IMG/VR virus record: IMGVR_UViG_3300021255_002251
Reading direction: 5' to 3' (one strand)
Length of the DNA: 64,000 nucleotides
Source of the DNA: a virus
Taxonomy: Duplodnaviria; Heunggongvirae; Uroviricota; Caudoviricetes
Part shown: positions 1-64,000 of the stretch, piece by piece
How the letters are laid out: each line of letters opens with the position of its first letter
Position numbering within the stretch: position 1 is the stretch's first letter
The notes under the pieces: model-generated
What the model was told of the DNA's origin: nothing
What the model saw: the letters and a program-made list of their open reading frames with translations, nothing else
Databases searched by the model: none
Made by a program: the position numbers and the translations under genes

Positions 1-915
1 GCTCTGTCCAATGCAGCAGGCAATCTTGCAATACACCGTCTCCCTCTCTGGATTGCTAAGAAGTTCCTTCAATGCGAAATAACGGGCAGCGATGTTCAAT
101 GTCACATCTGCCTTTGTGGCATCTTTGCCCCATGGCGAGCCGCCTCCGATTGGGCAGTTCAACCCATAGAAGTCTACCGCCAACTTCCTGCCAACAACTC
201 CAGCATCACCTACGGAAGAATGAATCACATATGCCCCCGTCCCATTGATGAGCAGTTCGTCGCAAGCATGATGATGCTCCGAAAGAACATCATGAACAAT
301 GTCGGCAACAAACTGCTTGGACACCGCCTCTTTCTCTGGGAGCATTGGAGCGGCCACAACAACCTGTTCTGCATTAAGGCCATCGGTAAGAGACACGAGA
401 ACCTTGATGTCAAGTCCAATCGGTGCCTCTCCCTTCAATGCGGCATTGTAGAGCCGTCTGCCGATTTCATGAGAGAAGTAGCGGTCTCGTGGCATATAGC
501 CGTAGTCTGCGCTTCTGCCATTCGTTGTGGCCATTCCCATGAAGCACCCCTGATCGCCCCAGCCTTCCCTATCCACTCCCTGCGCAATGTTAGGAGACTG
601 CTGCCCGATGAAGTTGTTCACGATGACATGGTCGGCATTGAGCGTGGCATCCTTAGGCCACTTCGCCGCATATTCCGCAGTGTAGCCTACCTTCCGAATC
701 GCCTCCTTCACATGGAAAGCGAGTTCGCTAGTTGTTGGCTCCCAAGTCGAAGTCACCTCACCAGCAAGGTTGCAGATATGGTCTTTCAACTGGACTTCGA
801 GCGCAAACCTCGTCTTGGGGTCGTGCTTGATGTACTCATCCAGCAGATACGATGCAATCGCATCTGAGCAACGATCGGGGTGACCGAGACTACAGTATTC
901 GCTACAACTTTTCAC
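1..915 (-). CDS. metK: S-adenosylmethionine synthetase (MetK), N-terminal ~305 aa; C-terminus lies beyond the window start
   Basis: Own translation of the minus strand from a GTG at 915 (AAGGA-like RBS upstream). It reads ..KSCSEYCSLGHPDRCSDAIASYLLDEYIKHDPKTRFALEVQ.. then ..GQQSPNIAQGVDRE.. then ..GRKLAVDFYG..GGGSPWGKDATKADVTLNIAARY.. These match MetK hallmark segments (GHPDK, GKQSPDINQGVDR, GGGAFSGKD). No stop before position 1. It was not in the ORF track because it is partial with a GTG start. Confidence 0.6.
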   Translation of the reverse strand, partial: MKSCSEYCSLGHPDRCSDAIASYLLDEYIKHDPKTRFALEVQLKDHICNLAGEVTSTWEPTTSELAFHVKEAIRKVGYTAEYAAKWPKDATLNADHVIVNNFIGQQSPNIAQGVDREGWGDQGCFMGMATTNGRSADYGYMPRDRYFSHEIGRRLYNAALKGEAPIGLDIKVLVSLTDGLNAEQVVVAAPMLPEKEAVSKQFVADIVHDVLSEHHHACDELLINGTGAYVIHSSVGDAGVVGRKLAVDFYGLNCPIGGGSPWGKDATKADVTLNIAARYFALKELLSNPERETVYCKIACCIGQS

Positions 916-941
916 TTCTTTGTTTTCCTTTTCTTTTATGA

Positions 942-1157
942 CTAGAGTTTCTTCCAAGCCTGTACCGCATCATAGAGCCATCCTACGATGCAAAGGACGA
1001 TAGCCAATGGCCAAACGGAGGCAATCAATGCGGAGTTCAGAACCCCTAGCATGACCTTCCCATGTAGAATGTCCTTCTTGTAAACCTTGCCTATGACTAG
1101 TCCTATGATGAATAGAAGTCCCGCAACGGCAAGATAGCAAATAACAGCGGTTCGCAT
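942..1157 (-). CDS. small hydrophobic protein (2 predicted TM helices)
   Basis: Internal Met of the 942..1319 ORF (MRTAVICYLAVAGLLFIIGLVIG..); strongly hydrophobic. The N-terminal part of the listed 125-aa ORF overlaps another-frame membrane ORF. Confidence 0.3.
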   Translation of the reverse strand: MRTAVICYLAVAGLLFIIGLVIGKVYKKDILHGKVMLGVLNSALIASVWPLAIVLCIVGWLYDAVQAWKKL

Positions 1158-1164
1158 TGGATTC

Positions 1165-1353
1165 TCAAAAGCTCCTGGACTTGATCCAGAGAATGATGAT
1201 GAATGGGAGCACGATAGGCCAAAGGGTGATGGCCATCTTTCTTCCCTGGGCATTCTCTCTCGTCTGGTCGGGATTGCCATACTTGGCATCCATGTAAGCA
1301 TAGATTGCGGCTGTCGCAATCGCTCCTATGATGTATACGATTATCCAAAACAT
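1165..1353 (-). CDS. small membrane protein (62 aa, 2 TM)
   Basis: MFWIIVYIIGAIATAAIYAY..LWPIVLPFIIILWI is hydrophobic. Sits immediately downstream of promoter 1389..1428. Confidence 0.35.
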   Translation of the reverse strand: MFWIIVYIIGAIATAAIYAYMDAKYGNPDQTRENAQGRKMAITLWPIVLPFIIILWIKSRSF

Positions 1354-1388
1354 TGTATTCTTTTCCTTGTTTGTCCTTGACGCCGAGT

Positions 1389-1428
1389 ATTATACTCTAC
1401 TTTGCCGTAGGCTGTAAAGGGGGTGTAG
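1389..1428 (-). promoter_or_regulatory. sigma70-type promoter, minus strand: TTTACA (1413-1418), 18 nt, extended -10 GAGTATAAT (1389-1394), preceded by GGGGGTGTAG box
   Basis: Minus strand reads CTACACCCCCTTTACAGCCTACGGCAAAGTAGAGTATAAT. It belongs to a family of seven near-identical promoters in this window. Confidence 0.55.
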
Positions 1429-1435
1429 AAGCTTC

Positions 1436-2101
1436 CTAGTTCTTTTTCTCACCACCATCTTCAATTATTGGCTTCGTCTTTGTCTTGAGTACCAAATCGG
1501 GGACTCTTAGAATCGTCCTAGCGATAATCTCCGCATGATCGAAGGCAAGTTTGGTTGCCGTATCGAACTTGATTTCCGTGGCAACCAGCCCAAGCCTATC
1601 TCTGGTGAAACTGGCTTTGAACTCTATGCCAATCTTCTTTGCTGCGCACCAGAGGCTTACGGAAAGCGCACCGTTGATTTCGCTAAAATTTCCCTTTAGC
1701 CTGAACAGGCCGATGTCCTTCGCATCGTCACCGGCCTTGATAGGTAGAGGTTCCTCCTCCCTTGACATCATCACAGTAAGATAGGCATTAGAAATCACCC
1801 GACCTCTCGGGTCTCTGTCCACCCTAGAAAACGTCCCTACTGGGGCAAGCATCTTTGCTAGAAGCCCCGTCTCTTCCTTGAGTTCCCTTACCGCACACTC
1901 CTCCAGCGTTTCGTTCTCCTCGAGAAATCCTCCTGGGAGCGCCCAGCAGTCTGGGTAGGCGTCACTATTGCTAGACCTCTTGATTAGCAGGATATTGATG
2001 AATGTCCCATCATCCCTATGCTCCGCCAGACGGCTATCAACCACCACAATGTCAGCCGTGACGGACGGCTTCCAGTATTCCTTCTTCACTTCTTCTGCCA
2101 T
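1436..2101 (-). CDS. NUDIX hydrolase
   Basis: Nudix box GGFLEENETLEECAVRELKEETGL (GX5EX7REUXEEXGU). Confidence 0.8.
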   Translation of the reverse strand: MAEEVKKEYWKPSVTADIVVVDSRLAEHRDDGTFINILLIKRSSNSDAYPDCWALPGGFLEENETLEECAVRELKEETGLLAKMLAPVGTFSRVDRDPRGRVISNAYLTVMMSREEEPLPIKAGDDAKDIGLFRLKGNFSEINGALSVSLWCAAKKIGIEFKASFTRDRLGLVATEIKFDTATKLAFDHAEIIARTILRVPDLVLKTKTKPIIEDGGEKKN

Positions 2102-2136
2102 TGTGCTTCAATCCTTTCTACGGTTAGGCAGCTGAT

Positions 2137-2166
2137 ATTATAGCACAAGTCAGATTCGGCTTTCAA
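2137..2166 (-). promoter_or_regulatory. sigma70-type promoter: TTGAAA (2161-2166), 18 nt, TGCTATAAT (2137-2142)
   Basis: Minus strand reads TTGAAAGCCGAATCTGACTTGTGCTATAAT, directly upstream of the NUDIX start at 2101. Confidence 0.55.
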
Positions 2167-2438
2167 GAGCCTCTAGGCTTTCTGGCAACTATTCTTCCGA
2201 AGAAATCCTCTAGGAAGTCTCCGAACATTACGATGAGGCACAATGGCCAAAAGAACGATGCGACAAAACCTAGAAGGAACTGCGGATTGTTCTCACCTAA
2301 GAAACTCTTAACTTCGTCATAGCAAATCCAAGCGAAGAAAATAAGGAAACCTATGCCATACAACAAGACATACCACCACATCTGTGTCACTCCAATTCCT
2401 GCTTCACATGCCAAATCCTGACACCGAACTCTCCCCAC
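2163..2438 (-). CDS. small membrane protein
   Basis: Hydrophobic segments WWYVLLYGIGFLIFFAWICY and FLLGFVASFFWPLCLIVMF. The true start may be the internal Met. Confidence 0.3.
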   Translation of the reverse strand: MGRVRCQDLACEAGIGVTQMWWYVLLYGIGFLIFFAWICYDEVKSFLGENNPQFLLGFVASFFWPLCLIVMFGDFLEDFFGRIVARKPRGS

Positions 2439-2890
2439 ACGACTTTATAGAATCCATCGGGAATCTTAACTCTTCCCATAAAATTAGTATTGCCCGGAAG
2501 AAACTCAGGGAATGTCAACACATGCACTTCTGATACCTTTGCCAGTTCGCGCACATTGTGCTCTATCTGCGCCCATTCGCCTCTGTTCAATGTCGGCAAC
2601 TGTGGACATATGTTGGAGAACCGATAAGTCTCCGAGAGTGCGCTTCTGCTAAAGTTAAAGTCGGCGGCTGGCGCCATATGCCCTCTGTCGAATCCGCTCT
2701 TGCCATAGTCGAGTGCATTGTCGCTCTCCTGAACTCTTGGGTCGGTGGAGAATCCGTGAGGGAGACGATTCGTGACAACAATGTTGGAAGGTGAAATTTC
2801 ATAATATACCCACGAAGGGCATCTCGTCGAAGTGTCGAATGCGGCAGTAAAGGCTAGGTTTGTGAGCAGCACTATACTAGTGAACAACAT
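2387..2890 (-). CDS. secreted DNA/RNA non-specific endonuclease (Serratia-nuclease / Endonuclease_NS family)
   Basis: N-terminal signal peptide MLFTSIVLLTNLAFTAAF. DRGHMAPAADF active-site motif (RGH) and a downstream N residue are typical of the family. Confidence 0.65.
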   Translation of the reverse strand: MLFTSIVLLTNLAFTAAFDTSTRCPSWVYYEISPSNIVVTNRLPHGFSTDPRVQESDNALDYGKSGFDRGHMAPAADFNFSRSALSETYRFSNICPQLPTLNRGEWAQIEHNVRELAKVSEVHVLTFPEFLPGNTNFMGRVKIPDGFYKVVWGEFGVRIWHVKQELE

Positions 2891-2972
2891 TTCGTACTCC
2901 TTTTTGTATGTTGAAAGAGCGGCATCGTATAGACACCGCCCTTCTAATAGTTATTTTTTTAGCATCAGACAG

Positions 2973-3290
2973 CTACTTGCCCCTCTGTGCCTTGAGAGCA
3001 TTCACGGCAAGTTCCCGCAGACAGTTGATGACCGATTCGCAGAGAGTTTTCCCTATTTGCTTCCCGTATTCTAGCATTTTCTCATTGAAGAGAGTTGCCT
3101 TCTCCTTGTTAGAGATGTCATCTCTCAATGCGAGTTCGCGGACAAACTTCAAGGCCTTCTCCTGCAAGTCCAAGTCGGCTATCTGTGCTGCAACGGCAGA
3201 CACCCCCGCCTTGAATAGCATAACAAAGAGGATTCCAATCTTTTCCTTGGTGAAGAGACCGACAAACCAAGCCCATAGTGCCGCCAACAT
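2973..3290 (-). CDS. hypothetical protein
   Basis: ORF only, with a hydrophobic N-terminus. Confidence 0.3.
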   Translation of the reverse strand: MLAALWAWFVGLFTKEKIGILFVMLFKAGVSAVAAQIADLDLQEKALKFVRELALRDDISNKEKATLFNEKMLEYGKQIGKTLCESVINCLRELAVNALKAQRGK

Positions 3291-3323
3291 GGTTAGCTCT
3301 CCTTTCGTGCTTGCGGATACCGA

Positions 3324-3902
3324 TTAGTTGCCCTTCATCGTCTGGTCTAGAAGCCCGATGTTAAGCAGACAGTTCTGCGAAATCTGGTCGAGTACCGCAA
3401 CCGTGCCAGACTTCAAATCAGGATAGTTGTTCTTGATAGCCTCAATCTTGTGCATTGTCTGCAGGCAGATGTTCATGAGGCCACCAATGAAATACTTGTC
3501 GTCCGAAGGATACATCACCTCAATGCCTACCGCATTTGCACATACTTCCTTCATCCGAGGAGGTGTGATTCCCCTCTCGCCCATGAAGTAGATTTCGGCT
3601 ATCTTGTCGGTCTCGTCGGCGAGCTGCCAAGTGAGATCGCCTAACTGGTGAAGCCCATAGAAAGCCTTGCCCTTGCACCGATAGTGCATATCCTTTGCGC
3701 ACATCCCGATGCACTTCAGATAAGCCATAAGGTCGGTCATCTCCGCATCGGGGAAGGCAGGAGCAGGTGGAATTGCCTCAATGGGTGGGGTAAGCCCCAC
3801 GGGTGCGACAGGCGCTTCTGGCGCAACAACTATCGTCTCCACTGCTGCGGGGGATTCTCCGAGCAGATAACCAGCCAAATCAGTCTTGATGTTGTCAGGC
3901 AT
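3324..3902 (-). CDS. hypothetical protein
   Basis: 192-aa ORF in the minus-strand gene train; Pro/Ala-rich N-terminus. Confidence 0.4.
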   Translation of the reverse strand: MPDNIKTDLAGYLLGESPAAVETIVVAPEAPVAPVGLTPPIEAIPPAPAFPDAEMTDLMAYLKCIGMCAKDMHYRCKGKAFYGLHQLGDLTWQLADETDKIAEIYFMGERGITPPRMKEVCANAVGIEVMYPSDDKYFIGGLMNICLQTMHKIEAIKNNYPDLKSGTVAVLDQISQNCLLNIGLLDQTMKGN

Positions 3903-4091
3903 TTCTTGTTACCTCACTTTTGGTTCTTTCGATTACCGTTTTCTTGATTCCTCTTTTGCAATTCCGCAGGCTATCGAGAGTGACCGGCCTTTTTGTGAGT
4001 GAGCATTTAGATTCGTCCACATTGCACAGTCCGCATTCCCTGCAGGACAATTTCTCGCTTGCCATCTGTTTCAGTCCACTTCCTTGCTTTA

Positions 4092-4712
4092 TCAGAATCT
4101 AATAATTGCCTTGCCGACAAGAGAATGTTTCTGGGGCTTTTCACCATCTTCTTTTGGCGGGGTGTCGGGGCAGAAGATTGATGGTTCGGACTTCTCTTTT
4201 ATCTTTATACCTACCCCAGAAGGAAGGTCAAGAGGTAGCATCTGCTTGTCTAAATCCTGTGCCTTTTCCACCTTTGGCTTCCTCACTTGTCTCATTGCTT
4301 TCTGTGCGATAGAGGCAAGCCGTCCGCGCTGGCTCTCATCTAGGTTTAGAACCTCTACGCACTCGCACTCCTTGTAGTTGTCGTAAGGATACCAGTCCTT
4401 CACCCCTATTACGTTGAAAATCTTACCGACATACCTAATCTGGTCTGGCGCCCACTGGATATGAGTGCCGTCTAGGGCTATGCCACGCAGCCAGATAGTA
4501 ACATGCTTCTTGGAGAAGTCAACCCCTTCCGTATGCTCGTTCTGCTCACTTCCGGGCTGCACAATGCCGTACACTTCAACCCACTCCCCGTAGGTTGCCT
4601 CCATTTGCCCATACTTGTTTACCTTCGTTCCTAGATTCTTCCGAATCTGCACGATGGTAGGCGGAATAAGACTTAATGCTATGTCGAGTATGTTGTGGTT
4701 TGCAAAGCTCAT
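4092..4712 (-). CDS. hypothetical protein
   Basis: 206-aa ORF co-oriented with its neighbours. Confidence 0.4.
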   Translation of the reverse strand: MSFANHNILDIALSLIPPTIVQIRKNLGTKVNKYGQMEATYGEWVEVYGIVQPGSEQNEHTEGVDFSKKHVTIWLRGIALDGTHIQWAPDQIRYVGKIFNVIGVKDWYPYDNYKECECVEVLNLDESQRGRLASIAQKAMRQVRKPKVEKAQDLDKQMLPLDLPSGVGIKIKEKSEPSIFCPDTPPKEDGEKPQKHSLVGKAIIRF

Positions 4713-4809
4713 GATGCAAGTCCTATGCTCTTGACAAATGCCAATGTGAACAAAAGCCGCCCCTTTTGGAAAGGAGCGGCCGCCTAGTAGGTTTTGCAGA
4801 GACCGAATA

Positions 4810-5304
4810 CTATCTCAACTTCTTGGTTTTCTTCTCTAAGAGATGAACATAATCTGAAACAACCTTTTCCGCACGGTGTAGTTCCTTCCCAATGTCCTTT
4901 ATGGTAAAGCCCTTTCCACGCAGACGTTCAACCTTGGATTTCTCTTCCACCGAAAGACCATGCCTCTTTGTTGTCACCTGCGTTGGATTCCTCTTATTCA
5001 GTTCATCCGAAGGAGACTTGCCATCATCCGCATACTTCTTCAATGCTTCTCCCCATTCCATCTGCACATCCCAAGCAATGTTTGCCATGCTTTCGAGAAT
5101 GTCAGTGAACTTGCCGATGTCGTCGAAGAATCCCTGCGGTATTCTTCCGCTCTTCTTGATAGACTTGACAGTTGAACAGAACATCCTCAATGCCATAGCA
5201 CCATTATCCTTGATGAGCGTCATCAAGTCCTTCTCTGGGACAGATACGGCATACCGCACCGCAAGCTTGATGTCGTCTTTCTTCTTGTTTTTACCTTTAG
5301 CCAT
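4810..5304 (-). CDS. putative DNA-binding protein with C-terminal helix-turn-helix
   Basis: C-terminal LSVEEKSKVERLRGKGFTIKDIGKELHRAEKVVSDYV resembles a sigma-region-4 / resolvase-type HTH. Confidence 0.4.
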   Translation of the reverse strand: MAKGKNKKKDDIKLAVRYAVSVPEKDLMTLIKDNGAMALRMFCSTVKSIKKSGRIPQGFFDDIGKFTDILESMANIAWDVQMEWGEALKKYADDGKSPSDELNKRNPTQVTTKRHGLSVEEKSKVERLRGKGFTIKDIGKELHRAEKVVSDYVHLLEKKTKKLR

Positions 5305-5338
5305 GTGCGGCCTCCTTGTTTTTGTTTGAGAAACCAGG

Positions 5339-6511
5339 TTAGAAGAATCCGGGCAAAATCCCCGTATTGTCTACCTTCTTTGACTTCTTAGGCATTCCAC
5401 CAACAAGCCTCTCGTCGGTAATGTTCAATCCTTGAGTCCCCTTTGCCTTGTGAAGTTTCTCCTTTAGCGTCTCATTCGCCTTGCGCAGCGCCATCGCCTC
5501 ATTCTCTAGCCTGCGAATCCGCTCGTCCTTCTTCTTCTCCGCATTGGCGGCGGCTCGCTTCTCCGCCTTGATGTATGCGGGAGACAGTTTGCCGTTCTGG
5601 AACTTGTCGCAAGGCTCTTCCGAATTAGGATTCAGAATGAACTTCTTGAACTTCTCCAGCGATTTCTTGTCACGATTGGAAGACACCGCAATTGACATGA
5701 ACACTGGAAACTTCTTGCAGATGTTGATCCATCGTGCATGGGCCGCCTGCTTGGTAATCGACTTGACCTTTCTTGTCTTCGGGTCTACAATCGAATATGG
5801 AAACCAGAGCATCTTGGCGAACTCCGCTATGTTCATTCCTGACATGAGGCAAGACAACAGCAGTTTATCTATGATGTCTAGCGACACGAAGTTGGCGAAC
5901 TCCTTCCGCAACCTGTCCTCTACCTCTGGGGGGAGCATTGTAGATGTCTTGTATTCGCTATTCTCAAAAGCTTCTGGCTCCTCCTTCATCATGAGGTTGA
6001 CATCTGGAGCATGACCATATGCTTTCTCATCGACATCTGGCGCTCTGTGCATCCCTATCCAGTCTGCGCGAGAGAGCACAACGTTATCGTCTGTATGCGT
6101 TGACTTCGCCCTTCCAGAATTTGCTTGACAGTTCCCGCTGTCGAGAGAAACGAACGTCTGTCCATGATTCGACGGGTTATCGTCGTTGGAGACGCTAGAA
6201 CATGTCAGGCACACGACCTGAAATGCCTGACGCAGTTCGTCAATAACCTCTTCCATCTTGTCCGCATCGCTATCTGCGGCTTTTAGAAGGTCGTCTATCC
6301 TAGTGGCCCATTCCTTGTTCAGCCTGTCGATTAAGGCAGGAGACTTGAGGTCTAGCCCCTGGCACTTCGCACAGACTGCTTTGAATACCACCTTAAGATT
6401 GTTTACTGCAGCGATAATCTCCTTTGTCTTCATTCTTCCGAGCGAATTGTCTAGGTTCGCCTGGGTGAAGGCAAATATTACGGGCTGCAGGCAGCATCTT
6501 GAACATTCCAA
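5339..6511 (-). CDS. hypothetical protein (390 aa)
   Basis: Long ORF with no recognisable motifs. Confidence 0.4.
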   Translation of the reverse strand: MECSRCCLQPVIFAFTQANLDNSLGRMKTKEIIAAVNNLKVVFKAVCAKCQGLDLKSPALIDRLNKEWATRIDDLLKAADSDADKMEEVIDELRQAFQVVCLTCSSVSNDDNPSNHGQTFVSLDSGNCQANSGRAKSTHTDDNVVLSRADWIGMHRAPDVDEKAYGHAPDVNLMMKEEPEAFENSEYKTSTMLPPEVEDRLRKEFANFVSLDIIDKLLLSCLMSGMNIAEFAKMLWFPYSIVDPKTRKVKSITKQAAHARWINICKKFPVFMSIAVSSNRDKKSLEKFKKFILNPNSEEPCDKFQNGKLSPAYIKAEKRAAANAEKKKDERIRRLENEAMALRKANETLKEKLHKAKGTQGLNITDERLVGGMPKKSKKVDNTGILPGFF

Positions 6512-6525
6512 TGTAGGTGTCCTCT

Positions 6526-7296
6526 TTACTGTGAGATTGTTTCGCCTCCGTCAGCCATCAGGTCAGAGAGAGGATTTGTCTCTTCTGGTTTTGCGACGGA
6601 AGCACTGAAAAGGGTTGGGGCATCGTGTTCTTCCGTTTCACGATACAGGGCATCGAATTTGGGCTGGAGATTTGTGATCTTTACTACTATGCAAGAAGGG
6701 CCGGTAGTGTATCTCTTGTAAATGTGATAGGTATTGATGAAACTATCGTCCTTCCAGAAACCGGCTCTGGTCATGCTATCTATCAGGCCTTTGCATACAT
6801 TGTCTCCATCTGGCTTCTTGCAATGAGGCCCAATCTTATGACGGAACTTCTTTGGCATGCTCTCTGGATAAGGAAAGAAAAGCCTGAAATCAAGATCTAT
6901 CGGCACTTCTCCCCATCGCCCTGATTTAATAGAATAAGGTTCGAGTGCCGATTGGAATGTCTGTTCTGCTTTTCTTTGCTTTGGCTTTGTGAAGAAATGT
7001 ACATGCCCACCTTTGTCTACAAATGCGCCTTTGCCCTGTGCAGTAGGAATAGCACCTGGATTGACGGACAGAATGATTTTAACCTCATTCCCATCTTCCG
7101 ACACCCTAACTGACTTCACGAGACTTGCTGCCATGTCTGGAGTGAGGGTCTTCTTCTTCGCCCTTTGTTTTGGAGATAGTTGCGGCTGGGGATTGTCATG
7201 GCAAACAACCAAATCGCCAATCTGGGATTTTACCTTCTCCAGATTGGCTCTTGTTGCCGCTGACATCAGCATCGGGTTTATTCGTGGTGCTGGCAT
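6526..7296 (-). CDS. RusA-like Holliday junction resolvase (C-terminal domain) with N-terminal extension
   Basis: KKPDGDNVCKGLIDSMTRAGFWKDDSFI matches the RusA signature [27 protein letters not shown]. Confidence 0.65.
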   Translation of the reverse strand: MPAPRINPMLMSAATRANLEKVKSQIGDLVVCHDNPQPQLSPKQRAKKKTLTPDMAASLVKSVRVSEDGNEVKIILSVNPGAIPTAQGKGAFVDKGGHVHFFTKPKQRKAEQTFQSALEPYSIKSGRWGEVPIDLDFRLFFPYPESMPKKFRHKIGPHCKKPDGDNVCKGLIDSMTRAGFWKDDSFINTYHIYKRYTTGPSCIVVKITNLQPKFDALYRETEEHDAPTLFSASVAKPEETNPLSDLMADGGETISQ

Positions 7297-7303
7297 AGTT
7301 TGA

Positions 7304-7963
7304 TTACTTTACTATCCCCTGTTCAACGTGAGCTAGTCGAGAAGCATTTGCGGAATTATACTTATCTATAGCAGTCGTTATGCAGAAAGAAATCAATGTC
7401 ACCAAAGCACCAATAGCAATGCTTCTCCATAAGAATCTCGACCTGCGAACCTTCTGCGCGGAATCATAGCAGTCTTCGAGCGTTTTTCCAGTCTCCATAA
7501 TGGTGTCCATCGCCTTCTTCAATGTTGAAAGCCCCTTTGCGCATTCGGCCTTTTCTATTGATAGACTCTTTGTCAAGGCATCTACTACATCTTCAGAATA
7601 GTAGCATAGCCCATCTATGTTGATAGACCGTGGCTTATGATAGCATACGGACTTTAGGAAATTAGTTGCAGTCCGTTCCTTCATATCCTCTAGCCGTCCC
7701 TCGAAGTCTTTGTCTGGAGGAGGAACATCATCCTTCACGATGCGAATCTTCACTGTATTCTCATCTTCCTTCTGCTTGCGGGTTCTCTTTGGCTTCTTGT
7801 CGTGAGTGCAAGTCTTGTCTGGGTTCGGAATAAAATGCCCCTTCTCATCACGAAGTCTACCTGTAGCATCTGTGCAGGTCTTACGATCTTCAGAAGACAC
7901 TTCATTTACTTTTACATCTTCCGAAGCAGTCGGTTCTTGTTTTGTCTCAATTATCTCGTCCAT
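7304..7963 (-). CDS. hypothetical protein with C-terminal TM helix
   Basis: C-terminal WRSIAIGALVTLISFCITTAI. Confidence 0.4.
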   Translation of the reverse strand: MDEIIETKQEPTASEDVKVNEVSSEDRKTCTDATGRLRDEKGHFIPNPDKTCTHDKKPKRTRKQKEDENTVKIRIVKDDVPPPDKDFEGRLEDMKERTATNFLKSVCYHKPRSINIDGLCYYSEDVVDALTKSLSIEKAECAKGLSTLKKAMDTIMETGKTLEDCYDSAQKVRRSRFLWRSIAIGALVTLISFCITTAIDKYNSANASRLAHVEQGIVK

Positions 7964-7981
7964 TGTTTTTCTCCTTTAAAG

Positions 7982-8575
7982 TCAAATCATAGACTTGCAC
8001 TTCCCGCAAGGTCTCAATTCTGGACATCTTTCTCCTGTCCACCAACATTCTGGACGGCATGCTTCTGCAACTATTGGGTCTACTTTCTTAATCGCATCTA
8101 CTATTGCATTCCACACCTTTCTGGTATCTGGATCTGCTTTTTGGCACAATCTCCTTCGGGACACAAAACGAATCGCATCTGCATTTATCAACATTCCCAT
8201 CAACACTGTGGTATCTTGTCTCGCAGCTTTCCTATCGTATTTGTCTTGTCTGTCGTTCCGTTGAGACCCACATGCAAAAGTAATTCCCTCATGATGCCGA
8301 GTAATATGTCCTTGTACAAAGTACGGACACCTAACCTGAATGAAAAATTCCAACCCTCGAATAGACGAATGAGGAGCAAACATCATTTTCCTTTTCCATT
8401 CATCAGATGGCATCTTATGAATTGGAAGTTTCCCTTGAGTTGCCCGTGCCATGTCATAAACCAGTGGCCAATCTGTCACCTTTTCGCATGTCACAACCTC
8501 TACTGGAGAGGTTTCTGGTGATTCTTCTTGCATTTTTCTCCTATTTTTCCATTCGGGAAAGATATTATCACACAA
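7982..8575 (-). CDS. thyX: flavin-dependent thymidylate synthase ThyX-like
   Basis: EFFIQVRCPYFVQGHITRHHEGITFACGSQRN aligns to the ThyX core [30 protein letters not shown] (RHR-x7-S motif). The downstream NADAIRFVSRRR...VWNAIVDAI aligns to NARSLMNFLNLR...EIQQYALAI. Confidence 0.5.
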   Translation of the reverse strand: MCDNIFPEWKNRRKMQEESPETSPVEVVTCEKVTDWPLVYDMARATQGKLPIHKMPSDEWKRKMMFAPHSSIRGLEFFIQVRCPYFVQGHITRHHEGITFACGSQRNDRQDKYDRKAARQDTTVLMGMLINADAIRFVSRRRLCQKADPDTRKVWNAIVDAIKKVDPIVAEACRPECWWTGERCPELRPCGKCKSMI

Positions 8576-8609
8576 AGATCATCTATGCAAGCGGTTTTCT
8601 ATGTTTTTT

Positions 8610-9170
8610 TTATTTTTTTTCTTGTTCTAATTCTTTGACTATCTTTGCCGTTTTGGATTTTCTGATTATCCGTACAGTTACTAATTTTCTTGTTCTGTCT
8701 CTCTTTAAGTCTGTTACTGCATTCCAGTTTCGCCATCCAAGTAGCCGTATACCAGTATACTCGATTTCCTTCCTTACCTTATCATAATCTAGCAAAGTTA
8801 GAATCTTTCTGTAAACCAAATCGCACACCAAACGAAACTTCCACTTGCAATCGTACAAGGCATCATGGACGATTGCTGCAAGAAGCCTAGGCATCTCGAA
8901 TGGAAACCCGATGAGATAGTCGAGCATCTCCTTGTAGTCCTTCCCTGGATAATGCTTTGCGATAATCTTGCAAGCATATTCCACGAACTTGCTTGATTCT
9001 AATGCTTCCTTTGGAACTGTAGCCCCATCTGTCTCATATCCCTCTTTGACATAAACCATAAGGGAATACCCTAGCCACAAGCCAACAAAAGTAAGATGGG
9101 GTTCTAGCAATGTAACAATGCCTTCTTCATTGGGACATGAGAGATTCGGTTCTTGTGGGAAGATTGTCAT
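8610..9170 (-). CDS. hypothetical protein
   Basis: ORF; contains DGATVPK...VHDALYD. Confidence 0.4.
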   Translation of the reverse strand: MTIFPQEPNLSCPNEEGIVTLLEPHLTFVGLWLGYSLMVYVKEGYETDGATVPKEALESSKFVEYACKIIAKHYPGKDYKEMLDYLIGFPFEMPRLLAAIVHDALYDCKWKFRLVCDLVYRKILTLLDYDKVRKEIEYTGIRLLGWRNWNAVTDLKRDRTRKLVTVRIIRKSKTAKIVKELEQEKK

Positions 9171-9197
9171 TTGTCAGTAATCAACCTTTTCTTATAC

Positions 9198-9599
9198 CTA
9201 AAGTTCTGCGCTAGATAGCAGGGTTTCTACTTGAGCATCTGTCCATTCTAGTTCTTGTTGCAATAGTTGCTTCCCTTGCTTGAAGAAAACATTAGTGTCT
9301 GAAAAGTCCTGTGCCGCGAGAAACAAATCGTACAAGTCCCGCTGCTCTAGAAGAGTTTTAACGGAATCCCATACATTAGCCGCCTTCAATGCAGCAACTA
9401 TACGAAGTTTAGAGAATGTTCGCCCTTGTGGCTTTGTGGACGTTGGAATGTATTCATCCGTCTCCACATATGTACGATGGGCATCTGCTGGATCATATGC
9501 CTCTTCATACAACCCTTCTGGATACCCTCCGCGAATCATTAACCCTTTATCAGAGTAAGCGCGAATTACTCCGCTAGAAACTTCTTCATAGACTACCAT
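9198..9599 (-). CDS. hypothetical protein
   Basis: ORF directly upstream of the tail-fibre genes. Confidence 0.4.
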   Translation of the reverse strand: MVVYEEVSSGVIRAYSDKGLMIRGGYPEGLYEEAYDPADAHRTYVETDEYIPTSTKPQGRTFSKLRIVAALKAANVWDSVKTLLEQRDLYDLFLAAQDFSDTNVFFKQGKQLLQQELEWTDAQVETLLSSAEL

Positions 9600-9638
9600 A
9601 CATTTTCTCCTTGTTGATAGATGATGTTGCTCGCTGAA

Positions 9639-12600
9639 TTAAGTAAGAGGCCCCAATGAAGACTCACTTGCCTTAACAATGCAATTGACAATATTGTTTG
9701 TTGTACTATTCCAGTTCGATGCCGCTTTCCATGTGTTGTAGAGTGCATCTGGCACGATTATTTCCTTCGTGCTATCTGTGTAAACGAATGCATTTACATT
9801 TCCTAATGTAGGAACAGAAGAACTTTTCCGAAAATCAAACGTACGAACTCCATGACAATTGTTAAATGCACCCGCCGCTATACTTGTTATACCAGAAGGA
9901 AATGTAATTGATTGAAGTGCAGAACAGGCTTGGAACAAATTACTGGAGATGCTGGTTATACTCTCGGGAATTGTAACAGTTTCAAACCGACACCCTGAAA
10001 AAACATATGTTCCTATTGAAGTCACAGTGGAAGGAATTGAACATGTTTTCATGGCATAACAATTAAAGAAAGTATAATTATTCAGTTTACTTACCTGAGT
10101 TAGTGATTGTAGATTGATAGGCAATGCATAGCAATTCTGAAAGGCATATGCCCCTAGACTGCTTAAAGTTGATGGTAATACAAGTGACCTCAGCCCATAA
10201 CAATAGGCGAATCCATATGATGCGATTTGTGTCAGAACAGACGACATTCGACATTCCACTAGTCCATAACAGTAATAAAACGCATAAGTTCCTATCGTTT
10301 TTACATTAGGTGGTATAACAATTGATGACAGCGCACTACAATTATAAAATATATAGCCTGCTATAAATGATATGGTATATGGCAAAGTAATAGTTGCTAA
10401 TGAACGGCAATTTCGAAATGCATAAGTTCCCAATTCATACATAGTTGCAGGTAATGAAACTATATGAAGGGAATAGCAGTTATCAAATACATAAGAAGAA
10501 AGCACTGTAATAGATGATGGTATTATTATTGATTGAAGTCTAGAACACTCATTAAATGCTTTTTGCCCTACAGATGTTATAGTGGATGGTATAGTAATAT
10601 GCTCTAGAAACTGGCACGCTAGAAATGCAGAATCACCGATTTTAATATTTGAACCAAGATGAACCTCTTTTAACATAGAAGTTTTAGCGAATAACTGGGT
10701 AGTCGCATTATTTGATTCTTCTGTTACATCTGCCAGATTCATTCTGTTGAGAGTAAGAGTTCCACTATTGACAGTTATTGCTATTGTATAAGTTGCTGGA
10801 TATGATGATGGAGAGTATGTATGTGTAAGTGTTGTCTGACTTGTTCCACTCCATGTGGTAGCTCCAGATCCATCTCCCCAATTTATTGATACACTATTAA
10901 CTACCGACTGTGTAAGAGTTAATTTTACTGTACTGAATTTAGGGTCACGAACTGTCAAGATAGCACGAGTTTTGCCATCAGATGTTGTATATATCGCCCC
11001 AACTTGACATGTTCCCATCGCCTGTAGTGTCGACTTCATCTGCGCAAGCGAAAAGTTCCACCCTTGGCAAGTAAGCCCAGAACCAGAGTGGGAGGGAAGC
11101 GCAGGAAGAGCAGTAAGCGCATTTGCCTCCGACGCTGAATATGAATGAAGTACCGTTCCATCATAATCGTAGAACACTACGGCATTAGCACTCCCGCCGC
11201 CACCACCAGAGCCTTCATAAGTACCCGTGACTCCTAATATCGGGACATCCTTCTTAATGTTGGTTGCAACAAGATTAGCATCCACCACCTGTGCGGTGGC
11301 ATAGTTCGACACATCCGTCTGTGCCGTAGTCGTGATGTTTATGTTCCCAGAAGGAACTATCCCAGGCGTAAGCGAACCAGATACACCTAGTATCTCTACC
11401 CCAGACTTGATGTTTTCCGCTACAAGGTCGGCATCCACCACCTGTGCGGTGGCATAGTTCGACACATCCGTCTGTGCCGTAGTCGTGATGTTTATGTTCC
11501 CAGAAGGAACTATCCCAGGCGTAAGCGAACCAGTCACGCCCAATATTTCTACTCCTGACTTGATGTTCTCCGCCGTAATGTCCGCATCTATTGCCGCTGT
11601 CACTGGCTTTACCGTAACGGTAGAGGCATATATAAATTCTTCTGGATAATATGCCGCCCCCCAATTGACACCTTGACCAGAGGCTATCTGCGTCCATGTC
11701 TGTCCATTAGAGGATATCCATAATCCTGAATTAGATGCAGCTACATACTTTATCGCTCTTGGAATGGCTCTATTGTTGGTAATGCTGGAAAAATATCCAT
11801 CGGTCTTATCAGATTGCGTCCATGTCATCCCATCGGTGGAATACCATAATCCAGAGTTCGCATTACTGCCAGCGATGAACCTTGAAGATCCAAAATCTAG
11901 TGCGCCAAACCCACCACTTGTTACATTCGATTGTGTCCAGTTTATGCCATCTGCGGAATACCATAGTCCTGTTGAGTCTGATCCCGCCACAAACAATCCT
12001 AGACCGTATTTTAATGAGTACCATGTATCGTTTTTCTTATTAGACTGGGTCCAATTTATTCCATCAGTAGAATACCATAACCCTACCGAACTAGAGCTGC
12101 TTCCCGCAACAAAGATTCCATCCCCATAAGTTATCGCCCTCCAACTACTATCTTGCTTGTTTGATAAAGTCCATGAAGTTACAGTGGATGAATATCGAAT
12201 ACCTATGCTTGTCCCTGCCACAATCCTATTTTGTCCATAGGCGACACAATAGAAATAAGCATTTGCAGTGCCTCCCGATACTTGATACCAAGTCTGTCCA
12301 TCTGCCGAATACCATGTACCATAAAATTGCCCCCCAGCTAAAAAGTATCCACGGGCAAAAGTTATCCAAAGAAAACTCCCATTATTTTTCCCTGTCTGCG
12401 TAATCGTAGGAGAAGATCCAGTTATATTGTACGATTGCCAGATTCCCGTGTTATTGTTCGAACCAAGCACCCACCATCTTGTACCAATACTCTGGCTCAC
12501 TGTGCTAGGCGTGATAGTTAGAGTACGAGAATTGATAGGCGCAAGTTCAAAACTATCATACCCTATATATTTGTTGGAATCATAAGAATATGTTTGTCTG

Positions 12601-13739
12601 GCAACGGTAGGCTTAAGCTCTCCCAACTCCTCCAACGGCCCCAATTTGGCCGTTACAGACTCCAAACAGTTATATTCATCTGACAGAGTCAGTTTTACCA
12701 AAACTCCTCCTGCAGAAATACCCCTATATAGATAGATTTCGCCATCGTAATACCGAAGAAAAGCATCGCCGCCACCAGTAAAGGTACGGCTATCTTTTGT
12801 CCATGTCTGACTATCCGCAGAATATAAGAACGTTCCGTCTTCTGGGCTATATAATATGGCATATCCATTGACTGTTATAATTGGCGTACAAGAAAAAGTA
12901 TATTGAATATTAGACCGCGTAGTACCGTTGAGATATTGCGATTGCCCGTATTTCAACCCTGGAGATGTAGTGTTGGAACTATAGTTAACATAATACCCTT
13001 TATTATATCCTACATGCTGTGTATTAGAAACCATATAGTTGCCGCTATAGGACTGTCCGCTAGATGAAACTGCAACAGCACCATTGGCTAGCGCAAAACA
13101 ATTGTTGTTTGCCACTTCTAACCTATAATAGTCATATCCATCGCCCGATGCATGAGTCCATGTAGCCAAATCAGTTGAGTAATAGATATAGTATTGGTAG
13201 ATGATGATAAACTTGCTATTGAAGAAAATGAGGTCTTTTATCTTCTGGTCTGTAATCTGGCTTGTCTGCGTCCATGTAATTCCGTCTGACGATGAATATA
13301 GGTGTCCCGTCTCATCCGCAGGAAGCGCGACATATAGGTTGTTCCCGTAGACAATCTTTGAGAAGCGTCCTGTGGTCTGATTCGTCTGGCTCCATGTCTC
13401 ACCGCCATCCGTAGAACGATATATGCCAGAATCCGCCCTGTCATAACATAGGAAAGAAACTCCATTGGCAATGTCAAAGTAATAAACCGACTCGTTGAAT
13501 TGAGATAGAGTAGTTGGAGCGCTAAAGATAGTACGAACAATTAGCCTTCCGTTCGCATCTACTCCATTCAGAGTCAAATCCTCTACCACCTGCCCTACCG
13601 CACCTGGGATAGAAGCGATAGACTCCGGCCACTGGCTTAAGTCGTTTGTTGGCGAGACGGTTGGGTTCTTCGCTTCTATCGCAGTCTTGATGTTCGCCTT
13701 GTTGGTAATCAACTGCTGGATTTCACTAGCGATGCTCAT
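9639..13739 (-). CDS. tail fibre / receptor-binding protein: BNR (Asp-box) repeats, tandem 51-aa modules, Gly linker, C-terminal BspA-type leucine-rich repeats
   Basis: Multiple S-x-D-G-x-T-W Asp-boxes (STDGGETWSQ, YSTDGINWTQS, YSADGQTWYQV and others). A 51-aa module ..SLTPGIVPSGNINITTTAQTDVSNYATAQVVDADLVAENIKSGVEILGV.. is repeated. GSGGGGGS linker. C-terminal Cys/Tyr-rich LRRs (IPSSITVLSSYVFDNCYSLHIVSLPATMYELGTYAFRNC...). Its ATG overlaps the upstream gene's stop by 4 nt. Confidence 0.8.
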   Translation of the reverse strand: MSIASEIQQLITNKANIKTAIEAKNPTVSPTNDLSQWPESIASIPGAVGQVVEDLTLNGVDANGRLIVRTIFSAPTTLSQFNESVYYFDIANGVSFLCYDRADSGIYRSTDGGETWSQTNQTTGRFSKIVYGNNLYVALPADETGHLYSSSDGITWTQTSQITDQKIKDLIFFNSKFIIIYQYYIYYSTDLATWTHASGDGYDYYRLEVANNNCFALANGAVAVSSSGQSYSGNYMVSNTQHVGYNKGYYVNYSSNTTSPGLKYGQSQYLNGTTRSNIQYTFSCTPIITVNGYAILYSPEDGTFLYSADSQTWTKDSRTFTGGGDAFLRYYDGEIYLYRGISAGGVLVKLTLSDEYNCLESVTAKLGPLEELGELKPTVARQTYSYDSNKYIGYDSFELAPINSRTLTITPSTVSQSIGTRWWVLGSNNNTGIWQSYNITGSSPTITQTGKNNGSFLWITFARGYFLAGGQFYGTWYSADGQTWYQVSGGTANAYFYCVAYGQNRIVAGTSIGIRYSSTVTSWTLSNKQDSSWRAITYGDGIFVAGSSSSSVGLWYSTDGINWTQSNKKNDTWYSLKYGLGLFVAGSDSTGLWYSADGINWTQSNVTSGGFGALDFGSSRFIAGSNANSGLWYSTDGMTWTQSDKTDGYFSSITNNRAIPRAIKYVAASNSGLWISSNGQTWTQIASGQGVNWGAAYYPEEFIYASTVTVKPVTAAIDADITAENIKSGVEILGVTGSLTPGIVPSGNINITTTAQTDVSNYATAQVVDADLVAENIKSGVEILGVSGSLTPGIVPSGNINITTTAQTDVSNYATAQVVDANLVATNIKKDVPILGVTGTYEGSGGGGGSANAVVFYDYDGTVLHSYSASEANALTALPALPSHSGSGLTCQGWNFSLAQMKSTLQAMGTCQVGAIYTTSDGKTRAILTVRDPKFSTVKLTLTQSVVNSVSINWGDGSGATTWSGTSQTTLTHTYSPSSYPATYTIAITVNSGTLTLNRMNLADVTEESNNATTQLFAKTSMLKEVHLGSNIKIGDSAFLACQFLEHITIPSTITSVGQKAFNECSRLQSIIIPSSITVLSSYVFDNCYSLHIVSLPATMYELGTYAFRNCRSLATITLPYTISFIAGYIFYNCSALSSIVIPPNVKTIGTYAFYYCYGLVECRMSSVLTQIASYGFAYCYGLRSLVLPSTLSSLGAYAFQNCYALPINLQSLTQVSKLNNYTFFNCYAMKTCSIPSTVTSIGTYVFSGCRFETVTIPESITSISSNLFQACSALQSITFPSGITSIAAGAFNNCHGVRTFDFRKSSSVPTLGNVNAFVYTDSTKEIIVPDALYNTWKAASNWNSTTNNIVNCIVKASESSLGPLT
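11278..11583. repeat. near-identical 153-bp tandem duplication inside the tail-fibre gene (2 full copies plus partials)
   Basis: gcatccaccacctgtgcggtggcatagttcgacacatccgtctgtgccgtagtcgtgatgtttatgttcccagaaggaactatcccaggcgtaagcgaaccag recurs at 11278 and 11431. Confidence 0.8.
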
Positions 13740-16700
13740 GGTTCTTCGTTCCCTTCATTGGCATTATTCACCAAGTTGGTCCCTGTATTAATCTCATGCA
13801 AGATGTTTTCCAGATTTGCCAACTGTGCTTCCAATGCCGCAACACGATTGGATAAAGCAACTAGTTGACTATATAAGGTGTTTGTAGCGGAATCCGTATA
13901 GTTGGTAGCACCATTCGCTACCGCATAGTCCTTTGCATCGACATAAGCCCTGACTGTAGGTATGACAATATTTATCTTGTTTTCTACATGCTGGCTCAAG
14001 TTGGTTTCCCCTATCCAAAAGTTGTCTATGCCCCCAATTGGATTGATGTTGAATGAGCCTACACCATGAGACTGGTACTTCGGCAATGCAGTTATCTCAC
14101 TTGCCGACATGGCTTGGTAGTTAGTTGGATAGTAGTTCCACACGAACGCCCCTTGATTAGTGGCAGATGCGGTCGTTCCTAGCATTATTGAATTACGGGC
14201 TTCTAGTCCAGCATTATGGCCGACTCCCATCATGTATGCTTCGTCGGAAGAAGAGTTGTTGTAAGTTCCAAAGATATAGTTTAGCCTTTTGTATTCCGCA
14301 TTGTTCGAAGACCCAAGAGAAAAAGAGTTTGTCCCGAGAATATTAGAACTGCCAAGGGCAATAGATCCTTCGCCAGCGGAATTTCCAGAACCTAGGGCTA
14401 GAGAGTGATCACCAATGAAATTATTCTGTCCTATGGAAAATGAGAAAGCTCCCATGCTTCCTGTAAAACCGATGCCAATTGACCCGAATTCGGAAACAAA
14501 GTCTTCTCCTATGACTAAAGAATATGAATCGGCTGTTATGCCTAAGCCAAACCCGGAAGAAAAACTTCCCACTGTATTCTGCTCTCCAAAAACAGAAGAA
14601 AAATCACCGGCGGAAATCCCGATTCCGAAAGCCGTGCTGTGTCTCCCTATTGAATTATCATAGCCGAAGATTGCAGCGTAGTCATCTCCAGCATTTGCTA
14701 ATCCGAAAACAGCAGAACCGAATTTTACTGAATTCGTGAATTGTTCATCTCCAAAAACGATGGAGTTGGCACACCCTTCGGATACTGCACCTATAACCAA
14801 GTTGCTAAATCCGCCATCGACGTGCCACCGTACCACATTAGATATGTTAGAACTTGTAACAAGGTGGTCTCCATTAGCAATCGGCTTGTTCGTGAGAAAA
14901 TCTCTTCTGGCGGTTATAGTTCCACCGGGGACCATAAATCCTATCTCATCATCGTTATCGCTTCCCGGCTCATCGGTTGAATACTGAACACCGTTTTCCG
15001 TATAATACAATGTCCATAAGCTGCCCGTCCTGATGATATAAAGGTCCAACATACCTTGCGGTACGTTTGAGAATTTCCAATCGGAAAATCCAACCCCGTT
15101 AGTGTATACTGCCATATCCGTCTTTTGCCGCATGTTGTTGGTTGCATACGAAATATCGGAAAGATAGGCAAGCTGGGAGACGGAAACATCACCCGTCTGT
15201 TCGTCATAAGAATGGACACTCCATCTTCCGTTATAAAAGATACCGGTGTTTCCGTCCGTAAGTTCTCGGGCGGAATCCGCATTAAGTGCTTCCTCCGCAT
15301 ATTCACTATGTCCGTTGAAAAACCATAGATTATCAATTGAACTGAAATAGAAGGGGGGCATTGCGGCCTCTCCGTTGGCCGTCATGAGGGAATTTGTTAC
15401 ACGGTCTACATAGTTTGTGGCTGGCGTGAGATCTACAGTAGGTGCGCCAGTTATGACGGAATATGGGATTGAGTTTGTTGGGTATGGAAGCCTATCCTGC
15501 TTTTGAGAATCTACTGTTGTAGGCAGCCACTCAACATTATTGCTAGAAGGGGGACTGTCTCCTGGCTCGAGCGGAGCATTCGCCTTCCATAGTTTACCAG
15601 CATATGATACTACCTCTCCACGCAGATATGACTCCGACGACGACCATTGTTGATAGGCGCTAGATGCATCTAGCTTGTTGGACACTGCCATGTCCGTGTA
15701 GTTCGTAGAGGCTGTCGCCGCATTACTCACATCCGTATGCATGGCATATACTGAAAGATTTGGTGTCCCAGATATGGAAGAGTAAGGAATGGCATTAGTT
15801 GGATACGGAAGTTTCGTCTGATAGAGCGACAGGTTCGGAGTACCGCTTATCACCGCATATGGGATTGAGTTAGTTTCATATGGCAACTTATCTTGCTTCG
15901 CTGAAATTGCCGTATCCTGCATCGAGTTTGTCTCTACGGCCCTGTCAATCGTTTCTAGTATATCTACCCCGTTGACTCTGATAGAGCCCCTACTCGCGCC
16001 CTGCGATGCCCCGCTTATTGTGATTCCACCATTAGAATCATAATTGTCGTTGACAACTAAGGAGCCTCCTGCATAGTGTCCTCCTCCTATTGAAAGTTGA
16101 GGCTCTAGGAAATCCTCATCTCCGCCGATAAGAGCAAGCCGACTATTGTTGAAACTTATACCGCCATTCTGCGAAACTGGCAAATACCCTCCAAGGTCGC
16201 TCTCCAACGCAAGCGTATCTCCCGCCGTACTAACCGACGTGACCTCCCTAGAAAACGTAAATATTGTTCCTTCTATGTCCTTGACCAAATTAGTTGCATT
16301 TGAATTGCTCGATATGATATATACCGAGCTTCCTGAATATGCATACCATCCCATGCCATCCCATCCGCTTCTCCCGCCGAGTTCTTCCTCGCTCGTCACC
16401 CATACTGGGAGACCGTCAATGTCATAATTGTCGTCAGACCTCGTATACGACCAGTCCCCGAAGGTATAGTTCGCAACCGTAACCGTTCTGTCAGAATTGA
16501 TTACATTGATGCCGTCGGTGATTCTCTTTATTGACTGAGCAATAGAATCCGTATAATTTGTCCCATCCTTGGCCGCCGCGTTCACTTCCGAATGAGTAGC
16601 ATAGCCAGAAAGAGACGGAGTTCCAGAAATGGCTGCATAAGGAATAGCATTCGTTGGATAGGGAAGCCTGTCCTGCTTCAGCGAATAGATGAATACTTCT

Positions 16701-17833
16701 TCCCATGAACTTGCCGCATCCCCATTCACGGGTTCGTACACATACCCGCTAAATGTAACAACTGAACTTAAAGGGACTCTCCATAGCCTCCCAAGATGCG
16801 ACACAGTATCCCCAGGCTCGTATTCGTCGTTGGGATTCCATGCGGGATATGTAGCCGCCCCATTCAACTTCCCGCTCACGTCGGGTATCTGGTTCGTCGT
16901 GGCGAACGGGTGGCCAGCATTCTGGTTGGTTGCGGGTGGCCCGTCGTTCGTCAGCTGCGAGGTCTTTGTCGGCGTGATGAGGCGGCGTGTCGCTGTGACT
17001 CCTTCAGCCATGAACTCAACATTCAAGTCTGATTCAGAGGTGCCACTAATCTCGAAAAAATCTCCATCAGATAGCGTCAGCGTCCACGTTCCATTTGCAA
17101 AAGTCATGCTTTCAACCGTCACGCCGTCTGGGAGAACAAGCCCGCTGAACTCCCACTCCGTGAACCCCGTGTAGAGAGCCGTTCCAGTAGCCTTGGCATC
17201 GGCAGCAGATCCCGCCGTTGCATTCGTGGACGGCGCAACGACAGCCACCGCTGGGGGTATGTCGTTCGTAAGCGCGAGCTTGCCGACATAATCTTTTACA
17301 TAGATAGAATCTCTGAAAATATAACACTCAGAGTTTCCGACTTGTGTAATATTGGTAGATGTCGCACCTCCTATTTGGTCTCCTGTTATGGCCGAATATA
17401 CATTTCCTTCCTTTTCATAATATTCGACAACTGATAGGTCCTCCCATATTCCAATGTAGTAGATGTCTCTATACGGAATATCTGATACCCATCCATTCTT
17501 GTAGCCTTCTGATGATACATAATACGTCTGGAATGTCATTCTAATATAAGGAGAATATGTAGTGCCTTCAAAACTCTTGATATACCATGGCGCAAATCCT
17601 TCTTTCAACACGTTCCTCGCCGCATCTATCGTGTTCGTGCCGTCTGAAATCTTGCTTGGCTCGACATAAGATTTCAAATCCCCTAGCGTCCCAACCCCCA
17701 TATCAATATCTCCAAGCAATGTCTGGTTAGTAGCGGCATTCCCATCCGTATCTACCAATGCGCCAATAAGCATTGGCGAGCTCACAGATGCCAATGCGAA
17801 CCAAACCAATGATTTAAGAAAAGACTTAACCAT
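13736..17833 (-). CDS. second large tail fibre / tailspike-like protein (1365 aa)
   Basis: Repeated LPYPTNxIPYxxISGTPxLS modules. A Gly/Ser-rich beta-roll-like region (SIALGSSNILGTNSFSLGSSNNA...) is reminiscent of YadA-head repeats. C-terminal coiled-coil ALEAQLANLENILHEIN. Confidence 0.7.
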   Translation of the reverse strand: MVKSFLKSLVWFALASVSSPMLIGALVDTDGNAATNQTLLGDIDMGVGTLGDLKSYVEPSKISDGTNTIDAARNVLKEGFAPWYIKSFEGTTYSPYIRMTFQTYYVSSEGYKNGWVSDIPYRDIYYIGIWEDLSVVEYYEKEGNVYSAITGDQIGGATSTNITQVGNSECYIFRDSIYVKDYVGKLALTNDIPPAVAVVAPSTNATAGSAADAKATGTALYTGFTEWEFSGLVLPDGVTVESMTFANGTWTLTLSDGDFFEISGTSESDLNVEFMAEGVTATRRLITPTKTSQLTNDGPPATNQNAGHPFATTNQIPDVSGKLNGAATYPAWNPNDEYEPGDTVSHLGRLWRVPLSSVVTFSGYVYEPVNGDAASSWEEVFIYSLKQDRLPYPTNAIPYAAISGTPSLSGYATHSEVNAAAKDGTNYTDSIAQSIKRITDGINVINSDRTVTVANYTFGDWSYTRSDDNYDIDGLPVWVTSEEELGGRSGWDGMGWYAYSGSSVYIISSNSNATNLVKDIEGTIFTFSREVTSVSTAGDTLALESDLGGYLPVSQNGGISFNNSRLALIGGDEDFLEPQLSIGGGHYAGGSLVVNDNYDSNGGITISGASQGASRGSIRVNGVDILETIDRAVETNSMQDTAISAKQDKLPYETNSIPYAVISGTPNLSLYQTKLPYPTNAIPYSSISGTPNLSVYAMHTDVSNAATASTNYTDMAVSNKLDASSAYQQWSSSESYLRGEVVSYAGKLWKANAPLEPGDSPPSSNNVEWLPTTVDSQKQDRLPYPTNSIPYSVITGAPTVDLTPATNYVDRVTNSLMTANGEAAMPPFYFSSIDNLWFFNGHSEYAEEALNADSARELTDGNTGIFYNGRWSVHSYDEQTGDVSVSQLAYLSDISYATNNMRQKTDMAVYTNGVGFSDWKFSNVPQGMLDLYIIRTGSLWTLYYTENGVQYSTDEPGSDNDDEIGFMVPGGTITARRDFLTNKPIANGDHLVTSSNISNVVRWHVDGGFSNLVIGAVSEGCANSIVFGDEQFTNSVKFGSAVFGLANAGDDYAAIFGYDNSIGRHSTAFGIGISAGDFSSVFGEQNTVGSFSSGFGLGITADSYSLVIGEDFVSEFGSIGIGFTGSMGAFSFSIGQNNFIGDHSLALGSGNSAGEGSIALGSSNILGTNSFSLGSSNNAEYKRLNYIFGTYNNSSSDEAYMMGVGHNAGLEARNSIMLGTTASATNQGAFVWNYYPTNYQAMSASEITALPKYQSHGVGSFNINPIGGIDNFWIGETNLSQHVENKINIVIPTVRAYVDAKDYAVANGATNYTDSATNTLYSQLVALSNRVAALEAQLANLENILHEINTGTNLVNNANEGNEEP

Positions 17834-17834
17834 C

Positions 17835-18044
17835 TTATGTCTCCGAAAACCCTCTTAACACATTCAGTATCGCTATCAATGTCTCTTGGCAACTCTTGAC
17901 AGAAGCCTTCGGGTTGGCTATCTGCGAGAAGTCTGCCTTTCTCAAATCTCCTAGAGAAATAGTCATGCCGTTGATCTTCAAGAAATTTGCTATGTGGACG
18001 GAATCACGCTTACTCGTTTTTTTCTTTGAGTTTTTCTTGCACAT
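17835..18044 (-). CDS. small basic protein
   Basis: 69-aa ORF between the fibre gene and a structural gene. Confidence 0.25.
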   Translation of the reverse strand: MCKKNSKKKTSKRDSVHIANFLKINGMTISLGDLRKADFSQIANPKASVKSCQETLIAILNVLRGFSET

Positions 18045-18140
18045 GACAGCCCCTGTGTGGTTCTATATTATGCCGATATGAAAAGCGAGGAATGGAAAAA
18101 ATTCCCATCCCTCGCTTCCATCGTACCATACATTTTATTT

Positions 18141-19037
18141 CTAACTTGATACCGGTGATACTGTTACCGTTATTGTCGGGTTTGTAATAGTTGCTGTTGG
18201 AGTTGTCGCCGTAACCGACAGGTCTCCCGTTAGAGATACGCTGGTGACAGAAGAAATAGAAGCCGTATTAACCTTATCATATGTCACGCTTATAGATTGA
18301 TTGGCTGTTGGCGTAACTGTCTGCCCTGCTGCCTGCGCAGATGAGTATCCAGTCCAGAACGTGTCGGAAGTTCCGTCTGTAATTGACAATGTGGCCGTTG
18401 TCGAATCATATGTGACGTTTTTGAGTGCCGTGAAAGACCCAGTAGTAGGAGTGATCGTTACCGTAGCGGCAGCAACCGTTATTGCGGCAGGTGAAAATGT
18501 TCCAGATGCTGTTGTGGCCGTAGTAGTAATGCTCGTAGAACCAGTTTCATAAGTTACAGATAGAGTGCCTTTGGAAACGCTAGGAGAAAATGGGTTAAAT
18601 GTTATTGCCGAAGATATTGGTACAACTACTGAACCAGAACCTTGACTTGCATAAGCAAAAGCCCCGAGATTACCAGTAGAACCCAATTCTGAATAAGCAC
18701 CATTGCTTACGATGAACTCAAGGTTCTTTGTACCATTGTTATATATGAAAATGTCTCCGTCTTGCTGGTCAGCGGCCGCAATCGTCTTCGTACCAGCGCC
18801 ATCTACAACAGTTAGTTCCTTCTTCGCCTCACCATCCGTTATGGAAGACCCTGAAGCAAGAACACCCCTAAAGTGTACTCCACCGGCAATTGCCTTTTCT
18901 ATTTCTTCAATTTCTTCACGAGCCCACTTGTCTTTGATGGTATAGGACGTACCCTGCATTGACAAATGTGACAGATATGGGCCTGAATCAGCAGTAACAA
19001 AAGCCATGATAACCTCCAGTTGTGTTTGTTGTTCCAA
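18141..19037 (-). CDS. Ser/Thr-rich putative virion structural protein
   Basis: The C-terminal half is a low-complexity T/S/V-rich beta-strand-like region. Confidence 0.45.
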   Translation of the reverse strand: MEQQTQLEVIMAFVTADSGPYLSHLSMQGTSYTIKDKWAREEIEEIEKAIAGGVHFRGVLASGSSITDGEAKKELTVVDGAGTKTIAAADQQDGDIFIYNNGTKNLEFIVSNGAYSELGSTGNLGAFAYASQGSGSVVVPISSAITFNPFSPSVSKGTLSVTYETGSTSITTTATTASGTFSPAAITVAAATVTITPTTGSFTALKNVTYDSTTATLSITDGTSDTFWTGYSSAQAAGQTVTPTANQSISVTYDKVNTASISSVTSVSLTGDLSVTATTPTATITNPTITVTVSPVSS

Positions 19038-19053
19038 TTATTGCCAATTGGTA

Positions 19054-19890
19054 CTATCTTTTTTTAGCCAAATACTCCTTAAGATTGCTTGCTGGCATAG
19101 TGTTATCTTTTCTATATGGTATGTTAGCCACAAAATTCTTTGCGAAGTTCCTCTTTGCGGACACACATGAATCTGGGGCCTTCCCTAGAGAATTGAATGT
19201 CCTTCCGTCTAGCCTGTCTTCCGTCTCGACTTCAGATTCGACTTCACCCATATAATCTTTCAGAAACTTCTTGCTGTCGCATTGCTGCCCATACTCAATG
19301 GAGTCCATAGCGATGGTCATTCCGTCATCTTTGCCGCCCACAACTACGACCCCATCTCCTACCGCCACATACGGCTGCATGAAGTTGTCCTCCGTGACGG
19401 GGAAAGGATAGTAGTCCTTCTCCCTCTCAACCGCCTTGTCGTTCTGGCTCCATAGAATTTCTGGCAGCAATTCTTCGTTAAGTTCGGCATCTGGCATCTG
19501 CAGGAGAACCGGCATAGATGAGAAGCCGATGGACTTGAGCAGCATTCCGCGATGTCGTCCATCATGTCCTATCACCTTCCAGATTCCGTCCTCATTCTCT
19601 TTGCATATGAGATATGGAATGTCCCACTTTGTCGGCTTGCCCGCAAGAACATCCTTCTTGAACTCTTCCTGCGGTGCATGACGTTTCTCATCATCTTCGG
19701 GTATAGGCTCTGCCAGACCTAAGAACTCTTCTATCGGCATATCAACTATCTGTGCATAGCCCTTGTAGTTGCCGCTCTTTGGCTCTAGCCCCCATAGCAT
19801 AAATCCTTCTGGCGCAAAGAACCTATGGACAGGCATCCCCTCCACCTTGAGCCTAACCTGTTCGTCTTCGCAGAATGAAAAGAAGTTCAT
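19054..19890 (-). CDS. hypothetical protein (possible ParB-like nuclease fold)
   Basis: VIGHDGRHRGMLL loosely resembles the ParB/Srx dGxHR motif; weak. Confidence 0.35.
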   Translation of the reverse strand: MNFFSFCEDEQVRLKVEGMPVHRFFAPEGFMLWGLEPKSGNYKGYAQIVDMPIEEFLGLAEPIPEDDEKRHAPQEEFKKDVLAGKPTKWDIPYLICKENEDGIWKVIGHDGRHRGMLLKSIGFSSMPVLLQMPDAELNEELLPEILWSQNDKAVEREKDYYPFPVTEDNFMQPYVAVGDGVVVVGGKDDGMTIAMDSIEYGQQCDSKKFLKDYMGEVESEVETEDRLDGRTFNSLGKAPDSCVSAKRNFAKNFVANIPYRKDNTMPASNLKEYLAKKR

Positions 19891-19897
19891 ATCCTAT

Positions 19898-20080
19898 CTA
19901 CTCCGTTGGTCTAAATTCCCAGTATGTCGCATGTGAACCGCACTTAGTGCATGGGAAGAATCCATGTGTTTCATCGGACTTTATCTTCAAGTCCTTTGTT
20001 GTCACAAAGTAAACCTCTCCACATGTATTGCATTTGATTCTTACATGCCCATAAGGTATGTCTGTCTCTGACTTGACCAT
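19898..20080 (-). CDS. zinc-ribbon protein (CxxC...CxxC)
   Basis: KCNTCGEV....CTKCGSH. Confidence 0.4.
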   Translation of the reverse strand: MVKSETDIPYGHVRIKCNTCGEVYFVTTKDLKIKSDETHGFFPCTKCGSHATYWEFRPTE

Positions 20081-20089
20081 ACATCCTCC

Positions 20090-20875
20090 TCATCGGAAGA
20101 TTTGCTTGCCGGCGAAACCATTTCCCAGCATAGTGCTCTGTGGGTTCTCATATGCCCGTAGGGTCTTGTCGCTCTTCAATTCGTTCCACAGCGCTTCATA
20201 CGACTTGCGCGAATCGTAGTGTCGAAGAAGAGCATTTGTAAACTGCCCTCCTGTTGAAGCTCCATACGAATAGGTATCGTCAGGGCATCCGCTCCAGCAC
20301 AGCATCGAGAACTTCTGCTGCTCATTCAACCTATGATCCCACGATAGAGGTGGCCGAACCTTAAACCCAGGAGCGCGATACATCGTCTGCGAATGGCAAC
20401 AATCAAAGTATAGGAACACCCTCCCCTTGCTCTTGCTTATGATGCTCCATATCTCATTGTCTCGCATGTAAGTATCGTAGAGACATAGGAACTCATCCTT
20501 CCCGTCCACCTCTTCATTTCCAGTATTGTAAAACGGCTCGCTCCCTCCGTGTCCGGAATAGCAGAATATCACAAGCCCATCCGTTGCGCTTGCAATGGCC
20601 TTGTTCAATGCAGCCGTCACATTCGCTTTCGTGGCATTGGAATCTCTAAAGAGAACAATGTTCGGAGTATATGCCGATAGAAGCTTAAACATCCTATTCG
20701 CATCGTACCCCGCCCCCGGACAATCGCCAGCGAACCTCGAATTCTCCATACCAACAACCACCACATATGTGTTGGTTGATTTCGCTTCTGGCTGTATAGT
20801 TCCATCGGACTTGCATCCGCCGAATCCTAGACACATTCCAAACGCAACTAGAAATGCCATTACATGCTTCTTCAT
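20090..20875 (-). CDS. lipoprotein with caspase-like (peptidase C14) domain
   Basis: Lipobox MKKHVMAFLVAFGMCLGFGGC. Catalytic dyad context YSGHGG (His) and FDCCHSQ (Cys), as in caspase / metacaspase / CHAT folds. Confidence 0.55.
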   Translation of the reverse strand: MKKHVMAFLVAFGMCLGFGGCKSDGTIQPEAKSTNTYVVVVGMENSRFAGDCPGAGYDANRMFKLLSAYTPNIVLFRDSNATKANVTAALNKAIASATDGLVIFCYSGHGGSEPFYNTGNEEVDGKDEFLCLYDTYMRDNEIWSIISKSKGRVFLYFDCCHSQTMYRAPGFKVRPPLSWDHRLNEQQKFSMLCWSGCPDDTYSYGASTGGQFTNALLRHYDSRKSYEALWNELKSDKTLRAYENPQSTMLGNGFAGKQIFR

Positions 20876-20897
20876 CTTTCTGCTCTCCTTGCCTTCG

Positions 20898-21338
20898 TTA
20901 TTCCTTTGGCTCTGCTATCTGGTTTCCCTTCAAGTAAATGTAGATGTCTAAGTCCGTCCCGCCTCTCTCGTTATCCCTCGTGTCGACCTCTACACCATAC
21001 CCATTAGAGGAATTGTTTTTGGCTCCAATCTTTTCCAAGAAGTCCTCAAAGTAAGTCTGAAGGTCTTCCGCCGAAACATCTTCCTGCATTCCTGGTATCG
21101 CCATGTCGTAGCGAATGTATGTCTCATCCCCCATCTTCCCCTCATCTGGACTTCTATAGAACTTCTCTTCGAGAAGGTCTTCCTTTATGTCCAGCGGAGG
21201 AGCATAATCATCCAAGTAAGATACGAATGCCCTCTGTATGCTATCGGGATTCCATAGTTCGACTACTTCAGCAAGTTCGTCGAATGCCACAACCCCCGAT
21301 TGAGCATACAGATATGAGTAGAAATTCGTCTCTCCCAT
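20898..21338 (-). CDS. hypothetical acidic protein
   Basis: 146-aa ORF, Asp/Glu-rich. Confidence 0.4.
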   Translation of the reverse strand: MGETNFYSYLYAQSGVVAFDELAEVVELWNPDSIQRAFVSYLDDYAPPLDIKEDLLEEKFYRSPDEGKMGDETYIRYDMAIPGMQEDVSAEDLQTYFEDFLEKIGAKNNSSNGYGVEVDTRDNERGGTDLDIYIYLKGNQIAEPKE

Positions 21339-21417
21339 TATGTTTCTCTCCTGCTATACTTCATCGGCATTTTTCAAACAATGCCAATTTGTTAATAGCA
21401 GGTAAAATAAGGGGAGA

Positions 21418-22317
21418 CTAGAAAAGGAAGCCTTGGCTATATGTCTGTGCTTTCTCTTTTTCGGAGATATAATTCAGATAGAGGCTTTCAAACACCTCCT
21501 CCGTCCTGCCCTTTCCTAAGTATCTCTCGAAAGACGAATTCCCCGCATTGAGATATTCGTGGCGCTTATAAAGGCTTGTAGGAAGGTCGTATGTGCAATC
21601 CGTTTCACCCCGCTTGCCATCAAATGATAGAATCCATTTGCACTTGCGAGATGTTAGCCAATCGACAAAAGCATCAATATCTATACCTCCATAGTACATC
21701 TGCCTTTTGTGTACAGAAGCATACGGAGGGTCTAGGTAGAGGAAATCTTGGCATCTTGGTTCTAATGTTTCATATGATGCGCTCCGAAACTCTACAGACT
21801 TCGCCTTGAGAACTAAACTCCAGTCTCGACATATCTCTTTCAGTCGGACAGGGTGTATTCCGGGGCGTGAGAAATGACATGAATTATTGAACTCCCCCTT
21901 GTCGTTGTACCTCGGCATCCCATTTGTTGTAGTCCGCATTATGAAAAGGAAATCAATCGGGCTATGCTCTCTATTGTACCTGTCACGAATCGTATAGAAC
22001 ACTTCCTTTCTTCGCTCATAGTCCTCCTCACATAGCCCATGACGGTTGAATGCTTCCCACAATTCTCCATATCCATTGCATAGTTCGTCTGGATAGTCCC
22101 TTATCATGTTCCACAACCCGATAAGGTCTCTATTAACGTCAGATGCGACATATCTAGCGACCTTAACGGTAGGTGTATTAAGAAGACGATATAGTACGGA
22201 GCAGCCGCCACAGAACGGCTCATAATAGGTGGCAATCTCCCGTGGCATTCTGGCTACAATCTCCGCCGCTTGGCTTCGCTTGCTCCCGCTCCATTTGACT
22301 ATTGGCTCTAGTTGCAT
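21418..22317 (-). CDS. dam: DNA adenine methyltransferase, Dam / D12 class
   Basis: N-terminal KWSGSKRS (equivalent of Dam KWAGGK) and catalytic LYLDPPY. Its ATG shares the A at 22317 with the upstream gene's TAA stop. Confidence 0.85.
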   Translation of the reverse strand: MQLEPIVKWSGSKRSQAAEIVARMPREIATYYEPFCGGCSVLYRLLNTPTVKVARYVASDVNRDLIGLWNMIRDYPDELCNGYGELWEAFNRHGLCEEDYERRKEVFYTIRDRYNREHSPIDFLFIMRTTTNGMPRYNDKGEFNNSCHFSRPGIHPVRLKEICRDWSLVLKAKSVEFRSASYETLEPRCQDFLYLDPPYASVHKRQMYYGGIDIDAFVDWLTSRKCKWILSFDGKRGETDCTYDLPTSLYKRHEYLNAGNSSFERYLGKGRTEEVFESLYLNYISEKEKAQTYSQGFLF

Positions 22318-23138
22318 TAGAAAGCAAACTCCCCTTGGACAAGCCCCCTAATATCTATTGGCTTGTCATCCTTCGGCACGAATTCTCCCTTTAGTTCCGA
22401 ACTCTTCTCCGCCATCCCTTCCGCCATCAACCTTATCGGCATCCCATGCGCAAAGTAGCACGGAGTATACCACGGCCCCTCATACACTTCTCTCGAGAGA
22501 GAATCTTGGTGTGTGACTACAGCAGCATATCCTAGAAGAGAAAACTGGACATATGAAATGTAGCTCGCCGTAGGGTCTAAGTCTTCCCCATACAGAATCA
22601 AGTCGCATTGCCGACCGCCACTATCTATGAAAGCCTCCGCCGCTTCGATGAGCAATGCGCCGGCTCCGCAAGAGCAGTCGTTCATCCTTATTATCTTTCC
22701 AACCTTCGGGGCTTCACTAGCCATGGACATTCTCGCCATCATCCTAGCAATGCAATCGGGGGTTAGATACTGTCCAAAATGTTTGTTCGTTGCACTCAAT
22801 GCTTCATACACATGTCCTAGGAAATCGCTTCTCCTCAATTCTAGGGCCTGTACCACATAGGATAGCAGCACGGCAATCTTTCCCATTCCCTCATTGCCGT
22901 ATTTAGACACGAACGACATATACTGCTTTTCGATTTCTCCCTTTTCTTTTTCGTCCAGTGTCACAGCCCCGCTAATGGAAAGAGAGAATATCCTGCAGGC
23001 GTCGCAGAAAATAGTCCGCTGGTCTATGGACTGCGAGACGGAAGACAGAAGTTTTAGGAATGCCTTAAAGTATCCGTCCCAAGTTGTAGGCTCATCTACC
23101 TTGCGGACCGTCACCCCATTCTGCTGACTCTTTCTCAA
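22317..23138 (-). CDS. HsdM / N6_Mtase-family homolog lacking the catalytic NPPF/Y motif
   Basis: GQYLTPDCIARMMARM (motif X, GQ[FY]xTP) and DCSCGAGALL (motif I) are present. No NPPF/NPPY/DPPY follows. The ORF ends at a stop/start overlap with dam. Confidence 0.5.
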   Translation of the reverse strand: MRKSQQNGVTVRKVDEPTTWDGYFKAFLKLLSSVSQSIDQRTIFCDACRIFSLSISGAVTLDEKEKGEIEKQYMSFVSKYGNEGMGKIAVLLSYVVQALELRRSDFLGHVYEALSATNKHFGQYLTPDCIARMMARMSMASEAPKVGKIIRMNDCSCGAGALLIEAAEAFIDSGGRQCDLILYGEDLDPTASYISYVQFSLLGYAAVVTHQDSLSREVYEGPWYTPCYFAHGMPIRLMAEGMAEKSSELKGEFVPKDDKPIDIRGLVQGEFAF

Positions 23139-23542
23139 AACAATGTCTCCTCTTTGGGATTGACGTCGATCTCCTCTATCGTCTGCCCTATCTTGTCACC
23201 AAGCCATCTAGAAACAATATGACGATGACAGAATTTGTCAGGGGACTCATAACACATAAGCACCACTTTGTCTGTAGAACTCCTCTCTGCATACCTCCCC
23301 AATTTGAGCATGATTTCAGGTGCAGAAGCCATTGAAAGAATCTCCTTGTTGTACTTCTCTTCGTACACACCTGGATTGTTCTTCGCTCCAATGATTTCTC
23401 CTGTTGGCGCGAGGTCGGAAAGATACCATACAAGAAGGTCTTTGGAAAGAAACCATGGCCTAGTTCTCGCAATGCTTACAAGAGCATATCCCTTATCAGA
23501 ATATGCTTTCGCTTTTGCGAAATATCCAGTCCCGATTTTCAT
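23135..23542 (-). CDS. DUF488 (YeaO-like) family protein
   Basis: Collinear similarity to E. coli YeaO: ..KGYALVSIARTRPWF..LVWYLSDLAPTGEI...VVLMCYESPDKFCHRHIVSRWL.. Confidence 0.55.
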   Translation of the reverse strand: MKIGTGYFAKAKAYSDKGYALVSIARTRPWFLSKDLLVWYLSDLAPTGEIIGAKNNPGVYEEKYNKEILSMASAPEIMLKLGRYAERSSTDKVVLMCYESPDKFCHRHIVSRWLGDKIGQTIEEIDVNPKEETLF

Positions 23543-24330
23543 TCCTCACCCCCTTTAAGAAAAACTAGCCGTGCCTGCAGCCAAACTGGGACCTCCCTTC
23601 CCATAGCCACTATCTTCTCCGTATACCCAACATAATCAAAAGGCAACTGTCTCCACGTCACCCTTGGTATGGAATCGTCTATGATTGCATAAGTGCTATA
23701 CCTGCACAGTCTCGGATAACCAACGCTACCTACATTGAATATTGCCTCGCTCCATCCGTTTAGAGGTTGTGCAAGTCTTTTCCTAATACTTTTAGGTAAT
23801 GTCCCGTGGATAAGATTGCGGTCATCAGACGTGTTCCTTGCATACAACTCCGCTCCGTGAGTATGCCCTATGAAGAGAGCATCTATCCCGTTCTTGCGAA
23901 TCAAGTCCAGCTCCACTATTGCAGAGTAAATGGAGCCAATGTACCCGAACTGCTCCGGTATGGCATAGGTTCCGTGGCTAAATGCAACCTTTGTATCTCC
24001 AAACTGCTTCTCAATCTTGTACGGAAGGTTAGCTAGCCATTTCTTGTTCTCTTCCGTTACAAGTGGGCGATTAGATACAATGCCCTGTGCGGCATAGTGG
24101 TTGAACCAGTCAAGCGACAACTCACCTACAAGAGCAGCATCGTGGTTTCCCTTGATGCACTCTATGTCGTTCCGCTTGCAGATTTCGATGCACTCGTTCG
24201 GGTCGTATCCGTACCCAACGATGTCACCGCAGCAGATGATGTTCTTGCACCCTAGCCGCCTAGCGGAGTTGATTGCTCTCCGAAAGGCGGCAGGGTTTGC
24301 ATGAATGTCGCTAAAAACGGCTGTCTTCAC
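23539..24330 (-). CDS. calcineurin-like metallophosphoesterase (Ser/Thr phosphatase-like)
   Basis: Motifs FSDIHAN, GDIVGYG, GNHD, GHTH. Confidence 0.8.
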   Translation of the reverse strand: MKTAVFSDIHANPAAFRRAINSARRLGCKNIICCGDIVGYGYDPNECIEICKRNDIECIKGNHDAALVGELSLDWFNHYAAQGIVSNRPLVTEENKKWLANLPYKIEKQFGDTKVAFSHGTYAIPEQFGYIGSIYSAIVELDLIRKNGIDALFIGHTHGAELYARNTSDDRNLIHGTLPKSIRKRLAQPLNGWSEAIFNVGSVGYPRLCRYSTYAIIDDSIPRVTWRQLPFDYVGYTEKIVAMGREVPVWLQARLVFLKGGEE

Positions 24331-24641
24331 TTTGCTGGTTCTCCGTCCTCTAGTTCCTCATGCTGCCGCCACATATATGCCTCTTCAAGGAGCGACTTCA
24401 CCTCATCGTCAACGATAGACTCATCAACACCACGACACTTTGCCTCGAACTTGATGTAGTGTTCCGCTTTCTTTAAATCCTTCTCTTCGGATTCTCCGTC
24501 CTTGCATCCTGCTCGCCAAAGGTACTTCAAAGCAGAACCTTTGTTAAAGTTAAGCCCCTTCTCATATATGAAGTCCTCGAGGTACTTCCCGCAAGGAAGC
24601 AAATAATACGTTGTATTGTTTATTTGGGCTGCCGATGCCAT
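24327..24641 (-). CDS. DUF3310-like phage protein
   Basis: KYLWRAGCKDGE...DLKKAEHYI resembles the DUF3310 consensus. Confidence 0.45.
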   Translation of the reverse strand: MASAAQINNTTYYLLPCGKYLEDFIYEKGLNFNKGSALKYLWRAGCKDGESEEKDLKKAEHYIKFEAKCRGVDESIVDDEVKSLLEEAYMWRQHEELEDGEPAK

Positions 24642-24825
24642 TTTACTTTTCTCCTTGTTTGATTGCAGAAATCACATCCCTTATGCACCTATGCACAACA
24701 TCCTTTGCCCACTGACAGTTGAAGATATAGCACAACAGTACAAAAGACACAACCGCTGTCAAGCATCCAAAGCAACTGCATCCGCAGTTTATGGTAGAAG
24801 GCTTTCTCATCTCTTCTTCCATCTG

Positions 24826-26136
24826 TCAAGCTCCAACTCTTTCTGTTACCAAGTTCCCGTTATGGCAGAGCAACTTGCACTTGCTCATGGCTTTCACAAT
24901 TGTCTTCCCCTCATCGCTACGGCTAAGACACACTCTGTTATCTGACCCTTTTACTGACGATACTATATATATAACTCCGTTGAACTTGACAGTATCCCAA
25001 AGAGAGAATCCACGAATCCTTCCGCTCATCTTTTGAGGTCTCCTATATCCGCACTTTAGTTCTTTAGCGGTCATCTTACTTTTGTCCTTGATTGACTTTG
25101 GAGACAAAATCGTGTTGTCATGCAGATTCCTCCTATGCCTTCTTCTCTGATACAGACGATAGACATTATATGAATTGAGAAGTGCATTAAAATTCCCTGC
25201 TATGCAGAAAGAATCGTTTCTGTGGCTTTTCTCGACATTGTGTTCCCTCCGTGCCATCGCAGTCTCATACCCATAGGTGAACTCTACTGGAGTCTTCCAA
25301 GAATTATGCACAAGTTTATCAATCAGATATTTTCGCATGGAATTCATATGTGCCTCATTTTTGTGTATAGGCGGTCTCTTAAACTTCAACACCTTCTTCT
25401 TCTGGTGATGGGATTCGTGGCATTCGTGGCACAAAGTCACCACATTGTCTGGAGAATTGCTACCGCCATCCGCCCTACGGCGGATATGATGCACCTCTAA
25501 CCTTACGGACTTGTCCTTATATGGACTTGCACCGCACACTCGGCATTTGTTCCCGTCCCGCCACTTGGCATAGGATTTCAAATTCTCCCATCCTTCCAAT
25601 GCGCCTTGCTGATACTCTTCTCCTTTGATTGATGGATTCTGTATCTTTTGAGTATCAAACTTTCCAATCTCCACACGTAATCTGCTTACTGGCAGAATCT
25701 TTCTTACGAACTCTATTGCTCGTATGTGAGAATCAGCCTTATGCTTCACAGACGGCGGGAGAGAAGCATTTCTTTCTTCGTTCGCCCTGTTCGCCCACCT
25801 CGCAGGCCTATACCAGTTGTGCTTTCTTCCTCGTCTCCCCCTCCGCATTTCCCTACGGGCAGTCAATAGATTAGACACATCATCCCGTATCTCAACTTGC
25901 GCAGAGTATAGTTCCTTCTTTTCTGTTGATGCAGTCATCCCGATGTGCTTGCTTCCAACATCGACGCCAAGAGTAACTTCTTGACGATGATGGAAACTAT
26001 CGCAAAGAAGTCGAATGGTAAAAGGCTCTCGCCGTACTACCTTCGCCCTCTTATGCTTTAGAGAATATGCAACCCACCCGAACCGTTTGGTCGGCATTAG
26101 AGGTTTGCCCTCTTTATCCTGTACGTATACTAGCAT
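24826..26136 (-). CDS. iscB: IscB-like RNA-guided nuclease (PLMP-RuvC-HNH; OMEGA / Cas9-ancestor family), 436 aa
   Basis: N-terminal VYVQDKEGKPLMPTKRFGWVAYSLK (PLMP domain). RuvC-I TLGVDVGSKHIGMTAS. Arginine-rich bridge helix ARREMRRGRRGRKHNWYR. RuvC-II-like RLRVEIGKFD. HNH CRVCGAS...LEVHHIRRRADGGSNSPDNVVTLCHECHESHH. RuvC-III KSHRNDSFCIAGN. A C-terminal beta-rich domain follows. Confidence 0.8.
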   Translation of the reverse strand: MLVYVQDKEGKPLMPTKRFGWVAYSLKHKRAKVVRREPFTIRLLCDSFHHRQEVTLGVDVGSKHIGMTASTEKKELYSAQVEIRDDVSNLLTARREMRRGRRGRKHNWYRPARWANRANEERNASLPPSVKHKADSHIRAIEFVRKILPVSRLRVEIGKFDTQKIQNPSIKGEEYQQGALEGWENLKSYAKWRDGNKCRVCGASPYKDKSVRLEVHHIRRRADGGSNSPDNVVTLCHECHESHHQKKKVLKFKRPPIHKNEAHMNSMRKYLIDKLVHNSWKTPVEFTYGYETAMARREHNVEKSHRNDSFCIAGNFNALLNSYNVYRLYQRRRHRRNLHDNTILSPKSIKDKSKMTAKELKCGYRRPQKMSGRIRGFSLWDTVKFNGVIYIVSSVKGSDNRVCLSRSDEGKTIVKAMSKCKLLCHNGNLVTERVGA

Positions 26137-26460
26137 TCTTTTTTCTGTGTCTTACTTTTTTTGTTAACCGATTTCTCGGTAAGTCACCAGTCAGATTACT
26201 CCTTCTGGTGTTTGGTGCCCATCGGAGGGTTGCAGAGAGTTTCCTTTGTTCGATGCACACACTGTTCCTCTACCACAGAACTGTTTAATGTACATCCGCA
26301 GTGCGGCAAACTTGGACAACTATTCGCCGGTGCCTATGCATTTCCCTGTAACTTCTACTAGGTTTTCTGTTTCTTTCGTTTCCTTTCTAGTCTCCTAGTT
26401 GAACTATCCTTGCGGATTCCCGAAAAAATTAGTTGAAATAAAGCCTCTTGCAGGTTCTAG
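26137..26460 (-). ncRNA. putative omegaRNA / tracrRNA-like scaffold between the CRISPR array and iscB
   Basis: 324-nt region with no credible ORF, located where IscB omegaRNAs sit (5' of the ORF). It contains an imperfect anti-repeat at about 26397-26430: the minus-strand RNA AAUUUUUUCGGGAAUCCGCAAGGAUAGUUCAAC is complementary to the first ~20 nt of the minus-sense repeat GUUGGAACUACCUCCCGAAA. Confidence 0.45.
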
Positions 26461-26760
26461 GTTGTAAATGGTGTGATTTCGGGAGGTAGTTCCAACTTGG
26501 ATTCGGGCGGACGATTCCTCCTTCCGGTTGTAAATGGTGTGATTTCGGGAGGTAGTTCCAACTTGGCCCTCCTGAACGGCGGGCGGCTCCGCGTTGTAAA
26601 TGGTGTGATTTCGGGAGGTAGTTCCAACATAGACCGCCTTATAATATTCCTGCTCGTTGTTGTAAATGGTGTGATTTCGGGAGGTAGTTCCAACCGTGTG
26701 CCCTAGCGGACGGTTGTATTGGTCGTTGTAAATGGTGTGATTTCGGGAGACATCTCCAAC
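26461..26760 (-). CRISPR. mini CRISPR array: 5 x 36-bp repeats (GTTGTAAATGGTGTGATTTCGGGAGGTAGTTCCAAC on the plus strand), 4 x 30-bp spacers; the repeat at 26725-26760 is degenerate
   Basis: Repeats at 26461-26496, 26527-26562, 26593-26628, 26659-26694 are identical; 26725-26760 differs in its last 11 nt (gggagacatctccaac). Spacers at 26497-26526, 26563-26592, 26629-26658, 26695-26724. The strand is assigned to match iscB and the anti-repeat. Confidence 0.85.
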
Positions 26761-26766
26761 GAACAA

Positions 26767-27270
26767 CTATCTCCCTGTACTTCCAAAACCTCCTTCCCCA
26801 CGCTCTGTTTGGGATACTGCTTCTATCTCCACGGGAACGCATAGTGTCACAGGAGCAAGAACCAACTGTGCTATGCGGTCTCCCTTGTGGATTGTCTTAT
26901 GAAACTCTTCATCATTAGACTTCGGCAAATACTCAAAAATTCTAGTTCTCCCATCAAGATGCGAGTTATACACCACTGTCTGCGGAGACCACATCAGAAT
27001 TATACCAATTTCCCCTGTATATCCGCTATCAACTGTCCCTGGGGCATTGAATACCGTGATTCCTTCCTTCAAGGCAAGTCCGCTCCGTGGTCTTACCTGA
27101 ATCTCATACCCAGTTGGAATTTCAGCAATCAAGCCAGTCTTTACAAGTGTCGGAGTGAAAGGATTAAGTTTCACATCCTCCACCGCACAAACATCCATTC
27201 CAGAATCCCCAATATGGGCATATAATGGGAGTTTAGCATCAGGGTGTACCTTCTTGAATCCTAGTTTCAT
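26767..27270 (-). CDS. dut: dUTP diphosphatase
   Basis: GDSGMDVCAV and GTVDSGYTGEIGIIL dUTPase motifs. SD AAGGAG 8 nt upstream. Confidence 0.85.
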   Translation of the reverse strand: MKLGFKKVHPDAKLPLYAHIGDSGMDVCAVEDVKLNPFTPTLVKTGLIAEIPTGYEIQVRPRSGLALKEGITVFNAPGTVDSGYTGEIGIILMWSPQTVVYNSHLDGRTRIFEYLPKSNDEEFHKTIHKGDRIAQLVLAPVTLCVPVEIEAVSQTERGEGGFGSTGR

Positions 27271-27276
27271 TTTATT

Positions 27277-27477
27277 TCACTCCTTCTCCAGATATTCTCT
27301 CAATTCATCTGCGGTATCCTTTGCAGAGCCGGTAGTCTTTCCAGTCTCCCAGAAATCCTCAAACTTCCCCTTGGCCCCGTTCTTCTGCCAAATACCATAG
27401 ACTACCTTTACGAGTTCACCCTTCGTGTCTCGCTCGATATTACCCCATTTCCATCCGCCTTCAACTTTATGTGGCAT
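27277..27477 (-). CDS. small hypothetical protein
   Basis: 66-aa ORF. Confidence 0.3.
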   Translation of the reverse strand: MPHKVEGGWKWGNIERDTKGELVKVVYGIWQKNGAKGKFEDFWETGKTTGSAKDTADELREYLEKE

Positions 27478-27501
27478 TGTTAGTTTCCTTTCTTTGTGTG
27501 T

Positions 27502-27999
27502 TTAACCTAAAATGTACTTCTCATACTTGCTTCTCTCATAAATGCCGTCTCCCTTTATCGGCAACCAGCACCACTCATCTAGGTCCATCTTAATGGCCAT
27601 GTTCACTCCATCATCGTACACCCATCTAGGATTCTCTAGATTGAATGCCAAGAAAGCCTCATGGCGATTCTCGAACCTTTCGAAGTTACGCATGACCTTT
27701 CCGCATGAATCTTTTTCTTTTATAAGTTTCTCCCCGTCATCCCAATTGATGTAGCTCACATAGTCGCTCGATATGCGAGCAACCATGACCTTGTCAGCAA
27801 AAACATCTATTTCTGCACGTATCCTGTCACTTAACGTGGCACATGTGTAGTCTTGATTGTCTGGTAGTAATTTCATCACAAATACATAAGGAGTATCTGA
27901 ATCCTCCTCTACAACTTTCCCAAGCTCTTGTAGGGTCTGCCTAACCCTAACTCGGCTATTTGGTTTTTTTGTAATCAGTATCACATTGAATGCTTTCAT
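27502..27999 (-). CDS. hypothetical protein
   Basis: 165-aa ORF. Confidence 0.4.
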   Translation of the reverse strand: MKAFNVILITKKPNSRVRVRQTLQELGKVVEEDSDTPYVFVMKLLPDNQDYTCATLSDRIRAEIDVFADKVMVARISSDYVSYINWDDGEKLIKEKDSCGKVMRNFERFENRHEAFLAFNLENPRWVYDDGVNMAIKMDLDEWCWLPIKGDGIYERSKYEKYILG

Positions 28000-28002
28000 T
28001 AC

Positions 28003-28359
28003 TTACTTCTCCTCCAACTGGAAAAAACAACCTCTTTCGTTTATGCCAATTCTAGCCTGCTTTTCTTTTGGCTTAAACATGAATCTCATCCCAGTCCGAC
28101 AGTCGTATTCCGTAGCCTCGAGCCACCATTCTCCCCCGCTTAGCAGCCACATAGGATAGTGTGGCCCAGACGCCCAAACATCATTGTCCCATTCTGTTTC
28201 ATCTGCATATTTCCAAAAAGATGGCACATCTATGGAGAGCGCAGTATCAGGATCATTCCCAATGTCATCATCTCCCCATAGTACACAAACTATTTCTTCT
28301 CTAGAATGTCCATTGTTTTTCAACAAGTTGTCAATTTCACGTCCAAGATTTACTAGCAT
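28003..28359 (-). CDS. hypothetical protein
   Basis: 118-aa ORF. Confidence 0.4.
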   Translation of the reverse strand: MLVNLGREIDNLLKNNGHSREEIVCVLWGDDDIGNDPDTALSIDVPSFWKYADETEWDNDVWASGPHYPMWLLSGGEWWLEATEYDCRTGMRFMFKPKEKQARIGINERGCFFQLEEK

Positions 28360-28377
28360 TTGTCATTTCCTCCTTTT

Positions 28378-29160
28378 CTAAATTGTTGCGGGTGCATATA
28401 GCAAAGCCATTGCATCAGTCTTTATCCAGTCGGCTGATGGGCACCCTACCCCAAAATACTTTTCCATCGCCTTTGGTTCACGATTGAACGGAGGCGTGAC
28501 AATATGGAATCCATGCGGAGTCTTAAGAAAAGTCACATCCTCTGACACATACTTCGCGCTGACCTTCGGCATGAATTCCTTTTCTTCATCTGTTCTATTT
28601 CCAAACTTCAACACTAGAGCACGTCGAATCTTGTAGGAAATCCAAGAAGCATACTCCCTTACGACAAAGTTATCTGATGTGGGATTGAAATATTGTTCTC
28701 TCCAAGCGATAGATTTCTTGAATGTTGAATCATCATCTTCATCAATATCTATAACCCACCGCTTATGCCATTTTTCTTCAGTATCATGCATCCCAGCCAC
28801 ACAGGTGCGAATCAGGTGGTCAAAATGGACATTCATAGATCCTTTTTGTAACGTATCTGAAACCTTGCCGTGCAAATTCCAAAGCACCAGTCTGCAAGAC
28901 CTTCTTTGCGGGAGAATATATGCCCTTGCATTATTCTGTTCGCAAAGCGCCATGATTGCCTTTTTTTTCTTATCAAAATATTCCTTGTCATAAACAAAAT
29001 AGTGCTTGATAAGGCGATTGTCCTCATCCACACCTTCAATCATCTTGCCTTTCGTGTCCTTTCTCCTCTTAAGGACAAGAACCATATAGAATTCTCCGTC
29101 TCCATCAAACCGAAGAATGTTGTCTTTTACTTCATTGAAATTGTCTATCGGGTAAACCAT
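28378..29160 (-). CDS. hypothetical protein (260 aa)
   Basis: ORF; a single H-x-T-x-like element HIVT but no second one, so no family assigned. Confidence 0.4.
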   Translation of the reverse strand: MVYPIDNFNEVKDNILRFDGDGEFYMVLVLKRRKDTKGKMIEGVDEDNRLIKHYFVYDKEYFDKKKKAIMALCEQNNARAYILPQRRSCRLVLWNLHGKVSDTLQKGSMNVHFDHLIRTCVAGMHDTEEKWHKRWVIDIDEDDDSTFKKSIAWREQYFNPTSDNFVVREYASWISYKIRRALVLKFGNRTDEEKEFMPKVSAKYVSEDVTFLKTPHGFHIVTPPFNREPKAMEKYFGVGCPSADWIKTDAMALLYAPATI

Positions 29161-29477
29161 TACACGACACTCCCATCTGGAACGACTTCCTTAACAATCA
29201 TATCCGCCTCTATCTTTGAAACAATTGTCCTTACTATCGTTACAATCTCTTCACGGACGATGTTCCCTCGCCTAGCAAGGCTATCAATATACCAGTTACA
29301 GGCTTTCATAAACTGCTCCTGCTTAGCAGGGTCTATCTCCAACCTCGCCTTGTATCTGCACTTGACGGCAGCGAAGATGCATCCTCCTAGACCAAAACCA
29401 GCATCGAAGATGTAGTCTATTACCTGCCGTCCGTTCTTCAGAAGAAACTTCTTGTTCGTATTGTCATTCTCGCCCAT
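29160..29477 (-). CDS. hypothetical protein
   Basis: 105-aa ORF. Confidence 0.35.
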   Translation of the reverse strand: MGENDNTNKKFLLKNGRQVIDYIFDAGFGLGGCIFAAVKCRYKARLEIDPAKQEQFMKACNWYIDSLARRGNIVREEIVTIVRTIVSKIEADMIVKEVVPDGSVV

Positions 29478-29481
29478 AAGC

Positions 29482-30045
29482 CTATTTTCCTTTCTCCACC
29501 AGTTCTGCTTGCATCCTCTTGCCGAAATCCTCTATGAACTCCGCAAAAGACATATGAAGTCTCTTCTCTTTGATCTCCGCACTGTCTGGATTCTCTTCCT
29601 TCGCCAGTTCCTCTTCTGGTGAAACCTCTCTGGCATTTCTGCAGGCTGCATTCCCTCTATATCTTGCCTTGAACTGGTCTGGAAGTTTCTCTAATAGCCG
29701 CTGCTCCTTCTCCGAATCTGTCAACCTAGAGAACTCCTCCATCTGAAGCCAATGTAGATACAAGGTAAGCGTTATCGGTGATATAACGCAAGTTTGCCTC
29801 TTTATCTGTTCCAATTCCTCTTCCGAGAAACACCCAGAATCTCTCAATGGCGCAATCTGCTCTTCAGCGAAATTGATTATCCAAGTCTGAAGTTTAAGAA
29901 GCGCATCGTGGTATAGTTCATCCACATTGTCGGTATGGACAAACAAGGCTCCTAGAACATCCGTCTTGTCGATATTGACAAGAGGAAGGTCTATAGCCGT
30001 ATCCTCTACCAACGGCAAGTCCTTCTTGTCCGCATCCGCACTCAT
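29482..30045 (-). CDS. hypothetical acidic protein
   Basis: 187-aa ORF. Confidence 0.4.
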   Translation of the reverse strand: MSADADKKDLPLVEDTAIDLPLVNIDKTDVLGALFVHTDNVDELYHDALLKLQTWIINFAEEQIAPLRDSGCFSEEELEQIKRQTCVISPITLTLYLHWLQMEEFSRLTDSEKEQRLLEKLPDQFKARYRGNAACRNAREVSPEEELAKEENPDSAEIKEKRLHMSFAEFIEDFGKRMQAELVEKGK

Positions 30046-30046
30046 G

Positions 30047-30232
30047 TTAATCCATAACCTGTGCAGCCAAGAACGTGACGAACGATATTATCGCACATGC
30101 TACCGTCAAGACCATAAGATTGTGGTAGTAAGTGCTAACATTAGATGATGCTACCGCTCCGCAAAGAAGAATCGGCGACAGCGGCACCTCTAGTGCCGTA
30201 ATCTTCGAGATTGACAATAATAACTTTCTCAT
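30047..30232 (-). CDS. small membrane protein (internal start of the listed 120-aa ORF)
   Basis: MRKLLLSISKITALEVPLSPILLCGAVASSNVSTYYHNLMVLTVACAIISFVTFLAAQV with a GGAGGA SD 6 nt upstream. The upstream part of the listed ORF overlaps promoter 30284-30323. Confidence 0.4.
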   Translation of the reverse strand: MRKLLLSISKITALEVPLSPILLCGAVASSNVSTYYHNLMVLTVACAIISFVTFLAAQVMD

Positions 30233-30283
30233 GGTTTCCTCCGCTTGTTGTCTTTGTTGTCTTGTTTTGTCCTTGCGGAGTGT

Positions 30284-30323
30284 ATTATACCACACTCTTG
30301 ACTCGGCTTTCAAGGGGGTGTAG
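30284..30323 (-). promoter_or_regulatory. sigma70-type promoter: GGGGGTGTAG box, TTGAAA (30308-30313), 18 nt, TGTGGTATAAT (30284-30289)
   Basis: Minus strand reads CTACACCCCCTTGAAAGCCGAGTCAAGAGTGTGGTATAAT. Confidence 0.6.
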
Positions 30324-30332
30324 TTTTTTTTC

Positions 30333-30884
30333 TCACTCTTTGGTGAGGAAGTTGAAGAGTTCCCAACAGGCCTTTGCATCGTCAAGGGCATCATGTGAAT
30401 TCTTCGCATCCAACTGAAACACCCTAATGCAGTTGCTAAGATGATTGCCGGGGAGAATCGACTTAGGCAATTGAAGAGATTTCACGAATTCCTTTGTGCA
30501 ACATCCCATCGCCCTTTCCGGCAAATCGTCTGCAATGCCGTACTTCCTCATCATGTTCACAATCATCCGATAGTCGAAAGACAGATTGTGAGCAACAAGC
30601 AATGCCATACCCTCTTCGGATATTGTCTTCTCTATGAGTGCGAGGAAGTCCGACAGCACATCAACTGGATCAAGACCAGACTTCCGTAAAAGTTCATCAG
30701 TTATGCCATTTACTTTCTGTGCCTCAGTCCCATCAATCGGCACTTGATTTTTTAGGTAAACTGCCTTAGAGAAGAGTTCTTTTCTCTTCCTCATTGCAAC
30801 AACAGCCAACTGCACCACGTCGTCGTTATCGGTTAGTCCAGTAGTCTCTGTGTCGAACACAATGACAGTACCATTGTCAGCCAT
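30333..30884 (-). CDS. DEDDh 3'-5' exonuclease (DnaQ/epsilon-like)
   Basis: Exo I VIVFDTETTG, Exo II LLVAHNLSFD, Exo III HDALDDA. The start was chosen at the internal Met (MADNG..), just ahead of motif I. Confidence 0.75.
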   Translation of the reverse strand: MADNGTVIVFDTETTGLTDNDDVVQLAVVAMRKRKELFSKAVYLKNQVPIDGTEAQKVNGITDELLRKSGLDPVDVLSDFLALIEKTISEEGMALLVAHNLSFDYRMIVNMMRKYGIADDLPERAMGCCTKEFVKSLQLPKSILPGNHLSNCIRVFQLDAKNSHDALDDAKACWELFNFLTKE

Positions 30885-30922
30885 AACCGAATAAAGCGGC
30901 ACTCTTGCTAAATCGAACAGGT

Positions 30923-31108
30923 TCAATGCAATAGTCTCCAGATGATTCTTACAATCCCTTTTGTGATGAAAATAATGCCAATGGCTATCCAAATAACCGA
31001 CCAATATACATTGGGCGCATTAGGGTATTTGTTAGGCTTTAGTCTCCGAAACCGATTCATCGCATCGGTTTCTGACTTTGCCAACTTCTTGTACTTTGGG
31101 TTGTTCAT
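30923..31108 (-). CDS. small membrane protein
   Basis: WSVIWIAIGIIFITKGIVRIIW. Confidence 0.3.
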   Translation of the reverse strand: MNNPKYKKLAKSETDAMNRFRRLKPNKYPNAPNVYWSVIWIAIGIIFITKGIVRIIWRLLH

Positions 31109-31168
31109 TGTGAGAGAAAGCCCCTATCGGTCGCTCTCCTCATTCTCGACCGATAGGGGCTGGGGCGG

Positions 31169-32797
31169 TTAAGCCTTCTTCTTGGAATCGCCGCCGTTGC
31201 TCCCAAGCAACTTGGTTGCGAGAACTCCTCCGATTGCGGATTTCACATCAAAGCCAAGAGACTTGGAAAGTCCATCGAACAACTGCGTGGTGTGGTCGAT
31301 GACCCCTGCGGCAATCTTCCCTGACTGATCGCCATACATCGTGATGTTTCCGACCTTCGTGTAAGCGGAAGCCACTCCAGTTGCGATTGCGGGGAGAACA
31401 TTGACGAACTCCTTTACTACCTGCAACTGCAAGTCCATCTTTGCCGCTTCTCCGTACTTCGCCATGGCATCGGCTTTCTTTTCCAGGCCCTCTGCCTCTG
31501 CGATTGCCTTTGCGCGGATAGCCTCTGCCTCCGCATCGCCCTTCGCCTTGATGACATAAGCCTCATTCTCACCCTGCACCTTGTTGGCATCTGCGATTGC
31601 CTTGATTGCGGCGGCTTCGCGCTCTGCTGCAATCTGCTTCGCCTCTGCTTCCTTCGCCTGCTGGAAAAGTGCGGCATCCGCAGCGGCCTTTGTAGCATCA
31701 GCCTCACGCTCAGCCTCTATCTGGACGGCTTCAGCCTTGCGGGTTCGCTCAGCAAGTTCCGCCTCCGCATTCTTCTGTGTGGTGTAGAGACGAGCATCGG
31801 CCTCCTGCTGTGCGGCGAACTTCTCCGCTTCCGCCTTCTTGCGGATTTCGGCATCGAGTTCCTTTTCGGTGATTGCCACCTTCCTCTGAGAGAGTTCGGT
31901 CTTCTTCTCGAGTTCTATGATGCTCGCATCACCCTTCGTTGCTTCGAGAATCTTACGCTGCTCTTCCGCCTGGATCCCCTTTGCGGCTTCTGCTATCGCA
32001 ATCTGAATGTCGGCCTGCTTCTTAAGGTCGGCTTTCTTGATTTCGAGTTCGTTGTTGCGAATCGCAATCTCCGTCTCAGCCGCTACGCGGGCATCGTTGG
32101 CTTCCTTTGCAGCCTTTGCCTTGGCCTGTTCCACCTGAGCCTCCGCATTCGCACGAGCGATTGCCGCATCCTTGGAGATGGTTGCAATGTTGTCAATACC
32201 AAGGTTCTCGATCGCCTTGTCATCGTCCGTGAAGTTCTGGACATTGAACGAGACGATTTCCAAACCCATCCTCTCCAAGTCGGGTGCGGCATTCTTCTTT
32301 ACCGCCTCCGCAAACTGCTGGCGATTGAGAACCATCTCCTTGGTTGTCATTTCACCAACAATCTCGCGCATGTTGCCTTCGAGGACTTCTTTGGCATTTT
32401 CGCTGATGTATTCTGGTGAGGCATTGAGGAAGTTCATCGCCGCAAGTGCGAGCATCTGCTCTTCACGGCTCACCTTGATGTTCACGACTGCATCCACATT
32501 GACGTTGATGAAGTCCTTGTTGGGGACCTTCTGCTTCGTCTTCACGTCAACCTGAATGAGTTCGAGCGTCACCACGTCAAGGCGCTCGAAGAACGGAATC
32601 CTAAAGCCTGCCCTGCCGATAAGAGTCCGCTTTCGGAGACCGGATATGATATAGGCTTTGTCGGGCGGTGCCTTGCAATACCCGAGCGCGAACACTCCAA
32701 TGAAGAATAGAACACCAACGGCGATACCAACGATTCCCCAAGGGAAACCGCCTATTGACGATGCCGCAAAAGCGGCGGTGACTACCTGTGTGTGCAT
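31169..32797 (-). CDS. flotillin-like SPFH / Band-7 membrane protein
   Basis: N-terminal TM segment. SPFH core ISGLRKRTLIGRAGFRIPFFERLDVVTLELIQVDV. Long Ala/Glu/Lys-rich flotillin-type coiled-coil repeats follow. Confidence 0.8.
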   Translation of the reverse strand: MHTQVVTAAFAASSIGGFPWGIVGIAVGVLFFIGVFALGYCKAPPDKAYIISGLRKRTLIGRAGFRIPFFERLDVVTLELIQVDVKTKQKVPNKDFINVNVDAVVNIKVSREEQMLALAAMNFLNASPEYISENAKEVLEGNMREIVGEMTTKEMVLNRQQFAEAVKKNAAPDLERMGLEIVSFNVQNFTDDDKAIENLGIDNIATISKDAAIARANAEAQVEQAKAKAAKEANDARVAAETEIAIRNNELEIKKADLKKQADIQIAIAEAAKGIQAEEQRKILEATKGDASIIELEKKTELSQRKVAITEKELDAEIRKKAEAEKFAAQQEADARLYTTQKNAEAELAERTRKAEAVQIEAEREADATKAAADAALFQQAKEAEAKQIAAEREAAAIKAIADANKVQGENEAYVIKAKGDAEAEAIRAKAIAEAEGLEKKADAMAKYGEAAKMDLQLQVVKEFVNVLPAIATGVASAYTKVGNITMYGDQSGKIAAGVIDHTTQLFDGLSKSLGFDVKSAIGGVLATKLLGSNGGDSKKKA

Positions 32798-32838
32798 TTT
32801 TGTTTTTTCCTTTCTTGTTTGATTTTTTAATCAAATCG

Positions 32839-33135
32839 TCATTCTACAACATACCAGTCTTCAGAGAGCATGTCAGTCTGTGAAGCCAGCCAGCCTGTGA
32901 GAACCTTGAAGTCTGTGGTGAACATGCGGATTGAGCCGAGACATTCAATCTCTCCGCCTTTTGATTCAGCGAGCGCTTTCAGATGCGGATCTCTGCACCA
33001 TTCAGCCTTCACGGAAGAGGCTGGAAGAAGCCAGAGTGACATACCTTTGCCATTCCATCCTTCTCGTGCAACTCTCTTCCCTTGCTTCAGAGCACGAATT
33101 GCATCTCCAAAATCCATTAAGTTATTCTCGTTCAT
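32839..33135 (-). CDS. DUF2829 family protein (Tad2-like), copy 1
   Basis: MNENNLMDFGDAIRALKQGKRVAREGWNGKGM..EDWYVVE. The start was chosen at the internal Met of the listed ORF. Confidence 0.6.
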   Translation of the reverse strand: MNENNLMDFGDAIRALKQGKRVAREGWNGKGMSLWLLPASSVKAEWCRDPHLKALAESKGGEIECLGSIRMFTTDFKVLTGWLASQTDMLSEDWYVVE

Positions 33136-33146
33136 GTCCTTCGCTC

Positions 33147-33455
33147 CTATTCCACCACTACCCAGTCTTCGGCCAAAAGGTCGGAGTTTGTAGCAAGCCA
33201 CCCAACCATCAACTTGTTGTCGCGGGTCTTCATTACGAAAGTCCCCAACTTCTCAATTGAGGCATTTCGCCCAAATGCAAATTTTAGGTTTTCGCTCATG
33301 GCATCCATCCTTGGCAGTTTGCAGGACGGTTCTAGCCAGATGTACATGTTGGGATCGAAAGACACGATGTTGCCGTTCCATCCCTTCCTAGTCATCTTCT
33401 TCCCGACCTTGAGCAGTTTCAGGGCTTCAGAAAAGTCCATCGATCTCTCAAACAT
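33147..33455 (-). CDS. DUF2829 family protein (Tad2-like), copy 2
   Basis: MDFSEALKLLKVGKKMTRKGWNGN...EDWVVVE; a paralog of the adjacent gene. Confidence 0.65.
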   Translation of the reverse strand: MFERSMDFSEALKLLKVGKKMTRKGWNGNIVSFDPNMYIWLEPSCKLPRMDAMSENLKFAFGRNASIEKLGTFVMKTRDNKLMVGWLATNSDLLAEDWVVVE

Positions 33456-33471
33456 TAGTATTCCTTTCTCT

Positions 33472-34656
33472 TTAGTCTTCCTGCTTCATCAAATAGCGGT
33501 TGCTTACCGCCTTGAATGAAAGATTATGGATTGTATTGCTCTTGAAAACAATCCCCTCACGCTCATTCCCCCTAGCCGTCTTGCCCTCTGCGAACATAAG
33601 GACTGCATCCATGGTAGGATATTCCGTGAATACCTTTATAGACGGGCTAATGAGCTGAACATGTTGCAACCCAAGTTTCTCACACACTTCGCGCCGGTTA
33701 TTGGGAAGCAAATACATCTGGTTCTTGATGTCGTAAATCTTGAATACATGCCATTCATGTTCCTGATACTTGTCTCTATCGGCATTTATGCCTGGTCCAA
33801 CCAGTTCTCCTTGAATCGCATATTCAAGTCCTTCGGACTCAAATAGGTTCTTCAACTTCTTCTCGACATCATACTTCTCTGCCATCTGATACCCGAGAGG
33901 AATCCCGCCTTTTGCAAGTTCCGACTTGATTCGAAGATTCCTAGTGCAAACGCCAAAAGGTATTTCAGCATCAATGGTAGGAGAGTAAAACATCGTAAGA
34001 GAAGCCCCGTCATCTTTGGCAGTTGCTTCCCAGTCCATGTCTTTGTACTTCTCAAACCAGTCACTGAGATTCTGAACCCTTTCCTCATCAGTCTTAGGGC
34101 AATAGTCAGATGGGAACCTACCAATTGCATCTGCACTAATCGGATTACTGCCAGTTATCGGTTGTAACTGCTCTTTCACCTCATCATAATGTTCTACCTT
34201 AAGCAGCCTTGTAACATCTGCCCCCAACAATGGCTGTAGAACAAATTGTCCGTTATCAGTCTCCAAGGCTATCGTATCCGTGCCGTCTCCTTTAATCCCT
34301 CCCCCCTGACAACAATAGGCGATTTCGGGAAAGTCTGATATCGGCATGACAAGTCCCTGCGACACAACTCCACGCAACTTGCATGTCTTTATCCTTATGC
34401 CTTGGCGAATAACGTTCCCGCTCTTGCTAACGAACTTCTTTAAGCATCTGTCTTTTAGGAATGCATATCGGGCATCAGAATCATCAAGAAACGAATCTAT
34501 CTCAAAATACACGGCTAAGTCGCCAACATGAAACTCTCCTTTCTGGGTAACAACCTTCCAGCCCTTACCTTTCATCTCGACCCCCTCTAGGCGGTCGGCA
34601 TTTTCTATTGGCGAAACCTTACTGATTTCAACTATGCTCGCTAGTTTTCTAGACAT
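33472..34656 (-). CDS. ATP-dependent RNA ligase with N-terminal OB-fold tRNA-binding-like domain
   Basis: N-terminal KLASIVEISKVSPIENADRLEGVEM...VGDLAVYFEIDSFL (Myf/EMAP-like). Nucleotidyltransferase motif I KDDGAS (KxDG). Motif IV/V EGIVFK. Confidence 0.6.
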   Translation of the reverse strand: MSRKLASIVEISKVSPIENADRLEGVEMKGKGWKVVTQKGEFHVGDLAVYFEIDSFLDDSDARYAFLKDRCLKKFVSKSGNVIRQGIRIKTCKLRGVVSQGLVMPISDFPEIAYCCQGGGIKGDGTDTIALETDNGQFVLQPLLGADVTRLLKVEHYDEVKEQLQPITGSNPISADAIGRFPSDYCPKTDEERVQNLSDWFEKYKDMDWEATAKDDGASLTMFYSPTIDAEIPFGVCTRNLRIKSELAKGGIPLGYQMAEKYDVEKKLKNLFESEGLEYAIQGELVGPGINADRDKYQEHEWHVFKIYDIKNQMYLLPNNRREVCEKLGLQHVQLISPSIKVFTEYPTMDAVLMFAEGKTARGNEREGIVFKSNTIHNLSFKAVSNRYLMKQED

Positions 34657-34668
34657 TCGTTTTCTCCT

Positions 34669-34854
34669 TTACAGTACAATTCTCTTTTGTTTCCCGAAAT
34701 CGTCTGAAAATCCTTCGAGGCTCCATCGCGCACCATCAATTAGCCATGACGGATTAGGTGGTGCAAACTCACCATGTTGCAATGTGACAACTTCAACATT
34801 GCCATACTTTTCCTTTATTTCCCGAAGTCTTCTGATTAACCCTTGGATTCGCAT
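34669..34854 (-). CDS. small hypothetical protein
   Basis: 61-aa ORF. Confidence 0.25.
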   Translation of the reverse strand: MRIQGLIRRLREIKEKYGNVEVVTLQHGEFAPPNPSWLIDGARWSLEGFSDDFGKQKRIVL

Positions 34855-35195
34855 CCCGCTTTTTCCTTCTTGATATCCTCAAAAACCTTCAAAGCCTCTG
34901 TTGCCACTTCACAAGTCTCATTCTCCAAACCCAATGCATCTATGCAGATTATTCCGCTTTTAGCATCTGGGCTATCGTGGCAGAAATCATCAATGCGGCA
35001 AATAGGACAGCATGTCATGTTTGGGCAAATCCTGTTTGTGATATGCCAAACCTCTCCTCCAAACCGCAATGCTAGTACATTTAGAAGTAAGGCCACCTGC
35101 TTGTTCTCACTAGCTTCGCACTCATTGCAGTTTTTATCACATAAGTATTTTGTTATCCTCATTGCGCTCCTTCTTTGCAATCTCTTCTTGAACAA
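34836..35195 (-). CDS. Cys-rich hypothetical protein
   Basis: Multiple CxxC pairs: CDKNCNEC and CCPIC. Confidence 0.3.
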   Translation of the reverse strand: MFKKRLQRRSAMRITKYLCDKNCNECEASENKQVALLLNVLALRFGGEVWHITNRICPNMTCCPICRIDDFCHDSPDAKSGIICIDALGLENETCEVATEALKVFEDIKKEKAGCESKG

Positions 35196-35484
35196 ACCAT
35201 TTTAGTTCGTTCCACCCTGTGAGAACAATCCCAAAACAAACCTTTGTTCTAGGCATTAGAGCAAAGTAAACCTTTCCAGCAACAGAATAATGTCCAAGCC
35301 AAGGAGTCTGCCACTCTTGTGTACAATCTCCAAATCGAACGAACCTTTGTCGGCCAAGATTGTCAATCTTACCATGTAACGACTTCCCTTGCCCATTCCA
35401 CACATGGGCAATATAGTAGTCAGTCTTCTTAACTAACTTGTTTAGAAGTTCAATGTGTCTCTTGTGTCTGCTCTTCTTCTTCAT
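35137..35484 (-). CDS. hypothetical protein
   Basis: 115-aa ORF downstream of promoter 35509-35538. Confidence 0.4.
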   Translation of the reverse strand: MKKKSRHKRHIELLNKLVKKTDYYIAHVWNGQGKSLHGKIDNLGRQRFVRFGDCTQEWQTPWLGHYSVAGKVYFALMPRTKVCFGIVLTGWNELKWFVQEEIAKKERNEDNKILM

Positions 35485-35508
35485 CGCCTATTGTCCTTGA
35501 CGAGGGAT

Positions 35509-35538
35509 ATTATACCACACCCTCGTTCCGGGTTTCAA
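35509..35538 (-). promoter_or_regulatory. sigma70-type promoter: TTGAAA (35533-35538), 18 nt, TGTGGTATAAT (35509-35514)
   Basis: Minus strand reads TTGAAACCCGGAACGAGGGTGTGGTATAAT. Confidence 0.55.
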
Positions 35539-35555
35539 TAGGTGATAGAAAAAGT

Positions 35556-37478
35556 TTAGCGAATAAACATGACAAATTGGTAGAACACTGCTGCCTGATA
35601 GGCTCCTATGTCTAGTCCGCCACCATATGTCCTTGGAGAACCACGTAAATCTTTTGAGTTTAGCATCCAATTATCAATTGGTATCTGCTCTATTAAGCCG
35701 CCAAAACTCAAGTGGCAAGCAGGAGAAGATTTGTCGATTGCATAAGGGTTGCTAGCATCAAGACTCAATGCGAACTTCGGTTTGAAGATTGCTCGATCAT
35801 ACACATAGGTGTTAACCAAAGTCGCATCAACTCCATCCTCTATTCCTGCTATGCTATTTGCTATTTTCAGATATTGGAGGTCTTTCTTGCTTATGTCATA
35901 ATTGAGAGAACCTATATAATCACTGGTAGCATCCCATCCGTTGTTTGTATAATATTCGTACCAGGTCAAGTCGCTACTCACATAATCATTCAAAGAACTC
36001 AAAGAACCAGCAGATAAGGGGGATAGTTGGGCTTCTCGATATTTTGCCTTAAAAGTCATTGGACTAGCACCATCCCATCCCATCGCATAATAATATTCTC
36101 GATATGTTAAAGAGTATGAGGCCGGTTGATATCCATCAGTAATTTGTGCTATGACCATCCGATATACCTTATCCATTTCACCATAATCTATAGTGATTTC
36201 ATATCCATCTGGGTAGCCCTCTGGGTCATAGGATTTATAATAGTTCGTTGTTCCTCTTTCAGGGAAATATCCGTCCCACCCAAATGCTACAAGCCGCTGC
36301 CCTTTTGTCAATGCGATAGTCTTATATGTTCCATTCGTAGCCACTTCCTTATTCACTTTCGTCCCCAATATGCTGTTTCCATAGAACAGGCTATTGGAAA
36401 TGTTCATGTGTGCACTCATCCCAGGACTCCAATTTGCCGGCGGAACAAAAACCCTATACCCGCTATTGCTAACAATTGTAGAGCAAAGAATCTGCGGCAC
36501 AAATCGAGACAATATCACTGAACCGCTCTGATCCATCTCATAACTAAATTCCGCTTGTTTAGATAAATCAAAATCCTCCCCATTTGATATAAGTGAATTC
36601 CGAACATCAAAGAACCCCATGAAGATTACACCATTCGTTGCAGTAATCCGGCCTCTGTCAATCTCGCAATTGTAGAACCTGCTGATATTCGGTTCCCCAA
36701 CATCAGACAATACATATCTATATGCCTTACATTCAGACAGGTCGCTCCCTTTTCTGGCCTTATTCCCCTTGCTAACACTGTCTTCTACATATCCGTTTGC
36801 AATAGCGCCGCCGTTTGTCTGTGCCACATTCCCAGAGAATAGGGAGCTATAGACTCTGCTCCCATTGTAGATAGCTCCGCCATGAGACATGGCTTTGTTC
36901 CCAAAAAACTTGCACCCTACTATAGTAGAAGTGCTGTCAGAAGATTTGAGCGCTGCAATTGCTCCGCCTCTAAAAGCCGTGTTGTTAGTAAATATGCAGT
37001 TGGCAATCCTACATTCGTTTGATGCTAGTCCTAAATATATTCCTCCTCCACTCAATGTATCTTTTGGCTTGTTAGTTGTATTCATGTTATTGATGCAGTT
37101 CCCTCCAATAAGCATCATGCTACTAATCTTGCATCCGGGAGCATTTATGTATATGAGCCTATTCGTAGAACCTACTAATACAACATCTTCCGGTCTCCCA
37201 GTCCTCCCTCTAAGGCTTAGTCCGTTTGTAATATATAAATGTCCAACCCTACTCATGCAAGGTTGCTCATCGAGATGATAAGGCGAACCTACCTCACTTA
37301 CAATTATAGTATCACCCTGCCGTCCAGTAGCAACAGCATCTATTAGTTCTAACACATTGCTAACAGTAATGATGCCAGTATCTCTTCCCCTCAATACTGC
37401 GACAGTAACTGCTGTGCCAGCGGCAAGAGCAGCAACTCCGCCAGCCATCAGTACGGCTCGAACCCATTTCTTCTTCAT
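35556..37478 (-). CDS. signal-peptide protein with right-handed parallel beta-helix (pectate-lyase / Pmp-like repeats); possible depolymerase or surface-binding protein
   Basis: N-terminal MKKKWVRAVLMAGGVAALAAGTAVTVAVL. Repeated GGAI(Y/A) beta-helix rungs: GGGIYLG, RGGAIAA, HGGAIYNG, NGGAIANG. Confidence 0.55.
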   Translation of the reverse strand: MKKKWVRAVLMAGGVAALAAGTAVTVAVLRGRDTGIITVSNVLELIDAVATGRQGDTIIVSEVGSPYHLDEQPCMSRVGHLYITNGLSLRGRTGRPEDVVLVGSTNRLIYINAPGCKISSMMLIGGNCINNMNTTNKPKDTLSGGGIYLGLASNECRIANCIFTNNTAFRGGAIAALKSSDSTSTIVGCKFFGNKAMSHGGAIYNGSRVYSSLFSGNVAQTNGGAIANGYVEDSVSKGNKARKGSDLSECKAYRYVLSDVGEPNISRFYNCEIDRGRITATNGVIFMGFFDVRNSLISNGEDFDLSKQAEFSYEMDQSGSVILSRFVPQILCSTIVSNSGYRVFVPPANWSPGMSAHMNISNSLFYGNSILGTKVNKEVATNGTYKTIALTKGQRLVAFGWDGYFPERGTTNYYKSYDPEGYPDGYEITIDYGEMDKVYRMVIAQITDGYQPASYSLTYREYYYAMGWDGASPMTFKAKYREAQLSPLSAGSLSSLNDYVSSDLTWYEYYTNNGWDATSDYIGSLNYDISKKDLQYLKIANSIAGIEDGVDATLVNTYVYDRAIFKPKFALSLDASNPYAIDKSSPACHLSFGGLIEQIPIDNWMLNSKDLRGSPRTYGGGLDIGAYQAAVFYQFVMFIR

Positions 37479-37527
37479 CTAAATCTCCTCTTCCATATCT
37501 AGGAAATGCCGAGGAGACACATTGATG

Positions 37528-38028
37528 CTAATTATGGTTTGGAAGTTCTTCCACAATAGGGTGCAACTTCAAAATCCTCTGGTTGCTACTCCCACAGAAC
37601 CGTAGCGACAAGTCCTTCTTCTCCTCTACGAAAGGCCCATCTACTACATAGTCTATGTAAGTAAAGATGTCTTTTGCCGTGCCATCATTAAGAAGTTCGT
37701 CGTATGTGTAGCCAGTCCACATCCAAATGTCCTTCTCTGGATACTTCTCCTTTACCTCTTTGCATAGTGATATGACAACTTTGCGGTTGTCTGACAAGAC
37801 AGACATAGGATCACCACCAAGAAGAGATAGCCCCTTGCAATAGGGCTTGTCTAGTTCAGCAAATATTTTCTGCTTCGCCTTGTCGTCAAATGGCTTTCCA
37901 TATTCTGGATTCTGTGCTTCTGGATTGAAGCAGTTCGGACACTTTCTGCCACAACCACTAACAAAGAGGGAGACGCGAAATCCCGTTCCATTGGCGGTAT
38001 CGCACTTGATGATAGAAGCATATCGCAT
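37528..38028 (-). CDS. nrdG: anaerobic ribonucleotide reductase activating protein (radical SAM)
   Basis: SLFVSGCGRKCPNCFN Cys cluster; size and position next to nrdD. Confidence 0.85.
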   Translation of the reverse strand: MRYASIIKCDTANGTGFRVSLFVSGCGRKCPNCFNPEAQNPEYGKPFDDKAKQKIFAELDKPYCKGLSLLGGDPMSVLSDNRKVVISLCKEVKEKYPEKDIWMWTGYTYDELLNDGTAKDIFTYIDYVVDGPFVEEKKDLSLRFCGSSNQRILKLHPIVEELPNHN

Positions 38029-38048
38029 GGCTAGAAGTCCTTTCCGTC

Positions 38049-40352
38049 TTATGCCTCTACACCAACATGCTTTGCCCTATCTATTGTCTCCGCCTGCTTG
38101 CCAAGATTGAAAGCGGTCTTGAAATCGCCAGTTAGGTATCCCGTGACCCTCCTAAGTCGCTGGATCTTGGCACTCCCGCACCTTGGACATTTCTCACCAA
38201 TGTCTCCCGTGAAACCGCAGTCATCACAAGAGTCATTAGGAACATTTATCGCAAAGTATGGGATATCTTTGTCCATCGCATAGTTTACTACCTCTTCTAG
38301 CGCCTCAATGTTATTCTGCGTCGAAGAATCCATCTCGACATAGGTGATGCACCCAGCGCTAGAATAGCCAGTCAACTGCGATTCTATGTCAATCTTCTCA
38401 AATGGAGTCATCTTGTGCCACACGGGCACGTGAATACTATTCGTGAAGTAATCCCTATCCGACACGTTCGGAATCTCACCGAACTTCGCCTTGAACTTCT
38501 TCATCGCAGTATAGCACAAGTTCTCTGCTGGAGTATAGTAGACTCCAAAGTTCAACTTGTACTCATTCTTGAATGAAGAACACTTGTCCTTGAACAACTG
38601 CTCTATTCTCTTTGCGAGCTTCATTCCTTTTGCTACGGTATGGTCGCATCCGATTAGCAACTGCAATGTCTCCGCCATTCCCAACTGCCCTATGGCGAGA
38701 GTCCCATGCTTCAATGCGGAACGAATCCCCTCTTCTGGCTTGTAGCCGTACATCGTCCCATTCTCATACATGAACCTTGCTGACTTCGGAGACTGCGAAC
38801 ATATCCACTCAAAACGCTCGAGCAGCATATCCTTCGCCTCTGCTATCTTCTTGTCAAGAATCTCAAAGAATATCTCGATGCGCCTCTTCTCTTTCTGTGA
38901 ATCATCCCATTCAATTCCATTCTTCTTTTCTTTTGCGGCTTCGGCATCGGCTTTCTTCTTAGCTTTCATCGCATAAGTAGGAAGTATGCAGGTGACTGGG
39001 CAGATGTTTCCACGACCATCCTTCAACTGCAGCAACTTCGGATTGTCTGCATTGATGTCTGCTAGATTTGCAGTACGGCATCCCATCGTGCTAAAGTATG
39101 TGCATGGGTTGTCTCTATCAAACCCAGCATTTGAACTCCAGTCTACATTCGCATAGTTTGGGTATAACCTCAATGCCGTTGACTTCAAAGCGAGCTTGAA
39201 CAAATCGTAGTTAGGGTCTCCGAATTTACGATTCACGCCCTTCATGCACTGGAAAATCCCGCATGGGAATATCGGTGTCTTGTGGAACTTACCGACACCC
39301 TTAATGCTACCCTCTATGAGGGCCTTTATCACCATTCTCCCTTCTGGAAGTGTACATGTCCCGTAGTTGATGCTTGTGAATGGGAGCTGGCAGCCGCTAC
39401 GCGATTGGAGGGTATTGAGATTGTGATACATACCTTCAACCGCCTGTTCAAGTTCCTTCTGTGTTTGTTTCATGGCATATTCATGAACCCTGCCATTCCA
39501 CATTTCGTATGCTTGACAAAGGATTCCTGAATCTTCTGGAATTTCCTCAAATTTCTTTAGCCAAGATTCTACTGTAGGGTATTGTTTTCTCATCGGTTCA
39601 AGAAAACTAGGATACTCAATCCATTTTATTCCATCAATGAAATGCTTTCTAAATGACTTTCGAACATACGGCACCATCGTCCAGTCAAGATGCGTTGCCG
39701 ACACTCCTCCAAACTGCTGCAAGCTCTGCAACTGAAAGATTACTGCCACCAATTGCATCGCCGTGTTGATAGAGCCTGCAGGACGCACATCGCATTGCCT
39801 TGTGTTGAATCCCTCCGCTAGAAGTTTGTCAAATGGAATGCTCAAGCAGTTGTGCATCCCCACGGCATATGAATCTAAGTCGTGTATGTATATCTCATTG
39901 TTATTGTGATTCCTTGCGGACTTCTTAGACACGATATGCTCTAGCGCATACTTCTTTGCCACAAGAGATAATGTCTCCCCCATCCTACCGCCAAATGAAT
40001 GTTCATCCACATTCGCATTCTGGTTTTGCACATTGCTGGCGGTCAGTTTCTCCATCAGAGCCTTTTCGTTACGAGCCATCTCCCTTTCGTAACGATACTT
40101 GATGTAGTGCTTCGCTACATGGTATGCACCAGCCTCCTGAATCTTGGTTTCTACCATGTTCTGAATGTCTTCAACCGAAAGAGGCTTCTCCTGGGAAACG
40201 GCGAAATGCTCTATCGCTTCCGCTATCGTTTCTATCTTCTCCTTGGTCAGTTGCTCTTCTGCCTTGACGGTCTTGTTTGCCTTTGTGACCGCACTGACAA
40301 TCTTTGCCTTATCGAACGGCATCTCATCGCCGTTTCTCTTGATGATGTTCAT
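38049..40352 (-). CDS. nrdD: anaerobic ribonucleoside-triphosphate reductase (class III)
   Basis: N-terminal ATP cone. C-terminal zinc ribbon CDDCGFTG...CPRCGS. Glycyl-radical motif RVTGYLTG. Confidence 0.9.
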   Translation of the reverse strand: MNIIKRNGDEMPFDKAKIVSAVTKANKTVKAEEQLTKEKIETIAEAIEHFAVSQEKPLSVEDIQNMVETKIQEAGAYHVAKHYIKYRYEREMARNEKALMEKLTASNVQNQNANVDEHSFGGRMGETLSLVAKKYALEHIVSKKSARNHNNNEIYIHDLDSYAVGMHNCLSIPFDKLLAEGFNTRQCDVRPAGSINTAMQLVAVIFQLQSLQQFGGVSATHLDWTMVPYVRKSFRKHFIDGIKWIEYPSFLEPMRKQYPTVESWLKKFEEIPEDSGILCQAYEMWNGRVHEYAMKQTQKELEQAVEGMYHNLNTLQSRSGCQLPFTSINYGTCTLPEGRMVIKALIEGSIKGVGKFHKTPIFPCGIFQCMKGVNRKFGDPNYDLFKLALKSTALRLYPNYANVDWSSNAGFDRDNPCTYFSTMGCRTANLADINADNPKLLQLKDGRGNICPVTCILPTYAMKAKKKADAEAAKEKKNGIEWDDSQKEKRRIEIFFEILDKKIAEAKDMLLERFEWICSQSPKSARFMYENGTMYGYKPEEGIRSALKHGTLAIGQLGMAETLQLLIGCDHTVAKGMKLAKRIEQLFKDKCSSFKNEYKLNFGVYYTPAENLCYTAMKKFKAKFGEIPNVSDRDYFTNSIHVPVWHKMTPFEKIDIESQLTGYSSAGCITYVEMDSSTQNNIEALEEVVNYAMDKDIPYFAINVPNDSCDDCGFTGDIGEKCPRCGSAKIQRLRRVTGYLTGDFKTAFNLGKQAETIDRAKHVGVEA

Positions 40353-40448
40353 TTGTCTAAAACCTTTCTGGACATAGTGGGGGACACCGTTGCTCCGCTT
40401 TTGCGGGACAAAGGCAAGCTCCGAGACTAAAAGTTCCCGGAGCTTATT

Positions 40449-40736
40449 CTATTCGTTGGAAGGGGCGTCGTCCGCCTTAGATCCGGTCTTGTCGGCAGGA
40501 GCGCTTTCGGTTTCCTTTGCTTTCTCATAGACCGCAACAACGCACTCATTCTGCTTCAGCCCATCAAGGAAATCCTTTGATGGATTTGCACAGTAAATAG
40601 TAATGCGGTGCGTCCACGGCTTGCCGATAGCCTCATCCTGCGCCACAGTATCGGGTGTAGTCGGCTTCTCATCCGCCACGGCTTTCTCCTCTTTGCCGTT
40701 TATGCCATATAGGTAATCAAAGTAATTGTCTGCCAT
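40449..40736 (-). CDS. hypothetical protein
   Basis: 95-aa ORF starting MADNYFDY; shares its first 4 residues with the next gene. Confidence 0.35.
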   Translation of the reverse strand: MADNYFDYLYGINGKEEKAVADEKPTTPDTVAQDEAIGKPWTHRITIYCANPSKDFLDGLKQNECVVAVYEKAKETESAPADKTGSKADDAPSNE

Positions 40737-40762
40737 AGTCTTTCTCCTATTTGAAAATTCTA

Positions 40763-41380
40763 TTAATACCGATTGTCTGGGTTGTCCAAATCAAATCTGC
40801 GAGACAGAGGGATAACCCTACCCTCATTATCTCTGGTTACTTCTGCCCTCTTCATCTGCTTTGCATCGAAAATGCACCACTCTTCTCGCATGTCGCCAGC
40901 CCAGAACACTCCATCCATCTTCAACTTCCCTCCACCTAGGTATGCGGTAAGTCTCGCAGATACCTTTCCGTCATTAGCATGAATGACTGCATCATGCAGG
41001 TCTCTGTCCATAATGAATGGGGCTGTCACATTGATGTAGAAGCCCTGCATCCAATATCCGTATTCTACGGCCTTCCATGCTTCCTCTTCTGCTCCGTAGA
41101 AATAGACTCCCTCTCCAAGCCAACCTGCATCAGACTTGTTCTTTCGGTGAATCTGGTATACCCAGATGTCCCTTTTGTTGTCTCTACGCCATACTACCTT
41201 TTTAGCCCTTGTGTCAGGCATCTTCTGCCTGAAATACTTGTCTAGGAGGGTTGAAGTAGTTTCGTAGTCATGCCTAGCGGCCGCCTCAAGATATGTTATG
41301 TCGTCATCTGTAAGGTCTTTGTAGAACCTCTCGGTTCTTGCTCTCTCATCGAACACGAAACTATAGTAGTTGTCCGCCAT
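40763..41380 (-). CDS. hypothetical protein (205 aa)
   Basis: ORF; no family assigned. Confidence 0.4.
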   Translation of the reverse strand: MADNYYSFVFDERARTERFYKDLTDDDITYLEAAARHDYETTSTLLDKYFRQKMPDTRAKKVVWRRDNKRDIWVYQIHRKNKSDAGWLGEGVYFYGAEEEAWKAVEYGYWMQGFYINVTAPFIMDRDLHDAVIHANDGKVSARLTAYLGGGKLKMDGVFWAGDMREEWCIFDAKQMKRAEVTRDNEGRVIPLSRRFDLDNPDNRY

Positions 41381-41429
41381 ATCCTTTTGCAGCTCCTTGC
41401 CTTGCCAATATTTGCCTTGCAGTGAAACC

Positions 41430-42647
41430 TCATCTTTTGTGCTTCTTTAGCATATACCCAGAGTTTAACATATTCAACAAATAGACAATGATAAGCATAC
41501 TTATGACGGCCTTATACCCTCCGAGATGGCTTCCTACATAAAGTGCCGCCTGATTCCCGACAAGTCCTGCCACTCCCCATGCAGATAGAACCGCTCCGTG
41601 AATCTTAGATATGTCCGACATGCCATAATGGTCTGCCAAAATACCCGGTATGACGGAAAATCCAGCACCATAGCAGGCATTGATGATAAGTAGGGCTATC
41701 CCTATTATCACTGCGCACTTAAGGCTAACCGCCATCGTCAAGAATGAGATAAGAGATATATAAATTAGGATATGCTTCCTAATAGCAAGGCGGTCGCTCC
41801 ACCATGCAAAGAAGAACCTTCCTCCGCCATTCATTAGTCCACATAACCCTATCACAAAGGTGATAGTAGATGCACGATAACCTATGTCAGGGGCATCCAT
41901 CATCTGCTTTGCCAATGGGATTAGACAGAGACCAGCAGAGATGTTAAGAAACATAAAAAGCCAAGACTGCAGAAAGAACCTATCACCTAGCAAGCGAACA
42001 TAAGAGAAAGAACTGATTGCCGAATTAACAATGTCTGCATTATTGGCTGCATCTGGCTTCCGAAGCATCGTAGATGCAATGCCCATCATGACAAGGTAGA
42101 TGACGGCGAAAGCCATCATCACGAAATACATTCCCTTGCTGTCGGTTGCTACATTGAACAAGTCATAAAGTCCTCCGATTCCGCAACACCCTTTGTATAT
42201 AATTGTCGAAAGAGTAGAACCCAACCCAAATGAAATGATTGGGACTGCAGCGGCGATAGCCTTATTGTCTGGGAACCATAGCATCATCGTCTTCACTGGG
42301 GTTATATAGATAACTCCAGTCCCTAGCCCTAGAAGAAAACCATAGCCAAGATAGATAGACCAGAGTGACTTGAAGTATATTCCGGCAGAGGTTACGGCTA
42401 GTCCCATTATGAATAGAGCCATTCCTATCATGGTGGAACGATGAATGTTCTTCTCCACAATCTTACCGAAGAATGCAGCCCCCATCCCCAAAAAGAAAAT
42501 CCCCAATGAGAATGCGAACTGCACCGCCTGCTGCGTCTCACCTATGTAAGATGCTATCTCAGAAGAGAAGTTAGTGAAAGCATAAATCTGCCCGACAGAA
42601 ACGGCGAGCAGAAATGCAGGGAGCACTGAATGAAAGAACCTTTGCAT
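41430..42647 (-). CDS. major facilitator superfamily (MFS) transporter, 12 TM
   Basis: Twelve hydrophobic segments in a 6+6 arrangement; typical MFS length of 405 aa. Confidence 0.7.
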   Translation of the reverse strand: MQRFFHSVLPAFLLAVSVGQIYAFTNFSSEIASYIGETQQAVQFAFSLGIFFLGMGAAFFGKIVEKNIHRSTMIGMALFIMGLAVTSAGIYFKSLWSIYLGYGFLLGLGTGVIYITPVKTMMLWFPDNKAIAAAVPIISFGLGSTLSTIIYKGCCGIGGLYDLFNVATDSKGMYFVMMAFAVIYLVMMGIASTMLRKPDAANNADIVNSAISSFSYVRLLGDRFFLQSWLFMFLNISAGLCLIPLAKQMMDAPDIGYRASTITFVIGLCGLMNGGGRFFFAWWSDRLAIRKHILIYISLISFLTMAVSLKCAVIIGIALLIINACYGAGFSVIPGILADHYGMSDISKIHGAVLSAWGVAGLVGNQAALYVGSHLGGYKAVISMLIIVYLLNMLNSGYMLKKHKR

Positions 42648-42650
42648 AGA

Positions 42651-44507
42651 CTATGCCACCTTTTCAAACTTGTTTATTGGGAACGATCGAATAAGATTCA
42701 CTATGCCCTTTGCCGTTGCAGTATGCAGAACCTTTATCGCATTGACAACAATTGCGACATCTTCCCCATCCTTCCCTATCCTTATGAGAAGCCGTATCAG
42801 ATAGTCATGCCATAGCTGTCTCGCAAAATACAACATCCGTATTTTGTCTGAGACAGTAGAGAAGTCTGACGAGTCGAAGTTAGACATTATCGTTATGAAT
42901 GCCTTGTATTCATCTGTAGACAACGATTCTACGGATTCCCTAATGCTATCAGTCTCACCTTCCTTATAGGACAATATGCTCTTTACAATCTTCCTAGAAG
43001 TGTTGGAACCGATGATTTCGATTGGAATCAATTTGTCCAAGCAAGACTTGATGGTTGCATCACCCTTCTTATTGAGAAGGAAGTTTATCAAAGCCCCTTC
43101 GGTTACAGAAGGAGGGGCATTCACATCGGCGGCATTACCAGCGACAATCGGCTCTATGAGCTGTTCCGCCGATTTGCTCTGGTCTTCCTCTTCTGCCTTC
43201 GTTGTCTTGGCTATCTCACTAGCCAAGGTAGAATACTCTACTCCTAATCGTTTTGCCGCCTCCTTAAGAAGCAATGAACGATGTACCTTGTCTTTGCATT
43301 TCGCTATAGTCTCTAGTACGGCTCTAGTAATCCTCACAGCGGCATTTGTCTCATCTGGATTCTGCTCCGCTGCTCTCGCCGCTCTTATCTGGAACTGAAC
43401 GATAGATTCAGCATTGGAAGCAATGAGGTTTGAAAAGGAGTCCTTCCCATGTTTCAAGATATAGGAATCTGGATCGTCTCCATCTGGAAGGGCCAACACT
43501 CTGATTGGCATACCCTCGGCAAGAAGCAACTGTGCGGCTTTTATCGTTGCCTTGTGCCCTGCTCCATCGTCGTCGAAACATAGAAGGGCATTGTCGGCAA
43601 CCCTATGGAGCATAACGGCATGGTCTTCCGTGAATGCCGTTCCCAATGGAGCAATAGCCGTATTGAACCCATTTGCATGAAGCCGTATGCAATCTATCTG
43701 CCCCTCACATATTATCGCTTCTCTGTTCGGAGCCTTCACGATGTTCTTGCGGGCTTCGTCGAATGCAAAGAATGTTCTTGATTTTTTGAATATCATCGTC
43801 TCTGGCGAGTTGACGTACTTCCCGCTTTTCTTGTCTTCAACCAACTGGCGTCCAGAAAAAGCTACCACCTGCCCATTCTTATCCTTGATTGCGAACACGA
43901 GACGATTTGCGAAATAGAAATATGGTGGACGGATTGCAGAGCCGCTAACCTTTATAATTCCTGCTGCCGCGAGGTCTTTATATGAGTATCCGTGTCTCCC
44001 AGCCCATGCTAGAATTTTATCTACCTCTTTTGGGGCATATCCTATGAGGAACTTGTCAACAATGGTTGCATCTAGTTCCCGCCCCTTAATATATTCTCTA
44101 GCCAGGTCTGCATCTTTGCATCGTGTAGACTTGAGCATCTTGTTAAAGTCTAAGGCCAGCTCCGACATGATTGCATAGAGCCGTTTTCTAGTCTTCACTG
44201 CTGGATTTTCTGCTGCATGAAGTTCTATCCCGACAGATGATGCGAGCTTCCGTATCGCATCTCCAAAAGAAAGCCCCTCCTGCTTCATCACAAAAGAGAA
44301 CACATCTCCACTCTCACCGCAGCCGAAGCAGTGGTATGTGCCACGTGTCACATCTACCTTGAAACTAGGGGTCTTTTCGTTGTGAAATGGGCAGCAGCAC
44401 CAAAGTTCGCTTCCTCTTGGCTTTAAAGAGAATCCATAAGAGGATATGAGGTCGGCTATGTCAACCTTTGCTTTTACCTCTTCCTTCTGTTCTTCTGAAA
44501 TAGCCAT
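42651..44507 (-). CDS. DNA primase (DnaG-like: CHC2 zinc finger plus TOPRIM)
   Basis: CCCPFHNEKTPSF...YHCFGCGESGD zinc-binding domain. TOPRIM ICEGQIDCIRL...LCFDDDGAGHKATIKA. Confidence 0.85.
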   Translation of the reverse strand: MAISEEQKEEVKAKVDIADLISSYGFSLKPRGSELWCCCPFHNEKTPSFKVDVTRGTYHCFGCGESGDVFSFVMKQEGLSFGDAIRKLASSVGIELHAAENPAVKTRKRLYAIMSELALDFNKMLKSTRCKDADLAREYIKGRELDATIVDKFLIGYAPKEVDKILAWAGRHGYSYKDLAAAGIIKVSGSAIRPPYFYFANRLVFAIKDKNGQVVAFSGRQLVEDKKSGKYVNSPETMIFKKSRTFFAFDEARKNIVKAPNREAIICEGQIDCIRLHANGFNTAIAPLGTAFTEDHAVMLHRVADNALLCFDDDGAGHKATIKAAQLLLAEGMPIRVLALPDGDDPDSYILKHGKDSFSNLIASNAESIVQFQIRAARAAEQNPDETNAAVRITRAVLETIAKCKDKVHRSLLLKEAAKRLGVEYSTLASEIAKTTKAEEEDQSKSAEQLIEPIVAGNAADVNAPPSVTEGALINFLLNKKGDATIKSCLDKLIPIEIIGSNTSRKIVKSILSYKEGETDSIRESVESLSTDEYKAFITIMSNFDSSDFSTVSDKIRMLYFARQLWHDYLIRLLIRIGKDGEDVAIVVNAIKVLHTATAKGIVNLIRSFPINKFEKVA

Positions 44508-45355
44508 TACCCCGCCACCTTGTCCTTTCCTGTCGGGAAGGGCTCATTAAACGACATCTCCCTTATGCAGCCTGGGTTCAGTTCTAGCAATTTTATCTTA
44601 TATGCGATATTGTATTCTTCGTTCACTCGGGACACGTTCCACATATTGACTATTGAGTTTTCAAGACTCGTATGTAGCGTGGTGCATCTATGGTCTCCGC
44701 TATGAATGTGTCCGAAAATAACCATTCTTGGAGCTCTCGCATCTATCACCCTAGCTAGGCTATTGCTCCCGAAGTGGCGGCGATATTTAGTAGGATAGTC
44801 TAGACTCATGTCAGCCTCATGATACTTCATTAGAGGCGGAGAATGTGTTATGAGAACATCAACTCTTGCTGGCATCTGCAAGAACCTGTCTGCAAGGTCT
44901 TCATCATCAGCTTCAAAGCACCATCTTCCGTTTATGTATGGCACCCACGGAGTCCCATAGAACCTAATGCCTTTTATCGTCACTTCCTCATCAATCAGAA
45001 GATGGAAGTTCTTTGGAACACGCGAGTATTCTCCTCTCTTGATTGCTTCATACTTGCTAGACAGATAGAAGTCGTGATTGCCAGGAATCGCTACCACTTC
45101 ACAATTTAGTTTCGATATAAGCGGAAAGAACTTGCGCTCAAACCAGTATGGCTTGCTTGTGAAAAGGTCTGCGGGTTCTATGTCACCAGCTATTACAAGT
45201 ATGTCAACATTTCTCGAAAAGCATACTTCTTGTATGCCCTCTACGTGACCATGGATATCGCTAGTTGCAGCGAGTACAAGCGGCTTTCCTATTCTTTCAA
45301 ACATGATCCTTGAATCTCCCCATTGCCAAGTCTCCACCAATCTTAAGACGGGCAA
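44507..45355 (-). CDS. calcineurin-like metallophosphoesterase (second copy)
   Basis: TSDIHGH, GDI, GNHD, GHIHSGDH motifs. Confidence 0.8.
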   Translation of the reverse strand: MPVLRLVETWQWGDSRIMFERIGKPLVLAATSDIHGHVEGIQEVCFSRNVDILVIAGDIEPADLFTSKPYWFERKFFPLISKLNCEVVAIPGNHDFYLSSKYEAIKRGEYSRVPKNFHLLIDEEVTIKGIRFYGTPWVPYINGRWCFEADDEDLADRFLQMPARVDVLITHSPPLMKYHEADMSLDYPTKYRRHFGSNSLARVIDARAPRMVIFGHIHSGDHRCTTLHTSLENSIVNMWNVSRVNEEYNIAYKIKLLELNPGCIREMSFNEPFPTGKDKVAG

Positions 45356-45632
45356 TCGTCTCCATAGTCAGATTGGATAGGATAGCAGGAGAGAATGGAG
45401 CATCAGTCTCCGCCTTCTCCTTAATGGGGTCATCTTTCCAGAAGTATTTCCCTTCCCCTCTTCGCCACTCCTGAAGCTCTTCTAGTGCCTTTGCAAGTTC
45501 TGCATTCGTCATCAAAGATGGGTTGGAAAGAAGTTTGCTTTCAAAGAGAGTGTCAGTCCATTTCTTCCTGTTCTTCCGCCATGGATATGCCTTTTTTGAT
45601 ATAGGATTTTTTGTCTTTTTCGCTCGTTGCAT
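45297..45632 (-). CDS. hypothetical basic protein
   Basis: ORF immediately downstream of promoter 45665-45700 with a GGAAGGA RBS. Its 3' end overlaps the next gene by about 59 nt. Confidence 0.3.
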   Translation of the reverse strand: MQRAKKTKNPISKKAYPWRKNRKKWTDTLFESKLLSNPSLMTNAELAKALEELQEWRRGEGKYFWKDDPIKEKAETDAPFSPAILSNLTMETIARLKIGGDLAMGRFKDHV

Positions 45633-45664
45633 CGTCTTGTCCTTCCTATCCGAAAGCGAAGGAA

Positions 45665-45700
45665 ATTATACCACAGAATTGGTATAGCTGTAAAGGGGGG
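45665..45700 (-). promoter_or_regulatory. sigma70-type promoter: GGGGGG, TTTACA (45689-45694), 18 nt, TGTGGTATAAT (45665-45670)
   Basis: Minus strand reads CCCCCCCTTTACAGCTATACCAATTCTGTGGTATAAT. Confidence 0.55.
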
Positions 45701-46440
45701 TGACAATAATTGGACGTTGAATTTTTTAGATGTGAGGCGGTATCCTTCCTATTAGACGAGGCTACCCTTTCGGGTAGCATGGTGGGACTCGAACCCACAT
45801 CTCCGCCTATAAATTGAATCGGCCGCCGTAGGTGCAATTAGACGATAGCAAGCCGAAAAACCATCATCCGTCTCCGAAAAGGAATCAACATATTTATTCA
45901 CCGATTAAAACGGTTGCACCGATGAATGGAAAAAGAAATGGAGCGGGGCTACCGATACGGTTTCGGGTGAGCTCACCCTACCTCCGCAGCCTATGACAGG
46001 GTCGGCTAGTTTTTTTTCCGAATACCGCCTCCCGCTCGGAAACCCCAGAACTCAACACTCTGGATTAAGTGGTAGTCTGGCACCCCACAATGGACACGGG
46101 AGTGTGTGTAGAAAAGGTGTTTTACCATTGTTAAACTATGGGATCGATACTATCTAGCCCCACGGGAGACCTCGAACCTCCATCTCCTTATCTACACGAA
46201 AAAACCTTCTGCCAAGACTCTTGATTCATGTCAATTAATAGTCCATCGCTCACTTGGCAGAAAAAGATTTCGCTAGTCTGCCTAACATCTGCAGCACCAG
46301 AGTAGAGTTGTGTAGACTAGGAGTTTTGCTCTCCGCATCCTAGCGAAAAATGGTAGCGGAAGTGGGAAGTGCGCCCAACGTGCCTTTCGGCTCTGGCTTA
46401 TGAGACCAGTGACTTTGACTTCTAGTCTATTCCGCAATCT
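45701..46440. other. 740-nt ORF-free region with a tRNA-like T-arm (45781-45798), a GCTACCC-GAAA-GGGTAGC hairpin (45761-45778) and a TTCCTATTA motif (45745-45753)
   Basis: No ORF of 60 aa or more on either strand. GGTGGGACTCGAACCCAC is the reverse complement of a canonical T-arm, but no cloverleaf could be completed. Confidence 0.3.
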
Positions 46441-46443
46441 AAA

Positions 46444-46824
46444 TCAACTAAACACTAAAAAGAGACAGTGCATCAACGAAGCGATATGTCCCCTCAATAC
46501 CTTCTCCTGCGACAAGGTTGCATTGTTGTTGTCTTTCTGCACTTCCTTGAACTTGTTCTGAACGCATCTATGAAACACGGGACTTGCGATGCACTCTTCT
46601 ATCGCCTTTGGAGACAGAACCTTTTCCATCCGTTTTCTAAATGCTTCCTTGACCTTATGCTCAAAAACCTCTTCCGTGACATTAACCTTCGAGAAACTAG
46701 ACGGCTTCACAACGGCTGCAGCCGTGTAGTCCTCATCCTCAAGTCCAGGCATGTAAGGCTCATCTGCAAGGAAAAGTTCAAGTTCACTCTTGTCTTCTTT
46801 GTTCGCCATAGCAAAAAATGCCAT
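46444..46824 (-). CDS. hypothetical protein
   Basis: 126-aa ORF. Confidence 0.3.
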   Translation of the reverse strand: MAFFAMANKEDKSELELFLADEPYMPGLEDEDYTAAAVVKPSSFSKVNVTEEVFEHKVKEAFRKRMEKVLSPKAIEECIASPVFHRCVQNKFKEVQKDNNNATLSQEKVLRGHIASLMHCLFLVFS

Positions 46825-46859
46825 AACGGAAATATGGCCACTGGGGAAAGGATTTGAGC

Positions 46860-47845
46860 TCTTCCTTCTCCCTTATTGCCGTGACATTTGCAATGACCGC
46901 CGCATGCGAAGGTTGCCCCCGCTCTAAATCGGGTTACTGTTCGATTTACATGCTTATCGTAGGCTCTTATCCTCCTGCTGCGCTGACAGAGGAAAGGAAG
47001 TTCGCCAATTGTGCTCATGAGCGGAAATCAAGAAATCTTCCGTGCATCCGACTGGACTACCGGCAGGTGCCATGTTTCAGGGCTAGCCAATAGCTACGAG
47101 GACTTCCCCAGTCTATTCCTAGAAGTGCGCTCTCTCCTAGATTATCACATTGATTGTTTCGGAACGGACGCTGGTCTTCTAAACTCGGGCCGAACTGAAA
47201 TGGGTTTTCGCCATGGCAAGTCACCCACTATGGCCGTATTAACAGCCTCGTCATCCAGTCCTATCCGCCAAGGTTTTACTCCCTCTCTGCACGGAAGAAA
47301 AAGGTTAAGTCTATCCCTCTTGCGGAGAGCTTTAGCAGCCGTATTTTCCCGATGCCTCGGTACTGCTACTCACGGTCAAAGACAGTGACAGTGGCCTCTT
47401 TTGGGGTCGCATGATTTCGCCTTTCAAGGCTACCCTTTGGCTATCAGCATCTTTTATGGTTTCCCAATCCTGTGTGCTGACTTAGGAGGTTCTCCGGAAC
47501 CACGAGAGCCCATTCCTTTCCTTTGCCGAGGAGGTCGATGGGAACGACCTAGCAAGGTGAATAAGTCTATGTCAACGAAGATTTTCGCATTAGCTACTCT
47601 ACTCTTCGCCAACTCTTGCCTCATGGGATTCTTTGTGAACACGGACTCCCAATCACCGACATTCCGTAAGACAGACGGAACACCCTTCGCATCCTGGGTT
47701 TACTCCGAGGAAGGATTTTCTTCGCCTCGGTCGATTCACAGTCAAATAGCACATGTCGGGAATCGAACCCAATCAAGCACCGTCGTGCGAGCCCATCGGC
47801 CCCGTGGAACCTACCACGCCTATGTGCTAAAAACTTTCAGTACCT
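46860..47845 (-). other. about 1 kb without credible ORFs; candidate structured RNA region
   Basis: Only short, unsupported ORFs in any frame. Contains a tRNA-like element (47749-47828) and RNase-P-like sequence strings; see findings. Confidence 0.3.
47749..47828 (-). ncRNA. tRNA-like element with canonical acceptor, D and T arms but a non-canonical anticodon region
   Basis: Acceptor GCACATA / CATGTGC, D-arm CGTGG-TAGGTT-CCACG, T-arm TTGGG-TTCGATT-CCCGA. A 31-nt segment replaces the anticodon arm. Confidence 0.3.
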
Positions 47846-47847
47846 TC

Positions 47848-49773
47848 CTACTTCGCAAGCAGGTTGATGAGAGTATCCTTCTCAAGATTCGTGAAGTCAA
47901 TGTCTGGCTTCTCTTCAGAATCCTTGTCCAGAACCTCAAACCCCGCACGATAGAGGATTTCCTTCAGCCCGATGAAGCACTTTGCTTTCTTCTTTAGACC
48001 TTCAATGATGACTGGGGCATACTTGCCGGTTGAAACACGGCGATTGCCAGTCCCCATCTGCATCAAGTAGAAGCGATTATCGAGCATCATACCGATAGTC
48101 ATCTGCCGCCCAGTCTCATCAGCCTCATGTTCCATCATGGTATCAAACCGAATGTTGTTCGGGTCTACCATGTGGTTCTTCATGTGTTTAACATCAAGGC
48201 ACTCATTGGCGAAGAAGAAGCGGAACTTAGACTTAGGCTCACCCCAATACTGGTTCACCATCACAATTCCGTCAGGAGCATCGTTCCTCATGAAGAGGAG
48301 TTCGACAGCCTCTGGATTCGCATTGGTGATGTCACCAGAGTAGATTACAGAGTTGTTGTCTCCGTTCCTATCCCCATTGTACCATGACGAGTTCCATCCG
48401 ATACGATTTCCGCGCAGGTCGGTCATCGAGAGATCGTAGTCCCTCGTTCCCCATTCATTCCGCCAGTAGATACCAACAACGTTGTTCTTCGTCATCCCAA
48501 AAGAAGTCCCGTAGGGGAAGTTCCCAACGAAATTCTTCTCCGATGTCGGAAGGACAAGTTCGTAATGCTCCGGCAGACGCACCTTGCAAGCCTTGACCTT
48601 GATGGACTCACAAAGAGATTCCTCAAGGAGGAAGTAGAGCCTAGCAATCCAGTTCTTGTCGTACTTCGGGGAATACTGCTCACGGACGAACTGCTTACCA
48701 TTCCTGATGGTGAACACACCTGTTGTTGTCGGGAAGCCCATCCGCTCCTTGCATAGCATCATAAGACGAACCTTGCGGAAGTTGTCAAGTTCGCCAAGGC
48801 GCTTCTTGACATCTTCCACCGGCTGCGGTTCCTTAATGATGTTCTCCCAGAACCCAATCTTGAAAGGCTTGTGATTCTTATCCGCAAGACGGCGGAGACG
48901 ATTCACGATTCCAGAGACCTTCCTATCTTTCTTCTCTCCTCCCTTCATGGCGAGGAAGATTGGCTTGAAGCGCAGGAATATACGCGATAGCCGCTCAATC
49001 TGCTTGTCGGAGAGATTGAGAAGAGGAGACCGAAATCCGCTCTCTTCTGCCTTCTTCTTGATTGTCGCAATCGTAGCACGGCTCTTGATGAGCGCAGGCT
49101 TCCCAACGTAAGCAAGTGCAATGCAACGAAGCATGCCGAACTCATCTGCAGGAAGAATGTTCATCTTCTGAGAGAGGTAAGCCATAGCTTCCTTGTTCTT
49201 CACAAGCGAAAGGGCCTCCGACAAATCACTCTTCTTCCAATCAATGCCATGTACTCTGGTCTCATACCAGAAGTCGCACATGACCTTCATCGTGCCCTCC
49301 TTGAGGGCGATGCCTGCCTTGAGAACTTCAAAACACTTGCCAGCCATCTCATCGTTCGTGATAGGCTCAATGACCTTGAGGTCTTCAAAGCGAGGAACCA
49401 TGCCTCCGTCGTTCGGAGTCCATCCGTTACCATCAATCTCCTTCCCATCCAGCATCTTACCGTATGTGGAGGCATAGTGCCTAATCTGGTCGAGGAAAAT
49501 CTCAAACCGAGACTTTGAAATCACATCATTCCACTCCTTGTAGAATGTTGCATTGTAGTTTGCGGTAAGGGTGTCAAGCCACTCATCCACAAACCTGTTG
49601 CAGCATTCCGGGCTGATGATATAGCCCAACTTAACCGCCTTCTTGTTGATTGCGGCAAAGTCACGATTGTCGTTCTTGTCCGATGCGACCAACCCCTTCT
49701 TGAAGTAGTCGATCAGTGCAGTGTGCATTTGCATTGTCGTTTTCCTTTTGGTTGTTTTTGTTGTTTTTAACAT
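47848..49773 (-). CDS. hypothetical protein (641 aa)
   Basis: Long ORF immediately downstream (in transcript order) of the tRNA array. No Walker motifs, so it is not called a terminase. Confidence 0.5.
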   Translation of the reverse strand: MLKTTKTTKRKTTMQMHTALIDYFKKGLVASDKNDNRDFAAINKKAVKLGYIISPECCNRFVDEWLDTLTANYNATFYKEWNDVISKSRFEIFLDQIRHYASTYGKMLDGKEIDGNGWTPNDGGMVPRFEDLKVIEPITNDEMAGKCFEVLKAGIALKEGTMKVMCDFWYETRVHGIDWKKSDLSEALSLVKNKEAMAYLSQKMNILPADEFGMLRCIALAYVGKPALIKSRATIATIKKKAEESGFRSPLLNLSDKQIERLSRIFLRFKPIFLAMKGGEKKDRKVSGIVNRLRRLADKNHKPFKIGFWENIIKEPQPVEDVKKRLGELDNFRKVRLMMLCKERMGFPTTTGVFTIRNGKQFVREQYSPKYDKNWIARLYFLLEESLCESIKVKACKVRLPEHYELVLPTSEKNFVGNFPYGTSFGMTKNNVVGIYWRNEWGTRDYDLSMTDLRGNRIGWNSSWYNGDRNGDNNSVIYSGDITNANPEAVELLFMRNDAPDGIVMVNQYWGEPKSKFRFFFANECLDVKHMKNHMVDPNNIRFDTMMEHEADETGRQMTIGMMLDNRFYLMQMGTGNRRVSTGKYAPVIIEGLKKKAKCFIGLKEILYRAGFEVLDKDSEEKPDIDFTNLEKDTLINLLAK

Positions 49774-49944
49774 AGGCGGGGTGTACTAGCATCTCCCAAG
49801 AAGGTGGAAGAGACATAGGAACACCGGCTGCCCAAAGAAGAGAAAAGGAGCGGGAAGTATTTTCATTGATTAACAGTCAAGTGCCCAAAGGGCTTAATAG
49901 GAACTTCCTATGCTCAAAAAACCGTGTGCGATGTGTATGTCTAG

Positions 49945-50018
49945 TCAATCGCTCTACCACCTGAGCTACACGAACAGCTAAGCCGTCCATGGCAGGACTC
50001 GAACCCGCGACTAATTGA
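49945..50018 (-). ncRNA. permuted tRNA-like unit 1: 3' half (T-arm 49992-50008, acceptor-3' 49985-49991), 9-nt linker, 5' half (acceptor-5' 49969-49975, D-arm 49950-49968)
   Basis: In the minus-strand RNA the order is TCAAT-TAGTC-GCGGGTTCGAGTCCTGC-CATGGAC-G-GCTTAGCT-GTTCGTG-TA-GCTCAGGTGGTAGAGC-G-ATTGA. The acceptor strands pair 7/7 (GTTCGTG with CATGGAC, including G-U pairs) and the anticodon-stem halves pair 5/5 (ATTGA with TCAAT), but only in permuted order. Confidence 0.35.
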
Positions 50019-50264
50019 TTTCAGAAATAGGAACACAATATGCACACCTATGGTAAACGGCGAGAAGTATCTGAACCGAAAGAAGCCTGTGGCTTCTTGA
50101 TGGAGTCGAACCATCAAGTAATAGGAACTTCCTATGCCGTAAAATCAACAGAGACGGAGAGTAAATGACACATGGTTGTTGCCACGTGCTTCGTTCGCAG
50201 CGAATGATAGGAACTCTCGATGTCTCTAAAATGAACATGAAAACGAAAAGCGGCGGAATGTATT

Positions 50265-50338
50265 ATAAGGCGCTCTACCACTGAGCTAAATGGAGGCATA
50301 AGCCATCCACTACGGGATTCGAACCCGCGACCTCCTGC
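50265..50338 (-). ncRNA. permuted tRNA-like unit 2 (same 3' half, 9-nt linker, 5' half architecture)
   Basis: CCCGT-AGTGGAT-GGCTTATGC-CTCCATT-TA-GCTCAGTGGTAGAGCG. The acceptor pairs 6/7; the linker has the same length and the same GGCTTA start as unit 1. Confidence 0.3.
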
Positions 50339-50568
50339 TTACCAGGCATTAATAGGAACATTCTTTGCCGCAAAAAGAGATTTGTGCGAGTAGTATGGAT
50401 TTCATGGTGGAGGCTTATGCCGCGCCCCCAAGCGGTTAATAGGAACTACCTCTGCACAAAGAAATAAAAAGGGCGGAGAGTATCTTTCATCCAAAGAAAA
50501 ATAGGAACCCTCTTTGCCCAAAAATAGTTTTCAATTCATACGCCCCACTCGAGGGACGACCTAAACGA

Positions 50569-50641
50569 TGAAACCAGATGGACTCGAACCACCTCCTTCC
50601 AACGATTAATTGGAAATGCTTTCCTGTTACACCATGGTTTC
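50569..50641 (-). ncRNA. tRNA-like gene with an unusual anticodon loop (UUAAUCG) and no encoded CCA
   Basis: Acceptor GAAACCA / TGGTTTC pairs 7/7. T-arm GGTGG-TTCGAGT-CCATC. The anticodon stem TCCAA/TTGGA encloses TTAATCG, which has a pyrimidine at position 37; the anticodon assignment is ambiguous. Confidence 0.35.
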
Positions 50642-50867
50642 ACGTGGGAACTTTCCGAGTACCCAAAACTCCTGTTCCTTTGCGATACATGCGGTCTCTG
50701 ATATCTCCCAAGCCGAGCTTCCAGAAACAACTTGTAAACACCCATCGCATGAACAGCCTATCTCTTCAGTGGACCGTCACCGGATTAGCACCGTGCTGCC
50801 AGACCTATCGTTGCATGCTTGATTAGCACCCCTTGTACTTCGGGGCCGAACAGCCTGACTCTAAAGA

Positions 50868-50942
50868 TGGAGCAAGATGCCGAACTCGCATCGGCGTAAA
50901 CTACCTTGGAAGGGTAGCGCATAACTTCTCTGCCAATCTTGC
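50868..50942 (-). tRNA. tRNA-Gly(TCC)
   Basis: Cloverleaf by hand. Acceptor GCAAGAT/ATCTTGC, anticodon arm CTACC-CTTCCAA-GGTAG, T-arm GCCGA-TGCGAGT-TCGGC, CCA encoded. Confidence 0.7.
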
Positions 50943-50947
50943 AAAAA

Positions 50948-51022
50948 TGGAGCGAACTACGGGATTCGAACCCATGACCTCATCCTTGGCAAGGATACGT
51001 ACTACCACTGTACTAAGTCCGC
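50948..51022 (-). tRNA. tRNA-Gly(GCC)
   Basis: Acceptor GCGGACT/AGTTCGC (G4-U69), anticodon loop TTGCCAA, T-arm ATGGG-TTCGAAT-CCCGT, CCA encoded. Confidence 0.8.
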
Positions 51023-51113
51023 ATTTGCCCCTTATCCCACCACTTTCAGCGGGGGCTACCTCGTTTCCTCATATAGACCGACAGAGCGGGACTCCGGCGG
51101 AGAGGCTTCTAAA

Positions 51114-51189
51114 TGGAGCGACAGATGGGTTACGATCCCACGACATCAACCTTGGGAAGGTTGCACTCTACCAACTGAGTTACTGTCGC
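51114..51189 (-). tRNA. tRNA-Gly(CCC)
   Basis: Acceptor GCGACAG/CTGTCGC, anticodon arm CAACC-TTCCCAA-GGTTG, CCA encoded. Confidence 0.8.
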
Positions 51190-51196
51190 ATGAAAT

Positions 51197-51276
51197 TGGT
51201 GGAACCGATGGGAGTCGAACCCACTATTTGTCTGCTTGCAAAGCAGATGCCTTTACCACACTCGAGCCACGGCCCC
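51197..51276 (-). tRNA. tRNA-Ala(TGC)
   Basis: Acceptor GGGGCCG/CGGTTCC with G3-U70, anticodon arm TCTGC-TTTGCAA-GCAGA, CCA encoded. Confidence 0.75.
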
Positions 51277-51587
51277 ATTGAAAATGTTTACCAGCGGTTC
51301 TCAGATGCTTTTAGTTTTGTGGTATCGCATCCACAAACTTCAACCGCAGTCATAGCATCATTAGGCTCTTGGATTCGATAGGCATACATCCCATTCGGGC
51401 ATCGCTACCGTTCATGCCTAAAGTTTGGTTCTGCCTTACACGTTTCCTGCAAGGTGGAATCCAATGGTATGCAGAATTTAGCCTTTTGAGCCTATCTGCG
51501 TCTCGCCGCAATGTGAAATCCATCACTACAATGAGGAGCGACATCAAGGTCGGGACTCTTGTTGTTTGAACTAATACCATCAGAAAT

Positions 51588-51661
51588 TGGTGGACACGTT
51601 GAGAATCGAACTCAAGTCTTCTCGTTGCGAACGAGATGTTCTACCACTGAACTAGCGGCCC
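51588..51661 (-). tRNA. tRNA-Ala(CGC)-like; acceptor stem imperfect
   Basis: D-arm, anticodon arm TCTCG-TTCGCAA-CGAGA and T-arm TTGAG-TTCGATT-CTCAA are canonical. G3-U70 is present, but the 5' GGGCCGC versus 3' CGTGTCC strands leave three mismatches at positions 5-7. Confidence 0.45.
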
Positions 51662-51804
51662 ATGAAAATAAAGGACGATTGTCAAGAAGGACATCGTATT
51701 TCCATTAATGCCCATCACGTTTTCTTTCCCCAACTATTCACCCCAACGAAATCATTGGAATTGGGAAATGATAAACACTGATTTTGTCACAACCGCCATG
51801 GAAA

Positions 51805-51878
51805 TGGTGGACACGGCAGGAATTGAACCTGCATCTCTTCTCTGCCAGAGAAGCATTCTACCGTTGAACTATCGGCCC
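51805..51878 (-). tRNA. tRNA-Ala(GGC)-like; acceptor stem imperfect
   Basis: Anticodon arm CTTCT-CTGGCAG-AGAAG, T-arm GCAGG-TTCAATT-CCTGC, G3-U70 present. 5' GGGCCGA versus 3' CGTGTCC gives the same mismatch pattern as the Ala(CGC) gene. Confidence 0.45.
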
Positions 51879-51891
51879 ATTGAAATCGTTT

Positions 51892-51968
51892 TGGTGGACC
51901 CTGTAGGGAACGATCCTACAACCGTCTGGGTATGGGCCAGATGCTCTAACCAATTGAGCTAAGGGTCC
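51892..51968 (-). tRNA. tRNA-Met/Ile2(CAT), elongator type
   Basis: Acceptor GGACCCT/AGGGTCC (G1-C72 paired), anticodon loop CCCATAC, CCA encoded. Confidence 0.8.
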
Positions 51969-51973
51969 GAAAT

Positions 51974-52051
51974 TGGTCGGAGTGGAGGGATTCGAACCCC
52001 CGACGTTCTGCTCCCAAAGCAGACGCTCTGGCCAGGCTGAGCTACACTCCG
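51974..52051 (-). tRNA. tRNA-Pro(TGG)
   Basis: Acceptor CGGAGTG/CACTCCG, anticodon arm TCTGC-TTTGGGA-GCAGA, CCA encoded. Confidence 0.8.
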
Positions 52052-52056
52052 CTTGA

Positions 52057-52128
52057 AGCCCCCTGTCGGAAACGAACCGACGACCTCCATCTTACCAAGA
52101 TGGCATTCTACCACTGAACTAAGGGGGC
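52057..52128 (-). tRNA. tRNA-Thr(GGT)
   Basis: Acceptor GCCCCCT/AGGGGGC, anticodon arm CCATC-TTGGTAA-GATGG, no encoded CCA. Confidence 0.8.
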
Positions 52129-52131
52129 GTC

Positions 52132-52206
52132 TGGAGCCCCCGCCTAGACTCGAACTAGGAAATCCACTGTACGAAAGTGGCGGTTTTCCATTACACCTAC
52201 GGAGGC
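52132..52206 (-). tRNA. tRNA-Thr(CGT)
   Basis: Acceptor GCCTCCG/CGGGGGC (one G-U pair), anticodon arm CCACT-TTCGTAC-AGTGG, CCA encoded. Confidence 0.75.
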
Positions 52207-52214
52207 AAGTCTCA

Positions 52215-52302
52215 TGGAGCCAAGGAGCGGATTTGAACCGCTGTGTCCTTTCGGAGCGGGTGTACAAAACCCGTGCAATCAGCCAGACTATGCGACCTTG
52301 GC
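52215..52302 (-). tRNA. 88-nt tRNA with long variable arm (type-II-like) and apparent anticodon TGT (Thr)
   Basis: Acceptor GCCAAGG/CCTTGGC. A perfect anticodon stem CGGGT/ACCCG encloses TTTGTAC. A 14-nt extra arm CTCCGAAAGGACAC follows. T-arm AGCGG-TTCAAAT-CCGCT, CCA encoded. Confidence 0.5.
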
Positions 52303-52307
52303 AAAAT

Positions 52308-52382
52308 TGGCGGGGCTAGCGGTAATCGAAACCACATCAGTAGCTTAGAAGGCAACTGCTCTATCCGTTGAGCTATAGCCCC
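52308..52382 (-). tRNA. tRNA-Arg(TCT)
   Basis: Acceptor GGGGCTA/TAGCCCC, anticodon loop CTTCTAA, CCA encoded. Confidence 0.75.
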
Positions 52383-52391
52383 TCTTTGAAA

Positions 52392-52468
52392 TGGTGCGGG
52401 AGACTGGAATCGAACCAGCAACCTACAGTTTAGGAAACTGCCGCTCTGTCCGATTGAGCTACACCCGC
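52392..52468 (-). tRNA. tRNA-Arg(CCT)
   Basis: Acceptor GCGGGTG/CTCCCGC (one U-U mismatch), anticodon arm GCAGT-TTCCTAA-ACTGT, CCA encoded. Confidence 0.75.
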
Positions 52469-52470
52469 AT

Positions 52471-52548
52471 TGGTGAGGCTAGTGAGAATCGAACTCACAC
52501 AAGTCCTACCTTCGGAGGGTAGCGCTCTCTCCATTGAGCTATAGCCTC
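52471..52548 (-). tRNA. tRNA-Arg(CCG)
   Basis: Acceptor GAGGCTA/TAGCCTC, anticodon arm CTACC-CTCCGAA-GGTAG, CCA encoded. Confidence 0.8.
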
Positions 52549-52551
52549 TTC

Positions 52552-52627
52552 TGGTAGGGACGGACGGAATCGAACCGCCGACATATTCCGTGTAAAGGAA
52601 TCGCTCTGCCACCTGAGCTACATCCCC
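52552..52627 (-). tRNA. tRNA-Val(TAC)
   Basis: Acceptor GGGGATG/CGTCCCT (two G-U pairs), anticodon arm ATTCC-TTTACAC-GGAAT, CCA encoded. First gene of the array downstream of promoter 53101-53139. Confidence 0.8.
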
Positions 52628-53100
52628 GATTTAAAACACTTGTGGGCTTCCTCCGCCAAGATTCACCTCACAATCATGGGAGGCTACTTCCCAGCAGACT
52701 CACACCCACTCTACCCGTTAGACTGATTAGGAATCGGGCAGCAAACAGAATAGAGCGGTAGTACGGTTGGCTCTTTTCCAGAGTATCACTCTGGCAGTCT
52801 GCGCTTCACACACCGCTCCCCCAACCTAACTGATTAGGTAAGATTGGGAAATCGAAGTCTTTTGCCACTATTCTTGGCCCCTGGTTAAACTCCTTCAAAG
52901 ACATAGAAGGAAGGTCTTTATGTGGTACGGCCGATGTTACTCTGCCGATTGCTCCACAGAAACTTGTGGTAGCCGTGGGGACTCAAACCAACCCCATTCG
53001 GCGGCTACAGAAATTCAACGTCCAATTGTCAAAGAACCATTAGGAGGAATCTCTTTCTTGCCCATCTAGGTTCATGGCCTTGTTCCTCGAAACGCAGTAT

Positions 53101-53139
53101 AGTATACCATACAGTCAGTTGGCTTTCAATGGGGTGTAG
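53101..53139 (-). promoter_or_regulatory. sigma70-type promoter of the tRNA array: GGGGTGTAG box, TTGAAA (53124-53129), 17 nt, TGGTATACT (53101-53106)
   Basis: Minus strand reads CTACACCCCATTGAAAGCCAACTGACTGTATGGTATACT. About 470 nt of ORF-free leader precede tRNA-Val. Confidence 0.55.
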
Positions 53140-53157
53140 AATAAAAAGAAAAATTTT

Positions 53158-53901
53158 TTAGTCTTTCTCGAAAATGGACTTGATGCCGTATTCTGCCTTG
53201 AAGAATGACATCATAGCCTTTCCTACGAATGCCGAATCCCCTATGCTAAAGCAATCTCTATCCCCAATCTGTTCCCAGATGTCCGCTAGGCTCTTCGCTT
53301 GAAGTATCTTCACGTCTTCTCTTTTTGTGACCTTGGGAGCATTAGGAAATGTCTGCCAAGCATTCATCACGATCGAAGTAGGTTCTACCCCAAATGGAAG
53401 TCCATAGGATTCACGGAGTATGGGCTTTATTCTCCTTATCACTTCTGCGTGCATATGTGTGTTGCAGTGCTGTGAATAGTTTCTAGTAGGGAATCCATGC
53501 TTCTCGCAAAGCATTCTCGTGTCATAGAGTGACTTGTGATAGTTGTAGAAAGGGTCTAGTTCGTTTACACTCTTGCGGAGTGGCCCCTTTAGATAATATG
53601 GATAGTTATTGAAATCAACATACCTACAATAGAAATGATCGTCCGAGGAATATAGAAAATCACCATCTACTAATCCAAGGTCAACCACTTTCTCGATGCA
53701 CATCAATATATTAGAGTGCTTGTAGACATACTTATCCGCGACAGGTACTTTTATGACTTCATCAGAAAGCCATCTCGGGGGAGTACCTACAACAATCACC
53801 TTCCCGATGTTATTTCCATACATTGCTATGGAACGGAGAGACATCCTCAGTTCAAGGTTGCCATGTCTGCTTTCCGTTCCTATGACATAAACAATATCCA
53901 T
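53158..53901 (-). CDS. hypothetical protein (possible glycosyltransferase-like fold, weak)
   Basis: 247-aa ORF; YSSDDHFY might be a DXD-like motif; no firm assignment. Confidence 0.4.
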   Translation of the reverse strand: MDIVYVIGTESRHGNLELRMSLRSIAMYGNNIGKVIVVGTPPRWLSDEVIKVPVADKYVYKHSNILMCIEKVVDLGLVDGDFLYSSDDHFYCRYVDFNNYPYYLKGPLRKSVNELDPFYNYHKSLYDTRMLCEKHGFPTRNYSQHCNTHMHAEVIRRIKPILRESYGLPFGVEPTSIVMNAWQTFPNAPKVTKREDVKILQAKSLADIWEQIGDRDCFSIGDSAFVGKAMMSFFKAEYGIKSIFEKD

Positions 53902-53904
53902 GTT

Positions 53905-54138
53905 TTAGAATGAGAATTTTAATCCTATTTCCACTCCTTGATGGGGCTTCCTATCCTTGCCCTTCAACTCCACTATTTTGACGTATGGTTCTGGATTGAG
54001 TTCTGGAACGAGAGGCTCCCTTTTGAATGCCTCTTTGATTATGTCTTCTGACACTGGCTTCCCAAACGAGGAATAGAGAGCATCTTCTATCGTACTCTCA
54101 TCCTTCTTCTTGCCTGTAAGGACTTCATCCGCATCCAT
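53905..54138 (-). CDS. small hypothetical protein
   Basis: 77-aa ORF, co-oriented and tightly packed with its neighbours. Confidence 0.3.
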   Translation of the reverse strand: MDADEVLTGKKKDESTIEDALYSSFGKPVSEDIIKEAFKREPLVPELNPEPYVKIVELKGKDRKPHQGVEIGLKFSF

Positions 54139-54140
54139 CG

Positions 54141-56243
54141 CTACCCTCTAGGAGGAAGTTGTGGTTGTGCCTGAGGAACTTGTTGCGGCTGCTGGGCCTG
54201 TGCTTGAGGTTGTTGCCCCTGCTGTACCTGTGGCTGCTGCTCGGCTGGTGCTGGTACTTCCTGCCCAGTCTTCTTAAGGAAGTCCCTCATCACGCTCTTG
54301 AAAATTTCGTCGTTCTTCTGGACTTCTGGCGGCAGTTCTGGTGGAGGCTGTTCTCCTCCCTGACCAGGGATCCCGCCTCCCATGCCGCCGTCCATCCCTC
54401 CCGGCATTCCGGGCATTCCTCCTTGTTGGGCTGATGGGTCTTTTGCTTCCTCTATCTTGGTGAGGATTTCTGGAATGTCTGTCGGAATCGTCTGGAAAGC
54501 TGGGAGATTCGTCTTGCGGAGCATCGCACGACCTTCCGCAATGTCAATGAGTCCGGTATTGATAAGGTGAGCAACATACTGTGCCGTCTGCGAACTCATC
54601 TGTGCAACTTCGGACTCCTTCGGAACGTCGATAGGATTCCATTCTATGTCTAACTTCATGTCATCCTTGTCTGGATAGTTCGACGCACAATAAAGTTCGT
54701 AGAACATCTTGCACAAAGGAGTATAGTCGTTATTCTGGATAGCCTTTAGAGATTGGGCATAGTCGTCCCATTCGTATTGTCCTGTTGCCTGCAAGCCAGA
54801 AGGAACGTTTTTCAGCAACTTAGTGACAGGAATCTGTGCAATGGCAGCAACCAACTGATACTGCGACATCGTAAGAGGTGTGAGTTCCGACAGGTTCGTA
54901 TCCAACTGCGTCACGTTCGAAGACGGCTTCTTCACGAATATGGAGAAGTTGTCGCGGAAGAAGTTTATGGCATTGAAGAACTTGTTTGTACGGGCTGGGT
55001 CTGACTGCAACTGCTCAAGGTTTCCGTCTGCAATCAAAAGCCTCTTTGTCATTGCTAGGAGCGGTGCTTCATTAGCCAGTTTGTCCGCGGCCCACACTCT
55101 TTCATAAATCATCTGCGTCAAAGACAGTCCGCCATAGAGATACACCGGCTTGAAGATGTCAGGCAACTCGGAGTTTATTTTCCTTATAACCCAAGAGCGG
55201 TGGACTCTCTCTTCTCCTACCTTTATCCATGTAGGCTCTAGGAAGTGCGGTGAGAGTGGATTGGTTCGGCTGTCCTTGTCCCACTGGTAAGTAAGCCAGT
55301 GAGGGTCTATGACTGCAAAACCTTTGAACGAACCTGGTTTTATGGCTTTAGGATCGTAAGGGTCTGCATAGCTATATGGGGTTTTACCTGACTTGTCTGA
55401 TGGAGATCTATAATCATCCCTAAACTTCACCCATGGGATTGCGACACCAACGCCAAACACCTTCTTCTTGTAGTTTAGACGAATACATGCTTCGTTCAAC
55501 CCCATCCTATCGGCGGCTTTCTTAATCTCCGTCAGGAAATCTGCTTCCGCAGCATCATGCTCGTTGCTATGTTCATGCTTTGTAGATGAGCAGACGACCT
55601 TGTAACCATGTGCCATGGCATCTTCTGCAGGAATCATGCAGGCACGATTCACAAACTCATGTGTTGCTATGATTGCGCATCCCGTATATGTAATCCAAAT
55701 ACGAGATTGGAAGTGCTTGAGAACTCTTGGATTTATCGGGAAGCGTAGAAGAGGGTCTGGAAGCATCGCAAATCCGCCACCCTCTAACCCAGCATGAAGC
55801 CCCTGCCGTGGCGGATAACATCTCTGAGAACTTCTCGGAACGGCTCCCGGAAGATTTCCGCTTATGTTTCTCGGAAGAACGGACGGCTTTCCCGTAGGCA
55901 CACCATCTCCCTTTCCTCCAGTAACATCGTCCATCGTTGGGACGCTCATATCAACCATGTCGGTTTTTATGGGGAATGGGTCAACACCATCCTGTACCGC
56001 CTTGAAGAAGTCTGTAAGTCTGACTGGAAACAACTTGTCGATTGCCTCGGTGTACTCCTCATCCGTCATGGCGGATTCATCCATTACAGGGAACTCTCCA
56101 GAACCAGAATCAGGAGAGAACCCTATGCCGTCCTCGATAGCCTTCCTCATCTTCTGGATAGCAGATGGCTCACCCTCCGACCTCCCATGCTTCTTGTATT
56201 TCGGCTGGTCTTTCTTGCTACCTTTATGGAATAATCCGAACAT
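54141..56243 (-). CDS. large virion-type protein, possibly the portal; C-terminal Gly/Pro/Gln-rich low-complexity tail
   Basis: 700 aa. The central region is of portal-like size and composition. The C-terminal GGMPGMPGGMDGGMGGG...QQPQAQAQQPQQ tail is low-complexity. The assignment is tentative. Confidence 0.4.
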   Translation of the reverse strand: MFGLFHKGSKKDQPKYKKHGRSEGEPSAIQKMRKAIEDGIGFSPDSGSGEFPVMDESAMTDEEYTEAIDKLFPVRLTDFFKAVQDGVDPFPIKTDMVDMSVPTMDDVTGGKGDGVPTGKPSVLPRNISGNLPGAVPRSSQRCYPPRQGLHAGLEGGGFAMLPDPLLRFPINPRVLKHFQSRIWITYTGCAIIATHEFVNRACMIPAEDAMAHGYKVVCSSTKHEHSNEHDAAEADFLTEIKKAADRMGLNEACIRLNYKKKVFGVGVAIPWVKFRDDYRSPSDKSGKTPYSYADPYDPKAIKPGSFKGFAVIDPHWLTYQWDKDSRTNPLSPHFLEPTWIKVGEERVHRSWVIRKINSELPDIFKPVYLYGGLSLTQMIYERVWAADKLANEAPLLAMTKRLLIADGNLEQLQSDPARTNKFFNAINFFRDNFSIFVKKPSSNVTQLDTNLSELTPLTMSQYQLVAAIAQIPVTKLLKNVPSGLQATGQYEWDDYAQSLKAIQNNDYTPLCKMFYELYCASNYPDKDDMKLDIEWNPIDVPKESEVAQMSSQTAQYVAHLINTGLIDIAEGRAMLRKTNLPAFQTIPTDIPEILTKIEEAKDPSAQQGGMPGMPGGMDGGMGGGIPGQGGEQPPPELPPEVQKNDEIFKSVMRDFLKKTGQEVPAPAEQQPQVQQGQQPQAQAQQPQQVPQAQPQLPPRG

Positions 56244-56279
56244 CCTATCCGTCTCCTTGAACTATGCCGAAACCAACAA

Positions 56280-57089
56280 CTAGCAAGATGCCTTTAGTCG
56301 TGTAAATTCAGACTTAGAGATTAGCCCAGTTGCTACTAGGGTAGCGAGTCCACCTACGTACTGACTCTTGTTTATCTTCCCACCTCGAAGAAGGTTGCGG
56401 AGGTTTAGTACGCTTGCATTGTCGTCCTCTGTAGACTTCTCTTCCCCTTCCCTCATTTGTAATATTCCAGACGGAGGGATTGCTTTATCATCTTCGATGC
56501 TTGGGGCTTTGTCTTCTGTAGGCGATTGAGGGGTTTCTTCAGCCTCTGCTAGGTCAGGGTATTTTTCAAAAACCCCTTTGAACTCTACTGGGTCGAGAAG
56601 CCCCTTCTCGAATAGGTATTTCAGCCCGCTATCTTTCACTATGTCCTGTTTCACGCTTTTAATGTATTGTTCCTTCGGCTGCCTGTTGTTGGACAGACAA
56701 TCTAGGAAAGTGTACTTCCCGCTTGTACGGATTTCATCAAATCCCATTATCGGGCCTGGTGGAGGAGGGACGTATATCTGCGGTTGGTAAGCAAGAGCCT
56801 GACTATTCAAGATGGAAGCCATGCTTTTCTCCATCTCTGTGAGATACCACTTCTGCACCTTGTCATCCATAGCCAGTCCGAACGACACTCCCTGCATATA
56901 TGCTAGTGCTAGTTCGGCCTTTCTAAGGAGGGCATTGTCTATGCAGCACTGGGCATTTTCGCTGATGCACGTTGCTATCTGGTTCGCCGCTTCATAGAAC
57001 AACTGCGACGCCTCGCACATGGCATCTCCGATGGCCGTGTCTTGGTCAAGTGCTACCTTTTCCGTTTTCTGCTCGGTATTCTCTTGCAT
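56280..57089 (-). CDS. hypothetical protein (possible scaffold-like)
   Basis: 269-aa acidic ORF next to the portal-like gene. Confidence 0.4.
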   Translation of the reverse strand: MQENTEQKTEKVALDQDTAIGDAMCEASQLFYEAANQIATCISENAQCCIDNALLRKAELALAYMQGVSFGLAMDDKVQKWYLTEMEKSMASILNSQALAYQPQIYVPPPPGPIMGFDEIRTSGKYTFLDCLSNNRQPKEQYIKSVKQDIVKDSGLKYLFEKGLLDPVEFKGVFEKYPDLAEAEETPQSPTEDKAPSIEDDKAIPPSGILQMREGEEKSTEDDNASVLNLRNLLRGGKINKSQYVGGLATLVATGLISKSEFTRLKASC

Positions 57090-57333
57090 AATGCACCTTA
57101 ATCTATTGCCCTATATGCAAAAAATGCCGTGCAGACAACCGCACGGCTCTTATTTTTGACTGAGACTCAACCTTTTTCTCCGATAGACAATCATACCACC
57201 TCCTGCATTCCTTATTGGATTCTGTGTAGAGGTGTCCAGACATTGAGACACCTCCTCCCAGTGAAATCCGCTATGAGGGTTCTTGGACTTCATTGAATTA
57301 CTCTTCAATGGATCCATAACAATGTATCTTACA

Positions 57334-58044
57334 TTACCCAAACACAGCCTCCATCTGTATCTCAATATCCTGCTTGGAATATATCTCGTCTGGAATCAAG
57401 AATCCATTGCTTGTAGGCTTGAAGCTATCAGCTTTTCTTGCCTCTTCGAGCGAATGATATGGCTTGTCTCCATCTCCCTTCAATGCTACTAGTTCATATC
57501 CTTTGCATAGAGTGCCATTCATTATCGCAGCATGAACCGACTGTTTTGTACACCCTATGGCTCTACCTGTTTCTCCACATCCAATATATTCTCCAATCTT
57601 CTTTCCGTTAGAGATAACTAAAATCTTATAGATTGCAAGATTGCCCCTTGCCATCAAATTTCTATCCCTCCTGCAACCCCATTCGAGATTTGATGCCTTG
57701 CAGTTTTCCACATCCCCATCCTTGAAGAATACCATGTCGTACTCTTTTGGCTTTGGATTTGGAACAAAGCATTCGGCTACTAGCCGATGGACCAAGAATC
57801 CCTTCCCATATAGAGACTTCTTTAGGGTTCCTCCGCCGATGAATCTCCTCCCTCTAGAATCCTTTCCGCACTTGAAGATTTTTCCATTACACTTATATGT
57901 TACGGGAACACCAAGACGAATGAAACTCCTATAATAAGGGAGTGTCCTTACTCTCCCTAAATTAGAAACCTCCACCCTCTGACAATTGAGAGAGGGAGGA
58001 GATTTCCAGATTTCCTTATGATTTGTCTCATTAGCAGTAGCCAT
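57334..58044 (-). CDS. HNH homing endonuclease (NUMOD4 plus HNH_3 plus C-terminal HTH)
   Basis: VSNLGRVRT (NUMOD4-like), ...VHRLVAECF (HNH_3 core), C-terminal GCTKQSVHAAIMNGTLCKGY HTH-like. Confidence 0.6.
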   Translation of the reverse strand: MATANETNHKEIWKSPPSLNCQRVEVSNLGRVRTLPYYRSFIRLGVPVTYKCNGKIFKCGKDSRGRRFIGGGTLKKSLYGKGFLVHRLVAECFVPNPKPKEYDMVFFKDGDVENCKASNLEWGCRRDRNLMARGNLAIYKILVISNGKKIGEYIGCGETGRAIGCTKQSVHAAIMNGTLCKGYELVALKGDGDKPYHSLEEARKADSFKPTSNGFLIPDEIYSKQDIEIQMEAVFG

Positions 58045-58321
58045 TCACAAACTCCATAAATGGAATCTTCAAGCGCATCCAAGTACCATCCTTGAATAGG
58101 ATTTTCGTGCCAGATTCGCACGAACTTCCGTTATCCCCAACCATAACGGTTATTCGCTTTCCTGTCACGAACCGATACGTCCAATCGGCTATCCGCTGGA
58201 ACACGTTTCTGATAGGAGGCTTGCAGAACACATAGGGCTCCACTGCCTTGACCTCAGTCTGGTCAAGGCAGCAGAGAACTTCCCCATGGTACTTTATCTG
58301 TACCGAATTCGCCATAGACAA
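58031..58321 (-). CDS. hypothetical protein
   Basis: 96-aa ORF. Confidence 0.3.
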   Translation of the reverse strand: MSMANSVQIKYHGEVLCCLDQTEVKAVEPYVFCKPPIRNVFQRIADWTYRFVTGKRITVMVGDNGSSCESGTKILFKDGTWMRLKIPFMEFVNGYC

Positions 58322-58324
58322 GGA

Positions 58325-59293
58325 TTACTCCTCTCCACCTTCGGACTCGGGGCTATCTTCCCCTTCTCCGTCGTTCTCTTCGACGACATCCGCTTCTATT
58401 GCTCCATCCGCTGGATTTGCTGCGAAGATTCCCTCCGTCTTGATTGTAGAGGCATCCTTCTCTATGCCATCTCGCACGGTATTATCCATCGTAAAGGCAT
58501 TTGCGAACATCGCATCCTCAGAAGCCTTCGGAGCATACTTCAATGCCTGTAGAAGAACAGTTTTCTTCGCCATACTATCGAAGTCCGAAGCCCAAGGGCC
58601 AGAGAACGTACCAGTCTTCTTGTTGTACGACTTGGAGAACTTCTTTGCATGCTCTATGACACGGAACTTAGGCATGTATGCGGTGATTACCGCTCCTTCC
58701 GTCTTGCTTCCGTCTGGATTGATTGTATCCTTCATGTGAATTACGGCATAGTACCCAACCGCTTCACCAGGGTCGCCCTCATCGTAAGGAATGTGCTTCA
58801 ACTTCTCATTGATGCCCTTCTCATACTCCCAGAAGTCCTTTGCATAGCGGACTTCCGCCGTAATCGACTTCACTTTCCCAGAACGGAATGCGAGGTCGAT
58901 ATATCCCAGATAGCCAATCTGAAACTGAACCATCGGGACTTTCTTCCCGGTATTCTTGTCGATGTTGTTGTATGGGAGAAGGTATGCCTTGCCCATCGGA
59001 GTGTTAGGCTCAAGACCCAACTGGGCCGCATTCATCATAGAACCGAGGAACGTTGCGGGGGATAGAGCGCATGCCTGTGCGAGCTTCGGGTTGGAGGAGA
59101 TTGCAGTCAGTGCAATTCTGACGAATCTCTTTTCGTCCCAACCTTTAGGAAGCGCATTGGCGATTTCTCCAATCCTCTTCTCTAGCATCCCCTTCACTCG
59201 CTGTGCTGGAGTTAGGGCTTTCTGCTGTGTCTGCGTCGCGACAGCAGTTGTCTGCTTTGCGGCCGCTTTCAATGAACTTGTATCCATTGCCAT
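58325..59293 (-). CDS. recT: RecT-family single-strand annealing protein
   Basis: QFQIGYLGYIDLAFRSGKV matches the RecT signature (F-x-I-G-Y-x-G-x-I-x-L-A-x-R-S-G). Acidic C-terminal tail. Confidence 0.75.
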   Translation of the reverse strand: MAMDTSSLKAAAKQTTAVATQTQQKALTPAQRVKGMLEKRIGEIANALPKGWDEKRFVRIALTAISSNPKLAQACALSPATFLGSMMNAAQLGLEPNTPMGKAYLLPYNNIDKNTGKKVPMVQFQIGYLGYIDLAFRSGKVKSITAEVRYAKDFWEYEKGINEKLKHIPYDEGDPGEAVGYYAVIHMKDTINPDGSKTEGAVITAYMPKFRVIEHAKKFSKSYNKKTGTFSGPWASDFDSMAKKTVLLQALKYAPKASEDAMFANAFTMDNTVRDGIEKDASTIKTEGIFAANPADGAIEADVVEENDGEGEDSPESEGGEE

Positions 59294-59335
59294 TTTGTTT
59301 TTCCTTTCGTCTTTCTTTGTTTACTGAAACAAATC

Positions 59336-60526
59336 CTATGCTTTCTTGCGGGAAGGATAGAAGCGAATTCCTCTATAATCATCACTCTTCGTAATCATCC
59401 CATCTGGAATCTTCTCGCCCTTCGCCTCAAAATAAGCCTTCACCGCCTGTACGCTAGCAGTCTCTCTACCGGATACCATCTTGTAGGTTACGGAACACCC
59501 TGGGACGACGAACTTCTCCTTGTCTTTCATGATGGCAGCGAGCTTATTGTCACATTCGTCCTTTTCCTTCTCGCGCATCTTGATTGTCTTGTCGCACTCT
59601 ATCCTTTGCGCAACGAGACGGCAAACTTCGTCACCTTTCGCATCTACAAACGCATTCCCATCGTCCTGCACACCATAAATCTCTGCGCTGTCAAACGTCA
59701 CGACAGAAGACGGCTTTGGTCTAGGATTAGAGTAAGCGAGAGCCCTTGCCGTGGATTCCGAGCCGTCGATTTCCTCTATGGGCCAGACATCCATGTTGCC
59801 TTTCTTGCCCTCATTCACCCTATGAACGAAGTTTGCCGCCGCTAGTTCTACTGCATCGAGTGCTTCCTTATCAACATAGTATGCTGCAACTAGCCAGTTC
59901 TGTTTCTGCCATTCCTCACTCTCTTCTGGTGTAAGGATTTCTCCTCCGTCTACTTTCGTCTTTAGATAGTTGAATCTGTCTGCCTCTTCCTTGATGGTAG
60001 TCATCATGTATATGTTGAAGGCAACTCCGTAGATGAGGATTGCGATATACCACCGTTTGCGCTCAGTCACCTTGAGATAGCAACAGCACTGGTCAAAATA
60101 CTGCTGCGGGAAGTCTCCTCTTGGGAACTTCTTCATTACAATCTCTTTAGCCGTCTTGCACTCCAATCCAGATTCTCCATCAAGGCAAAGTCGGTCTGGC
60201 GTTGCGAAAAGATGCGGTGCATCAGAGTTGGTAAAGATGTAAGGTACTTCCTCAACTCCAATTCCCGACTCTTTTGCAAATCGTTCCGCAACTGCCGCCT
60301 CAAACATCACACCCTGCTTGATAGCCTCCTTGTCGGAGATGTCCTCTGGCTCATATAATCCAACCATCTCACACCATAGCGCATAAGGAGACTTGTAAGG
60401 GTTATCACCTACGGCCGCTCCAATGTCTGAACCGCCAAGTCTTCCTTGGTTAGCTAGTTCTGTTCTAATCTTCAACCATCCAGGCTTGTCGTTCAGGTCG
60501 AACTTGTGTCTTATGATCTCACCCAT
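59336..60526 (-). CDS. YqaJ / lambda-Exo-like viral recombinase exonuclease (PD-(D/E)xK)
   Basis: LGGSDIGAAVGDNPYKSPYALWCEM is the YqaJ N-terminal motif; paired with the downstream recT. Confidence 0.75.
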   Translation of the reverse strand: MGEIIRHKFDLNDKPGWLKIRTELANQGRLGGSDIGAAVGDNPYKSPYALWCEMVGLYEPEDISDKEAIKQGVMFEAAVAERFAKESGIGVEEVPYIFTNSDAPHLFATPDRLCLDGESGLECKTAKEIVMKKFPRGDFPQQYFDQCCCYLKVTERKRWYIAILIYGVAFNIYMMTTIKEEADRFNYLKTKVDGGEILTPEESEEWQKQNWLVAAYYVDKEALDAVELAAANFVHRVNEGKKGNMDVWPIEEIDGSESTARALAYSNPRPKPSSVVTFDSAEIYGVQDDGNAFVDAKGDEVCRLVAQRIECDKTIKMREKEKDECDNKLAAIMKDKEKFVVPGCSVTYKMVSGRETASVQAVKAYFEAKGEKIPDGMITKSDDYRGIRFYPSRKKA

Positions 60527-60564
60527 TTTGCTTTAGCCTTCCTTGCTTCTCGTTTGCGAAACTG

Positions 60565-60594
60565 ATTATACCACACTTGCATGTGGAAGTCTAT
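60565..60594 (-). promoter_or_regulatory. promoter with extended -10 TGTGGTATAAT (60565-60570); weak -35
   Basis: Minus strand reads ...CATGCAAGTGTGGTATAAT upstream of the exonuclease gene. Confidence 0.45.
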
Positions 60595-60768
60595 CTGAAA
60601 TCATTTTCTTTTTCCGAATCATTACCACTAGAGTTTCCTGTGGCTGCATTGCGGCTATGGTTAAGCTAACCGTCCCTTCTCCAATGTACATACCTCCATT
60701 TGGACGGTCTTTGCGTCGGTGATTCCCCGCATCGCAAGTTTGAACAACATATGGAATGTTTTCCCACA

Positions 60769-61416
60769 TCAGTTGAACCACTTAAGAATAGTATCGCCCT
60801 TATATCCCTTCTCAAAGATGAACCATGAGTAAGATTGAGCTGCACCAGTTGTACTCTCAAAGTCTCCATTCTTTGCGCACACTATACGTTTGCTTGTCAC
60901 CCATACCCTCTTTGGAGGATTCTCATCAAACAATTTTCTCCTTGCCTGCCCTTCGAGGAAAAGAGTCCGTAGAAACATCGCTACCTTCTGACCTTCTGGA
61001 ATGATAGATAAGGCTTTCTCTATAATCTCCTGTGCAAAAGCAAAAGGAGGATTCGTAACGATAGCTCCATTCCATTCCGTGATGCTTTGGTCTAGAAAGT
61101 TGATACCTCCTTGCCCATAACCTCTATCTATGAGGTCGGTAGACTTTACTTGGTATCCATGAGATTCAAACACCTTTGACAAGTGCCCGGCGCCGCAACA
61201 GCACTCCCATATCGGTCCGTCGAACTTCTCCAATTGCATTAGCCATTCACCAGCCACTGGGTGAGAGGCATAGAAGTCTTCGTTTTGCCGTTCGCCCTTG
61301 CTATGGTTGGAAGCTCCAACAGTTACAAACACGGAATGTGTGTCGCCACTCCAGTCCTTTTTGGTCTTGTCTTCTATCGGATTACCAAAGAGGTCGTATT
61401 GAACAATGTCACTCAC
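60769..61416 (-). CDS. DNA N6-adenine methyltransferase (NPPF class)
   Basis: SAM motif I ECCCGAGHL and catalytic motif IV VTNPPFAFAQE. Confidence 0.7.
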   Translation of the reverse strand: MSDIVQYDLFGNPIEDKTKKDWSGDTHSVFVTVGASNHSKGERQNEDFYASHPVAGEWLMQLEKFDGPIWECCCGAGHLSKVFESHGYQVKSTDLIDRGYGQGGINFLDQSITEWNGAIVTNPPFAFAQEIIEKALSIIPEGQKVAMFLRTLFLEGQARRKLFDENPPKRVWVTSKRIVCAKNGDFESTTGAAQSYSWFIFEKGYKGDTILKWFN

Positions 61417-61419
61417 CTA

Positions 61420-62211
61420 TTAATCCTCCAGTGGAATTCCTAGGTATTCGTGGCAATAAGCCAATCCATTCTCTCTTCGTAGCATATCTGCCGTTAGGTA
61501 GAAACTGTCTCCTAGCATTTCTCTCTCCATGTCGAGATAGCACGGCTTGAAGAAGTGCTTTCCGTTGTATGGACTCTTTTTCCTATTCTCCTCTACGAAC
61601 TTGTTAATCCAATGGCTTTTCCGAAGAGGGGGGTTGAATGTGCTTATGACAATTGGATTCTCTTTCAAAGGCAACGCCAGAAGAAGTCTTTTGTACTCCT
61701 CTTCAGATTCGAGCTGGTCCGCTTCTTCTATCCAGACTATCCGTGCCGGTATTGCAACAGTCTTCTCATGAAGCCAGTCCAATCCTGTCTCCAACCCATA
61801 GAACCGTATCGCCCTGCCGCCATAGTTTATCTGCATAGGGTTAGATAGACTATAGCAAAGCTCATCCTCTATCCCAAGTTGTTTTGCAGTAAACTCCAAC
61901 TGGGCAAAGCATGAATCCTTCAAGTCTCTCCCATGCTTGCGAATGCAGATCCCCCATGCATCGAGTTCTTTGATGTCTTTCAGCATCATACCTGCGGCAA
62001 TAGAGGACTTGCAACATCCCCTTCCGCCATAGATGAACATCTCGCATCTTTCGGCACAGTTAGTATGCGGCTCTTCTATGAACCGATTGAAGCACGAAAC
62101 AGCATTCTTGATTTCAGTTGCTCTTGGAGGAATGATTTTGGTTAGCAACATTTCTTTCTCCTTCGCCATGAGTTGTTGAAAGTAATACAAAAGGCTGGAA
62201 CATCGTAGCAA
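61420..62211 (-). CDS. P-loop NTPase (Walker A GGRGCCKS, Walker B IVWIEEAD), terminase-ATPase-like fold
   Basis: Motifs as quoted. Only 263 aa with no nuclease domain, so it is not called a terminase. Confidence 0.45.
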   Translation of the reverse strand: MLRCSSLLYYFQQLMAKEKEMLLTKIIPPRATEIKNAVSCFNRFIEEPHTNCAERCEMFIYGGRGCCKSSIAAGMMLKDIKELDAWGICIRKHGRDLKDSCFAQLEFTAKQLGIEDELCYSLSNPMQINYGGRAIRFYGLETGLDWLHEKTVAIPARIVWIEEADQLESEEEYKRLLLALPLKENPIVISTFNPPLRKSHWINKFVEENRKKSPYNGKHFFKPCYLDMEREMLGDSFYLTADMLRRENGLAYCHEYLGIPLED

Positions 62212-62521
62212 GACACGGAGTTGATTCTTCGTTCAACATGATTCCGCAGCCACCCTTGCCATTCTTCCAGTTGTTTCCGCACCTATCGAGAACAGCAGTT
62301 GCTTTTTTCCTCATGCTTTCGCTCACTACTATTTTCTTATGCTTCTTCACTTGAATCAAAGTTGGAAGGTTGTCTCCCCCACAAGCTCCCGCTAGGAGAG
62401 AACCTGAACACTCATGCCAGAAGTGATTTCCAAAGCGAATAGTAATACCTATTTGCCCATAGTAAGAACCTTCCTTTAGTCTTCTTACCTCTTCTCTCTC
62501 TTTGTCTGTAAGAAGATTCAT
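62114..62521 (-). CDS. hypothetical protein
   Basis: 135-aa ORF overlapping the 3' end of the ATPase gene. Confidence 0.3.
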   Translation of the reverse strand: MNLLTDKEREEVRRLKEGSYYGQIGITIRFGNHFWHECSGSLLAGACGGDNLPTLIQVKKHKKIVVSESMRKKATAVLDRCGNNWKNGKGGCGIMLNEESTPCLATMFQPFVLLSTTHGEGERNVANQNHSSKSN

Positions 62522-63282
62522 GCGGTTCTCCTACTTATAGCAACAGCATGATGATGTGCCGCCTGCAGTGTAGGGCTAGGGTCTCCATCTTCTCCTATGC
62601 CAAATGTCTGCCTATCGCCTTTCCCGCCATCTTTACCTATAACCATTGAATTGATGGGGACACACACAACATGAACATCATGACCATGCATCGAGTTTAT
62701 TGTCGGACATGAGCCGTCTTGTGAAACAACATTATTCCCCTTGCTCCCTTGAAAGTTTAGTACAATAGGAGTGCTAGGCTTTATCTTTTTTATCGTAAGA
62801 GCACCTGCGCAATTTCTCCCATGGGAGCAGGTAAGCGTCTTGCTGACTTCCTTATCCAATGCCATGTCATAAGAGGCCACAGGATCCATCCCATAAGACT
62901 TCACGATGAATGGGCGATTGTTGCCGCTCATCCCAGCAGCGGCATTTATCGTTGGGGCGCACTCCTCCATGAACCCCCTAGTAACGCAATGGTCTTGCGG
63001 ACTAGAAAAGCAGGTAACTACAAGAGGGTTGTTGTTTGACGGACCAAGATTGTGTGTAGCTCCCATACAAGGTGCTACATCCACCTCTCTAATGTCGGAA
63101 GTCGTCTGATGGTTGCTATAGAACTTCCTCTTCTTCCGCTTCATCTTCATCACAACTAGTTTGCGGTCGTAAGCATCTTCGCCATTTGGCGTGCTAGGCC
63201 CTGTCTTGATTCCGTCCCTTGCACATAGTGTACCTGCAAAATCAAGAGGGAAAAGCAATGAGTATTTGCCCTTGTCAATCAT
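62518..63282 (-). CDS. hypothetical protein (254 aa)
   Basis: ORF; weak MTase-like fragments, not assigned. Confidence 0.4.
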   Translation of the reverse strand: MIDKGKYSLLFPLDFAGTLCARDGIKTGPSTPNGEDAYDRKLVVMKMKRKKRKFYSNHQTTSDIREVDVAPCMGATHNLGPSNNNPLVVTCFSSPQDHCVTRGFMEECAPTINAAAGMSGNNRPFIVKSYGMDPVASYDMALDKEVSKTLTCSHGRNCAGALTIKKIKPSTPIVLNFQGSKGNNVVSQDGSCPTINSMHGHDVHVVCVPINSMVIGKDGGKGDRQTFGIGEDGDPSPTLQAAHHHAVAISRRTA

Positions 63283-63506
63283 CCGTAGAAGTCCTCATCC
63301 GCTTTTTTCTTCTTCGCAGCCGCATCCTCTTCATCGACATCTTCCATCTCATCGTATGCGCACTGCATAATCAAATCCCCAACTTCTTTACGAGCTTTTA
63401 CCGCCCATGCATGAACCTTCTTATCCCTTTGTGCCCGAGAAAGTTTCTCCACAGTTGAAAGAGAGTTTCGATACAGATCCAGAATTACTAGTCTTGGGAT
63501 TTCCAT
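63279..63506 (-). CDS. small acidic hypothetical protein
   Basis: 75-aa ORF with a stop/start overlap with its neighbour. Confidence 0.3.
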   Translation of the reverse strand: MEIPRLVILDLYRNSLSTVEKLSRAQRDKKVHAWAVKARKEVGDLIMQCAYDEMEDVDEEDAAAKKKKADEDFYG

Positions 63507-63507
63507 T

Positions 63508-63771
63508 CTACCTCTTCCTCCTCTTATTTATGCAGACGTATGTTGTCTGGTGAGTCCCAGGCTCTGCGGAGACGCATCCTGCAACATCTCCTAGCATTCT
63601 AACCTCTTCCCTAGTGTTCTGTGCAAAAGCATTAACCTTCTTTCTCGGCTCACACACAATCAAAGCATGTGCTTTCCCCGCATTCTGCATAATCGTAGGT
63701 GCCACATCCTTTGATAGAACCTGCATCACCTGCCCCCCCTGATCATCAAGAAATATGCGCTCACCATTCAT
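63508..63771 (-). CDS. small hypothetical protein
   Basis: 87-aa ORF. Confidence 0.3.
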   Translation of the reverse strand: MNGERIFLDDQGGQVMQVLSKDVAPTIMQNAGKAHALIVCEPRKKVNAFAQNTREEVRMLGDVAGCVSAEPGTHQTTYVCINKRRKR

Positions 63772-64000
63772 GGTCTATGCTTCCCCATAACAATGCATAC
63801 AGAAGCATCGTGGCATCCAGCAGACAATGCTTGCGCTATGTCCTTGCTCCAAGGCTTTGAACTTTTATCGCTCTGTTTATACTTGAATCCAAATACGATG
63901 GTAGCAACCTGATGGCATACGGCTACAGTCTGTGCAACCTCCTTTGTGCATGGGTACATAGACCTATTCTGGGTGTTTATGCCGTATGCTACAACTCGTT
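63768..64000 (-). CDS. hypothetical protein, probably partial (reading frame stays open upstream to the window end)
   Basis: The frame of the 63-aa ORF remains open through 64000 (..RVVAYGINTQNRSMYPC..). Confidence 0.3.
   Translation of the reverse strand, partial: RVVAYGINTQNRSMYPCTKEVAQTVAVCHQVATIVFGFKYKQSDKSSKPWSKDIAQALSAGCHDASVCIVMGKHRP

What the first reader, a model, noticed from the sequence alone, without database searches (positions are those of the whole stretch)
49945..50338. tRNA-like units in circularly permuted order (3' half, 9-nt linker, 5' half)
Two neighbouring units each show a canonical T-arm and 3' acceptor strand, then a 9-nt linker beginning GGCTTA, then a 5' acceptor strand and a canonical D-arm (TAGCTCAGGTGGTAGAGCG). 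Within a unit the acceptor strands pair with each other (7/7 for unit 1 including G-U pairs; 6/7 for unit 2). In unit 1 the anticodon-stem halves ATTGA and TCAAT also pair 5/5. These pairings work only in the permuted order, not with the halves of adjacent units in conventional order. Permuted tRNA genes are known from a few eukaryotic algae and archaea. In a phage this would be most unusual.

Alternative explanations: remnants of tRNA genes split by recombination or by insertion of the palindromic AATAGGAAC elements; or tRNA-mimicking processing or decoy structures.
Basis: seen in the sequence. Interest (0 to 1): 0.7.

Follow-up and report, generated by a model that had tools for sequence, protein, structure and literature searches.

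The report
Phage tRNA-mimic small RNA array
The two "back-to-front tRNAs" are real but are not tRNA genes: they are tRNA look-alike modules mounted on a conserved RNA stem, two of eight such small RNAs lined up in front of one conserved large-phage gene, resembling bacterial Y RNAs but without the usual Ro60 partner protein.

Summary
On the minus strand, two units (50251-50370 and 49926-50045) read T-arm, closed acceptor-like stem-loop, D-arm, and all pairings hold.

The interpretation as circularly permuted tRNA genes is not supported. There is no anticodon loop and no bulge-helix-bulge motif.

This order is the topology of YrlA, the bacterial Y-RNA-like tRNA mimic. Rfam YrlA matches both units at 40.4 and 33.8 bits. 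That is below the gathering score, but the published mycobacteriophage ET08 YrlA scores only 37.4.

Both modules sit on a conserved two-part closing stem: GC-AWA-NNNNGU-UCCUAU ... AU-ACNNNN-C-GC. Eight tandem units (49774-50519) share it, between a tRNA array and a 628-aa gene. The stem covaries strongly across 34 units.

The scaffold occurs in 1-10 copies immediately upstream of homologues of that gene. This holds in 52 of 76 loci sampled by protein, with none on the opposite strand. It also holds in the cultured cyanophages S-CRM01 and S-CBWM1.

The protein has no Pfam domain. Its C-terminal domain has a TerD-like fold, and it is not Ro60. No Ro60 gene is present in the window or in the complete S-CRM01 and S-CBWM1 genomes.

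Most likely this is a Y-RNA-like modular RNA family with a different protein partner. Binding and function are inferred, not shown.

The parts
50567..52627 (-). tRNA array (15-16 ordinary tRNAs) directly upstream, in the direction of transcription, of the unit array
   Evidence: ARAGORN and Rfam tRNA. No minus-strand sigma-70-like promoter between this array and the units, so co-transcription is plausible (inferred).
50471..50519 (-). Unit a: minimal scaffold. GGGC-AAA-GAGGGU-UCCUAU, 17-nt insert, AU-ACUCUC-C-GCCC.
   Evidence: (the minimum-free-energy fold recovers both stems).
50384..50457 (-). Unit b: scaffold (GUGC-AGA-GGUAGU / ACUACU-C-GCAC). The insert is a 6-bp minihelix GGGGGC...GCCUCC followed by ACCAUGAAA (50405-50429).
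   Evidence: A partial tmRNA/acceptor match (E = 0.0028). The same insert type occurs in L120 and L127.
50251..50370 (-). V hairpin 50334-50346, T-arm 50312-50328, acceptor-like stem-loop 50289-50311, D-arm 50271-50288.
   Evidence: Rfam YrlA 33.8 bits, E = 2.8e-5. RNAfold, z = -2.29. Orthologue in L120 5261-5385. Covariation.
50152..50225 (-). Unit d: scaffold AGAGAC-AUC-GAGAGU / ACUCUC-C-GUCUCU with two small hairpins as insert
   Evidence: (z = -3.06). Orthologue in L120 5044-5122.
50058..50139 (-). Unit e: scaffold CGGC-AUA-GGAAGU / ACUUCU-C-GCCG. The insert is a T-arm-like hairpin (50097-50117, loop UUCGACU) plus a second hairpin.
   Evidence: The same architecture is seen in S-CRM01 unit 5.
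49926..50045 (-). Anticodon-like stem 50014-50018 with 49945-49949, T-arm 49992-50008, 7-bp acceptor-like stem with 9-nt loop 49969-49991, D-arm 49950-49968.
   Evidence: Rfam YrlA 40.4 bits over the full model 1-114, E = 3.5e-7. RNAfold. Covariation.
49848..49915 (-). Unit g: scaffold GAGC-AUA-GGAAGU / ACUUCC-C-GCUC with two hairpins. The first covaries with L120, L122 and L127 orthologues; the second is UUGACUGUUAAUCAA.
49774..49833 (-). Unit h: last scaffold unit (GGGC-AGC-CGGUGU / ACACCC-C-GCCU), ending about 40 nt before the start codon of the 628-aa gene
   Evidence: (z = -2.88).
47848..49734 (-). Conserved 628-aa gene. The listed ORF starts at 49773, but homologues support ATG 49734 preceded by AAGGAA. 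Helical N-domain of no recognised fold plus a TerD-like beta-sandwich. Inferred partner of the scaffold RNAs.

Best explanation
The two units are not tRNA genes. They are tRNA-mimic modules with the topology of YrlA, the bacterial Y-RNA-like RNA: T-arm, an acceptor-like stem closed by a loop, then D-arm. The would-be anticodon stem serves as the connector.

Each module is mounted on a conserved two-part closing stem:
- an outer helix ending in G-C
- a 3-nt AWA bulge opposite a single C
- a 6-bp helix ending G-C, U-A
- the single-stranded bases UCCUAU on the 5' side and AU on the 3' side

They are two of eight tandem small-RNA units that share this scaffold and differ in the apical insert. The units are transcribed on the minus strand, downstream of the phage's tRNA array and immediately upstream of a conserved 628-aa gene.

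Shown:
- the structures and their covariation
- the strand specificity
- the tight linkage of the scaffold to this gene family across many large phages
- the absence of Ro60

Inferred:
- The units are co-transcribed with the tRNAs and the gene, then processed into separate small RNAs.
- The invariant stem is the binding site of the 628-aa protein, so that scaffold plus protein form a ribonucleoprotein analogous in layout to Ro60-Y RNA.
- The apical modules (tRNA elbows in either topology, a minihelix followed by ACCA, hairpins) present tRNA-like surfaces to tRNA-handling enzymes or to host tRNA-directed defences. This would be part of the phage's tRNA supply and RNA-repair toolkit.
- Where only one copy lies in the 5' UTR, it probably also lets the protein regulate its own mRNA.
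For: Identity of the tRNA-like modules:
- Rfam YrlA matches both units (E = 3.5e-7 and 2.8e-5) and their counterparts in relatives at 35.9-44.7 bits.
- The published ET08 phage YrlA scores 37.4 bits on the same model. The sub-threshold scores therefore equal those of an accepted phage member.
- Chen et al. 2014 define YrlA by T, AS, D and an optional V stem-loop. Unit c also has the V hairpin.

The scaffold is a real RNA structure:
- RNAfold recovers the two-part closing stem in all eight units independently.
- Across 34 units the stem is 91.4% paired, with covariation 0.71 against 0.20 in shuffles (0 of 500) and 0.08-0.18 when the partners are slid.
- There are 13 G-U cells and no A-C mismatches, so the structure is RNA from this strand.
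- Ten full tRNA-like units are 97.1% paired, and 18 of 25 pairs are compensatory.
- GTTCCTAT occurs 14 times in the window against 1.8 expected. Eight of these lie on one strand within about 700 nt.

Linkage to the protein:
- Units lie immediately 5' of homologues at 29-93% identity in L120, L122, L124, L127-L132, L091 and L105.
- A motif-only scan of viral contigs gave 38 stretches. About 21 of them end at a family gene.
- The genome-contig scan serves as a control. Six of 9 matches with stem complementarity have the gene adjacent, against 0 of 9 matches without complementarity.
- In the protein-first sample, 52 of 76 loci have a strict unit within 600 nt upstream on the same strand, 6 have one downstream, and 0 have one on the opposite strand.
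- Contigs with extra units elsewhere, often inside tRNA arrays, all also encode the protein.
- Sigma-70-like promoters precede the first unit in L124 and L091. The units are therefore transcribed with the gene.

Other support:
- Unit types are conserved as orthologues with compensatory changes.
- The cultured phages S-CRM01 (5 units, one YrlA-like) and S-CBWM1 (1 unit) have the same layout inside their tRNA arrays.
Against: - No expression or binding data exist. The RNA-protein partnership rests on gene linkage alone.
- Both units are below Rfam's YrlA gathering score (69 bits).
- The scaffold lacks the GNCGAAN0-1G motif of YrlA. The match to YrlA is carried by the tRNA-like part, which could be convergent reuse of a tRNA.
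- Two homologue loci (L123, Phass-1) lack units, as do about a third of protein-sampled loci under strict criteria.
- A single copy in a 5' UTR is equally what a purely cis-regulatory element would look like.
- T-runs follow several units, which is compatible with termination or processing roles.
Confidence: 0.68

Rival explanations
1. The scaffold is only a cis-acting leader element of the 628-aa gene, for example an autoregulatory operator, a 5' stabiliser hairpin or an attenuator. The extra copies and their inserts would be duplications without a trans-acting role.
For: - Many relatives have just one or two short units between a promoter and the ribosome-binding site of the gene (L124, L129-L132, S-CBWM1).
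- The last unit always ends 15-45 nt before the start codon.
- T-runs follow several units.
Against: - Arrays reach up to 10 units. Their distinct insert types are conserved as orthologues with compensatory changes.
- 27 of 135 units carry tRNA-like or T-arm modules.
- Units also occur kilobases away from the gene, inside tRNA arrays, in genomes that encode the protein elsewhere. In L006/L337 and L182 they lie downstream of the gene.
- The ribosome-binding site is not sequestered by the stem.
Confidence: 0.14
2. The stems are RNA-processing punctuation, that is host RNase III- or RNase E-type sites like the T7 early-mRNA processing hairpins. They would cut the polycistronic tRNA/mRNA transcript, and no dedicated phage protein would be involved.
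For: - The units lie within or at the end of tRNA arrays.
- The bipartite stem with an asymmetric internal loop resembles phage RNase III sites. This comparison is from my own knowledge and was not tested.
- T-rich spacers separate the units.
Against: - Invariant single-stranded bases (UCCUA 5' of the insert, U before AC, the bulged C, A at the first and third bulge positions) persist across phages binned with very different hosts: cyanobacteria, Bacteroidales, Fibrobacter, Atribacterota.
- The motif co-occurs specifically with one phage protein family.
- It is absent from 80 Ro60-encoding phage loci.
Confidence: 0.08
3. These are canonical Ro60-YrlA Y RNAs. The Ro60 (Rsr) partner would be encoded elsewhere in the roughly 250-kb phage genome or supplied by the host.
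For: - YrlA is the only Rfam family matched, and the scores equal those of the ET08 phage YrlA.
- Some jumbo phages encode ROT/TROVE proteins (PMC7824862).
- Only 64 kb of this genome is in hand.
- Many cyanobacteria encode Ro60 (Chen et al. 2014).
Against: - There is no TROVE gene in the window or in eight related loci (Pfam; Ro60 HMM with filters off).
- No Ro60 is detected by tblastn in the complete S-CRM01 and S-CBWM1 genomes, which carry the units.
- None of the 80 best viral Ro60 loci lies on a motif-bearing contig, and none carries the scaffold.
- The closing stem has GC-AWA-R in place of the GNCGAAN0-1G Rsr site. It also differs from the ET08 Y-RNA stems, which carry GCCGARG and CACCAUGU.
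Confidence: 0.06
4. These are genuine circularly permuted tRNA genes. The precursor would be circularised and then opened at the acceptor end to give a functional tRNA.
For: - The 3' half lies upstream of the 5' half, with a 7-bp acceptor stem and canonical D- and T-arms.
- The phage encodes an RNA ligase at 33472-34656.
- M. smegmatis YrlA, which also has a 7-bp acceptor-like stem, is cut by RNase P and receives CCA (PMC4201824).
Against: - No anticodon loop can be formed, because the anticodon-like stem continues into the conserved scaffold.
- There is no conserved bulge-helix-bulge motif.
- The linker loops vary from 4 to 9 nt among relatives.
- The same scaffold holds conventional-order tRNA-like bodies whose 'anticodon' loops are only 4-6 nt. 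Decoding is therefore not the selected feature.
Confidence: 0.02
5. These are decayed remnants of tRNA genes broken by recombination or by insertion of a repeated DNA element, with no function.
For: - The units sit next to a tRNA array.
- GTTCCTAT is a repeated word, and in three units it is partly palindromic.
Against: - Compensatory base changes maintain every helix across lineages whose adjacent protein is down to 25-30% identical.
- The pairing is strand-specific, with G-U pairs but no A-C mismatches.
- The position relative to one gene family is conserved.
Confidence: 0.02

Closest known systems
YrlA / bacterial Y-RNA-like RNAs bound by Ro60 (Rsr); Rfam RF02553; Chen et al. 2014, RNA 20:1715 (PMC4201824)
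   Same: - A modular small RNA with a long closing stem carrying a bulged protein-binding region.
- An apical tRNA-like domain in the order (V) T-arm, acceptor-like stem-loop, D-arm, with tRNA tertiary-contact bases kept.
- Several different RNAs encoded in tandem on the same strand just upstream of the partner gene.
- Known in phages (22 in that study).
- The score on the Rfam model equals that of the ET08 phage YrlA.
   Different: - No Ro60/TROVE gene. The adjacent gene is an unrelated 628-aa protein with a TerD-like domain.
- The closing stem has a different conserved motif (GC-AWA-NNNNGU-UCCUAU / AU-ACNNNN-C-GC) in place of GNCGAAN0-1G.
- Arrays reach 10 units.
- The same scaffold also carries conventional-order tRNA-like bodies, T-arm-only inserts, minihelices followed by ACCA, and plain hairpins.
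- Scores are below Rfam's gathering threshold.
Circularly permuted tRNA genes (Cyanidioschyzon merolae and other algae; some archaea)
   Same: The 3' half (T-arm and 3' acceptor strand) lies upstream of the 5' half (5' acceptor strand and D-arm) in one transcription unit, joined by a short linker.
   Different: - Those genes have an anticodon loop split at the junction, a bulge-helix-bulge motif cut by the splicing endonuclease, and a circular intermediate. They yield decoding tRNAs.
- Here there is no anticodon loop and no BHB motif.
- The junction is a conserved stem shared with non-tRNA units.
Two-piece (permuted) tmRNA genes of alpha-proteobacteria and cyanobacteria
   Same: The acceptor/T-arm piece is encoded upstream of the 5' acceptor piece, and the RNA is a tRNA mimic rather than a tRNA.
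   Different: tmRNA has a tag reading frame and pseudoknots. ARAGORN finds no tmRNA in the window, and the units are only 50-120 nt.
Phage RNase III processing hairpins (for example T7 R1.1-type sites)
   Same: Repeated stem-loops with an asymmetric internal loop between two short helices, placed between genes of a polycistronic phage transcript.
   Different: - This comparison is from my own knowledge and was not tested.
- The units keep invariant single-stranded bases across phages of very different hosts.
- They co-occur with one phage protein family.
- They carry elaborate conserved inserts.
TerD-family proteins (PDB 2qz7, 2kxt)
   Different: - No sequence-level match to the Pfam TerD model.
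- The domain is fused to a roughly 380-aa helical domain with no clear structural relative.
- No Ter operon context. The gene lies beside tRNA arrays and RNA-repair genes.

Membership tests
YrlA / bacterial Y RNA (RF02553) | tRNA-like domain in the order T-arm, acceptor-like stem-loop (AS), D-arm, with conserved T- and D-loop bases | tested here: met
   cmscan alignments, RNAfold, and the consensus fold with covariation over 10 units. Unit c also has the optional V hairpin.
YrlA / bacterial Y RNA (RF02553) | Score at or above Rfam's gathering threshold (69 bits) | tested here: not met
   40.4 and 33.8 bits. The published ET08 phage YrlA also fails, at 37.4 bits, so the threshold does not separate phage members.
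YrlA / bacterial Y RNA (RF02553) | Closing stem carrying the GNCGAAN0-1G motif of the Rsr binding site (PMC4201824) | tested here: not met
   The units have (G)GC-AWA-R... with A, not G, after GNC in 123 of 123 units. That A was required by the search. They also have a different conserved apical motif, UCCUAU/AU. ET08 stems carry GCCGARG and CACCAUGU.
YrlA / bacterial Y RNA (RF02553) | Encoded within about 4 kb of a Ro60/TROVE gene, on the same strand | tested here: not met
   - No TROVE match in the window's large ORFs.
- A Ro60 HMM found nothing in six-frame translations of the window and 8 related loci.
- tblastn found no Ro60 in the complete S-CRM01 or S-CBWM1 genomes.
- The rest of this phage's genome is not in hand.
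YrlA / bacterial Y RNA (RF02553) | Physically bound by Ro60/Rsr | not testable with these tools
   Needs immunoprecipitation or gel-shift experiments.
Circularly permuted tRNA gene | 3' half upstream of 5' half, with the acceptor strands pairing within the unit | tested here: met
   Direct reading: 7 of 7 and 6 of 7 pairs.
Circularly permuted tRNA gene | A 7-nt anticodon loop with an anticodon can be reconstituted at the junction of the precursor ends | tested here: not met
   The anticodon-like stem continues into the scaffold helices and no loop is present. The connector varies in length and sequence between units.
Circularly permuted tRNA gene | Bulge-helix-bulge (3-4-3) motif for the splicing endonuclease at the junction | tested here: not met
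   The conserved junction is a 3x1 internal loop, then a 6-bp helix, then unpaired UCCUAU/AU. No conserved 3-nt bulges flank a 4-bp helix.
Circularly permuted tRNA gene | The organism encodes a tRNA splicing endonuclease | not tested
   Only the larger ORFs of the window were scanned against Pfam. None is an endonuclease of that family, but the scan was not exhaustive.
Two-piece (permuted) tmRNA | Tag-peptide reading frame and pseudoknots between the tRNA-like halves | tested here: not met
   ARAGORN reports no tmRNA. Only short acceptor or T-arm fragments match the Rfam tmRNA model, at 12.7-14 bits.
Ro60 / TROVE protein (for the adjacent 628-aa gene) | TROVE (PF05731) plus vWA domains detectable by sequence or profile | tested here: not met
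   - No Pfam hit in 48 family members even at E <= 10.
- hhalign of the family profile against a Ro60 profile gives probability 0.2%.
- No PDB sequence hit.
Ro60 / TROVE protein (for the adjacent 628-aa gene) | HEAT-repeat ring fold | tested here: inconclusive
TerD fold (C-terminal domain of the 628-aa protein) | TerD-type beta-sandwich | tested here: met

The most novel reading that the evidence does not exclude
The GC-AWA-NNNNGU-UCCUAU / AU-ACNNNN-C-GC stem and the roughly 600-640-aa helical plus TerD-like protein together form a previously undescribed phage ribonucleoprotein system. It would be widespread in jumbo and T4-like phages, from rumen and gut megaphages to the cultured cyanophage S-CRM01.

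In this reading the system evolved independently of Ro60 yet converged on the Y-RNA design. One protein-binding scaffold displays interchangeable modules, notably tRNA elbows in both permuted and conventional topology and a minihelix followed by ACCA. Its role would be to engage tRNA-processing or repair enzymes, or to decoy host tRNA-directed defences, during infection.
Probability: 0.45. Interest if true: 0.85.

Novelty: new variant of a known kind. Interest (0 to 1): 0.72.

Why it matters
Y RNAs and their tRNA-like YrlA relatives are known only as partners of Ro60. What the tRNA-like domain does is still unsettled.

Here the same tRNA-mimic design sits on a different conserved scaffold. It is linked to a different, uncharacterised protein family with more than 1,300 members and no Pfam domain. 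The genomes concerned demonstrably lack Ro60, and the loci sit among tRNA arrays and often near RNA ligases and phosphoesterases.

This matters in four ways:
1. It gives a first functional handle on a common 'hypothetical' protein of large phages.
2. It adds a structured RNA family that is absent from Rfam.
3. It suggests that displaying a tRNA elbow on a protein-bound scaffold is a recurrent solution. The role of the tRNA mimic could therefore be studied in a second, independent system.
4. It is testable now, because the cultured cyanophages S-CRM01 and S-CBWM1 carry it.

It also corrects a tempting misreading: these are not permuted tRNA genes in a phage.

Tried and rejected
- **Near-identical phage DNA.** megablast of 49700-50700 against 50,697 phage records found nothing.
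- **First collection scan too loose.** The pattern GTTCCTAT-N54-84-GTTCCTAT gave mostly chance hits. One of them, L004, is a coding repeat with spacings in multiples of 9. I replaced it with a 20-base pattern.
- **First unit finder too permissive.** It returned many 8-9-pair chance hits. I tightened it by requiring AC, a bulged C and at least 9 of 10 pairs.
- **Ro60 hypothesis for the 628-aa protein.**
  - Pfam, PHROGs, NCBIfam and PADLOC gave nothing. The only exception is a 28-bit local NCBIfam match of the L091 homologue to a RING/SCO0854 model.
  - hhalign against Ro60 was negative.
  - Foldseek against the PDB was uninformative.
  - The AlphaFold-database libraries were unavailable.
- **Kink-turn reading of the 3-nt bulge.** Rejected by eye: the bases after the bulge form covarying Watson-Crick pairs, not tandem G-A pairs.
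- **Sigma-70 promoter reading of the motif.** Rejected: the spacing between the TTGnGC-like and TATTAA-like words is about 12 nt, and no minus-strand promoter was predicted in 49600-52800.
- **CRISPR-like array.** Rejected: the units covary internally rather than sharing identical repeats.
- **Literature.** Searches for YrlA or Y RNA in phages, TROVE with TerD, permuted tRNA in bacteriophage, and S-CRM01 tRNA or ncRNA found no description of this element. PMC5062991 (Burroughs and Aravind 2016) is not held.
Full report
**1. What is in the sequence**

The window carries a tRNA array on the minus strand. ARAGORN finds 15 genes at 50567-52627, and Rfam adds one more. The finding lies just downstream of that array on the same strand.

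Unit f (49926-50045) reads:
- TCAAT
- TAGTC
- T-arm GCGGGTTCGAGTCCTGC
- CATGGAC, 9-nt loop GGCTTAGCT, GTTCGTG
- D-arm TAGCTCAGGTGGTAGAGCG
- ATTGA

Unit c (50251-50370) reads:
- a small extra hairpin
- AGGTC
- T-arm GCGGGTTCGAATCCCGT
- AGTGGAT, GGCTTATGC, CTCCATT
- D-arm TAGCTCAGTGGTAGAGCG

The acceptor strands pair 7 of 7 and 6 of 7, and TCAAT pairs with ATTGA 5 of 5. The canonical tRNA tertiary-contact bases are in place. No conventional tRNA is predicted anywhere in 49774-50560.

**2. What the order means**

A permissive Rfam scan of 49700-50900 returned one relevant family, YrlA (RF02553, 'Y RNA-like'). Unit f matched at 40.4 bits over the whole model (E = 3.5e-7). Unit c matched at 33.8 bits (E = 2.8e-5).

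YrlA RNAs are bacterial and phage Y RNAs. Their defining feature is a tRNA-like domain in exactly this order: T-arm, 'acceptor-like' stem-loop, D-arm, often with a V hairpin before the T-arm. They also have a long stem that carries the Ro60 (Rsr) binding site, and they are encoded within 4 kb of rsr on the same strand (Chen et al. 2014, PMC4201824).

The scores are below Rfam's gathering threshold of 69 bits. As a control I fetched mycobacteriophage ET08, whose YrlA is in Figure 1 of that paper. It scores 37.4 bits on the same model. Phage members therefore sit at this level.

**3. The larger structure: eight units on one scaffold**

It occurs 14 times in the window against 1.8 expected. Eight occurrences lie on the minus strand between 49815 and 50508.

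Aligning the flanks shows that each occurrence is the 5' strand of a two-part stem whose 3' strand lies 17-88 nt downstream:
- outer helix of 4-6 bp, ending G-C
- AWA opposite a single C
- a 6-bp helix ending G-C, U-A
- unpaired UCCUAU(W)A on the 5' side and (A)U on the 3' side, enclosing a variable insert

RNAfold recovers this closing stem in all eight units independently.

The inserts are:
- a short loop (unit a)
- a 6-bp minihelix followed by ACCAUGAAA (unit b)
- small hairpins (units d, g, h)
- a T-arm-like hairpin plus a second hairpin (unit e)
- the two tRNA-like modules (units c, f)

Unit h ends about 40 nt before the start codon of a 628-aa gene (47848-49734, minus strand). The listed ORF begins at 49773, but homologues support ATG 49734.

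**4. Relatives and covariation**

Homologues of the 628-aa protein led to related contigs.
- L120 is a 251,769-bp contig at 93% identity. It has ten units between its tRNA array and the gene.
- L122, at 72% identity, has four units.

Further loci sampled by protein identity from 71% down to 42% have from about seven units down to one unit immediately 5' of the gene: L127, L128, L124, L129, L130, L131, L132. L123 has none.

Contigs found by the RNA motif alone (L091, L105, L107) turned out to have a homologue of the same protein directly downstream. hhalign gave E = 5.6e-66 at 29% identity for L091 and E = 9e-128 at 40% identity for L105.

On 34 trimmed units:
- The stem is 91.4% paired.
- Covariation is 0.71, against 0.20 ± 0.02 in shuffles (0 of 500) and 0.08-0.18 when the partners are slid.
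- There are 13 G-U cells and no A-C mismatches, so the structure belongs to RNA of this strand.

One caveat applies. Ten of the twelve pairs were part of my selection rule. A pair that was not part of the rule (columns 2 and 41) is still paired in 26 of 34 units with four pair types. The RNAfold result is also independent of the rule.

Ten full tRNA-like units from six lineages give an RNAalifold consensus of scaffold, T-arm, acceptor-like stem and D-arm. It is 97.1% paired, 18 of 25 pairs have compensatory changes, and all six acceptor-like pairs covary.

**5. How general the link to the gene is**

A specific 20-base pattern found 38 stretches in viral contigs, mostly on contigs of 50-500 kb. 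In about 21 of them the units end at a family gene.

The same pattern in bacterial and archaeal genome contigs served as a control. Of 18 matches:
- 9 have stem complementarity, and 6 of those have the gene adjacent. They lie on contigs binned as Atribacterota, Fibrobacter, Saprospiraceae, Bacteroidales and Gammaproteobacteria.
- 9 lack complementarity, and none of those has the gene adjacent.

In an unbiased protein-first sample of 76 viral loci (28-94% identity):
- 52 have at least one strict unit within 600 nt upstream on the same strand.
- 6 have one downstream.
- 0 have one on the opposite strand.

Contigs with additional units elsewhere, often between tRNAs as in L148, all also encode the protein.

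Eighty Ro60-encoding viral loci (288 kb) contain no such unit.

A census of 135 units gives:

| Insert type | Units |
|---|---|
| Short or hairpin insert | 108 |
| Permuted (T before D) tRNA-like module | 12 |
| Conventional-order tRNA-like module | 10 |
| T-arm only | 5 |

The 'anticodon' loops of the conventional-order modules are only 4-6 nt. The selected feature is therefore the tRNA body or elbow, not decoding.

**6. Cultured phages**

The tblastn hits include two Synechococcus phages. In both, the homologue sits inside the tRNA array.

S-CRM01 g174 is preceded by five units with a slightly variant core (UCCUGU, UCCUUU or UCCUCU).
- The second unit carries a permuted tRNA-like module that matches YrlA at 35.9 bits (E = 3e-6).
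- The fifth has the same T-arm-plus-hairpin insert as window unit e.

S-CBWM1 gp22 is preceded by one unit.

tblastn of ET08 Ro60 against all 50,697 phage records hits 357 records, and none is a Synechococcus phage. Complete genomes thus carry the system without Ro60.

**7. The protein**

The family has 1313 detected homologues, none with a Pfam domain. There are no PHROG, NCBIfam, PADLOC or PDB-sequence matches of note.

I therefore do not claim a Ro-like fold. The protein is a new family with a TerD-like domain. Its neighbours often include RNA ligases, metallophosphoesterases, PTH2, DnaJ and NAD-salvage genes. The window itself has an RNA ligase at 33472-34656 and a metallophosphoesterase at 44507-45355.

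**8. Mechanism**

Shown:
- The RNA structures are real and strand-specific.
- The tRNA-like modules have YrlA topology.
- The scaffold and the protein family co-occur and are adjacent.
- Sigma-70-like promoters precede the first unit in L124 and L091.
- No minus-strand promoter is predicted between the tRNA array and the units in the window.

Inferred:
- The units are co-transcribed with the tRNAs and the gene, then processed.
- The protein binds the invariant stem, as Ro60 binds the Y-RNA stem.
- The apical modules present tRNA-like surfaces to tRNA-handling enzymes or to host anti-tRNA defences.
- A single leader copy also allows autoregulation.

By analogy with M. smegmatis YrlA, which has a 7-bp acceptor-like stem, is cut by RNase P and receives CCA, units c and f might be cleaved in their linker loop. 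This is untested.

**9. Comparison and novelty**

Functionally and architecturally the closest known thing is the Ro60-YrlA system.

Membership in YrlA fails on three tested criteria:
- the Rsr-site motif
- an adjacent TROVE gene
- the gathering score

It passes on the tRNA-like topology.

Permuted tRNA genes fail on the anticodon loop and the bulge-helix-bulge motif. Permuted tmRNA fails on the tag reading frame and pseudoknots.

No Rfam family covers the scaffold. No paper in the held library describes it.

I classify it as a new variant of a known kind: a Y-RNA-like tRNA-mimic small RNA. There is a substantial chance that scaffold plus protein constitute a new ribonucleoprotein class.

**10. 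Verdict**

- The permuted-tRNA interpretation is not supported.
- The tRNA-mimic alternative is supported and greatly extended.
- Interest is 0.72.

Noticed in passing
window 50405-50429 (minus strand), unit b; also L120 about 5741-5775 and L127 about 3578-3612: The insert of unit b is a minihelix GGGGGC...GCCUCC with a G-U at the third pair, followed by ACCAUGAAA. This resembles a tRNA-Ala-like acceptor microhelix with discriminator A and CCA, but it is internal to the RNA. Orthologous units in L120 and L127 keep a 7-bp hairpin followed by ACCAUGAAA, with different stem sequences and no G3-U70.
   Followed up: partly
L148 about 3836-3953 (minus strand of the locus); L120 5137-5250; L127 3425-3539: Some scaffold units carry a conventional-order tRNA-like body (acceptor, D-arm, anticodon arm, T-arm) whose 'anticodon' loop is only 4-6 nt: GCAA in L148, AGGAAU in L120 and L127. 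The L148 unit also has an encoded CCA. ARAGORN calls two of them tRNA-??? with 2- or 4-base anticodons.
   Followed up: partly
L091 4448-4744 (+), contig IMGVR_UViG_3300037067_006484: A full-length bacterial class A RNase P RNA (148.8 bits, gathering score 100) lies inside the 34-tRNA array of a phage contig that also carries the scaffold units. This looks like a phage-encoded RNase P RNA.
   Followed up: no
L127 1815-2057 (+); TnpB-like genes in L123, L128 and L130: A HEARO (IS605/TnpB-associated) RNA scores 113.6 bits within the tRNA region of L127. OrfB_IS605/Cas12f-like TnpB genes recur next to the 628-aa gene in several relatives. Mobile elements seem to favour this region.
   Followed up: no
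L105 1739-1810 (-), contig IMGVR_UViG_3300044712_000732 (501 kb): An AT-rich 501-kb phage contig carrying four minimal scaffold units also encodes a tRNA with anticodon CUA, which ARAGORN calls tRNA-Pyl. This suggests an amber suppressor and possibly stop-codon recoding. Phass-1, a distant relative, is classed in a 'code 15' clade.
   Followed up: no
window 50567-50642 (-) and 51808-51878 (-): The last tRNA before the units is called tRNA-Ile with the unusual anticodon AAU, at a lower Rfam score (45.1 bits). A further tRNA at 51808-51878 is found by Rfam (49.2 bits) but not by ARAGORN.
   Followed up: no
L266 2210-2356 (HQ615693.1 132391-132537, S-CRM01 g173c) and L267 4605-4781 (S-CBWM1 pseudo-tRNAs): The annotated S-CRM01 ORF g173c lies on the strand opposite scaffold units 3-4, so it is probably not a real gene. 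S-CBWM1 has two annotated pseudo-tRNAs just downstream of its homologue gp22. I did not examine these for tRNA-mimic features.
   Followed up: no
L126 23150-23420 (mycobacteriophage ET08, upstream of Ro60 gp220): ET08 has two tandem Y-RNA-like stems. Both carry GCCGA(A/G)G on the 5' strand and CACCAUGU on the 3' strand. The CCACCAUG word recalls the ACCAUGAAA of window unit b, but this may be coincidence.
   Followed up: no
window 33472-34656 (-), 44507-45355 (-); L132 247-3846; L124 2943-3602: RNA ligase genes (PF09414 with the PHA02142 OB domain; PF09511 Rnl1) and metallophosphoesterases recur within a few kb of the 628-aa gene family. In L132 they lie immediately upstream. This points to an RNA-repair neighbourhood.
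   Followed up: partly
window 20410-20417 and 20485-20492 (-); 10009, 10288, 48364, 53876 (+): The other six GTTCCTAT occurrences in the window lie inside ORFs and have no complementary 3' strand. They are chance or coding occurrences, not scaffold units.
   Followed up: yes

Follow-up and report, generated by a model that had tools for sequence, protein, structure and literature searches.

How can a tRNA serve the phage that encodes it, if the two strands of its acceptor stem seem not to fit each other? This question is raised by two alanine tRNA genes in a 64-kb stretch of phage DNA (64,000 nucleotides, referred to below as the window), which have the 5' acceptor strands GGGCCGC in Ala(CGC) and GGGCCGA in Ala(GGC), and whose 3' ends are identical, CGTGTCCACCA, with CGUGUCC-A-CCA as the strand that faces both. 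In the standard register pairs 1-4 form, while 5:68, 6:67 and 7:66 are non-pairs in both genes. An earlier note, made from the letters alone, had described two Ala tRNAs with canonical arms, the G3-U70 pair, these strands and identical 3' ends, and direct reading confirms this description as well as, for the standard register, the mismatches at positions 5-7. As causes it had put forward gene conversion or a shared 3' module on the one hand, and a need for editing or repair on the other.

The two genes and their acceptor helix

The window belongs to an uncultivated jumbo phage and contains a portal gene (Phage_portal_3, 54141-56243, minus strand), which is 99% identical to its counterpart on the 251.8-kb IMG/VR contig L011, while among cultured phages the closest portal protein shows no more than 35% identity. 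Some 1.5 kb downstream of this gene, likewise on the minus strand, comes the tRNA array, which holds isoacceptors with U34, C34 and G34 for each of Gly, Ala and Thr together with three Arg tRNAs (UCU, CCU and CCG). The features of concern are the following.

50567..52627, minus strand: tRNA array, 16 tRNA genes grouped by amino acid (ARAGORN and Rfam)
51805..51878, minus strand: tRNA-Ala(GGC), 74 nt including the encoded CCA (Rfam RF00005, 49.2 bits)
51588..51661, minus strand: tRNA-Ala(CGC), 74 nt including the encoded CCA (Rfam RF00005, 50.4 bits; ARAGORN)
51813, minus strand: bulged unpaired U of Ala(GGC), in the 3' strand, with G69 on one side and the G partner of C5 on the other
51596, minus strand: bulged unpaired U of Ala(CGC), at the same place in its 3' strand
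51197..51276, minus strand: tRNA-Ala(UGC) of the same array (ARAGORN; Rfam, 44.4 bits; direct reading)

Both bulged genes score well over the gathering score of the Rfam tRNA family (RF00005), which is 29 bits. On direct reading their D, anticodon and T arms are normal, G3.U70, A73 and the encoded CCA are present, and the universal tertiary bases U8, A14, G18G19, U33, G53 T54 T55 C56, A58 and C61 are found in both; the alanine identity set (G3.U70, A73 and an NGC anticodon) is complete in each gene. The exact 11-mer at the 3' end occurs twice in the 64-kb window, in these two genes only, and a search upstream of either gene for a 5' strand complementary to CGTGTCC (that is, GGACACG) found none. 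What both genes lack is an uninterrupted 7-bp acceptor stem (1-7 with 66-72). In fact, once a single U of the 3' strand is skipped, the acceptor reads G1-C72, G2-C71, G3.U70, C4-G69, bulged U, C5-G, G6-C, a helix of 6 bp with a one-base bulge just below G3.U70/C4-G69 in both genes. N7 remains unpaired (C7 in Ala(CGC) and A7 in Ala(GGC), giving C.A and A.C), since base 65 (A or C) cannot pair with it and closes instead a normal T stem of 5 bp, GCAGG/CCUGC in Ala(GGC) and UUGAG/CUCAA in Ala(CGC). The stack of acceptor and T stems consequently has 11 bp plus the bulge, against 12 bp in a standard tRNA. An extended or shifted T stem that would absorb the mismatch was also considered, and was rejected because the relevant bases are unable to pair.

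The minimum-energy fold of Ala(GGC) given by RNAfold is a cloverleaf with exactly this 1-nt bulge, and in either gene a version with a 4-bp acceptor stem comes out 2.2-2.6 kcal/mol less stable than the bulged one. The statement of the earlier note that only positions 1-4 pair is hence right for the standard register, but does not hold when the U is looped out, where C5-G and G6-C form according to RNAfold, RNAalifold and the energies. As a contrast case, the seven acceptor pairs of the neighbouring Ala(UGC), GGGGCCG/CGGUUCC, follow one another without interruption and include G3.U70; the D arm of this gene is atypical and its variable loop has 6 nt.

The same bulge in other phages and its covariation

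To see the two genes among their relatives, IMG/VR was scanned for a T loop followed by CGTGTCCACCA, with ordinary tRNAs that have a complementary 5' strand being kept, and at least about 30 tRNA-Ala with 5' GGGCCGN were found among the matches listed. With the pattern narrowed to GGGCCG ... T loop ... CGTGTCCA, 115 viral stretches were found, and two patterns for variant stems added 29 (GGGTC ... GTATCC) and 50 (GGGCCH ... GTGTCC). After filtering, for which a T stem and an NGC anticodon were required, there were 99 distinct bulged tRNA-Ala sequences from 182 viral stretches, many of the source contigs being 100-480 kb long. For most of these sequences pairs 1-5 and the bulged T were fixed by the search patterns, and only pairs 6 and 7, an unbiased Ala(UGC) sample and the phiEa21-4 gene found by BLAST are free of this bias. 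The helix GGGCCG / CG-U-GUCC is common to the orthologues of the window genes and to the Ala(UGC) genes of many distant phages, and in many relatives N7 pairs with the base preceding CG, giving 7 bp plus the bulge with a T stem of 4 or 5 bp. One phage, L057, has bulged Ala tRNAs with all three anticodons UGC, CGC and GGC.

The bulge is present in cultured phages as well, although BLAST for cultured-phage orthologues of the two window tRNAs themselves gave weak partial matches only. In Vibrio phage KVP40 (AY283928, 175581-175655) the acceptor is GGGCCGU / G-CG-U-GUCC, with G-CG-U-GUCCACCA as the 3' part, the anticodon UGC and N7 paired; this copy is 100% identical across 21 Schizotequatrovirus genome records. 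In Erwinia phage phiEa21-4 (EU710883, 22235-22311) and its many Ounavirinae relatives the same bulge sits in a stem of another sequence, GGGUCAG / CUG-U-AUCC, with CUG-U-AUCCACCA as the 3' part, the anticodon UGC and N7 again paired, and here the phiEa21-4 T stem has its full 5 bp, so that the U is a pure one-base insertion.

The pairing predicted by the bulge can be followed through this family. Pair 6:66', the 3' base of which is free in the pattern, is G-C in 55 sequences, A-U in 35, U-A in 4 and C-G in 1, so that it is paired in 95 of 95. Pair 7:65' is paired in 83 of 95, where G-C, C-G, U-A and U.G all occur and the non-pairs are G.A together with the C.A and A.C of the window genes. Under the bulge model pairs 4, 6 and 7 covary, and over the 17 distinct acceptor combinations 97.5% of the cells are paired, against 63% in the standard register; the covariation score of 0.451 was matched by none of 500 shuffles. 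When the 3' partners are slid by one column, pairing under the bulge model falls to about 35%, and for either tested structure in either direction it lies at 34-69%. G3.U70 is invariant in all 99 members, but it was fixed by the search patterns.

Moreover, in the unbiased sample of phage Ala(UGC) genes, which was defined solely by the anticodon loop, the T loop and UCCACCA and comprises 116 distinct sequences, 97 have a perfect uninterrupted 7-bp stem and four have a stem that becomes perfect only when a U after pair 4 is looped out. These four stems all differ from each other (GGGCCAU/AUG-U-GUCC, GGGUCAC/GUG-U-AUCC, GGGUCGG/CCG-U-AUCC and GGGCCUG/CAG-U-GUCC). Given 13 diverse members and no hint of the structure, RNAalifold predicted a cloverleaf with a one-base bulge, and its consensus has compensatory changes at 16 of 22 pairs. 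As for the identity of the extra base, replacing the bulged T in the pattern by A, C or G gave 3 stretches with 2 distinct tRNA-like sequences (one with C, one with A), against at least 21 distinct sequences with T; the extra base is thus usually U, though not always.

Two other accounts of the stems have to be weighed against these data. One is that the register is shifted by one, the first G being nucleotide -1 and the stem being G-C, G-C, C x U, C-G, G.U, C-G. It is what the programs propose for Ala(CGC): ARAGORN detects this gene with its start at 51660, one base late relative to 51661, and the Rfam alignment starts at 51660 too, in the shifted register and with 2 non-pairs. However, such a shift would destroy G3.U70 and separate the acceptor and D stems by just one base, and it works worse for Ala(GGC); it fails in the GGGUC.../...GUAUCC members (C x A at the fourth pair) and wherever N7 is G, and the one-column slides described above cost a large part of the pairing. 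With the family covariation rejecting it, we regard the shifted register as very improbable.

The other account takes the mismatches to be real in the primary transcript and supposes that the acceptor stem is mended afterwards, by editing or repair of the kind found in some mitochondria. Where acceptor editing is known, its targets are the first three 5' positions or the 3' ends of overlapping genes. The non-pairs of the standard register, being at 5-7 only, could be read as a patch awaiting such correction, but pairs 1-4 are intact and the irregularity is internal, so that the window genes have neither the mismatches in the first three pairs nor the truncated or overlapping 3' end of acceptor-editing substrates. 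Moreover, in the bulged register the two strands covary as they are encoded, with compensatory changes at 6:66' and 7:65', a match that rewriting of the 3' strand in the RNA would not maintain. The encoded sequence already forms a stable bulged helix, and the need for editing or repair suggested by the earlier note falls away; there is hardly any probability left for it.

A similar outcome is obtained for the identical 3' ends. The isoacceptors of tRNA-Ala normally have a common acceptor stem, because this stem carries the identity signal for alanyl-tRNA synthetase (AlaRS). The identical 3' ends of the two window genes would then reflect a shared, constrained acceptor helix, and not the trace of a recent duplication, since beyond the acceptor strands Ala(CGC) and Ala(GGC) have no more than 63% identity. 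With this divergence, and with the helix being common to distant phages, recent gene conversion or a mobile 3' module is not needed as a cause, although the Ala genes of an array may have exchanged sequence by conversion at some earlier time.

Conservation among orthologues and restriction to phages

Orthologues of Ala(GGC) are found in L011, L038, L057 and L111, and those of Ala(CGC), with about 92% identity, in L057 and L111; in both sets the changes lie at paired stem positions, largely so for Ala(GGC). For example in L111, the gene order is the same, with GGC and then CGC about 145 nt on, and the identity to the window is 85% for Ala(GGC) and 92% for Ala(CGC), against 57% for the spacer and 62% for the downstream flank, the differences being mostly at paired positions of the anticodon and T stems. 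L038 and L057 show the same pattern. In this comparison, which the earlier note had named as a test, the orthologues carry the same non-standard stem and not a fully paired one, so that the stem of the window genes is no assembly artefact. The 147-nt spacer between the two genes has conserved content only in the 98%-identical relative, and none in L111 or L057.

That closest relative (L011/L012, about 98% identical DNA) behaves differently. Its Ala(GGC) carries U33C and C61U. In L011 the likeness to the window breaks off precisely where the following Ala gene begins, and this gene is not Ala(CGC) but a standard Ala(UGC) with the stem GGGCCGG/UCGGUCC. These differences may mean that constraint is relaxed or that genes turn over in this lineage, and the array is evidently being reshuffled.

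The genes could then be pseudogenes or decaying duplicates, as the annotation of the KVP40 copy, 'tRNA-Pseudo-1 / tRNA-OTHER', implies; it would agree with this that ARAGORN misses Ala(GGC) and that the L011 copy has U33C and a G53.U61 pair. Against decay stand the compensatory changes, which are found in each of the four stems and also in the acceptor pairs of the bulged register, the far better conservation of the tRNAs than of their flanks, and the presence of every universal tertiary base. Neither uncompensated stem disruption nor drift like that of the flanks, by which a pseudogene would be recognised, is found in the window genes, and we consider decay quite improbable. As judged from these alignments, the bulge-bearing architecture is conserved and upheld by compensatory evolution. 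The remark of the earlier note that this is not random decay is well borne out, with an architecture that is conserved and covaries across many phages.

We further searched 596 Gb of bacterial and archaeal genomes with the strict motif and obtained 30 stretches. About 20 of them are chance matches without tRNA structure, and the other about 10 are real tRNA-Ala, all of them on contigs of metagenome-assembled genomes (MAGs) and in stretches with 5 to 26 tRNA genes for many amino acids. Such mixed tRNA arrays are a signature of phage DNA, and no cellular core tRNA-Ala with the strict motif was found in the 596 Gb. The bulged class thus seems essentially confined to phages and almost absent from cellular genomes. 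Within the same arrays, perfect internal 3' bulges are rare in other isotypes, according to a CCA-anchored survey that is rough and covers ARAGORN-detected tRNAs only.

Relation to known tRNAs and possible function

By all criteria tested but one, the unbroken acceptor stem of 7 bp, the window genes are tRNA-Ala. They are like the standard bacterial and phage tRNA-Ala (RF00005) in the cloverleaf, the tertiary bases, the NGC anticodon, G1-C72, G2-C71, G3.U70, A73, CCA and the location in an array, and unlike it in the unpaired U after 4:69 with a helix of 6 bp plus the bulge. With the KVP40 and phiEa21-4 copies they share the bulged-U acceptor helix and the setting in a phage tRNA array, whereas they differ from them by the anticodons CGC and GGC in place of UGC, by the unpaired N7 and by a different body. 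The tRNA-like domain of tmRNA has no anticodon arm, whereas the window genes have a complete one; tmRNA matches on the two genes were none, and the neighbouring Ala(UGC) gave one of 25.4 bits, which is sub-threshold.

Among natural tRNA-Ala the acceptor helix also varies in geometry where the G.U pair is displaced. The mitochondrial tRNA-Ala of Drosophila has G2.U71. In the human mitochondrial tRNA-Ala the displaced pair is G5.U68 (PMC6451123). In these cases, however, it is the G.U pair itself that moves, with a co-evolved synthetase, while the bulged class has G3.U70 at its usual position and departs from the standard helix beneath this pair. Another kind of variation was described by Mukai et al. 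2017, namely cloverleaves with 8/4 or 9/3 acceptor/T stems, partly from phages and some with a bulged base 51a, of which those bearing G3.U70 were charged with alanine in E. coli (PMC5389517). The bulged class resembles these tRNAs in that pairs are redistributed between the acceptor and T stems and that a bulge is tolerated. They have, however, a 12-bp branch, a longer acceptor stem and a reported bulge in the T stem (PMC5389517), whereas the class described here has its bulge in the acceptor stem and a branch of 11 or 12 bp plus the bulge, and is alanine-specific, and so does not belong among them. A search of full-text literature that included sequence strings, and whose coverage is incomplete so that an earlier mention is possible, found no description of a bulged phage tRNA-Ala. 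The bulged-U tRNA-Ala is, apparently, a widespread structural variant that has so far gone undescribed.

From the sequence evidence taken together, we consider it likely that both genes are working tRNA-Ala of a phage-specific structural class, which has one unpaired U in the 3' strand directly below the fourth pair. Both tRNAs would be cut from a polycistronic transcript of the array and charged by the host AlaRS, which would need little beyond the top of the helix that contains G3.U70. Shi, Martinis and Schimmel reportedly found in 1992 that tetraloop substrates of 4 bp with G3.U70 are charged too. The minihelices, microhelices and bare acceptor duplexes of tRNA-Ala are known substrates of AlaRS (PMC2175331). 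In decoding, the anticodon CGC would read GCG and GGC would read GCC/GCU, by which the alanine set of U34, C34 and G34 would be completed, as the array has it for Gly and Thr. The role in decoding is drawn from the bulged versions with three anticodons in L057, and from the 5-kb tRNA cluster of KVP40 that was inspected, where the bulged copy is the sole Ala tRNA. In particular, the diversity of anticodons in L057 argues for decoding, for which alone it would make sense.

Decoding does not by itself explain why four huge phages (L046, L052, L405 and L429) carry a full standard Ala set (UGC, GGC and CGC) plus a bulged Ala(UGC) with a distinct body. Moreover, the bulge is retained over a core divergence equal to that of standard tRNA-Ala (median core identity 61% among the bulged sequences and 60% among standard phage tRNA-Ala), though a single deletion would remove it. 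Both observations suggest that the bulge is selected rather than merely tolerated. It has most likely been kept since it would change the handling of the tRNA by some factor that binds the acceptor stem, without abolishing the alanine identity; candidates for this factor would be a host tRNA nuclease or toxin, the editing activity of AlaRS, or EF-Tu.

Carried to its end, this line of thought would make the bulged tRNA-Ala a specialised paralogue, the main value of which is not ordinary decoding but escape from a host factor, or a decoy for it, or the donation of alanine to a phage enzyme; in each case the bulge would be what distinguishes it from standard tRNA-Ala. The redundancy in the four huge phages and the retention of the bulge both favour such a role, as do the near limitation of the motif to viral and phage-like arrays and the rarity of perfect internal bulges in other isotypes of these arrays, as far as the rough, ARAGORN-dependent survey goes. 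The KVP40 cluster with its bulged copy only, and the three anticodons of L057, point on the contrary to decoding, and the escape from a host factor is compatible with a working tRNA and not opposed to it. We thus hold a role mainly outside decoding to be unlikely, and keep to working tRNAs as the preferred reading. A related proposal, which we regard as possible though not probable, is that the bulged U marks a distinct phage-borne lineage of tRNA-Ala selected to be distinguishable from ordinary tRNA-Ala. Its members would keep the four-pair signal for AlaRS while the helix below is altered, and might in this way escape a host nuclease, toxin or defence system, or serve a phage enzyme selectively; this would explain the extra copy of the huge phages and the near absence of the class from cells.

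A conserved unpaired base within the acceptor helix is outside the textbook picture of a tRNA, and the class can be regarded as a natural experiment on the minimum acceptor helix that AlaRS, RNase P, EF-Tu and the ribosome require. Phage tRNAs have been reported to evade host nucleases by changes in the anticodon loop. The bulge would be an acceptor-stem analogue of those changes if it is selected for altered recognition by a host factor, and cultured carriers such as KVP40 and the phiEa21-4-like phages make its role directly testable. Common tools miss the bulged class, shift its register or label it as pseudogenes: ARAGORN misses 28 of the 99 bulged tRNA-Ala, including all five with GGC, and the KVP40 copy is unannotated in most of the Schizotequatrovirus records. 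Together with the pseudogene label of KVP40, this means that the alanine-decoding capacity of phages is under-counted. The KVP40 annotation also shows that the gene had been noticed earlier, and was then dismissed.

A swapped cassette in the tRNA array

The tRNA array of the window was compared with that of L011, a 251.8-kb IMG/VR contig which together with L012 is the closest relative of the window (about 98% identical DNA), and a complete divergence was found between window positions 51277-51661 and L011 positions 15186-15360, which sets in immediately behind ATGGGCCG in the second Ala gene, with the similarity returning past the Gly(CCC) gene. The window carries in this segment Ala(CGC), a spacer of 310 nt and an odd Ala(UGC), while in L011 a standard Ala(UGC) comes first and then a tRNA whose anticodon is ATG (called His by ARAGORN). 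The divergent segment is a cassette swap within the tRNA array. Two features on the window side and one orthologue are as follows.

51350-51580, minus strand: ATG open reading frame of 76 codons, in the spacer that separates Ala(CGC) from Ala(UGC)
51197-51276, minus strand: tRNA-Ala(UGC), the third Ala tRNA, with a normal acceptor stem of 7 bp
L011 14983-15046: Ala(GGC) orthologue, found also in L012 and in two other viral stretches, L016 and L076

The predicted reading frame occupies much of the spacer, and it may be spurious. As for the Ala(UGC), its D arm is atypical, combining a long loop with a stem of 3 bp that includes a G.U pair, and the variable loop is 6 nt long; the Rfam scan of the whole window reports it as a tRNA (44.4 bits), and the narrower scans give a sub-threshold match to tmRNA (25.4 bits). 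Moreover, the Ala(GGC) orthologue of L011 has C33 in place of the universal U33, and U61 in place of C61, which leads to a G53.U61 pair.

Unusual alanine acceptor helices in other phages

L006 679-744: tRNA-like element of 65 nt, from a phage contig of 43 kb, within its tRNA array
L132 151-225: annotated tRNA-Ala(UGC) of Pectobacterium phage Wc4 (MN270891)

In the L006 element the alanine acceptor helix is of the bulged type (GGGCCGU facing G-CG-U-GUCCACCA, one U being unpaired on the 3' strand), and a T arm is present as well; within its 65 nt no anticodon arm is recognisable, and ARAGORN makes no call for it. The Wc4 gene, with GGGCGCU on the 5' side and UUUGUCC on the 3' side, is mismatched at pairs 6 and 7, and both remain mismatched under the bulge model.

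tRNA-Ile(AAT) and a repeat cluster with tRNA-like pieces

50567-50642, minus strand: tRNA-Ile with anticodon AAT
49815-50508, minus strand: GTTCCTAT repeat cluster, 8 copies inside 700 bases

The tRNA-Ile is preceded in the array by a spacer of 225 nt, and its anticodon is unusual in bacteria and phages, where GAT or CAT is the usual form. In the repeat cluster, which is present in L011 too (15920-16290), the copies are spaced by 60-145 nt and some of them form the palindrome ATAGGAAGTTCCTAT; the window has 14 copies of GTTCCTAT in all, against 1.8 expected by chance. Between the copies lie tRNA-like pieces in permuted order, namely T arm, acceptor-like hairpin and D arm. For example, the piece at 50265-50336 matches the Rfam family YrlA (Y RNA-like) with 33.8 bits (E = 8e-5), which is sub-threshold given the gathering score of 69, and a second piece is located at about 49950-50030. 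The cluster could consist of genes resembling Y RNAs, in which every gene is accompanied by a phage promoter or processing motif.

Follow-up and report, generated by a model that had tools for sequence, protein, structure and literature searches.

A class-II-shaped tRNAThr(UGU) encoded in a phage tRNA array: probable threonine identity and a tentative role for its variable arm against tRNA-cutting nucleases

The stretch of caudoviral DNA analysed here (64,000 nucleotides of IMG/VR record IMGVR_UViG_3300021255_002251; hereafter, the window) carries a tRNA array on its minus strand (50567..52627), about 1.5 kb downstream of the portal gene, with 15 genes called by ARAGORN and an Ala(GGC) gene found by Rfam only. 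Within this array a tRNA-Thr(tgt) of 88 nt, with the anticodon at position 37, is called by ARAGORN at exactly 52215..52302 (minus strand, as for all features below). The array genes near it are spaced 3 to 10 nt apart and share their strand with all flanking genes; Thr(CGU) (52132..52206) and Thr(GGU) (52057..52128) adjoin it, as the original prediction had stated, and there is no second Thr(UGU) gene in the array. The Rfam tRNA family RF00005 matches over 52218..52302 (47.5 bits, E = 2.6e-8, above the gathering score of 29), and the unconstrained minimum free energy (MFE) fold (−31.5 kcal/mol, z = −2.2) is the same five-helix cloverleaf as that of ARAGORN, with the 7/5 acceptor/T branch and the 7-nt anticodon loop of a tRNA. 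The gene is a real phage tRNA and not a chance match, since it is kept, with one substitution, in two related contigs (L001 and L002) and also in a distant orthologue (L257), which retains all five helices, variable arm included, by compensatory changes.

The acceptor stem pairs GCCAAGG (52296..52302; G1, C2 and C3 are Thr-type) with CCUUGGC, in seven Watson–Crick pairs out of seven; the 3′ segment (52215..52225) also holds the discriminator U73 (52218) and an encoded CCA (52215-52217). U8 and C9 (52294-52295) precede the D-arm (52275..52293), GCA(U)-AGUCUGGCUGA-(U)UGC, which is class-II-like in its 3-bp stem and U13.U22 mismatch; A14, G15, G18G19 and A21 are present, and the loop is of 11 nt. 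The original prediction did not mention this D-arm, with its 3-bp stem, U13.U22, C9 and 11-nt loop. The anticodon arm (52257..52273), CGGGU-UUUGUAC-ACCCG, has a perfect 5-bp stem and places UGU (52264-52266) at positions 34 to 36. It is followed by a variable arm of 14 nt (52243..52256), C-UCC-GAAA-GGA-CAC, in which a 3-bp stem (52253-52255 with 52246-52248) is capped by a GNRA tetraloop (52249-52252) and the last base, C48, forms the Levitt pair with G15. The T-arm (52226..52242), AGCGG-UUCAAAU-CCGCU, is normal. ARAGORN, Rfam and the MFE fold therefore agree with what had been predicted of the gene itself: its length and Thr (UGU) anticodon, the perfect acceptor and anticodon stems, the variable arm with a hairpin of its own, the T-arm and the CCA. 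A better fold with a GUA, UGA or other class-II anticodon in the loop, the outcome named in the original prediction as fatal to it, was sought, and no other register puts such an anticodon at positions 34 to 36 of the window tRNA. The register that would read GUA was rejected because the shift of the loop by one nucleotide destroys the anticodon stem.

Synteny of the array extends to 11 related contigs, and the Thr(UGU) slot switches between a long-arm and a short-arm gene among phages with 72-99% identical portals. The arrays of L001 and L002 also contain an 86-nt Pro(UGG) gene whose D-arm is poor, and L003 a ‘Thr(AGU)’ of 98 nt. Among GenBank phages, neither megablast nor blastn returned a close relative of the array or of the tRNA. 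The exact anticodon-arm pattern had no match in IMG/VR because the relatives have A38, and a relaxed pattern found only L001, L002 and one short-arm tRNA; with A38, an identical anticodon arm is present in a normal 76-nt viral Thr(UGU) (L010). A portal-based scan of metagenomes added only two loci, a large protein collection and contig look-ups being more productive. The sole hint of a host is that a relative was binned into a Prevotella MAG (Bacteroidales). An RNA ligase and phosphoesterases, from which a tRNA repair pathway could be built, are encoded in the window; its 20 largest unassigned ORFs include no synthetase or tRNA-modification gene, and neither the window nor the related contigs showed a candidate partner gene for the arm in linkage with the array.

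The window gene is a member of a family of long-armed tRNAThr(UGU), large, widespread and apparently undiscussed, that is spread over phages and a number of bacteria. We found at least 84 distinct long-arm Thr(UGU) tRNAs, at least 63 of them in unrelated viral contigs of IMG/VR and at least 21 in bacterial genomes (the counts out of 84 given here and below are taken among the matches listed). Cellular genomes hold at least 25 such genes, lineage-consistent in sequence, in Kiritimatiellia (guts, rumen), Eremiobacterota, three cultured Spirosoma species, Acetobacteraceae and others; they are chromosomal and either solitary or beside Tyr-Gly-Thr(GGU), and one, in a MAG (L228), has a variable arm identical to that of the window tRNA. 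More than 90 cultured T5-like phages (94-115 GenBank isolates), Bas33 for example, have a gene of this design, annotated plainly as tRNA-Thr. Similar mini-arms are found on phage Asn, Met, Pro, Ile and Cys tRNAs; in IMG/VR they cluster on Thr(UGU) and Asn(GUU), do not occur on Thr(CGU/GGU), and are seen on one of 17 Lys(UUU) tRNAs and often on Ile(UAU) and Cys(GCA). The original prediction held long arms to be reserved for Leu, Ser, Tyr and Sec tRNAs, a textbook rule that these many sequences contradict.

With a variable region of 14 nt that forms a stem-loop, UCC-GAAA-GGA, the window tRNA falls within class-II architecture (a variable region of at least 10 nt with a stem-loop), and its 3-bp D-stem, C9, unpaired U13.U22 and G15:C48 are features of a class-II core. 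These features recur in the family: positions 13 and 22 are unpaired in 79 of the 84 long-arm members listed, whereas they pair in 31 of 37 short-arm Thr tRNAs from the same contigs; position 9 holds a G or C in 70/84, as against an A in 33/37 of the short-arm set; the D-arm is of 17 nt in 66/84; and 15:48 is complementary in 80/84 (G:C in 63, A:U in 17). The spacers of the arm are held to a narrow range of lengths, with 1 nt before the hairpin in 72/84 and 3-4 nt after it; its stem is unconstrained in sequence, and a GNRA loop caps 44/84 arms, the other 40 being non-GNRA. In an alignment of 55 members, 89.7% of V-stem positions are paired against 41% after shuffling, with 72 double changes against 26, a score reached by none of 500 shuffles; between the window tRNA and L257, a C-G pair of the V stem is replaced by U-A. 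The strong covariation, the compensatory change in the V stem and the covarying Levitt pair show that the hairpin arm is under selection as a structure. The suggestion that this is a Thr tRNA carrying an insertion was right as to the Thr acceptor and anticodon but described too little, as the difference from an ordinary Thr tRNA is more than an insertion, namely a coordinated class-II-style core set on a Thr acceptor and anticodon. The molecule would fold into a class-II-shaped L, in which the 3-bp, GNRA-capped variable arm packs against a class-II-type D-arm core.

The acceptor determinants of ThrRS (G1-C72 and C2-G71) and its anticodon determinants (G35 and U36, with UGU at 34-36 in the sole viable register) are all present in the window tRNA, the rule applied being drawn from PMC9976931 and from what is generally known of the E. 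coli ThrRS. G1-C72, C2-G71 and U73 are common to the window tRNA and its neighbours Thr(CGU) and Thr(GGU). The 84 long-arm Thr(UGU) tRNAs listed have G1-C72 in 83 cases and C2-G71 in 82, with N73 being U in 64 and A in 16; in short-arm Thr tRNAs of the same contigs both pairs are found in 37/37, with U73 in 31 and A73 in five. Ser tRNAs of the same contigs have G2-C71 (43/45) and G73 (40/45), and the Tyr and Leu tRNAs have A73; all 25 phage Leu tRNAs combine A73 with A15:U48, as against U73 and G15:C48 in the window tRNA. The V stems of genuine Ser tRNAs in related contigs are of 6 bp, and their V regions mostly of 16-24 nt. Over the whole body, the window tRNA is most similar to a short-arm viral Thr(UGU), its closest full-body relative (0.76), then to the long-arm Thr tRNAs (median 0.60), and less so to Tyr, Ser and Leu tRNAs (0.44-0.49). 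By rules set in a few model bacteria, then, this is very probably a Thr-accepting translational tRNA, most likely charged by the host ThrRS and decoding ACA. The codon itself means Thr in this phage. ACA is its most used Thr codon (31% of Thr codons), and in NrdD it occupies seven of 23 near-invariant Thr columns and none of 67 invariant Ser, Leu or Tyr columns; the ACA columns are Thr in homologues at a median of 0.99, versus 0.97 for the other Thr codons. A misreading of ACA, as had been envisaged for a chimeric tRNA, is at odds with the use of this codon at such positions.

What the arm is for is a separate question, and here we make a proposal by analogy. AriB, of the PARIS system, cuts E. 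coli tRNAThr(UGU), Asn(GUU) and Lys(UUU) at 40/41 and requires contacts beyond the anticodon arm (PMC12409363); the prime target of P2-OLD is tRNAThr(UGU), and eight phage Thr(UGU) tRNAs rescue (PMC12445682). Nucleases such as these cut the anticodon stem right beside the exit of the arm. The arm may have been kept because a phage tRNA that has it would be cut poorly by the nucleases to which the host tRNAThr(UGU) is lost, in which case the phage would go on translating ACA after the host tRNA is lost. The window tRNA, a Thr(UGU) in a phage tRNA array, is a phage-encoded copy of a targeted isoacceptor, and a variable-region effect has a parallel in the T5 tRNATyr, which resists PtuAB via its distinctive variable loop (PMC13096335). 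The text of the PARIS (PMC12409363) and OLD (PMC12445682) papers makes no mention of the variable region, and the best-characterised rescuers, T5 tRNAThr and the tRNAThr6 of the OLD paper, are short-arm. We had considered whether the T5 tRNAThr(UGU) of the PARIS paper could be long-armed, but the reference T5 genome carries a normal 75-nt gene, the 87-nt gene being that of ‘T5_ev212’. Bas33 has as its sole Thr tRNA the 87-nt long-arm form, which retains the E. coli-type UAAUCA and CUG/CAG motifs, a weak hint only, as the long-arm set used in comparing motif retention was selected by a pattern with A37 and A38 fixed and its sequences are non-independent. For the escape of Bas33 from PARIS, a resistant tRNALys sufficed (PMC12409363). 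The Bas33 rescue has other readings, for example that depletion of tRNAThr is not limiting for this phage. In favour of the proposal are the clustering of mini-arms on Thr(UGU) and Asn(GUU), the exchange of long and short forms in the Thr(UGU) slot and the repair-type enzymes encoded in the window. Against it, Lys(UUU), the top target of AriB, is rarely armed, and Ile(UAU) and Cys(GCA), which are not known AriB targets, often are; moreover, an arm on apparently housekeeping bacterial tRNAThr(UGU) need not be a phage adaptation. We therefore hold an anti-nuclease function of the arm as a tentative suggestion, somewhat short of an even chance, although the joint reading, of a functional ACA-decoding Thr tRNA from a widespread family with an arm kept against defence nucleases, seems to us probable. 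A broader generalisation is more doubtful still: that mini-arms with a remodelled D-arm core on normally class-I tRNAs could be a widespread, undescribed phage counter-defence, an alternative to mutation of the anticodon stem that would shield just the isoacceptors attacked by Toprim-type and other tRNA nucleases (Thr-UGU, Asn-GUU and perhaps Ile-UAU, Cys, Met and Pro), the same solution having been fixed against tRNA-cutting toxins in bacteria with a native long-arm tRNAThr(UGU).

The arm could also have no phage-specific role, the phage simply carrying a host-type, housekeeping long-arm tRNAThr(UGU) whose arm is kept for folding or modification, or by drift. Class II tRNAs function normally with EF-Tu and the ribosome, and the lineage-consistent cellular genes, one with a variable arm identical to that of the window tRNA, fit such a view. 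Yet the host hint points to Prevotella/Bacteroidales and no Bacteroidales genome is among the cellular matches listed, the closest full-body relative is the short-arm viral tRNA, and similar arms arise independently on phage Asn, Met, Pro, Ile and Cys tRNAs; the swapping of long and short forms in one slot among close relatives is also unlike passive inheritance. The covariation of the hairpin shows selection but is compatible with either view. On balance we regard an arm with no phage-specific role as unlikely, if a live alternative. Rather less plausible is that the GNRA-capped arm serves as a handle for a dedicated partner (an enzyme of modification, processing or repair, or a nuclease to be titrated by a decoy), or that the RNA is non-translational. 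GNRA loops on about half of the arms and the tightly conserved spacer geometry would suit a handle, the window encodes an RNA ligase, and the PARIS authors suggest that some viral tRNAs may inhibit AriB when overexpressed (PMC12409363). However, 40/84 loops are non-GNRA and the stems vary freely, which leaves no conserved sequence to serve as a handle; neither the window nor its relatives link a candidate partner gene to the array, and the full Thr identity and encoded CCA point to ordinary translation. As a non-translational use, tRNA-dependent DNA hypermodification of the Mom type was rejected because Mom uses Gly-tRNA.

Two further readings bear on the tRNA as a whole. The chimera of the original prediction would use its long arm to recruit SerRS, LeuRS or TyrRS and insert Ser, Leu or Tyr at ACA, in the manner of nev-tRNAs or allo-tRNAs. 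The class-II-like D-arm and variable arm are real, the anticodon is ignored by SerRS (PMC9976931), nev-tRNAs are a precedent (PMC3333845), and for allo-tRNAs Mukai and co-authors read a long variable arm with G73 or U73 as suggestive of Ser identity (PMC5389517). But C2-G71 is an antideterminant against E. coli SerRS, while both LeuRS and TyrRS need A73 (crucial for LeuRS in E. coli) and TyrRS also U35 (PMC9976931). The window tRNA departs from tRNASer in its 3-bp V stem, U73 and C2-G71, from tRNALeu in U73 and G15:C48, and from tRNATyr in U73 and G35, while its acceptor set is that of ordinary Thr tRNAs, as in 82-83 of the 84 members listed, and the same design is apparently housekeeping in several bacteria. 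Given the Thr acceptor set, the published antideterminants and both the usage of ACA and its place at near-invariant Thr residues, a tRNA charged with Ser or Leu is unsupported, and we consider mischarging of any of the three kinds very improbable. No more credit can be given to the idea that the arm was inserted into a gene copy in decay, or a pseudogene, or that it is an intervening sequence cut out as the RNA matures. The irregular Pro(UGG) and ‘Thr(AGU)’ genes of related arrays would be in keeping with decay, but every helix of the window tRNA is perfect and the array has no other Thr(UGU); the orthologue keeps the arm by compensatory change, with covariation across the family, and the D-arm and Levitt pair are co-adapted to the arm. 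To our knowledge, no bacterial splicing system acts at the variable-arm position.

In textbooks and current reviews, only Leu, Ser, bacterial Tyr and Sec tRNAs have long variable arms, and nev- and allo-tRNAs count as mischarging exceptions. A class-II-shaped tRNAThr whose body and anticodon are correctly matched appears to exist, and in annotation length alone is no ground for flagging such tRNAs as chimeras or suppressors. For phage–host biology, the armed isoacceptors overlap with those that PARIS and P2-OLD destroy, from which follows a concrete hypothesis of how phage tRNAs could escape anticodon-stem nucleases. ThrRS apparently tolerates a class-II core, which may be useful in the design of orthogonal or tagged tRNAs. 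Should the arm prove neutral, the family would still be a useful, ordinary correction to the class I/class II rule.

Among known systems, the window tRNA is most like the bacterial class II tRNAs, tRNATyr especially but also tRNALeu and tRNASer, with which it shares a long variable arm with its own hairpin, a 3-bp D-stem, an unpaired 13:22, a base other than A at position 9, a D-arm about 17 nt long and a Levitt pair that involves the final V nucleotide; the size of the long-arm Thr variable arms (14-15 nt, 3-bp stem) matches that of Tyr and Leu arms in the same contigs. It has C2-G71, U73 and G35/U36, unlike tRNATyr (G2-C71, A73, U35), tRNALeu (A73) and tRNASer (G2-C71, G73). The 87-nt tRNA-Thr(UGU) of T5-like phages (Escherichia phage HildyBeyeler/Bas33, bas33_0122; Salmonella phage SE11; ‘T5_ev212’) resembles it in G1-C2 and the 3-bp D-stem, and has a loop UUUGUAA and a variable arm of 1 nt, a 3-bp stem, a GNRA loop and 3-4 nt; the two are unrelated in sequence, with no BLAST match, and the T5-like form has A73 and an E. 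coli-like anticodon stem (UAAUCA, CUG/CAG) as against U73 and CGGGU/ACCCG in the window tRNA. A functional parallel may be drawn with the nuclease-resistant phage tRNAs (T5 Lys, Thr and Asn against AriB, phage Thr(UGU) against P2-OLD, T5 tRNATyr against the PtuAB of retron-Eco7). These too are phage copies of a targeted isoacceptor, and their structure near the cut differs from that of the host tRNA, as does that of the window tRNA. The published determinants of resistance, however, are substitutions in or shortening of the anticodon stem-loop, or changes to the variable loop of an already armed tRNA, and any resistance conferred by the arm of the window tRNA is putative; an arm added to a class-I isotype as a means of resistance was not found described in the searchable literature.

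The nematode nev-tRNAs likewise place a variable arm on the anticodon of a class-I family, and Ile(UAU) occurs in both sets. They are eukaryotic, carry Gly or Ile anticodons with Leu identity elements and are mischarged with Leu (PMC3333845), unlike the window tRNA, which is of bacterial/phage type, has Thr identity elements that match its own anticodon, and reads a heavily used codon at conserved Thr sites. Allo-tRNAs and selC* (Mukai et al., 2017; PMC5389517) share with it the long variable arm, anticodons other than Ser or Leu and an occurrence in metagenomes and some phages; their acceptor/T branches are 8/4 or 9/3, their anticodon and D stems are long and their identity is Ser or Ala (PMC5389517), in contrast to the canonical 7/5 branch, 5-bp anticodon stem and 3-bp V stem of the window tRNA.

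ARAGORN called a tRNA-Thr(UGU) of 88 nt at exactly 52215-52302 on the minus strand, and the Rfam tRNA model scored this gene at 47.5 bits, against a threshold of 29. An unconstrained fold returned the five-helix cloverleaf of the ARAGORN call. The features first read from the sequence all proved correct: a perfect acceptor stem of 7 bp, an anticodon stem (CGGGU/ACCCG) flanking the loop UUUGUAC, a 14-nt variable region (C-UCC-GAAA-GGA-CAC), a normal T-arm and an encoded CCA, with genes for Thr(CGU) and Thr(GGU) adjoining. None of the alternative registers of the loop yields a class-II anticodon. The discriminator is U73. The D-arm resembles that of class II tRNAs, with C9, a stem of 3 bp, U13.U22 and a loop of 11 nt. 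The original prediction offered two readings, a Thr tRNA with an insertion or a chimera charged by SerRS or LeuRS; the former is roughly right, but understates how the core as a whole has been remodelled in a coordinated way. The window gene is genuine and conserved and encodes a tRNAThr(UGU) of class-II shape.

The same gene, with a single substitution (C38 to A), is present in two viral contigs that are nearly identical (L001 and L002), and eight further syntenic relatives were fetched via portal homologues in a large protein collection. In the related contig L257, whose portal is 79% identical, the 88-nt Thr(UGU) orthologue aligns to that of the window without gaps. Each of its helices differs by compensatory changes, which affect the acceptor stem, four of the five anticodon-stem pairs, two T-stem pairs and the variable arm, whose stem changes from UCC/GGA in the window to UUC/GAA. 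Across the clade, four contigs have a long-armed tRNA in the Thr(UGU) slot and seven a short-armed one; in one contig the slot holds a tRNA that combines a variable region of 8 nt with a D-arm of class-II type, an apparent intermediate between the two forms. Mini-arms were also gained or lost on Pro(UGG), Met(CAU) and Asn(GUU). The tRNA-Pro(UGG) has a normal length of 78 nt in the window (51974-52051) and 86 nt in phages with 99% identical portals (L001:14792-14877 and L002:4247-4332); L256:15222-15309 is an 88-nt form with a clean 4-bp variable arm and L258:14684-14764 an 81-nt form, and the core region apparently behaves as a cassette that is exchanged over very short times. An 86-nt tRNA-Met(CAU) with a U1.U72 mismatch (likewise present in the annotated initiator tRNA of T5), A73 and a mini variable arm was found at L003:7607-7692, L253:12286-12371 and L256:21837-21922, and is absent from the window fragment; its arm is UCC-GAAA-GGA in L253 and L256, a hairpin identical to that of the window Thr tRNA, and GGC-GCAA-GCC, a fully compensatory version, in L003.

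IMG/VR was scanned with a pattern consisting of the loop UUUGUAA, a gap that admits only variable regions of 10 nt or more and a T-loop, and the same pattern was scanned over one-genome-per-species bacterial and archaeal contigs. ARAGORN filtering left at least 84 distinct long-arm Thr(UGU) tRNAs, at least 63 of them viral and at least 21 cellular. Among the matches listed, the cellular genes belong to lineages within which the sequences are consistent (Kiritimatiellia from guts and rumen, Eremiobacterota, three cultured Spirosoma species, Acetobacteraceae and Rhodospirillaceae) and none lies in a phage-type array; they are solitary on the chromosome or stand beside Tyr-Gly-Thr(GGU). In GenBank, 94-115 T5-like phage isolates, including HildyBeyeler (BASEL phage Bas33), carry an 87-nt version annotated plainly as 'tRNA-Thr', and the Thr(UGU) gene of reference T5 is normal, at 75 nt. 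The window gene is one more member of a family already present, unremarked, in GenBank annotations; in the literature searched, the variable region of these tRNAs goes unmentioned, and both the family and the recurring mini-arms on other class-I phage isotypes appear to be undiscussed.

In the 84 long-arm Thr(UGU) tRNAs among the matches listed, the arm has a 5' spacer of 1 nt (72/84), a 3-bp stem (58/84), a 4-nt loop (64/84; GNRA in 44/84) and a 3' spacer of 3-4 nt (68/84), with 49 different stem sequences. Covariation was assessed in 55 family members, taken with arm length as the sole criterion: 89.7% of cells pair in the proposed register, where shuffling gives 41% and sliding the register 26-41%, 72 double-sided changes were counted against 26 expected, and the covariation score was reached by 0 of 500 shuffles. 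This pattern of substitution indicates that the variable arm is under selection. The 13:22 position is unpaired in 79 of the 84 and paired in 31 of 37 short-arm Thr tRNAs, while position 9 is G or C in 70 of the former and A in 33 of the latter; the D-arm measures 17 nt in 66 long-arm tRNAs, U8:A14 is found in 80 and A21 in 83. The Levitt pair uses the final nucleotide of the arm and covaries (G15:C48 in 63, A15:U48 in 17). With this class-II-style core and covarying Levitt pair, the arm is therefore integrated into the fold as a class II arm is.

Ser identity requires the arm, together with G73 and acceptor determinants, and C2-G71 acts as an antideterminant for E. coli SerRS; E. coli Leu identity depends on A73, not on the arm, Tyr identity requires A73 and U35, and Thr identity resides in acceptor-stem pairs and the anticodon (PMC9976931). 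The window tRNA carries C2-G71, U73, G35 and U36, and the acceptor identity set of the long-arm family is that of ordinary Thr tRNAs on the same contigs: G1-C72 in 83, C2-G71 in 82 and U73 in 64 (A73 in 16) of the 84, as compared with 37, 37 and 31 (A73 in 5) of the 37 short-arm Thr tRNAs. Ser tRNAs (n=45) have G1-C72 in 39, G2-C71 in 43 and G73 in 40, Tyr tRNAs (n=32) G1-C72 in 20, G2-C71 in 29 and A73 in 30, and Leu tRNAs (n=25) G1-C72 in 15, C2-G71 in 14 and A73 in all 25. ACA is moreover the commonest Thr codon of the phage (281/906). In an alignment of NrdD with 103 homologues (69-88% identity), Thr is as conserved at the 11 ACA positions as at those encoded by ACC, ACG or ACU (median 0.99 vs 0.97); ACA encodes 7 of the 23 near-invariant Thr columns and none of the invariant Ser (0/17), Leu (0/30) or Tyr (0/20) columns. 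Because ACA is frequent and stands at conserved Thr columns, a decoder that mischarged it would be very damaging. On identity elements and codon evidence the Ser/Leu chimera is unsupported and we reject it; judged from its sequence, the window tRNA almost certainly accepts threonine, and no new coding phenomenon is indicated. A single member of the set, an 88-nt tRNA of a Planctomycetota MAG (L182:1626-1713) with anticodon UGU, a Ser-like acceptor (GGAGGAG), G73 and a 5-bp variable arm, resembles a Ser-identity tRNA with a Thr anticodon, and could possibly be a genuine mischarging chimera.

The window is a portion of a large phage genome. The genes of the window, all on the minus strand, include those for a portal protein, a terminase fragment, a primase, RecT, a YqaJ-like exonuclease and NrdD, the last of which is found in identical form on a 271-kb contig. 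The portal gene is followed, about 1.5 kb downstream, by 16 tRNA genes in an array (50567-52627; ARAGORN and Rfam), the count being at least 16 because Rfam adds a tRNA-Ala(GGC) with G3.U70 (51808-51878, minus strand; 49.2 bits) that ARAGORN missed. ARAGORN also called a tRNA-Ile with anticodon AAU and an 8-bp acceptor stem (50567-50642, minus strand; Rfam, 45 bits); A34 anticodons are unusual for bacterial Ile. An 80-nt tRNA-Ala(UGC) (51197-51276, minus strand) with G3.U70, G9, a 3-bp D-stem, an 11-nt D-loop and a 6-7-nt variable region is another expanded-core tRNA, kept across the clade (L255:16511-16590, L256:17081-17160, L258:15709-15788 and L259:15778-15857). In the corresponding part of the L001 array ARAGORN called a 79-nt His(AUG) with an 8-bp acceptor stem, which the Rfam tmRNA model matched weakly (25 bits). 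A tRNA-like element (50265-50340, minus strand; L001:16119-16194) weakly matches Rfam YrlA (Y-RNA-like; 33.8 bits vs a threshold of 69) and is probably the same element as a tRNA with a 4-base anticodon (GGAA) called by ARAGORN in relatives; in its fold a T-arm-like hairpin precedes a D-arm-like one, which suggests a permuted tRNA-like module. Also on the minus strand are an RNA ligase (PF09414 with a PHA02142 OB-fold domain; 33472-34656) and two calcineurin-like metallophosphoesterases (23539-24330 and 44507-45355), which together might make up a pathway for tRNA repair like those that phages deploy against anticodon nucleases, as well as a caspase-domain (Peptidase_C14) protein (20090-20875), an SPFH/flotillin-like protein (31169-32797) and two adjoining N6-adenine DNA methyltransferases (21418-23138). 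Two relatives of the phage have an IS605 OrfB/TnpB (Cas12f-like) gene inserted close to the portal gene (L253:437-1633 and L257:4431-5705).

Mini-arms on other isotypes were tallied in sampled viral loci, restricted to tRNAs outside the selection imposed by the search pattern: they occur on about 11 of 38 Asn(GUU), 8 of 21 Ile(UAU) and 4 of 16 Cys(GCA), with none on Thr(CGU/GGU), Asp, Glu or Gln. The Asn(GUU) forms (83-94 nt) have the normal Asn discriminator G73 and often an arm of the type N-N-N-GAAA-N-N-N (L004:5087-5170, L005:10489-10572, Bas33 (L132) 6777-6862, L130:1976-2058 and 11 more viral loci). Those of Ile(UAU), also the anticodon of a nev-tRNA in nematodes, are 90-97 nt long with longer arms of 4-7 bp (L044, L058, L066, L078, L098, L113, L126 and L128), and those of Cys(GCA) 84-86 nt (L047, L051, L082 and L106).

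The family and these mini-arms suggest a readily testable anti-nuclease function, in which the arm would belong to an arms race over tRNA targeting. P2-OLD acts primarily on E. coli tRNAThr(UGU), which is also a prime target of the PARIS nuclease AriB; tRNAAsn(GUU), a secondary AriB target, and tRNALys(UUU) are attacked as well, and phage-encoded Thr(UGU) tRNAs serve as replacements that resist attack (PMC12409363, PMC12445682). AriB cleaves between nucleotides 40 and 41 and requires contacts beyond the anticodon arm (PMC12409363); the cut lies a few nucleotides from where the arm emerges. The switching between long and short arms in the clade and the RNA ligase and phosphoesterases of the window also speak for such a function. 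However, Lys(UUU) is rarely armed (1/17), Ile(UAU) and Cys carry arms but are not known to be attacked by AriB or OLD, the arm is present on apparently housekeeping bacterial genes, the sole host hint is a Prevotella MAG label, motif-retention statistics are biased, and the papers searched are silent on the variable region of these tRNAs. The finding corrects a textbook rule and yields a sharp hypothesis. T5 and Bas33 add to the case for an anti-nuclease role. A distinctive variable loop lets the tRNATyr of T5 resist PtuAB, the nuclease of retron-Eco7 (PMC13096335). Bas33 required only a resistant tRNALys to escape PARIS (PMC12409363); its sole Thr tRNA is the long-arm form, in which the stem is perfect and the UAAUCA and CUG/CAG motifs of E. 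coli type are retained, unlike the short-arm Thr(UGU) of T5, whose stem is mutated and weakened.
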